Part shown: positions 1 through 4,301 of the stretch, in pieces | How positions within the stretch are numbered: the first letter of the stretch is position 1 | How the letters are laid out: every line of letters begins with the position of its first letter | Origin: a virus | Taxonomy: Duplodnaviria > Heunggongvirae > Uroviricota > Caudoviricetes | Length of the DNA: 4,301 bases | Strand: one strand, 5' to 3' | Virus record (IMG/VR): IMGVR_UViG_3300000293_000103 | Notes under the pieces: model-generated | The model's input: only the letters and a program-made list of their open reading frames with translations | Told to the model about the DNA's origin: nothing | Database searches by the model: none | Made by a program: the position numbers and the translations under genes

Positions 1-68
1 TCAAAACAACCTTCAGACGTATTAACGTTTGGTAATAACGTTTTCATTATCGCGCCCTCAACAATGAG

Positions 69-208
69 TTTTGTGATGCGGTGCCTGGTGCCTCCAGGTG
101 ACGTTAACCAGTTAACAATTAACGCCGGATACAGAGAATCCACCCATAACACTGTTTTTGGTTTTAACTGTTCCGCGTGCGCTTAGCCGCATTCACCGCA
201 TCACAAAA
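69..208. repeat. Perfect 15-bp inverted repeat pair (TTTTGTGATGCGGTG at 69-83; CACCGCATCACAAAA at 194-208) enclosing 110 bp
   Basis: Exact reverse-complement match read directly. The enclosed segment contains a CCTGG-N5-CCAGG palindrome (84-98) and closely spaced TTAAC repeats (104-108, 112-116, 119-123). No ORF on either strand. Confidence 0.8.
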
Positions 209-350
209 TTCACTTTAAAAAGGGCGGCAGAGCAGTCACGGAGTAAAACTGATACCGCCAAATGTCACCAGAAAATTGATAACAGAGGGCGTTGCAGCGG
301 GGTTGTCACTTAAGCGTATGGTCAACCTGACAACCCGGTGTCCTCAACGG

Positions 351-446
351 NNNNNNNNNNNNNNNNNNNNNNNNNNNNNNNNNNNNNNNNNNNNNNNNNN
401 NNNNNNNNNNNNNNNNNNNNNNNNNNNNNNNNNNNNNNNNNNNNNN
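351..446. other. Run of 96 N (assembly gap or masked sequence)
   Basis: Literal N characters; content cannot be assessed. ORF-track entries 276..539 and 338..700 depend on reading through it. Confidence 0.95.
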
Positions 447-703
447 ATAACCCCGCCATACTTACCGCCGCGCCATTTCGCGGATTGCCACAACCGGAAG
501 CGCACGGTCGACGAAAATTTAACGACAGGCTATCTATGAACCAGCTACCTCGCCGTGCGCTTTCGCGTTATGGTCTGACTTTTCAGGGAAATATCCTTTC
601 AGTAAACTGTCAGTGCCGGATGCTCACCCGTGTCCGGCGCACGCACTCCACCTCACCCGTGGAGAACTCCTTAATTACCAACCTTAGCTTCGTTGGTTAG
701 CTA

Positions 704-922
704 TTAACGCGGGTATGTAATCATTCTGGCAATGCTTAATGCCGCTGCTTTTTCCAGCCTGGTGATATCCTGCTCCAGAGCGGACAGATTTTCAGCCTGC
801 TTAGCCCTGGCTTCATTGGCCCATTTCAGATCCTGCGCTGCATTAATTTTCTGGCGCATCCACTCATAAAGTTCATCATCGGTATAGTCTGGCGCGATGA
901 TGACGGGTTCTCGTTTCTGCAT
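704..922 (-). CDS. Hypothetical small phage protein (72 aa), last gene of the leftward early operon
   Basis: ATG at 922-920 preceded by GAGGAA with a 5-nt spacer; TAA stop at 706-704. Predicted helical, charged protein (MQKREPVIIAPDYTDDELYEWMRQK...). No family recognised. Confidence 0.6.
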   Translation of the reverse strand: MQKREPVIIAPDYTDDELYEWMRQKINAAQDLKWANEARAKQAENLSALEQDITRLEKAAALSIARMITYPR

Positions 923-951
923 ACTGATTCCTCGCGGTGCTGCTTCGCTTA

Positions 952-1080
952 TCAGCCGTTAGATTTTGCCGAGCTGGAAAGCGCCTGTTTAAACTCACTG
1001 AAGCTGAGAGCTTCTTCGCCTTCGGCAAGGCCTTCGAAGTATTCTTCGTAAGCCTTTTCCATGATTGTGTCGAAATCCAT
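952..1080 (-). CDS. Small acidic protein (42 aa, MDFDTIMEKAYEEYFEGLAEGEEALSFSEFKQALSSSAKSNG), absent from the ORF track
   Basis: Translated by hand. ATG at 1080-1078 lies 1 nt after the upstream gene's stop (1084-1082), with AGGTGA just upstream; TGA at 954-952. It fills the gap between the two flanking leftward genes exactly. Too short to be certain. Confidence 0.45.
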   Translation of the reverse strand: MDFDTIMEKAYEEYFEGLAEGEEALSFSEFKQALSSSAKSNG

Positions 1081-1081
1081 A

Positions 1082-1237
1082 TCACTCACCTGAGTTTCTT
1101 TCCAGCCAGCGACGGGCACCATTTTCGGTTTTAAACGTTTTGCTTTTGGTATACGTCATCACGGTGAACGTACCGTCCTGGTTGGGGAACACGCCACATA
1201 CCAGAGATTCGCTGTTGCCAAGATCGATAGTATCCAT
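1082..1237 (-). CDS. Small phage protein (51 aa from the internal ATG; 78 aa if started at 1318), resembling the small YdaF/YdaG-type proteins found next to Rac-type repressors
   Basis: ATG at 1237-1235 is preceded by GAGG with a 5-nt spacer, giving MDTIDLGNSESLVCGVFPNQDGTFTVMTYTKSKTFKTENGARRWLERNSGE. First gene downstream of the leftward promoter. The family resemblance is from memory and the 5' end is ambiguous. Confidence 0.55.
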   Translation of the reverse strand: MDTIDLGNSESLVCGVFPNQDGTFTVMTYTKSKTFKTENGARRWLERNSGE

Positions 1238-1418
1238 GCTGACCTCATTTCCCCTTAACGCCGGGGTAGCGGAACAAAAACCTGCTGCATAGTTATTAAA
1301 GTTGAACCCTGCCGTCATGTTCTTACGCCTCGGGCTGGCTACTTAACCCCTGACCACTGCCTGGTAACTCGAAGTATTGCCCTGCATTCTGTGGGGCGGG
1401 GTGGGTTGGTATGCTGTT

Positions 1419-1447
1419 AAGGTAACAAGAGTTACCTTTCGAGTCAA
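1419..1447 (-). promoter_or_regulatory. Leftward early promoter (PL-like): -35 TTGACT (1447-1442), 17-bp spacer, -10 TACCTT (1424-1419), with embedded operator
   Basis: Hexamers read on the minus strand. The geometry mirrors the rightward promoter at 2220-2249, with the same palindrome in the spacer. The -10 is weak (TAnnnT only). Confidence 0.4.
1421..1436. promoter_or_regulatory. Operator OL: palindrome GGTAAC-AAGA-GTTACC
   Basis: Perfect 6-bp arms with 4-bp spacer; same GTAAC-N4-GTTAC core as the two sites at 2185-2198 and 2233-2246. A lone GGTAAC half-site is at 1363-1368. Confidence 0.55.
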
Positions 1448-1479
1448 TACGATGTTGCAAAAGGTACATTTGAGAGCGT

Positions 1480-1505
1480 GAAAAACCCGCAATGAATGCG
1501 GGTTC
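1480..1505 (-). terminator. Rho-independent terminator of the repressor gene
   Basis: On the minus-strand RNA: 8-bp stem AACCCGCA/UGCGGGUU with loop UUCAU, followed by a U tract (UUUUUC in total); begins 5 nt after the repressor stop (1512-1510). Not terminator-like on the plus strand. Confidence 0.6.
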
Positions 1506-1509
1506 TGAC

Positions 1510-2184
1510 TCAGTCTAAGTATTGATGTATTTGTGAAACTTTACCTTTAATGGTGTAACCACCATTCAGTTCGATGGGTTTGTAAAGCGGATTCAGTGAC
1601 AACAGATAGATGTTTGGTCCGTCAATCGCAACTTTTTTTAGTGTTACGTTTGGCGTTCCTTCCAATTGGATTAAGATTATTTTTCCCACCAGTTCTCTAA
1701 TGTTACTTGAGCATGGTGTGATCAGCACGGTAGATCCATCGGGGATGGTTGGGAGGCCGTTAGAGTTTGTCATCGCATCTCCCTCAACATGCAATAAAAA
1801 AGAGTTTTCAGCGGTTTTTGTCATGACATCAACCCAATTCTTAATGCCAGGAATCTCGGTTACTGGACAACTCATATCCCAATAACCAGCCTGTTCCCAC
1901 GTTAAAACGGGCAACCGGGCGATGTTGTCACTAATGTAAAGATACTGATTCAGACGCAGATCATCGGTTTTATCGTGACCGTCCTTTCCATAAAGAATCC
2001 ATTCAGGAGATTTGGAAAGCAATTTTGACAGTAGATGCAAATTCTCACCGTCAGGTTTTGAAGAGCCATTTTCCCATTTTGTTACGGATACACGAGATAT
2101 GCCGATTGCTTTCGCAACCTGCTGTTGGGTTAATCCAACGTCTTTTCGACGATTCCGAATACGTTCGCTGATAGTGTTTTTCAT
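1510..2184 (-). CDS. Prophage CI/C2-type repressor: N-terminal XRE-family HTH plus C-terminal LexA-like S24 peptidase domain, with Ala at the catalytic Ser position
   Basis: N-terminus MKNTISERIRNRRKDVGLTQQQVAKAIGISRVSVTKWENG matches the P22 C2 / DicA HTH pattern. Linker has an Ala-Gly (EQAGYW) at the expected cleavage position. C-terminus has HVEGDAM...TLKKV, i.e. the S24 motif with Ala for Ser. Start placed at ATG 2184-2182 by alignment to P22 C2; the ORF-track TTG start at 2283 would run across the operators and the cro start. Confidence 0.88.
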   Translation of the reverse strand: MKNTISERIRNRRKDVGLTQQQVAKAIGISRVSVTKWENGSSKPDGENLHLLSKLLSKSPEWILYGKDGHDKTDDLRLNQYLYISDNIARLPVLTWEQAGYWDMSCPVTEIPGIKNWVDVMTKTAENSFLLHVEGDAMTNSNGLPTIPDGSTVLITPCSSNIRELVGKIILIQLEGTPNVTLKKVAIDGPNIYLLSLNPLYKPIELNGGYTIKGKVSQIHQYLD

Positions 2185-2198
2185 GTAACCAATGTTAC
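2185..2198. promoter_or_regulatory. Operator OR-a: GTAAC-CAAT-GTTAC, directly abutting the repressor start codon
   Basis: Palindrome with 5-bp arms and 4-bp spacer, same core as the other two sites. It lies where the repressor-maintenance promoter would be autoregulated. Confidence 0.5.
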
Positions 2199-2219
2199 TA
2201 CCAAGTGATGTTGCTATGG

Positions 2220-2249
2220 TTGACATTGCTATGTAACTATTGTTACCCT
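2220..2249 (+). promoter_or_regulatory. Rightward early promoter (PR-like): -35 TTGACA (2220-2225), 18-bp spacer, -10 TACCCT (2244-2249), with operator OR-b GTAAC-TATT-GTTAC (2233-2246) in the spacer
   Basis: Consensus -35; weak -10; operator overlaps the spacer and -10, the classic repressible arrangement. OR-b differs from the OL core at one central base. Confidence 0.45.
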
Positions 2250-2275
2250 CCTGCTCGAAATAACAGGAGAGTTTT

Positions 2276-2491
2276 ATGTTCAAAGATGATGTTCTGCGCT
2301 ATTTCAAAAAAAAGCGACTAGTAGCTGAGGCTCTTGGAATTTCACATGTGGCTGTTGTGCGGTGGAAAGCAGTTATTCCCAAACTTCGCGCAATGGAACT
2401 GGATGAAATTACTAACGGTGAATTGAAATACAACCCAGAACTTTACAAGAAGCAGGATAGCACCTCGAACGAAGGAAAGAATGATTCATGA
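2276..2491 (+). CDS. Cro-like small HTH regulator (DicC / YdaS-like)
   Basis: AGGAGA 5 nt upstream of the ATG; 71 aa, MFKDDVLRYFKKKRLVAEALGISHVAVVRWKAVIPKLRAMELDEITNGELKYNPELY. Divergent from the repressor. The pattern matches my recollection of Qin DicC (LYFGSKTKLAQAAGI...SWKG...GRAMRLQE..GGELQYDPKVY). Confidence 0.85.
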   Translation: MFKDDVLRYFKKKRLVAEALGISHVAVVRWKAVIPKLRAMELDEITNGELKYNPELYKKQDSTSNEGKNDS

Positions 2492-2913
2492 AAATCAAGC
2501 ATGAACACATCCGCATGGCGATGAATGCCTGGGCGCATCCGGACGGCGAAAAAGTACCGGCTGCGAAAATTACCAAAGCGTATTTCGAGCTGGGAATGAC
2601 GTTCCCGGAACTGTATGACGACAGCCATCCGGAAGCCCTGGCTCGCAATACCCAGAAAATTTTCCGCTGGGTAGAGAAAGACACCCCTGATGCAGTTGAA
2701 AAAATTCAGGCGTTGTTACCAGCGATCGAAAAGGCAATGCCACCTTTGCTGGTGGCCAGAATGCGCAGCCACAGTTCAGCTTATTTTCGGGAGCTGGTGG
2801 AGACGCGGGAGCGACTGGTGAGAGACGCTGATGATTTTGTCGCAGTGGCAATCGCCGGTTTCAATCAGATGAACCGTGGTGGCCCGGCAGGAAATGCTGT
2901 GGCAGTACATTGA
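2488..2913 (+). CDS. ydaT: YdaT-like protein (functional CII analogue / reported toxin in Rac and CP-933P-type prophages)
   Basis: Its ATG (2488) overlaps the cro-like TGA (2489-2491) as ATGA. 141 aa beginning MKIKHEHI, which I recall as the YdaT N-terminus; position matches the racR-ydaS-ydaT-ydaU order. Not searchable here. Confidence 0.7.
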   Translation: MKIKHEHIRMAMNAWAHPDGEKVPAAKITKAYFELGMTFPELYDDSHPEALARNTQKIFRWVEKDTPDAVEKIQALLPAIEKAMPPLLVARMRSHSSAYFRELVETRERLVRDADDFVAVAIAGFNQMNRGGPAGNAVAVH

Positions 2914-2984
2914 CTGACAATAGCCATATCGAATCGCTTCCGGCAACTCGTGAGTAAAAAGATTCGGTATCAGAAGAGGTGAGT

Positions 2985-4139
2985 ATGGCTAACGCCTGGC
3001 TCAGATTATGGCATGACATGCCAAATGACCCTAAGTGGCGAACAATTGCCAGGGTGTCAGGGCAGCCAATTGCAACAGTGATGGCAGTGTATATCCACCT
3101 CCTGGTGAGCGCGTCACGAAATGTCACGCGAGGTCACATTGATGTCACGACAGAAGATTTGGCAAGTGCGCTCGACGTGACAGAAGAGGTAATTGATTCA
3201 ATTTTGCAGACGATGCAGGGGCGGGTACTTGATGGTGATTTAATCACTGGATGGGAAAAACGCCAGGTGCTGAAAGAGGACAACGGCAATATTTCGCAAA
3301 CCGCAAAGTCTCCGGCAGAGCGCAAGAGGGCGCAGCGAGAGAGGGAAAGAAAGCGGGAACAAAATGGCGATTGTCACGGCGAGTCACGAAATGTCACGCA
3401 CATGTCACGACGAGTCACGACAGATAAAGATACAGATAAAGATACAGATCAAGAAGATCAAAACACTATGGTCCATGGCGTAAAAAACGCCACGAACCAG
3501 GCAGGGGATGTTCAGACCGTCACTCCTGGCCAGCCCGCAGGCACGACACCGGAAGCCGATTCAGCGTATGCGCTGAAAGCCGATTCGGGCGCTGTGCAGC
3601 AGGTGATGACCGCAAGGCAGGAGCAATCACACCAACTTCAGCAGCCTGAAGCCGATTCCGCCATTCAGCGGGAANNNNNNNNNNNNNNNNNNNNNNNNNN
3701 NNNNNNNNNNNNNNNNNNNNNNNNNNNNNNNNNNNNNNNNNNNNNNNNNNNNNNNNNNNNNNNNNNNNNNNNNNNNNNNNNCACCGGGCAGCCTATGGGA
3801 CGAGTGGATTATCCTGATGTGTTCGAACAGGTCTGGCGGGAATACCCGTTGCGTGCCGGGGCAAACCCGAAGAAATCCGCTTTCAGTGCCTGGAAAGCCA
3901 GATTACGCGAGGGGGTGCCACCAGAGGCCATGCTGGATGGCGTGAGGCGTTACGCAAGATACCTTGCGGCTACCGGGAAAACGGGAACGGAATTTGTTCA
4001 GCGAGCGACGACGTTTTTTGGACCGGACCGGAATTTTGAAAACCCCTGGCTGCTCCCGGTAAGCGGCACGAACAACCAGCGTTGTGTGAATCATATTTCT
4101 GAACCGGATACCGAAATTCCACCGGGCTTCAGGGGGTAA
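2985..4139 (+). CDS. Phage replication initiator-like protein (lambda O / Rac YdaU-type), with iterons and a low-complexity linker inside the gene
   Basis: ATG 2985 preceded by GAGGTG with a 5-nt spacer (the track's GTG 2979 is 2 codons upstream); TAA at 4137-4139. Structured N-terminal domain, charged KR/DE-rich linker coinciding with the DNA repeats, conserved-looking C-terminal domain (YPDVFEQVWREYP...FSAWKARL...RYARYL...FFGPDRNFENPW). The frame is assumed continuous across the N gap at 3675-3781. Confidence 0.7.
   Translation: MANAWLRLWHDMPNDPKWRTIARVSGQPIATVMAVYIHLLVSASRNVTRGHIDVTTEDLASALDVTEEVIDSILQTMQGRVLDGDLITGWEKRQVLKEDNGNISQTAKSPAERKRAQRERERKREQNGDCHGESRNVTHMSRRVTTDKDTDKDTDQEDQNTMVHGVKNATNQAGDVQTVTPGQPAGTTPEADSAYALKADSGAVQQVMTARQEQSHQLQQPEADSAIQREXXXXXXXXXXXXXXXXXXXXXXXXXXXXXXXXXXXXTGQPMGRVDYPDVFEQVWREYPLRAGANPKKSAFSAWKARLREGVPPEAMLDGVRRYARYLAATGKTGTEFVQRATTFFGPDRNFENPWLLPVSGTNNQRCVNHISEPDTEIPPGFRG
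3113..3149 (+). repeat. Iteron cluster A: four direct GTCAC(G/A) repeats at 3113, 3123, 3133, 3144 (10/10/11-bp phasing), plus an inverted GTGAC at 3177-3181
   Basis: Read directly; the 17-mer GTCACGAAATGTCACGC is identical to one in cluster B (3383-3399). Confidence 0.65.
3373..3419 (+). repeat. Iteron cluster B: five direct GTCACG repeats at 3373, 3383, 3393, 3404, 3414 (10/10/11/10-bp phasing); candidate origin core
   Basis: Read directly; helical-turn phasing is typical of initiator binding sites (lambda ori lies inside O). Immediately followed by the AT-rich repeat. Confidence 0.7.
3421..3464 (+). repeat. AT-rich tandem repeat (CAGATAAAGATA x2, then degenerate CAGATCAAGAAGATCAAAAC) with two GATC sites; candidate DNA-unwinding element
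   Basis: About 70% A+T, A-skewed on the plus strand, adjacent to iteron cluster B; GATC at 3447-3450 and 3456-3459. Encodes the DKDTDKDTDQEDQ linker peptide. Confidence 0.6.
3675..3781. other. Run of 107 N (gap or masked) inside the replication gene
   Basis: Literal N characters; 107 is not a multiple of 3, so reading-frame continuity of the flanking ORF is an assumption. Confidence 0.95.
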
Positions 4140-4179
4140 GTGTTGATTTCTGGTCATGAGGTAATTTTCAGGAGGGCTT

Positions 4180-4301
4180 GTGGCAAAAGTTTTTACACAA
4201 GAAGAGCGAGAAAAAATTAAAGGGCAGGTTGTTGAACTCGTACGCCAGAGTGGGCGTGAGACGTTACGGCAACTGGAAGTCAAGACAGGTGCGACAAGAT
4301 A
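4180..4301 (+). CDS. 5' end of a downstream gene (partial), possibly the next replication gene (helicase-loader position)
   Basis: AGGAGG at 4170-4175, GTG at 4180, open to the window end (VAKVFTQEEREKIKGQVVELVRQSGRETLRQLEVKTGATR). A second frame is also open here, so frame and start are uncertain; the function is guessed from position only. Confidence 0.4.
   Translation, partial: MAKVFTQEEREKIKGQVVELVRQSGRETLRQLEVKTGATR

Follow-up and report, generated by a model that had tools for sequence, protein, structure and literature searches.

A predicted leftward early promoter under a proposed CI operator, GTAAC-N4-GTTAC, in a lambdoid Escherichia coli prophage

In phage lambda, the leftward promoter PL and its operator OL1 are interleaved as TTGACA-TAAA-TACCACTGGCGGTGATA-CT. 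The operators of phage P22 are 18 bp long and rotationally symmetric with four uncontacted central base pairs (PMC4267663), and follow the consensus ATTTAAGATATCTTAAAT with 5-bp half-sites (PMC5175364). For CP-933P of E. coli O157:H7, analogues of PL, PR and PRM, a leaderless repressor gene (paaR2) and operators consisting of 18-bp repeats with the consensus GTTTAGTAA have been described (PMC8630535). In Qin of E. coli K-12, the promoter dicBp was experimentally found to be repressed by DicA and drives ydfABC-dicF-dicB (PMC10448788).

Here, we analysed a stretch of DNA of 4,301 nucleotides (hereafter 'the window'), which represents a lambdoid immunity region from an E. coli prophage. Comparison of its sequence with related loci suggests that the leftward early promoter (PL) very probably has its core at positions 1419-1447 and is under control of a CI operator of the form GTAAC-N4-GTTAC. 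A literature search on GTAAC/GTTAC operators and on the RefSeq protein accessions yielded no paper on this immunity type.

Gene order and the two predicted outward promoters

The window is 100% identical to an E. coli chromosomal region, and 702 of 5426 complete E. coli genomes (~13%) carry at least 80% of the stretch 1300-2500. From left to right, its gene order is the leftward ydfABC-dicF operon, PL/OL, a terminator, cI, OR, cro, ydaT and a replication gene. In the complete genome, the left side of the prophage carries an integrase, an exonuclease, ydfD, dicB and ydfC, and the right side carries replication genes, RusA, a Q-like antiterminator and lysis genes; the PGAP context places dicB and ydfD downstream of ydfABC-dicF. 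The minus strand of the window encodes the small RNA DicF (222-273; Rfam, 77 bits), a ydfC-like gene (704-922), ydfB (952-1080) and ydfA (1082-1237), the ydf block 704..1237 being assigned by alignment to ydfA and ydfB of K-12 Qin and by a match to Pfam DUF1391. A leader of about 175 nt lies between the leftward promoter and ydfA. The repressor gene cI (1510..2184, minus strand) codes for 224 amino acids with HTH_3 and Peptidase_S24 domains in Pfam and PDB matches to lambda CI and the N-terminal domain of P22 C2; its start at 2184 is kept in all relatives, PGAP annotating 2226 instead. Between the cI stop and the nearest operator lies an intrinsic terminator (1481..1504, minus strand), whose hairpin (-18 kcal/mol, z = -6.1) runs into UUUUU; a generic terminator scan left it uncalled and folding confirmed it; equivalent hairpins are present in the relatives. 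On the other side of cI, the OR region (2185-2249) is followed by cro (2276..2491, plus strand), a member of the P22_Cro family in Pfam and the first gene of the PR transcript, by ydaT, a CII analogue (2488-2913), and by a replication initiator gene (from 2979). A repressor with N-terminal HTH and C-terminal S24 domains, encoded divergently from cro, is typical of lambdoid immunity regions, as is an inverted-repeat operator that recurs to the left and right of cI and is aligned with the -35 and -10 elements of outward promoters; both features are seen here.

A sequence-only reading of the window had proposed that the leftward promoter mirrors the rightward one and that the same operator sits in the -35/-10 spacer of both; the sequences it described were confirmed base by base. 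On the minus strand, the -35 hexamer TTGACT (1447-1442) is followed by the 6 nt CGAAAG (1441-1436) and by GTAACTCTTGTTAC (1435-1422), the core of OL1, which is an exact match to GTAAC-N4-GTTAC and has the top PWM score in the window (25.8). On the plus strand, the PR -35 hexamer TTGACA (2220-2225; sequence and comparative conservation) is followed by the 7 nt TTGCTAT and by GTAACTATTGTTAC (2233-2246), the OR1-equivalent operator, identified by exact match, PWM and conserved position. The operators indeed differ at one central base (the seventh, C vs A), and the right half-site does feed the -10 at both promoters: at PL this is TACCTT (1424-1419, minus strand), 17 nt from the -35 and with its TAC being the end of the palindrome, and at PR it is TACCCT (2244-2249, plus strand) with an 18-nt spacer. 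The -35 elements match the consensus at five (PL) and six (PR) of six positions and the -10 elements match TATAAT at three of six in either case. Directly 5' of both -10 elements lies TGT, giving extended -10 elements at 1419..1427 (minus strand; sequence and comparative conservation) and 2241..2249 (plus strand; sequence and TGn comparison). Spacers of 17 and 18 nt fall within the 17±1 nt range of sigma-70 promoters. The predicted PL start is the A of ATACCAACCC at 1412 (minus strand), 7 nt after the -10; for PR, a start at about 2256-2258 (plus strand) is expected.

Exact copies of GTAACNNNNGTTAC occur three times in the window (1422-1435, 2185-2198 and 2233-2246) and not once in 200 dinucleotide-preserving shuffles of it, and when up to one mismatch was allowed, 19.2 kb of the same prophage in the complete genome yielded these three sites and no others. 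Repeats arising by chance or as functionless leftovers of a duplication would be a conceivable explanation in general terms, and nothing beyond that general possibility speaks for it; given the shuffles and positions that are conserved across genera down to 41% CI identity, its probability is practically negligible.

The copy at 2185-2198, which goes unmentioned in the sequence-only reading of this promoter, abuts the cI ATG. It is an OR3-equivalent operator (exact copy, conserved in relatives), its N4 being constrained to AT(T/C)(G/A) in most relatives. Read on the minus strand, it includes TAACAT (2197-2192), which may serve as the -10 of PRM and give rise to a leaderless cI mRNA. Since the relatives have no conserved Shine-Dalgarno sequence in the stretch from OR3 to the ATG, translation of cI probably proceeds from such a leaderless mRNA, as with lambda cI and with paaR2 (PMC8630535).

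Additional weaker sites were sought around the exact copies. Upstream of OL1, at a centre-to-centre distance of 32 bp, lies OL2 (1454..1467; GTACCTTTTGCAAC on the minus strand), which has three mismatches and is the fourth-best PWM match, with a score of 10.0 against a background of at most 4.6 in the window. At this position, the relatives have a better or exact site (e.g. GTAACAATAGTTAC in the relative L010), usually a better copy, 32-35 bp upstream of OL1. A third OL site was rejected as just 13 nt are left between OL2 and the terminator. In the OR region, a possible weak OR2 (2210..2223; TCAACCATAGCAAC on the minus strand) is tentatively placed at distances of 23 bp (to OR1) and 25 bp (to OR3). 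Across the 12 loci, this is the best PWM position in between in nine and the second best in three; in the window its score is -3.6, below background, and it is unrecognisable as a site by itself. We set aside a lambda-like activation of PRM from OR2 because the leaderless start at 2184 puts the centre of OR2 near -32 and not -42.

Operator positions in relatives and evidence for promoter function

For comparison, we used the contigs of cI relatives from a protein search with 89, 88, 70, 66, 52, 52, 52 and 47% identity. Searching homologous prophages for the same palindrome, which had been suggested as a check, showed it to be present at the same positions: within otherwise diverging DNA, these are kept in 11 relatives of cI with identities from 89 down to 41%, which come from E. 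coli, Salmonella, Yersinia, Hamiltonella, Arsenophonus, Pantoea, Klebsiella and Pectobacterium. In the relatives, a rightward TTGACA-like -35 is followed by one copy after 7 nt, and a second copy, exactly 48 bp away, abuts the cI ATG. Isolated phages with the same motif and architecture are Pantoea phage AH07, Klebsiella phage ST13-OXA48phi12.2 and Pectobacterium phage ZF40, their CI proteins being 41-43% identical; among the isolated phages in INPHARED, none has a CI of more than 44% identity. A scan of genome contigs with CI gave two Firmicute HTH matches, both unrelated, and nothing else.

The same relatives bear on whether the palindrome acts at the level of RNA, i.e. as a hairpin that terminates or processes the cI transcript at its end. 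The OL1 copy is part of a longer palindrome of 8+4+8 nt (AAGGTAAC-AAGA-GTTACCTT, 1419-1438), which could fold into a hairpin of 8 bp closed by a loop of 4 nt; the distance from the cI stop to this site, further downstream, is about 75 nt. However, the strong intrinsic terminator is already located between cI and this site, so that little cI transcript is expected there, and a U-tract is missing 3' of the palindrome. Changes in one arm are left uncompensated in AH07, ZF40 and many viral contigs (GTAAC...GGTAC), which breaks the stem, and the motif also occurs at the cI ATG and in the PR spacer, always in register with -35 and -10. A search against Rfam found no family over PL or OL. We thus consider an RNA function extremely unlikely and regard the palindrome as a DNA site.

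It could further be argued that the operators are real and the leftward promoter is misplaced, the TTGACT/TACCTT pair being fortuitous. The PL -10 matches the consensus at only half of its positions, and a generic promoter scan of the window called neither PL nor PR, because each -10 matches TATAAT at three of six positions only. Four lines of evidence oppose this. First, the PL geometry, consisting of a -35 of the form TTGA(C/T)N, 6 nt, the operator and a TAC-led -10, is found 3' of the cI terminator in 11 of 12 GTAAC-class loci including the window, the exception being the Salmonella relative L008, in which the PL module is absent downstream of cI; the gap is constant across loci with 6 nt at PL and 7 nt at PR. 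In IMG/VR, a scan with the 18-mer of OR3 plus ATGA as query retrieved at least 120 contigs with at least 69 distinct CI proteins. Among the matches listed, 105 of 113 viral contigs show the PL geometry no more than 200 nt past cI, and 117 of 119 have OR1, with at most one mismatch, at a distance of 48 bp to OR3. Second, the TGn extension is found exactly where the -10 is weak. Over all loci compared, which comprise 142 distinct promoter-operator strings, it accompanies 63 of 71 weak TACC.. elements vs 4 of 65 better TACA.. elements (Fisher p = 1e-24, with no correction for relatedness); as the loci share ancestry, these counts and the p value overstate the support. The pattern is nevertheless the one expected of compensating promoter elements. 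Third, phages of other immunity join the window sequence directly after the promoter. The operators of vB_EcoS-689R5 and Evi are CTAAA-N4-TTTAG and a TTTAAT...ATTAAA palindrome, respectively, and both phages have sequence in common with the window solely from ATACCAACCCACCCCGCCCC on, i.e. from 1412 downward. The joint falls at the predicted start, 7 nt after the PL -10, and the leader homology covers 1300-1414, which was also the sole match in a megablast search of the immunity region against isolated phages. As the shared sequence begins at 1412, the immunity-specific module appears to end at the predicted +1. Fourth, the layout is identical at dicBp of Qin. A misplaced promoter is therefore unlikely, and we retain 1419-1447 as the probable PL core.

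Repressor helix, half-sites and the proposed regulation

CI homologues of 36-42% identity with other half-sites show the identical order of a -35, 6 nt and a 14-bp 5-N4-5 palindrome, with a -10 that begins with the last three bases of the palindrome, and most of them also keep the operator beside the cI ATG. Their half-sites are GTAGG...CCTAC in mEp390, YeP1 and vB_EcoM-720R4, TTAAG...CTTAA in the phage 21 immunity region of DE3, CTAAG in one phage (vB_EcoM-689R6) and GTAAG in another (Morganella phage IME1369_02). Motif class and recognition helix go together. The CI helix reads (S/T)RV(S/T)(V/I)TKWE in 12 of 12 proteins of the GTAAC class, ..RVTVTGWE in the three CIs of the GTAGG class and SNVAISQWE in the TTAAG (P22/21) class, and among the IMG/VR matches listed ..RVSVTKWE is found in 111 of 113 complete CIs. 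The residue before the conserved Trp is thus K, G or Q for GTAAC, GTAGG and TTAAG, respectively, and the same helix position in Cro is occupied by K/R, G/E and Q. The closest solved N-terminal domain to that of CI is P22 C2 (1ADR, 2R1J; E ~3e-12). In P22 C2, V33 lies against the TpA step, and Q37, which precedes Trp38, extends to position 4 of the half-site (PMC5175364). Comparison with the P22 complex places the variable helix residue opposite the variable half-site bases, and both the equivalent of V33 and the TA step are invariant here. Conserved positions and helix covariation hence lend support to the earlier proposal that GTAAC-N4-GTTAC is the repressor operator, and amount to strong indirect evidence that CI and Cro read it. 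It is also conceivable that, in this repressor family, a single helix residue (K, G or Q ahead of the Trp) largely determines the immunity class.

The motif might also be read by a protein other than CI and Cro, such as a host factor or YdaT, the DNA-binding CII analogue encoded 250 bp away. YdaT, however, recognises TTGATT-N6-AATCAA (PMC9986795). A YdaT site with one mismatch is located at 2481-2498, at the cro/ydaT junction; this is the only good copy, and none was found in the promoters. In addition, the motif class follows the helices of CI and Cro even though the third gene varies between YdaT, Phage_CP76 and none. Another reader is therefore very unlikely, and CI and Cro are the preferred candidates.

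The sequence-only reading had further stated that the operator defines the immunity specificity of this phage. This holds for an immunity class, and not in the sense of a specificity unique to this phage: the GTAAC class is common to Pantoea phage AH07, Pectobacterium phage ZF40, the Klebsiella phage and prophages of Yersinia, Hamiltonella and Arsenophonus.

The analysis shows the anatomy of the sequence, its conservation and its covariation with the repressor helix. Based on these comparisons, we propose the following regulation, in which binding, start sites, cooperativity, looping between OL and OR (sites 811 bp apart) and the order of site filling are what we infer from the sequence. A CI dimer would bind OL1 via its P22-C2-like helix-turn-helix domain, with one recognition helix per 5-bp half-site and the four central base pairs uncontacted. 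Bound there, CI would cover the spacer and the -10 and thereby exclude RNA polymerase. The PL transcript would start at about 1412 (minus strand) and run through the leader of about 175 nt into ydfA-ydfB-ydfC-dicF-dicB. Cro would be expected on the same OL1 site later in lytic growth. OL2, roughly three helical turns upstream, probably assists by cooperative binding, which is a conjecture since OL2 has three mismatches and OR2 is unrecognisable. PR (2220-2249) would be repressed likewise through OR1, and the third site on the cI start (2185-2198) would allow CI or Cro to shut off cI.

A separate observation concerns the catalytic domain of CI. In place of the Ser nucleophile of S24 peptidases, it carries Ala137 (codon GCG, in GDAM), which aligns with S149 of lambda CI. 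The Ala-Gly site and the Lys are kept and the nucleophile Ser is absent, a composition at odds with RecA-stimulated self-cleavage. The relatives L006, L010 and L011 retain the Ser, the Ser codons of close relatives being TCA or TCG, and a Salmonella relative of 70% identity has the same Ser-to-Ala change with another codon (GCA). It is conceivable, and we put it forward only tentatively as somewhat less probable than its opposite, that the operators belong to a frozen switch, i.e. a domesticated, SOS-blind controller of DicF/DicB that is permanently repressed or stochastically flipped. If so, the PL/OL-PR/OR circuit would control the cell-division inhibitors DicF and DicB and not phage induction.

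New here are an operator sequence and a predicted promoter map for an immunity type which many E. coli strains carry and which also occurs in phages and prophages of several other genera. The map predicts which prophages are homoimmune and where reporters could be placed or mutations introduced to derepress the DicF/DicB operon in these strains. With their identical geometry, the operators GTAAC, GTAGG, TTAAG and others, each with its repressor, form natural pairs that are potential orthogonal switches. Conceptually, there is nothing beyond the lambda/P22 paradigm, and the design is textbook.

Comparison with lambda, P22, phage 21, CP-933P and Qin

The locus resembles PL/OL1 and PR/OR1 of lambda in that a strong -35 is followed by an operator which takes up the whole spacer and provides the first bases of the -10, and in that this arrangement is mirrored around cI, with cI and cro being divergent. 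CI shares the S24 C-terminal domain with lambda CI and aligns to it over residues 11-217, and cI is probably leaderless, as in lambda. In contrast, the operator has a 14-bp core (5-N4-5) of unrelated sequence compared to 17 bp in lambda, OL has two recognisable sites and not three, the left operon contains ydfABC-dicF-dicB and neither an N gene nor boxA, and CI has a DNA-binding domain like that of P22 C2.

The likeness to P22 C2 lies in the homology of the HTH domain and in a 5-N4-5 site with variable N4, the latter matching the four uncontacted central bases of P22 operators; Cro, too, is a member of the P22_Cro family. In DE3, the immunity region of phage 21 has the same arrangement of TTGACC, 6 nt, TTAAGAAGTCTTAA and the -10 TAAATT, with an operator beside the cI ATG. 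The half-site is, however, GTAAC here and TTAAG in P22 and phage 21, and the helix is SRVSVTKW here and SNVAISQW there, which places the systems in different specificity classes. With half-site and helix both differing from P22, the phage is predicted to be heteroimmune. P22 also has six operators vs three strong and one or two weak ones here.

CP-933P has the same cro-ydaT right arm, with YdaT and an operator copy at the cro/ydaT junction. Its repressor differs, being PaaR2 within a toxin-antitoxin operon, and an identity of the operators was rejected as the CP-933P sequence differs from GTAAC-N4-GTTAC.

With Qin, the locus has in common the layout of dicBp, which reads TTGACC, 6 nt and TTAGTCATGGCTAA, then TCT, and the operon behind it: starting at the ribosome-binding site of ydfA, the ydfA and ydfB sequences are almost the same, and ydfC and dicF follow. 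The regulators differ, DicA being a protein of 135 amino acids without S24 domain and CI here an S24-type protein of 224 amino acids, so that the repressor is not of the DicA type. The DicA operator is TTAG(T/C)-N4-(A/G)CTAA and not GTAAC-N4-GTTAC, and the leader from promoter to ydfA is unrelated. Judged by analogy of layout and position, the predicted leftward promoter at 1419-1447 is the equivalent of both PL of lambda and dicBp of Qin.

CI self-cleavage site

The CI repressor encoded in the window carries the motif GDAM, whereas S24 peptidases have G(D/E)SM. The alanine, Ala137 in the numbering of the 224-aa CI (codon GCG, 1774-1776, minus strand), occupies the position of the self-cleavage nucleophile and was aligned to Ser149 of the lambda repressor. 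The repressor retains an Ala-Gly site (EQAGYW) as well as its catalytic lysine (TLKKV). The Ser-to-Ala change predicts a non-inducible (ind-) repressor. The same change was found in an 89%-identical CI relative from E. coli (codon GCG) and in a 70%-identical one from Salmonella (codon GCA); serine (TCA or TCG) is retained in relatives with 88%, 66% and 52% identity. Among the IMG/VR contig matches listed, 38 of the 113 complete CIs have GDAM. The prophage to which the window belongs occurs in 702 of the 5426 complete genomes of E. coli.

The Salmonella relative with the 70%-identical CI (L008/L009) retains the rightward operators OR1 and OR3. The leftward promoter and operator module (PL/OL) is absent downstream of its cI, and an unrelated 204-aa ORF occupies the place after cI. 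Its Ser-to-Ala change in CI may be the mark of a decayed or rearranged prophage.

The cI start and the promoter chassis

PGAP places the start of cI at the ATG at 2226 (minus strand), resulting in a protein of 238 aa. The 14 extra codons are a translation of the -35 element of the rightward promoter PR and the OR3 operator (…GNIGY = GGTAACATTGGTTAC) and vary as non-coding DNA does; the start kept in all relatives is the ATG at 2184 (minus strand). As this conserved ATG directly adjoins the operator and lacks a Shine-Dalgarno sequence, a leaderless cI mRNA is suggested, the putative -10 element of which (TAACAT) would lie within the operator.

Related loci (L015-L023, L024, L025 and L026) share one promoter/operator chassis, in which a -35 element is followed by 6 nt and a 5-N4-5 palindrome, the last 3 nt of which start the -10 element; the ATG of the repressor gene usually has an operator next to it. 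This single chassis was found with at least seven half-sites (GTAAC, GTAGG, TTAAG, CTAAG, GTAAG, TTAGY and CTAAA). The better-sampled classes differ from one another only in the inner bases of the half-site and in a single residue of the helix.

The PL operon and its leader

The DicF sRNA (222-273, minus strand; Rfam RF00039, 77 bits, full length) is located downstream of ydfC, from which we infer that PL is the promoter of an operon of the dicBF type, whose products inhibit cell division. A run of N of 96 bases (351-446) separates ydfC and dicF, and an Rfam match to STnc100 below threshold was observed at 70-210.

The PL leader (1300-1414, minus strand; ATACCAACCCACCCCGCCCCACAGAATGCAGGGCAATACTTCGAGTTACC…GGTTAAGTAGCCAGCCCGAGGCGTAAGAACATGACGGC) shares 94-99% identity with phages of other immunity types. 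Its segment AAGTAGCC(N)CCCGAGGCGTA(A/T)GAA recurs in the PL leaders of distant relatives, namely the Pantoea phage AH07, the Pectobacterium phage ZF40, YeP1 and the loci L012 and L013. These relatives carry N genes and boxA, neither of which is present in the window.

The right arm and the YdaT operator

A second run of N (107 bases, 3675-3781) lies within the replication-initiator ORF (2979-4139). Upstream of it, at about 3110-3420, GTCACG-type words are repeated, which could be origin iterons.

A copy of the YdaT operator (ATGATTCATGAAAATCAA, 2481-2498) with one mismatch to TTGATT-N6-AATCAA spans the junction of the cro stop and the ydaT start. In the E. coli O157:H7 prophage CP-933P, YdaT recognises the operator TTGATT-N6-AATCAA, and its main site (OM) adjoins PRE (PMC9986795). 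Given that the copy in the window is found at the same place as OM of CP-933P, cI probably has a PRE-like establishment promoter here as well.

Follow-up and report, generated by a model that had tools for sequence, protein, structure and literature searches.

Alanine in place of the S24 nucleophile serine in a lambdoid prophage repressor common in Escherichia coli

Whether a prophage is inducible decides whether its host is killed under DNA-damaging antibiotics, whether virulence genes are spread, or whether the prophage persists in domesticated form. This question is raised by a repressor gene in a 4,301-nucleotide stretch of Caudoviricetes DNA (IMG/VR record IMGVR_UViG_3300000293_000103; the whole stretch is referred to here as the window), whose S24 domain carries alanine at the position of the serine nucleophile, the same replacement that abolishes cleavage in the engineered mutants LexA S119A and lambda CI S149A. 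A preliminary description of the sequence predicted from this a repressor unable to autocleave, in a prophage that would be SOS-uninducible by the classical route or else be induced through an antirepressor in the manner of the Gifsy prophages, and it left room for a recent inactivating mutation or a sequencing error. What has to be decided is whether the alanine is genuine, how old it is, and whether DNA damage could still reach the switch by another route.

The immunity region and its repressor

The window corresponds to the immunity region of an E. coli prophage that is lambdoid and Qin/Rac-like, with the order dicB-dicF-ydfCBA, then the repressor, then cro-ydaT-replication. Its features are as follows.

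1-47, minus strand: 5' end of dicB (MKTLLPNVNTSEGCFE...), running off the left end of the window; read from the sequence, with dicB beside ydfC in matching genomes
222-273, minus strand: DicF small RNA (Rfam RF00039 over its full length, 1-52; 77 bits, gathering score 48)
704-922, minus strand: ydfC (RefSeq annotation of identical sequence)
1082-1318, minus strand: ydfA-like DUF1391 gene (Pfam, 90.3 bits), first of the leftward operon; RefSeq calls a shorter gene, 1082-1237
1422-1435, unstranded: operator-like palindrome GTAACAAGAGTTAC, 3' of the repressor gene and upstream of ydfA, at a PL/dicBp position assigned by analogy with dicBp of Qin (PMC10448788)
1510-2226, minus strand: CI/C2-type prophage repressor gene (open reading frame list, Pfam, RefSeq annotation in 100%-identical genomes)
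2185-2198, unstranded: operator-like palindrome GTAACCAATGTTAC on the PR/PRM side, within the first 14 codons of the repressor as annotated; exact GTAAC-N4-GTTAC
2233-2246, unstranded: operator-like palindrome GTAACTATTGTTAC between the repressor and cro; exact GTAAC-N4-GTTAC, adjoined by a conserved GGTTGACA (-35-like) element
2276-2491, plus strand: Cro analogue of the P22_Cro family, divergent from the repressor (Pfam PF14549, 59.4 bits; annotation)
2488-2913, plus strand: YdaT-family protein, a CII analogue (Pfam YdaT_toxin, 39.6 bits; PHROG 163 'CII-like transcriptional activator', E=1.9e-45)
2979-4139, plus strand: replication initiator or replisome organizer gene (open reading frame list; RefSeq 'phage replisome organizer'), with a masked run of N at 3675-3781

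Positions 447-3674 match E. coli DETEC-P169 at 100% identity; there ydfA, ydfB and ydfC are all annotated, and the prophage lies between potC and potB, with head, tail and lysis genes and an IS100 inside the exonuclease gene. DicF and dicB stand downstream of ydfABC in the gene order of K-12 Qin, as in a Qin-type dicBF locus. On the other side of the repressor, the assignment of the divergent genes follows that of CP-933P, in which YdaS and YdaT have been shown to be the Cro and CII analogues (PMC8630535).

The window has three perfect copies of the palindrome GTAAC-N4-GTTAC (1422-1435, 2185-2198 and 2233-2246), at the places expected for PL and PR/PRM operators, and, with up to two mismatches allowed, six matches against 1.22 expected, a number that none of 200 shuffled sequences reached. 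Its positions are kept in every allele examined, whether Ala or Ser at the nucleophile codon, including one only 66% identical in protein. A promoter and terminator scan of positions 1300-2320 found no consensus promoter; a conserved TTGACA at 2219-2224 was seen by eye, as was a stem-loop followed by a T-run just past the repressor stop (about 1480-1508, minus strand) that the criteria of the terminator scan missed.

In RefSeq the repressor is a 238-residue 'LexA family protein' (WP_001394126.1), although the true start is probably the ATG at 2184, which would give a protein of 224 residues. Pfam finds HTH_3 (60.2 bits) and Peptidase_S24 (PF00717; 61.2 bits against a cut-off of 23.3), the latter over residues 92-216 and profile positions 1-115 of 116, and phmmer against PDB sequences aligns the protein over its full length with lambda CI (3bdn_A, E=9.8e-14). 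An AlphaFold2 model has a mean pLDDT of 79, with residues 1-15 below 50 and the HTH and the beta-rich C-terminal domain well predicted. The best Foldseek match of this model is again lambda repressor (3bdn_A, E=3.8e-11); P22 C2 is matched by the N-terminal domain at a target-normalized TM of 0.95, the lambda CI C-terminal domain (1kca_A) is matched with a target-normalized TM of 0.83 and rmsd of 1.7, and structures of the LexA C-terminal domain and of P22 C2 are also among the matches. The C-terminal beta-domain, as modeled, thus has the Peptidase_S24 fold. Together with its N-terminal HTH, the divergent cro and the palindromic candidate operators on both sides, features read from the sequence that are those of a CI-type immunity repressor, the protein is a master repressor of the CI/C2 type from a Qin/Rac-like lambdoid prophage of E. 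coli, with HTH domain, linker and S24 fold intact.

The nucleophile position

The residues that bear on self-cleavage, in 238-residue numbering where numbers are given, lie at the following positions.

1771-1782, minus strand: GDAM motif, counterpart of the G-[DEN]-S-M around the S24 nucleophile (translation, phmmer, MAFFT)
1774-1776, minus strand: Ala codon GCG, residue 151, equivalent of lambda CI Ser149 (translation, phmmer)
1636-1638, minus strand: retained general-base Lys197, the first Lys of TLKKV, equivalent of lambda CI Lys192
1885-1890, minus strand: retained Ala-Gly of EQAGYW, equivalent of the lambda CI Ala111-Gly112 cleavage site

The phmmer alignment pairs 'hvEGDAMTn' with the 'evEGNSMTa' of lambda CI that contains Ser149, 'vtlKKv' with 'ftfKKl' (Lys192), and 'eQAGyw' with 'vQAGmf' (Ala111-Gly112). 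Lys197 lies 46 residues past Ala151, within the roughly 37-46 expected for the family. MAFFT alignments were made with 78-96 homologs: at the nucleophile column 91 of 96 have Ser, the general-base column is Lys in 95 of 96, and in one alignment all 41 of the other Ser-bearing rows have their Ser in the same column. Since phmmer, Pfam and the MAFFT columns agree, the alanine occupies the most conserved position of the domain and is not an accident of alignment. The window repressor has GDAMTN where its sister alleles have GDSMTN, and no other Ser has been introduced in the motif. A one-residue misregister in the alignment, or a domain other than S24, with the real nucleophile elsewhere, is highly improbable, given an ungapped HMMER alignment at the motif, a Pfam match from end to end, the multiple alignments and the Foldseek matches.

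The reading of GDAM for GDSM in the preliminary description is accordingly upheld by translation and by alignment to lambda CI Ser149; its positions for the Ala codon (1776-1774) and for the Ala-Gly (1890-1885) are correct on recomputation from the sequence, phmmer and the multiple alignments agree with it that the Lys of TLKKV and the linker Ala-Gly are retained, and alignment against S24 family members places no different residue in the nucleophile column.

Judged from its sequence, then, what this repressor lacks in comparison with the self-cleaving S24 family is the Ser nucleophile of G-x-S-M. With Ser replaced by Ala, and with Lys and Ala-Gly kept, inability to autocleave follows naturally, and both RecA-stimulated and alkaline-pH autocleavage are predicted to be absent. 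The two-domain architecture, divergence from cro, linker Ala-Gly, catalytic Lys and fold are all shared with lambda CI and P22 C2, and over the N-terminal domain identity to P22 C2 is about 41%; overall identity to lambda CI is about 24-30%, and the decisive difference from both is Ala for the nucleophile Ser, with self-cleavage predicted to be lost. All S24-type CI clades (I-VII) of inducible Stx phages keep the Ser, and an uninducible 933W CI blocks Stx production (PMC8951638). The substitution itself is that of cleavage-dead laboratory mutants, whose structures are among the Foldseek matches. The non-inducible forms lambda CI S149A and K192A, lambda ind-, LexA S119A (PDB 1jhh, 1jhc), LexA3 and 933W cI ind- were, however, engineered or selected, as laboratory constructs or single mutants, whereas the window repressor occurs in nature, as a fixed and widespread allele under purifying selection.

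Occurrence and history of the alanine codon

The repressor gene is found in 702 of 5426 complete E. coli genomes, about 13% or roughly one in eight, a prevalence inflated by oversampled clones such as ST131, the counts reflecting database sampling. It occupies a median of one place per genome and at most two. The carriers include ST131, O111:H8/H- EHEC, ETEC, APEC, and animal and environmental isolates, and the immunity module is present at no fewer than four integration sites or backbones (ttcA, which is the Rac site, potB-potC, ompW and yccA), being near-identical (98.3% or higher) across diverse lineages and several prophage backbones. The Ala allele is thus clearly not private to one strain.

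A 61-nt query centered on the codon has an exact match in 681 of 683 complete E. coli genomes in its GCG version and in none of the 683 in its TCG version; the remaining two genomes have their mismatches at other positions. A single base separates GCG from TCG, which had prompted the suggestion of a recent inactivating mutation or a sequencing error. This suggestion does not hold: with the codon identical in 681 of 683 genomes, TCG in none, and Ala also in diverged alleles, the chance of a sequencing or assembly error or of a recent strain-private mutation is negligible.

Among 50,697 phage records, no encoded repressor is more than 60% identical to that of the window, an absence of little weight, since the phage collections lack the rare Ser alleles as well. 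A pattern search of genome contigs returned only relatives of at most 53% identity; one of the two patterns demanded Ser, so the search is silent on the frequency of Ala.

Few alleles make up the close family (at least 63% identity), and evolutionary inference is drawn from seven coding sequences. Ala is found in the main E. coli allele (cluster P0001, 499 members, with a fragment cluster of 187), in a second E. coli allele of 89% protein identity whose codon is also GCG (P0002), and in a Salmonella allele of 70% protein identity whose codon is GCA (P0005). Ser is found in P0003 and STEC434 (codon TCA; 8 complete genomes) and in P0006 (codon TCG); among the 5426 complete genomes Ser alleles are in 8 versus about 694 for Ala. 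In neighbor-joining trees built without the nucleophile column, the E. coli alleles, Ala and Ser together, were grouped in 200 of 200 bootstraps and the Ala alleles were monophyletic in 0 of 200. On these trees the codon must therefore have changed at least twice, either by losing Ser on two separate occasions or by losing it once and later recovering it.

The domain around the codon has not decayed. Comparison of the two E. coli Ala alleles gives a dS of about 0.55 overall and 0.73 in the C-terminal domain, where dN/dS is 0.054, and segregating sites in this domain among five recent alleles comprise five synonymous and one non-synonymous. In the 67 columns that are at least 90% conserved in 41 Ser-bearing homologs, only position 151 is non-conservatively changed in all four Ala rows; position 169 (V to I) is also changed in all four, conservatively. 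The low dN/dS and the 67-column result show a conserved fold minus one atom. The Ala state is thus old and coexists with strong purifying selection on the C-terminal domain. Two recent origins of Ala would likewise predict purifying selection on this domain; the shared GCG and a dS of 0.55-0.73 argue against them.

Proposed mechanism and routes to induction

The reading best in accord with these observations, which we consider rather probable, is that of a natural and selectively maintained non-inducible CI, a pseudo-protease whose protease fold is kept only for oligomerization. Repressor dimers would bind the GTAAC-N4-GTTAC candidate operators on both sides of the gene, a role suggested by their placement, and would hold off the rightward operon (cro, ydaT, replication) as well as the leftward operon (ydfABC, dicF, dicB), with the C-terminal domain giving dimerization and cooperativity as in lambda CI. 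Without the Ser hydroxyl, to judge from engineered mutants of relatives, no RecA-stimulated autocleavage would occur, so that SOS would be unable to derepress directly either the lytic genes of the prophage or the toxic dicB and dicF. DNA damage thus probably cannot switch these prophages on by the usual route; to flip the switch would take a chance event, a signal other than SOS, or a trans-acting factor.

The toxicity of dicB and dicF would keep the repressor itself under selection. Overexpressed DicB and DicF are toxic. Deletion of dicA turns dicBp fully on (PMC10448788). Selection for Ala would plausibly come from lysogen survival under DNA damage; in a non-inducible Gifsy-2 lysogen, the ciprofloxacin sensitivity imposed by the prophage is lost (PMC13320796). 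Since Ser and Ala alleles share their candidate operators, an Ala prophage should in addition confer SOS-proof immunity against its inducible relatives. Counting against a locked prophage, the retention of Ala-Gly and Lys and the near-identity of the module across backbones could mean mobility and some route of induction.

Such a route is the substance of the first alternative, namely that the repressor is non-cleavable and the prophage nevertheless SOS-inducible indirectly, through an antirepressor, perhaps LexA-controlled, on its own or another resident prophage. The precedents are the short, non-cleavable lambdoid repressors DicA of Qin, RacR of Rac and GfoR/GtgR/GftR of Gifsy, all under antirepressor control: GfoA and GftA of Gifsy can work in trans on prophages other than their own (PMC3121763), and dicBp, which DicA controls, is derepressed 165-fold by Rem (PMC10448788). 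The likeness to DicA is close in some respects, since the window repressor also lies upstream of ydfABC-dicF-dicB and has Cro and YdaT-type partners, with the same expected lack of RecA-mediated cleavage, and its N-terminal domain shares 54% identity with residues 7-76 of DicA. The near-identical module in many lineages and backbones also suggests ongoing mobility. Known antirepressor-controlled repressors of this group, on the other hand, are without an S24 domain: the Gifsy, DicA and RacR repressors are about 135-150 residues long and have neither that domain nor Ala-Gly (PMC3121763; PMC10448788), whereas the window repressor has 224-238 residues with complete S24 and Ala-Gly, and no Rem- or GfoA-type antirepressor was found in its prophage. 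Its sequence places it outside the Gifsy/DicA/RacR group. The Gifsy analogy drawn in the preliminary description is thus a loose one, apt in the expected lack of RecA-mediated cleavage and failing in that the Gifsy repressors lack the S24 domain kept here. The Ala repressor suggests an intermediate between a full self-cleaving CI and the short repressors of DicA, RacR and Gifsy.

A search for an antirepressor within the prophage also bears on indirect induction. None is annotated in the approximately 70 kb that span the matching prophage, a PHROGs scan of eight unannotated small prophage ORFs gave no antirepressor family, and tblastn gave no match to Rem in six prophage loci. A 90-residue ORF between hokD and DUF968 (L002:26176-26448), at the position of rem in K-12 Qin, was considered as a Rem candidate and rejected, BLASTP finding no similarity. 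A LexA-box position weight matrix built from 21 known boxes, which themselves score 12-27 bits with a median of 20, found no site of 14 bits or more in the matching prophage, and pattern matches in the window do not exceed chance (30 of 200 shuffles equal them). The LexA box-like CTGCTCGAAATAACAG at 2251-2266 in the repressor-cro intergenic region, which matches CTGT-N8-ACAG with one mismatch, was discarded at 6.2 bits on the matrix. Related prophages in ST131 and at one further locus (L012) do have one strong LexA-box-like site, of 23.7 bits, which would favor indirect induction, but this site overlaps the start of a DNA methyltransferase gene and not a small ORF. Within the prophage, there is thus no recognizable SOS-linked antirepressor in cis, small antirepressors being poorly conserved and hard to recognize by sequence. 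Tum of phage 186 is a further antirepressor precedent. On balance indirect induction is regarded as unlikely, though with an appreciable chance of being correct.

A second and very improbable alternative is that the Ala protein is cleaved in trans by a Ser-bearing S24 partner, such as the homoimmune repressor of a superinfecting phage. Cleavage between molecules is known for UmuD, LexA and lambda CI; Ala-Gly and Lys are kept in all Ala alleles, and Ser-type sister alleles with the same candidate operators exist. The partner would, however, normally be absent, given the rarity of Ser alleles (8 of 5426 genomes, to about 694 with Ala) and the median of one place per genome, and structural roles together with the very low dN across the whole domain would equally explain why the residues are retained.

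Natural losses of catalytic residues are known in the S24 family as the 'non-peptidase homologues' of MEROPS. LexA of the cyanobacterium Synechocystis (PMC7567884) is a natural non-cleaving LexA-family regulator whose DNA binding is still functional; such cases differ from the present one in being host regulators in other phyla and not master repressors of lambdoid prophages. A literature search on the repressor accessions and on natural Ser-to-Ala CI in lambdoid prophages found no description, its incomplete coverage making this no proof of novelty. An exhaustive HMMER search of 1.84 billion representatives allowed 101 full-length matches among the best 150 to be aligned with the query, 84 of which have Ser at the nucleophile column; the 17 without it comprise 6 with Ala (counting the query), 5 with Thr and 6 of other kinds, and unmistakable GDAM motifs are present in two of the 17. 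Nucleophile loss thus appears recurrent in HTH-S24 repressors from the 17 non-Ser sequences among these best 150, the distant alignments being less certain. The other Ala and Thr representatives of this wider family are all metagenomic singletons in the cluster look-up, and so uninformative.

It may be proposed tentatively, as a conjecture we hold doubtful rather than likely, that the nucleophile codon of enterobacterial lambdoid CI is an evolutionary toggle, Ser-to-Ala turning an SOS-inducible phage into a locked element of benefit to its host, and that pseudo-protease CI forms a recurrent and previously unrecognized class. If so, with Lys, Ala-Gly and fold preserved, a single base change could restore inducibility; selection would be actively preserving Ala in about an eighth of E. 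coli genomes, among them ST131 and EHEC prophages that carry effectors; and prophages that are 'intact' by sequence would be SOS-blind. A single-residue signature readable from sequence marks this immunity type, which is present in major clinical lineages (ST131, O111 EHEC, ETEC and APEC), as probably SOS-blind, and the signature would refine calls of prophage 'intactness'. The Ala and Ser sister alleles, which have the same candidate operators, constitute a natural experiment on the cost or gain of inducibility.

Putative operators and the repressor start

Three exact GTAAC-N4-GTTAC palindromes are probably operators, and a GC-rich stem-loop directly 3' of the repressor stop codon is probably an intrinsic terminator between the repressor gene and the PL-side operator:

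1422-1435, GTAAC-N4-GTTAC palindrome, putative operator
2185-2198, GTAAC-N4-GTTAC palindrome, putative operator
2233-2246, GTAAC-N4-GTTAC palindrome, putative operator
~1480-1508, minus strand, stem-loop AACCCGCA-TTCAT-TGCGGGTT followed by a T-run

The consensus scan for promoters and terminators passed over this stem-loop. The palindromes keep their places in repressor alleles with either Ala or Ser at the nucleophile codon, even where protein identity falls to 66%, a conservation implying that a single immunity specificity would be common to the inducible and the predicted non-inducible forms of the repressor.

RefSeq probably sets the start of the repressor (ATG 2226) 14 codons too early (2184-2226, minus strand). 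Codons 1-3 correspond, on the opposite strand, to a conserved -35-like element, GGTTGACAT, and codons 10-14 (NIGYM) coincide with the operator at 2185-2198; residues 1-15 show a pLDDT below 50 in the AlphaFold2 model, and the position of M15 (ATG 2184) is the start in most wider-family homologues. Initiation at M15 would shorten the protein to 224 aa and leave an operator region of 91 bp.

Leftward dicBF operon and catalytic loss among homologues

The leftward operon extends to the cell-division inhibition genes at the edge of the window:

222-273, minus strand, full-length DicF small RNA (Rfam, 77 bits)
1-47, minus strand, 5' end of dicB, coding for the N-terminal residues of DicB, a cell-division inhibitor

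Since DicF and the DicB N-terminus are located downstream in this repressor-controlled operon, the predicted non-cleavable repressor would also gate dicBF expression.

Loss of catalytic residues is recurrent within the HTH-S24 repressor family: the nucleophile column lacks Ser in 17 of 101 aligned sequences (the query repressor plus 50%-identity representatives), and in insect-symbiont homologues, including P0010 and P0027 (Arsenophonus), the Ala-Gly site is gone (EQISKW) or the motif is missing altogether (PVPDDKTDN).

A natural truncation of the same repressor, the 132-aa HTH-only protein P0009, is found in an E. coli genome; it is 87% identical to the repressor over the N-terminal 58% and about equal in size to DicA. 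P0009 may capture an intermediate stage in the evolution of short DicA-type repressors from full-length CI.

Related prophages and the N runs

The same Ala-type immunity module is found in E. coli O111:H- 110512 (L019), in a heavily degraded prophage at yccA/tRNA-Ser whose integrase is frameshifted and which contains two copies of IS1203. Among the genes on this prophage are tccP2 and espV, which encode type III effectors; therefore in EHEC the Ala-type repressor is housed in an effector-carrying element.

A very strong LexA-box-like site, TACTGTAAAAATATCCAGTT (23.7 bits), occurs in two related prophages:

L017 (ST131 prophage at ompW), 28888-28907
L012 (prophage locus), 368-387

In both, it overlaps the beginning of a prophage gene for a DNA methyltransferase, around the start codon; this gene lies a short way downstream of the Q antiterminator and may be an SOS-regulated moron. 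The site is missing from the prophage matching the window.

Two runs of N interrupt the window:

351-446, N run
3675-3781, N run

Their lengths differ from the 100%-identical genome (E. coli DETEC-P169), with coordinate offsets shifting by ~88 and ~84 nt across the runs; either these stretches were masked with an arbitrary number of Ns, or the source DNA differs there. The run at 3675-3781 falls within a repetitive, acidic, Gln-rich stretch of the replication gene.

Follow-up and report, generated by a model that had tools for sequence, protein, structure and literature searches.

Do the two small, overlapping genes beside the repressor of this lambdoid Escherichia coli prophage encode growth-inhibiting toxins or the regulators of a lysogeny switch, and is that switch intact? 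Such pairs have been called 'toxins' in some accounts and Cro/CII analogues in others, a double history that the first-pass annotation of this DNA had mentioned and that the literature bears out (PMC5700377, PMC5917428, PMC8630535, PMC9986795, PMC11879457). The stretch of DNA analysed here, 4,301 nucleotides in full and referred to as the window, carries on its plus strand a cro-like gene (2276..2491; 71 aa, ATG start) and ydaT (2488..2913; 141 aa, ATG start). The cro stop TGA (2489-2491) shares bases with the ydaT ATG (2488-2490), so that the two open reading frames overlap as ATGA at 2488..2491, just as first described. A CI-type repressor gene with HTH_3 and Peptidase_S24 domains diverges from them on the minus strand (1510..2184). 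Downstream of ydaT lies a gene for a replication initiator or replisome organiser (2985..4139, plus strand, broken by masked Ns), whose product matches phrog_3729, 'replication initiation protein', at 3.8e-241 and is annotated in RefSeq as a phage replisome organizer. The order of repressor (-), cro (+), ydaT (+) and replication initiator (+) places ydaT in the co-directional slot expected of its family.

Judged from its sequence, the product of 2488..2913 is a YdaT-family protein, a CII analogue predicted to have a POU-like HTH domain and a tetramerisation helix. Protein searches with both products, which the first-pass annotation had proposed as a check, support the YdaT assignment and match the upstream protein to P22_Cro. 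The 141-aa protein scores above the cutoff of Pfam YdaT_toxin (PF06254; 7.4e-10, 39.6 bits against 21) and matches phrog_163, 'CII-like transcriptional activator', at 1.9e-45 over residues 1-128. It is 96.5% identical to PDB 3C4R, 86.4% identical to 8BT1, the characterised YdaT of CP-933P, and 33% identical to YdaT of Rac. Full-length identity to the solved 3C4R and 8BT1 extends to this protein their POU-like HTH and the tetramer formed through a four-helix bundle of long helices. Arg60-Trp61 of the recognition helix is present, and Arg60 is the sole invariant residue of helix alpha3 in YdaT (PMC9986795). The YdaT proteins of Rac and CP-933P cross-activate, and that of CP-933P footprints TTGATT-N6-AATCAA and activates PRE933P (PMC9986795, PMC8630535). 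Phage phi80 CII has been named as a YdaT homologue (PMC8630535); this was not reproduced here, as phi80 is absent from the tblastn matches of YdaT in the phage collection, which comprise 14 records only at E<=1e-5.

The 71-aa protein is, by the same kind of comparison, a Cro of the P22-Cro/DicC type, DicC-like rather than DicC. It matches Pfam P22_Cro (2.9e-16, 59.4 bits against a cutoff of 30.2), phrog_409 (1e-22) and, over residues 1-59, the structure of P22 Cro (PDB 1RZS, 9.3e-12). It is 39% identical to DicC of the K-12 prophage Qin but falls below the NCBIfam DicC cutoff (NF007282; 56.1 bits against 130), so the original label of a DicC-like Cro stands for the resemblance and not for membership of the subfamily. 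A YdaS identity was considered and rejected: the protein scores 18.5 bits against a cutoff of 30 for Pfam YdaS_toxin (PF15943), and BLASTP finds no match to Rac YdaS. The description of the genes as a Rac/CP-933P-type pair consequently fits the YdaT half and fails for the Cro half.

A 4-nt ATGA overlap is common and carries no statistical weight of its own. What accounts for it here is the inverted repeat that spans the junction, ATGATT-CATGAA-AATCAA (ATGATTCATGAAAATCAA, 2481..2498), the (T/A)TGATT-N6-AATCAA site expected of the YdaT family at this position, found by pattern scan. These 18 bp are identical to the experimentally validated YdaT-box of Rac, so the overlap is part of the YdaT operator; it exists because the spacer CATGAA holds both the ydaT ATG and a TGA. 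The Rac box was footprinted and its mutation abolished a 29-fold activation (PMC11879457). The box in the window also differs by only one base from the OM site of CP-933P (PMC9986795). When up to 2 mismatches are allowed, the window has no other match to TTGATT-N6-AATCAA. In Rac, YdaT has further targets in the racR-ydaS intergenic region and at host rcsA; with a single site in the window, there is no evidence for Rac-like binding of YdaT between cI and cro. Since 58 of 200 shuffles of the 4.3-kb window matched the box pattern as well, the match is not significant alone, and its evidential weight lies in position and conservation.

The ATGA sits within a conserved 16-mer, GATTCATGAAAATCAA, that accompanies ydaT whichever cro gene is upstream, and at least 10 unrelated upstream genes are followed by it. 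The same ydaT allele follows at least 5 (in a set of 80 loci) or at least 10 (in a set of 194) unrelated cI-cro modules, with the module boundary 7-9 nt before the ydaT ATG; nucleotide homology of the window to isolated phages begins at about 2483. Any cro recombined into the frame of the spacer TGA terminates '...Asp-Ser-stop'. Among 80 IMG/VR loci with ydaT at least 98% identical, the upstream frame ends at the same TGA in 53 and overlaps by 17 nt in the remainder, and in Rac a 22-nt gap separates ydaS from ydaT with no overlap at all. The ATGA overlap is real, yet the YdaT family does not depend on it as a conserved feature. Translational coupling of ydaT to cro is plausible here, because ydaT has no well-placed Shine-Dalgarno sequence, but it would be a by-product rather than a family requirement. 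A hairpin that might sequester the cro Shine-Dalgarno sequence (2248-2270) was no better than shuffles (z -1.34), and an Rfam scan of 2276-2913 returned nothing but one chance lncRNA match.

From this box, YdaT could activate a leftward, PRE-like promoter feeding the repressor gene. Comparison across loci predicts an extended -10, TGcTATCCT, on the minus strand at 2454..2462, with a start near 2447 and the box centre near -42.5. In all 10 independent upstream families, a -10-like TAnnnT hexamer occurs on the opposite strand at 20-22 nt beyond the left half-site, whereas every other 3-offset window within 140 nt has one in at most 3 families. The hexamer recurs at this spacing in Qin and in two Klebsiella phages with YdaT proteins of 56% and 33% identity, which brings the count to 13 unrelated cro/ydaS 3' ends; Rac, with TATGAT (NC_000913.3, 1420651-1420656), is among them. 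This spacing fits a box-proximal promoter that would drive repressor synthesis. The TATCCT of the window (2454-2459) is weak, and no -35 can be recognised ahead of it. A generic sigma-70 scan of 1300-3000 on both strands found no promoter, a miss that is expected for an activator-dependent promoter; because of it, the assignments of PR, PL and PRE rest on hexamers read by eye and on comparative spacing.

The published interpretation for Rac is different: its YdaT-dependent promoter, PracR4, is placed about 190 bp from the box rather than adjoining it (PMC11879457). By analogy, YdaT in the window could activate a distant reverse promoter within cro, or the box could be mainly an autoregulatory operator or roadblock, with no promoter beside it. 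The roadblock version draws on the fact that the box covers the ribosome-binding region and ATG of ydaT, so that its occupancy could block translation or PR read-through. We regard both versions as unlikely. The cro gene here is unrelated to ydaS and the sigma-70 scan found no promoter-like site within it, and the -10-like hexamer keeps its fixed distance of 20-22 nt from the box in 13 unrelated contexts, Rac included. In Rac itself, ydaT expression is unaltered by box occupancy; the reporter appears to have contained both candidate promoters, and we found in PMC11879457 no experiment on the PracR4 hexamers in which YdaT was induced.

Operators of a second kind surround the divergent repressor. 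At <=1 mismatch, GTAAC-N4-GTTAC has three matches in the window, all perfect, and none of 200 shuffles reached three. An OR1-like palindrome (GTAACTATTGTTAC, 2233..2246) occupies the spacer that separates -35 from -10 in the presumed PR, with TTGACA (2220-2225) 7 nt upstream of it. An OR3-like copy (GTAACCAATGTTAC, 2185..2198) abuts the repressor start codon, and homologues with 66-89% identity preserve 'SNIGY', its translated form. Midway between them, a degenerate third site (GTTGCTATGGTTGA, 2210-2223) that retains 7 of 10 half-site positions was picked out by eye and is tentative. The remaining perfect copy, OL (GTAACAAGAGTTAC, 1422..1435), falls in the presumed PL of the ydfABC-dicF operon, where TTGACT (1447-1442) and TACCTT (1424-1419), separated by a 17-nt spacer on the minus strand, bracket it in what appears to be the same geometry as at PR. 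The repressor transcript would end at an intrinsic terminator on the minus strand, a hairpin followed by a U-run (1479..1507; -18 kcal/mol, z -4.15, with none of 200 shuffles as good).

Taken together, we are confident, short of certainty, that the locus is the switch of a Qin-type lambdoid E. coli prophage in which a P22-Cro/DicC-type Cro is combined with the CII analogue YdaT acting on a box at its own start codon, a box-proximal leftward promoter and a repressor without its catalytic Ser. Cro and YdaT would be two rightward early regulators read from one PR transcript, and Cro presumably competes with the divergent repressor for the GTAAC-N4-GTTAC operators between both genes and at PL. YdaT would act as a tetramer with POU-like HTH domains, as shown for the homologues of 86% and 96.5% identity. 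It would bind ATGATTCATGAAAATCAA, for which exact sequence binding has been shown in Rac, and turn on the leftward promoter. The resulting transcript would cross cro in the antisense direction and carry the repressor gene in the sense direction, and would for that reason favour the establishment and maintenance of repression.

The repressor itself was first taken as evidence for an intact version of the switch. The full-length part of that claim holds: the protein has HTH_3 (2e-16) and Peptidase_S24 (9.4e-17) domains, unlike the 135-aa DicA, aligns to lambda CI (3BDN) over residues 11-217, and is 54% identical to DicA in its N-terminal domain. We count 224 aa from the Met at 2184; the RefSeq start at 2226 gives 238 aa, but distant homologues begin MK... 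and the 'SNIGY' extension is translated operator. The Ala-Gly scissile site (EQAGYW, aligned with VQAGMF of lambda) and the Lys general base (TLKKV, aligned with TFKKL) are both kept. Intactness becomes doubtful at the nucleophile, where the lambda CI segment veGnSMt aligns with veGdAMt, so that a GCG Ala codon (1774..1776, minus strand) occupies the position of lambda CI Ser149 and LexA Ser119. In the homologue alignment, Ala is confined to the window repressor and three others (P0001, P0002 and P0005), and the 70 homologues at greater distance all read G(E/D)SM. The codon is GCG in 38 of the 39 loci of this allele and TCA in the other, and one allele at 88% identity (P0003) does carry Ser. 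Precedents for non-cleavability are LexA S119A and lambda CI. With the nucleophile Ser replaced by Ala, RecA-stimulated self-cleavage is unlikely, and the switch is probably blind to it, its SOS-cleavage input missing.

A fully intact, SOS-inducible lambda-like switch, with an S24 repressor that cleaves itself with RecA*, is accordingly quite improbable, even though the conserved architecture of the repressor and its occurrence in an apparently complete prophage, running from int to tail genes, in strain B20123 at about 286-315+ kb of NZ_CP142930 would suit it. The Ala codon in 38 of 39 loci, set against Ser in every one of the 70 distant homologues, counts against it. None of 50,697 phage records exceeds 43.5% identity to the repressor or 49% to Cro, although 13% of the complete E. 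coli genomes have them; this is a weak point, because the Ser-bearing sister allele is absent from those records too, and it is too weak to establish non-inducibility. Other routes of induction were sought. The representative prophage (L001) was searched for a homologue of Rem, the antirepressor of Qin, with no match, and a search of 41.7 kb for the LexA box CTGT-N8-ACAG gave one match only, in the portal gene, at chance expectation.

That the pair is instead a toxin-antitoxin or 'toxin-toxin' module serving growth or cell-division inhibition, as the Pfam names YdaS_toxin and YdaT_toxin, the RefSeq product 'toxin YdaT family protein', the 2017 Rac papers, the toxicity of derepressed Rac YdaS/YdaT (PMC5700377, PMC5700373) and the filamentation caused by Rac YdaT via rcsA (PMC11879457) would imply, is very improbable, given the Cro/CII position between repressor and replication genes, a Cro that is not a YdaS at all, the absence of toxicity and the activation of PRE by the 86% identical YdaT of CP-933P (PMC8630535), the reclassification of the pair as regulators in Jobling's letter and later work, and a literature that argues against type II toxin-antitoxin status for the CP-933P and Rac homologues.

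Several known systems resemble the locus in part. CP-933P (Sp12 of E. coli O157:H7; PaaR2-PaaA2-ParE2/YdaS/YdaT) shares with it the 86% identical YdaT (8BT1), the order of repressor, Cro analogue, YdaT and replication gene, the operator type at the cro/ydaT junction (TTGATT-N6-AATCAA there, ATGATT-N6-AATCAA here) and, in a CP-933P-type locus (L040), the ATGA overlap. Its repressor, however, is the 123-aa PaaR2 with a downstream TA pair instead of a 224-aa HTH and S24 protein, its Cro analogue, 100 aa long and of the YdaS type, has no relation to the 71-aa P22-Cro-type protein, its operators are of the GTTTAGTAA type instead of GTAAC-N4-GTTAC, and it is defective, whereas the module here lies in an apparently complete prophage. 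Rac of K-12 (racR-ydaS-ydaT) has the identical 18-bp box over the ydaT start codon, a YdaT that is a CII-like activator of repressor transcription, and the same first eight YdaT residues, MKIKHEHI, which are shared because the box region encodes them. Yet its YdaT is just 33% identical overall, its YdaS is unrelated to the Cro here, its genes are separated by a gap in place of the overlap, and RacR is unrelated to the present repressor and has no S24 domain.

Qin of K-12, with dicA-dicC-(ydfX) and ydfABC-dicF-dicB, is close at PL (YdfA 94%, YdfB 100%, YdfC 98.6%, DicF RNA 77 bits) and, more loosely, at the repressor N-terminal domain (54% to DicA) and Cro (39% to DicC); its ydfX, at 37% identity, is a shortened relative of YdaT preceded by a degenerate box. 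It differs in that DicA has 135 aa and no S24 domain, ydfX is a 96-aa remnant, and Qin is defective and uses Rem. The phages vB_EcoS-640R1 (ON470612), 813R8, Evi and Tritos have YdaT proteins 98.6-100% identical and the same downstream replication gene; the records of 640R1 and 813R8 call YdaT 'activator protein cII', and those of Evi and Tritos name it differently. In vB_EcoS-640R1, an isolated phage, the 100% identical YdaT also follows a P22-Cro-type 'DicC' and a full-length S24 repressor, but that repressor is a different allele with the canonical Ser (LESDSMS), that Cro is 38% identical to the one here, and the cro/ydaT overlap is 17 nt; in it and its relatives, nucleotide homology to the window starts only from about 2483. 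With lambda CI-Cro-CII/PRE and P22 C2-Cro-C1 the locus shares its logic: repressor and Cro genes diverge, the operators look tripartite, and cro is followed by the gene of an activator for a leftward promoter that reads cro antisense. By sequence, the repressor groups with lambda CI and P22 C2, and Cro with P22 Cro (PDB 1RZS, 9.3e-12). In contrast, YdaT has no sequence relationship with CII or C1, its target is an inverted repeat where theirs is direct (PMC9986795) and extends over the ydaT start codon, and the repressor lacks the catalytic Ser.

The Cro/YdaT module is already known and common: of 5,426 complete E. coli genomes, 698 contain it with RefSeq annotation, and its arrangement is not unusual. 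The PL operon proteins are 94-100% identical to Qin YdfA/B/C and DicF is carried; apart from the Ser-to-Ala replacement in the repressor, the locus is ordinary. Structural and genetic work on CP-933P and Rac has already covered the pair, its operator and its CII-like role, and the finding that was flagged matters little in itself. One point of added value is that the overlap is accounted for as a piece of the YdaT operator. The Ser-to-Ala repressor and the box-proximal promoter are two side results worth testing, and we tentatively join them in a single reading, possible though still somewhat doubtful as a whole. The repressor, in the allele widespread in E. coli, would be a natural 'ind-minus' pseudo-protease whose S24 fold, Ala-Gly site and Lys are kept for dimerisation and cooperativity while the Ser is lost. 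The whole YdaT family would share a class-II-like, CII-type promoter next to the box, the box being centred near -42 and not 190 bp away, and box, start and stop codon would form a portable cassette with which recombination could place ydaT after any cro. Placement of the promoter beside the box in 13 contexts could correct the model of 'activation from a distance' for Rac. If the ind-minus reading is true, a Qin-type prophage would be uncoupled from SOS, to be induced otherwise, or with a repressor that can be cleaved solely by another S24 protein present in the cell and acting in trans; the missing nucleophile bears on whether dicBF-carrying prophages respond to DNA damage.

The flagged pair consists of a cro-like gene at 2276-2491 (+; 71 aa) and a ydaT gene at 2488-2913 (+; 141 aa), both read as open reading frames with ATG starts. 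The stop codon of the first overlaps the start codon of the second as ATGA at 2488-2491, and direct reading of the window confirms both frames and these bases as the first-pass annotation had given them. Its naming of the second gene as YdaT-like was borne out by protein searches: the 141-aa product scores 39.6 bits against Pfam YdaT_toxin (curated cutoff 21), matches PHROG 163, 'CII-like transcriptional activator' (1.9e-45), and is 96.5% identical to PDB 3C4R, 86.4% to PDB 8BT1 (CP-933P YdaT) and 33% to Rac YdaT. The 71-aa product is of the P22-Cro type (Pfam P22_Cro, 2.9e-16; PDB 1RZS, P22 Cro, 9.3e-12). The label DicC-like suits it in part, as it shares 39% identity with Qin DicC but reaches 56 bits where the cutoff of NCBIfam DicC is 130. 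A YdaS identity was ruled out, with Pfam YdaS_toxin below cutoff and no BLAST match. Because this Cro is unrelated to YdaS, only the YdaT half of the proposed Rac/CP-933P-type pair is common to those prophages.

By sequence match, the cro/ydaT junction is a YdaT operator. In CP-933P, the footprint of YdaT lies on an inverted repeat, TTGATT-N6-AATCAA, where ydaS ends, and the protein switches on a PRE-like promoter that points leftward (PMC9986795, PMC8630535). Rac YdaT footprints ATGATTCATGAAAATCAA across its own start codon, leftward transcription into racR loses a 29-fold activation when this 'YdaT-box' is mutated, and the Rac and CP-933P proteins, which are ~30% identical, cross-activate (PMC11879457). 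Window positions 2481-2498 are exactly ATGATTCATGAAAATCAA, the sole match in the window, and the ATG and TGA of the ATGA overlap both fall inside its 6-nt spacer.

Comparison of loci indicates that this operator travels with ydaT. The gene is at least 98% identical in 80 IMG/VR loci, in which at least five unrelated cI-cro modules lie upstream; adding a second locus set, retrieved with the 16-mer GATTCATGAAAATCAA, raised these modules to 15 clusters in 10 independent families. Partner types include a 139-aa DicA-like repressor, PaaR2-PaaA2-ParE2 (CP-933P type), a canonical S24 repressor and the window type (Ala-S24), and across loci L004-L203 one ydaT allele stands behind at least 10 unrelated cro/ydaS genes and at least five repressor types. 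The mosaic boundary is sharp, lying 7-9 nt 5' of the ydaT ATG (window ~2480-2483), and nucleotide homology to isolated phages starts at window ~2483. Since divergence begins 7-9 nt before the ATG, the shared GAT TCA TGA gives every cro in the right frame the ending '...Asp-Ser-stop'; for other cro genes the overlap with ydaT is 17 nt, and in Rac a gap of 22 nt precedes ydaT. With a shared ydaT cassette behind such varied cro genes, the ATGA overlap is, on this comparison, a consequence of a portable unit made up of operator, start and stop, rather than a device conserved for coupling. Translational coupling may still matter in the window allele, because its Shine-Dalgarno-like AAGGA lies at least 11 nt from the ydaT ATG, whereas most other upstream families have, on sequence reading, GGAG 7-10 nt 5' of it. 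Between two other ydaT loci, L004 and L008, a run of six or seven G just 5' of the box shifts the same cro between a 17-nt overlap and the 4-nt ATGA overlap; this run may be a slippage-prone tract.

A candidate box-proximal PRE-like promoter, which would feed the repressor gene, is suggested by a predicted extended -10, TGcTATCCT at 2462-2454 (-), 21 nt beyond the left half-site of the box. When TAnnnT occurrence was profiled against distance from the YdaT box, the motif was found at 20-22 nt in 10/10 independent upstream families and in at most three for any other three-offset window within 140 nt. At the ydaS end in Rac of K-12, 20 nt from the YdaT-box, the minus strand reads TATGAT (NC_000913.3 1420651-1420656). 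The degenerate Qin dicC/ydfX junction has TACGAT at 21 nt, and in two Klebsiella phages, whose YdaT is only 56% and 33% identical, the element is TAGCAT (20 nt) and TATCAT (21 nt). TAnnnT is absent beside seven chance occurrences of the 16-mer without ydaT downstream. With the predicted -10, transcription would start near 2447 and the box centre would lie near -42.5, a class-II activator geometry. A generic promoter scan returned nothing in the box region, as expected for an activator-dependent promoter, and the assignment is therefore unproven. It agrees with CP-933P, where OM covers the PRE933P start region, and differs from Rac, for which YdaT-dependent activity is assigned to PracR4, ~190 bp away (PMC11879457). 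The Rac reporter fragment apparently held both candidate promoters, and the Rac TATGAT is a candidate alternative to PracR4.

The divergent repressor gene (1510-2184, -, from a conserved Met) encodes HTH_3 and Peptidase_S24 domains and is full-length, as proposed. In alignment, VEGNSMT of lambda CI, which holds the self-cleavage nucleophile Ser149, faces VEGDAMT, with an Ala codon, GCG, at 1774-1776 (-); the Ala-Gly site (EQAGYW) and Lys (TLKKV) are conserved. As LexA S119A and lambda CI illustrate, the nucleophile Ser is needed for self-cleavage, and because it is Ala here, the window repressor is predicted not to self-cleave. The earlier description of an intact switch holds for prophage and repressor architecture but not for the SOS-cleavage nucleophile. 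Of 76 full-length homologues, the 70 more distant ones all read G(E/D)SM. Besides the window, Ala is confined to its 99% cluster (499 member sequences) and to two relatives, one at 89% and one from Salmonella at 70%; Ser is retained in those at 88% and 66% identity. Within this allele the codon is GCG in 38/39 loci and TCA in 1/39. The repressor looks like a natural 'ind-minus' allele, carried by a prophage that is very common in E. coli. Neither a Rem-type antirepressor nor a meaningful LexA box was found in the representative prophage, and none of 50,697 phage genomes has a repressor above 43.5% or a Cro above 49% identity to those of the window. The latter absence fits poor inducibility but weighs little, since the sister allele that keeps Ser is missing from them as well.

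Three perfect copies of GTAAC-N4-GTTAC occur in the window (0/200 shuffles gave three matches): at 1422-1435 by the presumed leftward early promoter, at 2185-2198 adjoining the conserved repressor Met, and at 2233-2246 by the presumed rightward early promoter. Near-consensus -35 elements were read at 2220-2225 (TTGACA, rightward) and 1447-1442 (TTGACT, -, leftward); tentatively, each early promoter has its palindrome 6-7 nt past the -35, overlapping a TACC(C/T)T hexamer. The RefSeq repressor start at 2226 (238 aa) adds 14 N-terminal codons over the operators and is probably too far upstream. The 224-aa form is the likely product, because the 'SNIGY' peptide of the extension is translated operator GTAACATTGGTTAC and more distant homologues begin MK... 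at the Met equivalent to 2184. Its mRNA is perhaps leaderless, like the corresponding transcripts of lambda and CP-933P (PMC8630535). Between the repressor gene and the PL/OL region lies a strong intrinsic terminator at ~1479-1507 (-; -18 kcal/mol, z -4.15).

The window represents the immunity region of a lambdoid E. coli prophage of the Qin type. To the left, products are 94-100% identical to Qin YdfA, YdfB and YdfC, followed downstream by the DicF sRNA gene at 222-273 (-; Rfam RF00039, 77 bits vs gathering score 48), and the PL operon is the dicBF operon. Just beyond DicF, 70-210 (-) resembles the STnc100 sRNA below its gathering score (38.8 vs 47 bits; E 4.4e-6). To the right of ydaT lies a replication-initiator gene (phrog_3729, 3.8e-241), within which two clusters of iteron-like (G/T)GTCACG(A/C) repeats (3113-3151, 3373-3421, 3420-3443), including a perfect 12-nt tandem ACAGATAAAGAT x2, probably mark an embedded origin; the lambda origin is likewise embedded in O. 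N runs at 351-446 (96 bases) and 3675-3781 (107 bases), the second breaking the initiator gene, resemble deliberate masking rather than biology. A GC-rich hairpin with a T-run at 2739-2756 (-), antisense within ydaT in an OOP-like position, is marginal (z -1.98; ~1.8 such sites expected in the region by chance). The 1.7-kb core (1400-3100) is present at 80% coverage or more in 698/5,426 complete E. coli genomes, where RefSeq labels its genes 'LexA family protein', 'Cro/CI family transcriptional regulator' and 'toxin YdaT family protein'; in strain B20123 the region lies within a prophage spanning integrase to tail genes.

The window module follows the same logic as lambda CI-Cro-CII, and among characterised systems it stands closest to CP-933P, Rac and Qin; Qin ydfX encodes a truncated, 96-aa YdaT-family remnant (37% identity to window YdaT) with a degenerate box, TTGAACAATGAAAATCAC, upstream. 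The flagged pair is real and mainly named right, and it is already known, because the isolated phage vB_EcoS-640R1 combines a P22-Cro-type 'DicC' with an S24 repressor that is full-length and has the Ser, and its YdaT, annotated 'activator protein cII', is 100% identical. Two side results deserve experiment, namely the Ser-to-Ala change in the repressor and the conserved -10 element close to the box.

Follow-up and report, generated by a model that had tools for sequence, protein, structure and literature searches.

The window, by which the whole stretch of 4,301 nt of viral DNA analysed here is meant, probably contains the vegetative (theta-type) origin of a Qin-like Escherichia coli prophage, which, as judged from comparative sequence data, would be embedded in the prophage's own initiator gene. 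A candidate origin inside this gene had been proposed in an initial annotation on the basis of nine direct GTCAC(G/A) copies in two clusters with 10-11 bp phasing, and all nine copies were located at the positions given below. The proposal is supported by the linked repeat types of the two arrays, by frozen synonymous sites, by an A+T- and purine-rich tract present in 67/67 relatives and by the absence of comparable arrays from the rest of a complete phage genome. That an origin may lie within its initiator gene is already known from phages lambda and SPP1; here a second, co-evolving set of repeats is present in the codons of the DNA-binding domain. Because the principle of an origin inside the initiator gene has long been known, the gain is incremental, and it consists in a specific candidate origin that can be assigned to the many prophage initiators of this group across Proteobacteria. 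Literature searches for GTCACG iterons, prophage replisome-organizer origins, DnaT-like phage proteins and non-lambda Stx-phage replication modules returned no description of this origin.

Initiator gene and encoded protein

The replication initiator gene was assigned to positions 2985-4139 on the plus strand from the list of open reading frames and from the match of its product to phrog_3729 'replication initiation protein' (E 7e-257). In the window the reading frame is broken by a run of N at 3675-3781, and the initiator of the closest complete relatives has a length of 356 aa. The element that carries the gene is a Qin-like, lambdoid E. coli prophage. In RefSeq, the CDS of E. coli DETEC-P169, whose locus is 100% identical, carries the label 'hypothetical protein', and fragments of the initiator are named 'phage replisome organizer' by NCBI. 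Upstream of the initiator the gene order is cI-like repressor, Cro-like gene and YdaT/cII-like gene, and downstream a DUF977/Ren-like gene and small unknown genes are located. A P-like helicase loader gene was not found directly downstream of the initiator, and the complete genome of the near-identical phage Evi contains neither a helicase nor a loader gene.

The N-terminal part of the protein (residues ~1-95, codons 2985-3269, plus strand) was modelled by AlphaFold2 as a winged-helix-like DNA-binding domain with helices at residues 4-14, 16-25, 29-45, 56-63 and 67-77 and a wing at 78-87, the blocks having pLDDT values of 86-94. Comparison of this fold with the PDB by Foldseek gave weak matches to winged-helix regulators alone (E above 0.2), and a profile search of PDB sequences with the domain gave no match. 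The Pfam model Phage_rep_org_N (PF09681) was matched over profile positions 1-119 of 121 with E 0.013 and a score of 15.9 bits (cut-off 23.3), and 3 of 39 relatives of the domain matched it at E up to 0.1; a sequence relation to SPP1-type organizers may exist and is too weak for membership to be assigned. Relatives of the N-terminal domain at E of 1e-5 or less formed 424 clusters, and the scan of viral contigs yielded 585 matching stretches. Near-identical E. coli copies alone were obtained in the first scan of viral contigs, and the diverse set came from a genome scan with alignment.

For the C-terminal part, the label 'DnaD-like helicase loader' was found among the PHROG matches. The model of the C-terminal domain had a pLDDT of 61 and no fold match, and the homologues collected for it gave little depth and included many frameshifted fragments. 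The last 24 residues (..SEPDxEIPPGFRG; codons 4065-4136, plus strand) are nearly the same as the C-terminal tail of the host primosomal protein DnaT of E. coli; they matched positions 156-179 of the DnaT model NCBIfam NF002770 with 19.3 bits against a cut-off of 201 (E 7e-4), and the PDB chains 6aep, 2ru8 and 9zbt at E 0.003-0.07. The Pfam DnaT ssDNA-binding domain is present in 13 of the 39 N-domain relatives and absent from the 356-aa protein of the window. Full-length DnaT identity, as annotated in some records, was ruled out, since the tail alone is shared and the score is far below the cut-off.

Repeat arrays and A+T-rich tract

Four direct GTCAC(G/A) repeats starting at 3113, 3123, 3133 and 3144 form array A (3113-3149, plus strand), the third copy being GTCACA, and five direct GTCACG repeats starting at 3373, 3383, 3393, 3404 and 3414 form array B (3373-3419, plus strand). 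The spacings are 10, 10 and 11 in array A and 10, 10, 11 and 10 in array B; the repeat unit is a conserved 6-bp core (GTCACG) with weak flanks, arranged directly every 10-11 bp. The one inverted copy that had been claimed was confirmed as CGTGAC at 3176-3181, which on the minus strand reads GTCACG. Across the window 12 copies of GTCACR were counted, compared with 4.0 +/- 1.9 copies expected and with 0/200 shuffles reaching 12, and 10 of these copies fall in 3113-3419. Two GTCAC copies at 235 and 264 are located within the DicF RNA gene and are unrelated to the arrays. In the complete 40-kb Evi genome the GTCAC pentamer is present at chance frequency (81 versus 78 expected), and groups of at least 3 copies within 60 nt comprise the two arrays and one chance triple near 8878; no second origin-like array comparable to SPP1 oriR is located elsewhere in this genome. 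DnaA boxes (TTWTNCACA, at most 1 mismatch) numbered 9 compared with 8.5 expected, none of them at the candidate origin.

Directly adjacent to array B lies an A+T- and purine-rich tandem tract (3420-3464), a candidate DNA unwinding element, in which ACAGATAAAGAT was detected by Tandem Repeats Finder with 2.9 copies at 3420-3454. Its A+T content of 71% (51% across the window) and its GATC sites at 3447 and 3456 agree with the earlier description of a roughly 70% A+T tandem repeat with two GATC sites. The least stable 40-mer of the window starts at 3424 within the tract (z = +2.9), and the 40-mer of the tract ranks 137 of 39,979 for instability in the Evi genome. In 67/67 relatives the 45 nt following array B were compared with the gene, giving A+T fractions of 0.64 versus 0.44 and purine fractions of 0.72 versus 0.57; the tract is retained in G+C-rich hosts and in differing reading frames. 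The A-rich tract doubles as coding sequence for an acidic D/K/E linker, so its composition could partly serve the protein. The tract is directly followed by an inverted repeat whose 13-nt arms enclose a loop of 5 nt (3469-3499). In relatives, this position is repeatedly occupied by G+C-rich hairpins (mean fold z -1.70 versus -1.01 and -0.56 in two control segments of the same genes), which is moderate evidence that the hairpin is possibly an accessory origin element.

For comparison, 80 related loci from several species were used, in which the repeats were typed as one of five pentamers. Typed arrays are present in both zones at 61 loci, array B is present alone at 10 (and thus in 71/80 overall), array A is present alone at one, and 8/80 loci contain none of the five repeat types. 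Judged by these sequences, the two-array layout is the norm for this initiator group and not an oddity, contrary to the earlier view that two separated clusters are unusual; from the same counts, the word 'auxiliary', which had been suggested for the upstream cluster, is a fair one. Both arrays are of one repeat type in 60/61 loci typed in both zones (27 GTCAC, 21 GAACG, 5 GTAAC, 4 GTGAC and 3 GCAAC), an agreement that amounts to few independent events because the five types may be only about five clades. Since the type is shared within loci and differs by N-domain lineage, the arrays would have switched together at least four times.

The array spacings of the window recur among relatives, as was seen in the iteron comparison that had been recommended. 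In Pseudomonas phage phi1 and Aeromonas phage pAEv1818, the copies of array A occupy identical positions at identical spacing, and Pseudomonas and Aeromonas phages with 70% identical N-domains display the same layout with the same offsets. In Ralstonia phage Hennie an inverted copy, CGTTGC, is found at a similar offset and matches that phage's own repeat type. Between relatives that differ in the C-terminal domain and in the downstream helicase genes, homology spans array B and stops at the tract, which suggests that N-domain, arrays and tract move as one module.

Proposed mechanism and comparison with known origins

Initiation may proceed in the following way. The winged-helix-like N-domain of the initiator would bind the repeats with their 6-bp core, which, being one helical turn apart, would be exposed on one face of the DNA. 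Occupation of the five array B repeats would then distort the DNA and open the tract at 3420-3464, and the C-terminal part of the initiator would subsequently recruit the host helicase. The latter step is suggested by E. coli phages without their own helicase or loader and by the DnaT-like tail of the protein, which together point to a capture of the host helicase unlike that by lambda P; either DnaB-DnaC or the restart primosome would be a guess at the route. On ssDNA, the C-terminal domain of DnaT assembles into filaments, and these mark where the helicase is loaded (PMC13377028). Array A with the inverted copy, about 260 bp upstream, would represent a second site for the same protein and would most likely build or limit the origin complex, either through a loop to array B or through titration or pairing of the initiator. 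It would be accessory, because some relatives are without array A.

A joint reading, which is rather unlikely, combines a self-encoding specificity module with sequence-specific opening of the tract. If the former were true, the recognition sequence would be present twice in its own gene, once in the surface-loop codons of the domain that reads it, and protein, auxiliary site and core origin would have to change together. If the latter were true, (AGATAA/AGATAC/AGAGAA)n would be a single-strand recognition element beyond mere A+T richness, a substrate for filaments formed by DnaT-like C-terminal domains or by the DnaT pathway of the host, and the phages would load the host helicase without a loader of their own. 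An analogy for such recognition of the tract is offered by DnaA, which uses ssDNA-binding repeats.

The initial annotation had likened the arrangement to that of lambda, and this holds for iterons plus an A+T tract within the initiator gene and does not extend to protein homology or repeat architecture. In lambda, four 18-bp iterons and a 38-bp A+T-rich sequence are located inside gene O (PMC3349717), the iterons being inverted repeats that bind O dimers (PMC5043065). Like the lambda origin, the candidate origin lies within the gene of its initiator, where the DNA-binding N-terminal part joins the C-terminal part, with repeated, here putative, initiator sites followed on one side by an A+T-rich tract of about 40 bp (PMC3349717); moreover, both genes follow cro- and cII-like genes in an equal operon position, and in both the N-domain and its sites act as one specificity module. 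However, the protein of the window is not an O homologue, as its complete sequence of 356 aa gave no match to Phage_rep_O when scanned against Pfam at E up to 1, its 6-bp cores are direct and repeated every 10-11 bp in contrast to the 18-bp dyad iterons of lambda, an extra array is present about 260 bp upstream within the codons of the DNA-binding domain, and no P-like loader gene follows downstream. The resemblance to lambda is limited to layout.

In Bacillus phage SPP1, oriL is located inside gene 38; it combines an A+T-rich unwinding element with repeats to which G38P binds, and it supports replication in vitro (PMC5737612, PMC6316719). It is resembled by the candidate origin in the direct repeats with an adjoining A+T-rich, putative unwinding element embedded in the initiator's own gene, and possibly in an initiator of the 'replisome organizer' type, as its NCBI name and its full-length, sub-threshold match to Phage_rep_org_N would suggest. 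SPP1 differs in that a loader (G39P) and a helicase (G40P) are encoded by the phage itself and a second origin, oriR, is located far away; the E. coli phages considered here have neither. Helically phased short direct repeats beside an A+T-rich region are also characteristic of iteron plasmid origins (PMC5043065), and this likeness extends to P1, F, RK2 and pSC101. Here, unlike in these plasmids, both arrays are within coding sequence, DnaA boxes are not above chance and the element is a module of a lytic or temperate phage. In the plasmids P1 (incA) and F (incC), a second set of the same repeats is located near the initiator gene, and these second sets limit initiation.

By analogy with the plasmids, array A could, with lower probability, be a negative control element instead of part of the origin proper, one that titrates or handcuffs the initiator, or that blocks transcription of the initiator gene when occupied. 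Its place is near the beginning of the gene that encodes the initiator, the equal types of both arrays in 60/61 loci imply that the same factor binds to them, no A+T-rich tract follows array A (40-mers in 3113-3190 have z values of -0.5 to +0.2), and the 10 loci with array B alone indicate that it is evolutionarily dispensable. However, no promoter was found at or near array A, and a lytic phage would gain little from limiting its own initiation. A regulatory role of array A by way of promoters or terminators found no support; the two candidates, a weak promoter-like site within array B and a terminator-like hairpin, both on the minus strand, are at chance frequency. Distances between the arrays cluster near 9 mod 10 (R 0.52), a signal that is shared by other periods and fades at 10.5 bp when each distance enters once, and this weak preference for steps of about 10 bp would equally fit cooperative looping that aids initiation.

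It is very unlikely that the arrays, as binding sites of the initiator or of another regulator, serve gene regulation alone and that replication starts elsewhere in the phage genome. In favour of this, the top-ranked unstable 40-mers of Evi are located elsewhere, near 32,260. Against this, the repeats are joined to the A+T-rich tract in 67/67 loci, a hallmark of iteron origins (PMC5043065), the 40-kb Evi genome contains no further repeat array, and comparable layouts have been proven to be origins in lambda and SPP1 (PMC3349717, PMC5737612).

Repeat specificity and coding content of the arrays

Lineage covariation argues, indirectly, that the repeat sequence is specific to the replicon's own initiator. 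The 3' half is alike in all repeat types (..ACG) and could thus be read by a common factor, yet recognition by a host protein or by another phage protein instead of the encoded initiator is very unlikely: the pairing of repeat type and N-domain lineage is retained across hosts as different as Escherichia, Ralstonia and Sphingomonas, such cis-linkage would not be accounted for by a host factor, and the arrays are confined to the initiator gene. Five combinations of a repeat type with its N-domain occur in nature and are material for studying the evolution of initiator specificity, and such arrays may be used for computational origin finding in prophages.

Both arrays had been placed in a low-complexity linker of the protein, which holds for array B (residues about 130-147, low model confidence). 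Array A encodes residues 43-56, where helix 3 ends and is followed by the loop that leads to the helix-turn-helix, and according to the model it therefore codes for a loop of the folded N-terminal DNA-binding domain and not for a linker. The encoded peptides, SRNVTRGHIDVTT for array A (residues 43-55) and SRNVTHMSRRVTT for array B, read as previously given. The two peptides are similar; the hexamer is read in three frames (S-R, V-T and G-H), each giving different residues. The inverted repeat encodes D64-V65-T66, located in the turn of the helix-turn-helix. The idea that the DNA repeats are a by-product of the repeated peptide, of duplication or of gene conversion and have no function as DNA would explain the similar peptides (SRNVT..VTT) and, by conversion between the arrays, their likeness, and it is nevertheless most improbable, given the differing residues from one hexamer in three reading frames, the spacing of 10-11 bp that is no multiple of 3, the frozen synonymous sites in the cores, the inverted copy that switches type along with the direct copies, and the ordinary loop (A-E-x-RG-x-x-GW) in relatives without array A, by which the peptide is seen not to be needed.

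Third codon positions inside array A showed a synonymous conservation of 0.98 compared with 0.54 in the rest of the domain (Mann-Whitney p 1.4e-6); as the group of sequences was picked by repeat copies 2 and 4, the GTC codons of these copies are fixed by construction and the remaining core codons were free to vary. Additionally, the codon for V65 in the inverted repeat is GTG in 19/19 relatives. These sequence comparisons indicate that selection acts on array A at the DNA level, an overlapping code in which a putative protein-binding array is maintained inside the codons of a folded domain. Coding limits appear in turn to restrict the positions of the repeats, as the copy at 129 is missing from genes of the GTAACG type, where this frame would give a TAA stop.

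Prophage setting and repeat arrays

A lambdoid, Qin-like E. coli prophage is represented in the window by its immunity and replication region. The chromosome of E. coli DETEC-P169 is 100% identical to it across 3.2 kb, and induced phages such as Evi, Tritos and vB_EcoS-640R1 are 98-99.9% identical. The region comprises the DicF RNA gene (222-273, minus strand; Rfam RF00039, 77 bits), an S24/LexA-type repressor gene (1510-2172, minus strand), small ydfC, ydfB and ydfA-like genes located between these two in gene order, a P22-Cro-like gene (2276-2491), a YdaT/cII-like gene (2488-2913) and the gene for a replication initiator of 356 aa (2985-4139). Along its entire length the initiator matches PHROG 3729 ('replication initiation protein'); its RefSeq label is 'hypothetical protein', and fragments of it were named 'phage replisome organizer' by NCBI.

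All elements listed in the initial annotation, which had proposed a lambda-like replication origin within the initiator gene, were recovered at their positions. Array A consists of direct GTCAC(G/A) copies starting at 3113, 3123, 3133 and 3144, a single inverted copy is located at 3176-3181, and the direct copies of array B start at 3373, 3383, 3393, 3404 and 3414. The window contains 12 GTCACR sites compared with 4.0 ± 1.9 expected, a count reached in none of 200 shuffles. Across the complete Evi genome the pentamer GTCAC is present at chance frequency (81 vs. 78 expected), and groups of at least three copies within 60 nt were confined to arrays A and B, besides one chance triple near 8878. 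Two GTCAC copies elsewhere in the window (235 and 264) fall within the DicF gene and bear no relation to the origin repeats.

Initiator residues 1-148 were modelled with AlphaFold2 from a 39-sequence alignment (mean pLDDT 74; 86-94 in blocks). In the model, five helices (residues 4-14, 16-25, 29-45, 56-63, 67-77) are followed by a small wing (78-87), so that the N-terminal domain is predicted to be winged-helix-like. Fold and sequence searches with this domain returned weak winged-helix matches only, and the Pfam profile Phage_rep_org_N was spanned as a whole with a score below threshold. The repeats had been assigned to a low-complexity linker, which is right for array B only (residues about 130-147, modelled with low confidence), because array A encodes residues 43-56 of the folded domain, where helix 3 ends and leads into the loop preceding the helix-turn-helix. 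The codons of the inverted copy specify D64-V65-T66, the turn.

Further downstream in the initiator linker, the 17-nt repeat CCGGAAGCCGATTCAGC is present three times within 3549-3661 (starts 3549, 3573 and 3645) and encodes a repeated PEADSA peptide. It lies beside a run of 107 N (3675-3781), where the closest relatives have just 23 nt; the excess of 84 nt preserves the reading frame and may stand for a hidden in-frame insertion or for arbitrary filler. The N-run on the left (96 N, 351-446) differs in length from the relatives, too.

Constraint on the arrays at the DNA level

Synonymous positions were analyzed in 22 GTCAC-type genes with a mean nucleotide identity of 69% and without indels in the first 100 codons. 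In codons for conserved residues, the commonest third base reached a frequency of 0.98 within repeat cores, as against 0.84 for the inverted copy and 0.54 for all other codons (Mann-Whitney p 1.4e-6). As these genes had been chosen on copies 2 and 4, the GTC codons there were fixed by construction; the remaining codons were free, and the codons TCA, GGT, CAC, ACG and GTG were kept, G+C-rich hosts included. Moreover, three reading frames are used for the hexamer (S-R, V-T and G-H), its spacing of 10-11 bp is no multiple of three, and relatives devoid of array A carry an ordinary loop, A-E-x-R-G-x-x-G-W, at the same place, therefore the peptide is not needed by the protein. Frozen third bases, three frames, the spacing and these loops together rule out that the repeats arose purely at the protein level. 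The genetic code restricts the repeat positions, since the array A copy at gene position 129, the frame of which would give a TAA stop, is absent from genes of the GTAACG type (loci L105, L108, L116, L125 and L128). The other copies in these genes are often 21 bp apart.

Distant relatives possess other repeat types, used in both arrays. A Caudoviricetes contig with 41% identity has GAACGC in arrays A and B, and Ralstonia phage Hennie (39% identity) uses GCAACG for the two arrays, with the inverted copies likewise changed to CGTTGC. Scanning one genome per species yielded 80 loci, which belong to Gamma-, Beta- and Alphaproteobacteria as well as a few further groups, and five pentamer types were counted in zone A (gene nt 105-235) and zone B (gene nt 300-520). 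The types agreed in 60 of the 61 loci typed in both zones (27 GTCAC, 21 GAACG, 5 GTAAC, 4 GTGAC and 3 GCAAC), while array B alone was found in 10 loci, array A alone in 1 and none of the five types in 8. Because the repeat types probably represent no more than a handful of clades, these sequences point to at least four joint switches of type rather than 60 independent events. Even with this caveat, one specificity would have to be read by both arrays, and it moves along with the gene. In two loci (L130 and L151), the same N-terminal domain is fused to a segment at about gene nt 300-470 which, judged by eye, resembles a GIY-YIG nuclease motif, and repeats of the TACGTA type stand in place of the usual arrays and A-rich tract.

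The A+T-rich tract and its conservation with the arrays

Array B is directly followed by a tract (3420-3464) containing 2.9 copies of a 12-nt unit, with 71% A+T and two GATC sites. Within the window, the 40-mer of lowest stability lies here (z +2.9), ranking 137 of 39,979 in the Evi genome. In 67 loci the 45 nt past the last array B repeat had an A+T content of 0.64 vs. 0.44 for the gene, being richer in 67 of 67, and a coding-strand purine content of 0.72 vs. 0.57. The tracts are composed of AGATAA, AGATAC or AGAGAA units. Beyond high A+T, the sequence itself was observed to be conserved in the 67 loci (AGATAAAGATAAAGAT, AGATAC or AGAGAAG units, often with AGATCTAAAA at the end). Since the motif is retained in G+C-rich hosts (Bordetella, Acidovorax and Pseudomonas) and across different reading frames, the tract is under selection as DNA, beyond its role of encoding a D/K/E-rich linker.

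Directly past the tract, an inverted repeat with arms of 13 nt occupies 3469-3499. At the equivalent place in relatives (L086-L165), short hairpins rich in G+C were found, many of them with a loop of 4 nt (e.g. TGAC or TAAC), the mean fold z of this segment being -1.70 vs. -1.01 and -0.56 in control segments; the evidence for recurrence of the hairpin is moderate.

The N-terminal domain is 70% identical in the proteins of Pseudomonas phage phi1 and Aeromonas phage pAEv1818. Both genes have 4 GTCAC copies at start-codon offsets 129, 139, 149 and 160, as in the E. coli gene, inverted copies about 64 nt past the first copy and, some 260 nt further downstream, a second array (three or four copies) with an A-rich tract (GATAAAGAT...) directly after it. 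The C-terminal halves and downstream genes of the two phages differ: phi1 has a primase-helicase and pAEv1818 a small 'replicative helicase' gene, neither of which is present in the E. coli phages. As homology among these relatives extends through array B and ends at the tract, the N-terminal domain, the two arrays and the tract make up one portable module.

Putative origin mechanism and comparison with known systems

In iteron origins, direct repeats in helical phase adjoin an A+T-rich region (PMC5043065). Lambda gene O contains four iterons of 18 bp together with an A+T-rich sequence of 38 bp (PMC3349717), and SPP1 oriL in gene 38 combines G38P-bound repeats with an A+T-rich unwinding element, a 356-bp fragment being sufficient in vitro (PMC5737612, PMC6316719). 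Because the anatomy fits iteron origins and these two proven in-gene origins, 3373-3464 is taken as the putative core origin. Plasmid iterons are the closest likeness of the window repeats. The proposed lambda arrangement holds for the layout shared with ori-lambda and SPP1 oriL, i.e. repeats and an A+T-rich tract within the initiator gene, but does not extend to membership, as the window lacks O homology, 18-bp dyad-symmetric iterons and a P gene. The SPP1 organizer family is a distant relative at most. The principle of an origin inside its initiator gene is long established, and no published description of this putative origin was found in the literature; noteworthy are the co-evolving accessory array in codons of the DNA-binding domain itself and the unwinding tract with conserved sequence.

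Array A has no unwinding tract and is missing in some lineages. Its same-type repeats would be bound by the same factor as array B. On these grounds it is regarded as an accessory array; the initial annotation had suggested an auxiliary or regulatory site. It could either act as an enhancer via looping or exert negative control in the manner of incA of plasmid P1, and the inter-array distances do not discriminate between the two roles. In 57 related loci these distances cluster near 9 mod 10 (189, 219, 229, 249...), with Rayleigh R = 0.52 at a 10.0-bp period, although other periods score too and relatedness inflates the signal.

In the proposed mechanism, the N-terminal domain would bind array B, the tract would then open and the host helicase would be loaded. 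Helicase or loader genes were absent from E. coli phages with this initiator, e.g. the complete Evi. The initiator ends with 24 residues (4065-4136) that are a near-copy of the C-terminal tail of E. coli DnaT (..SEPDxEIPPGFRG), and the Pfam DnaT ssDNA-binding domain is present in 13 of 39 relatives of the N-terminal domain. The DnaT C-terminal domain forms ssDNA filaments marking the helicase loading site (PMC13377028). Taken together, these points suggest, as a guess, that the host primosome or DnaB-DnaC is captured. The same DnaT-like tail also terminates the unrelated protein P0157.
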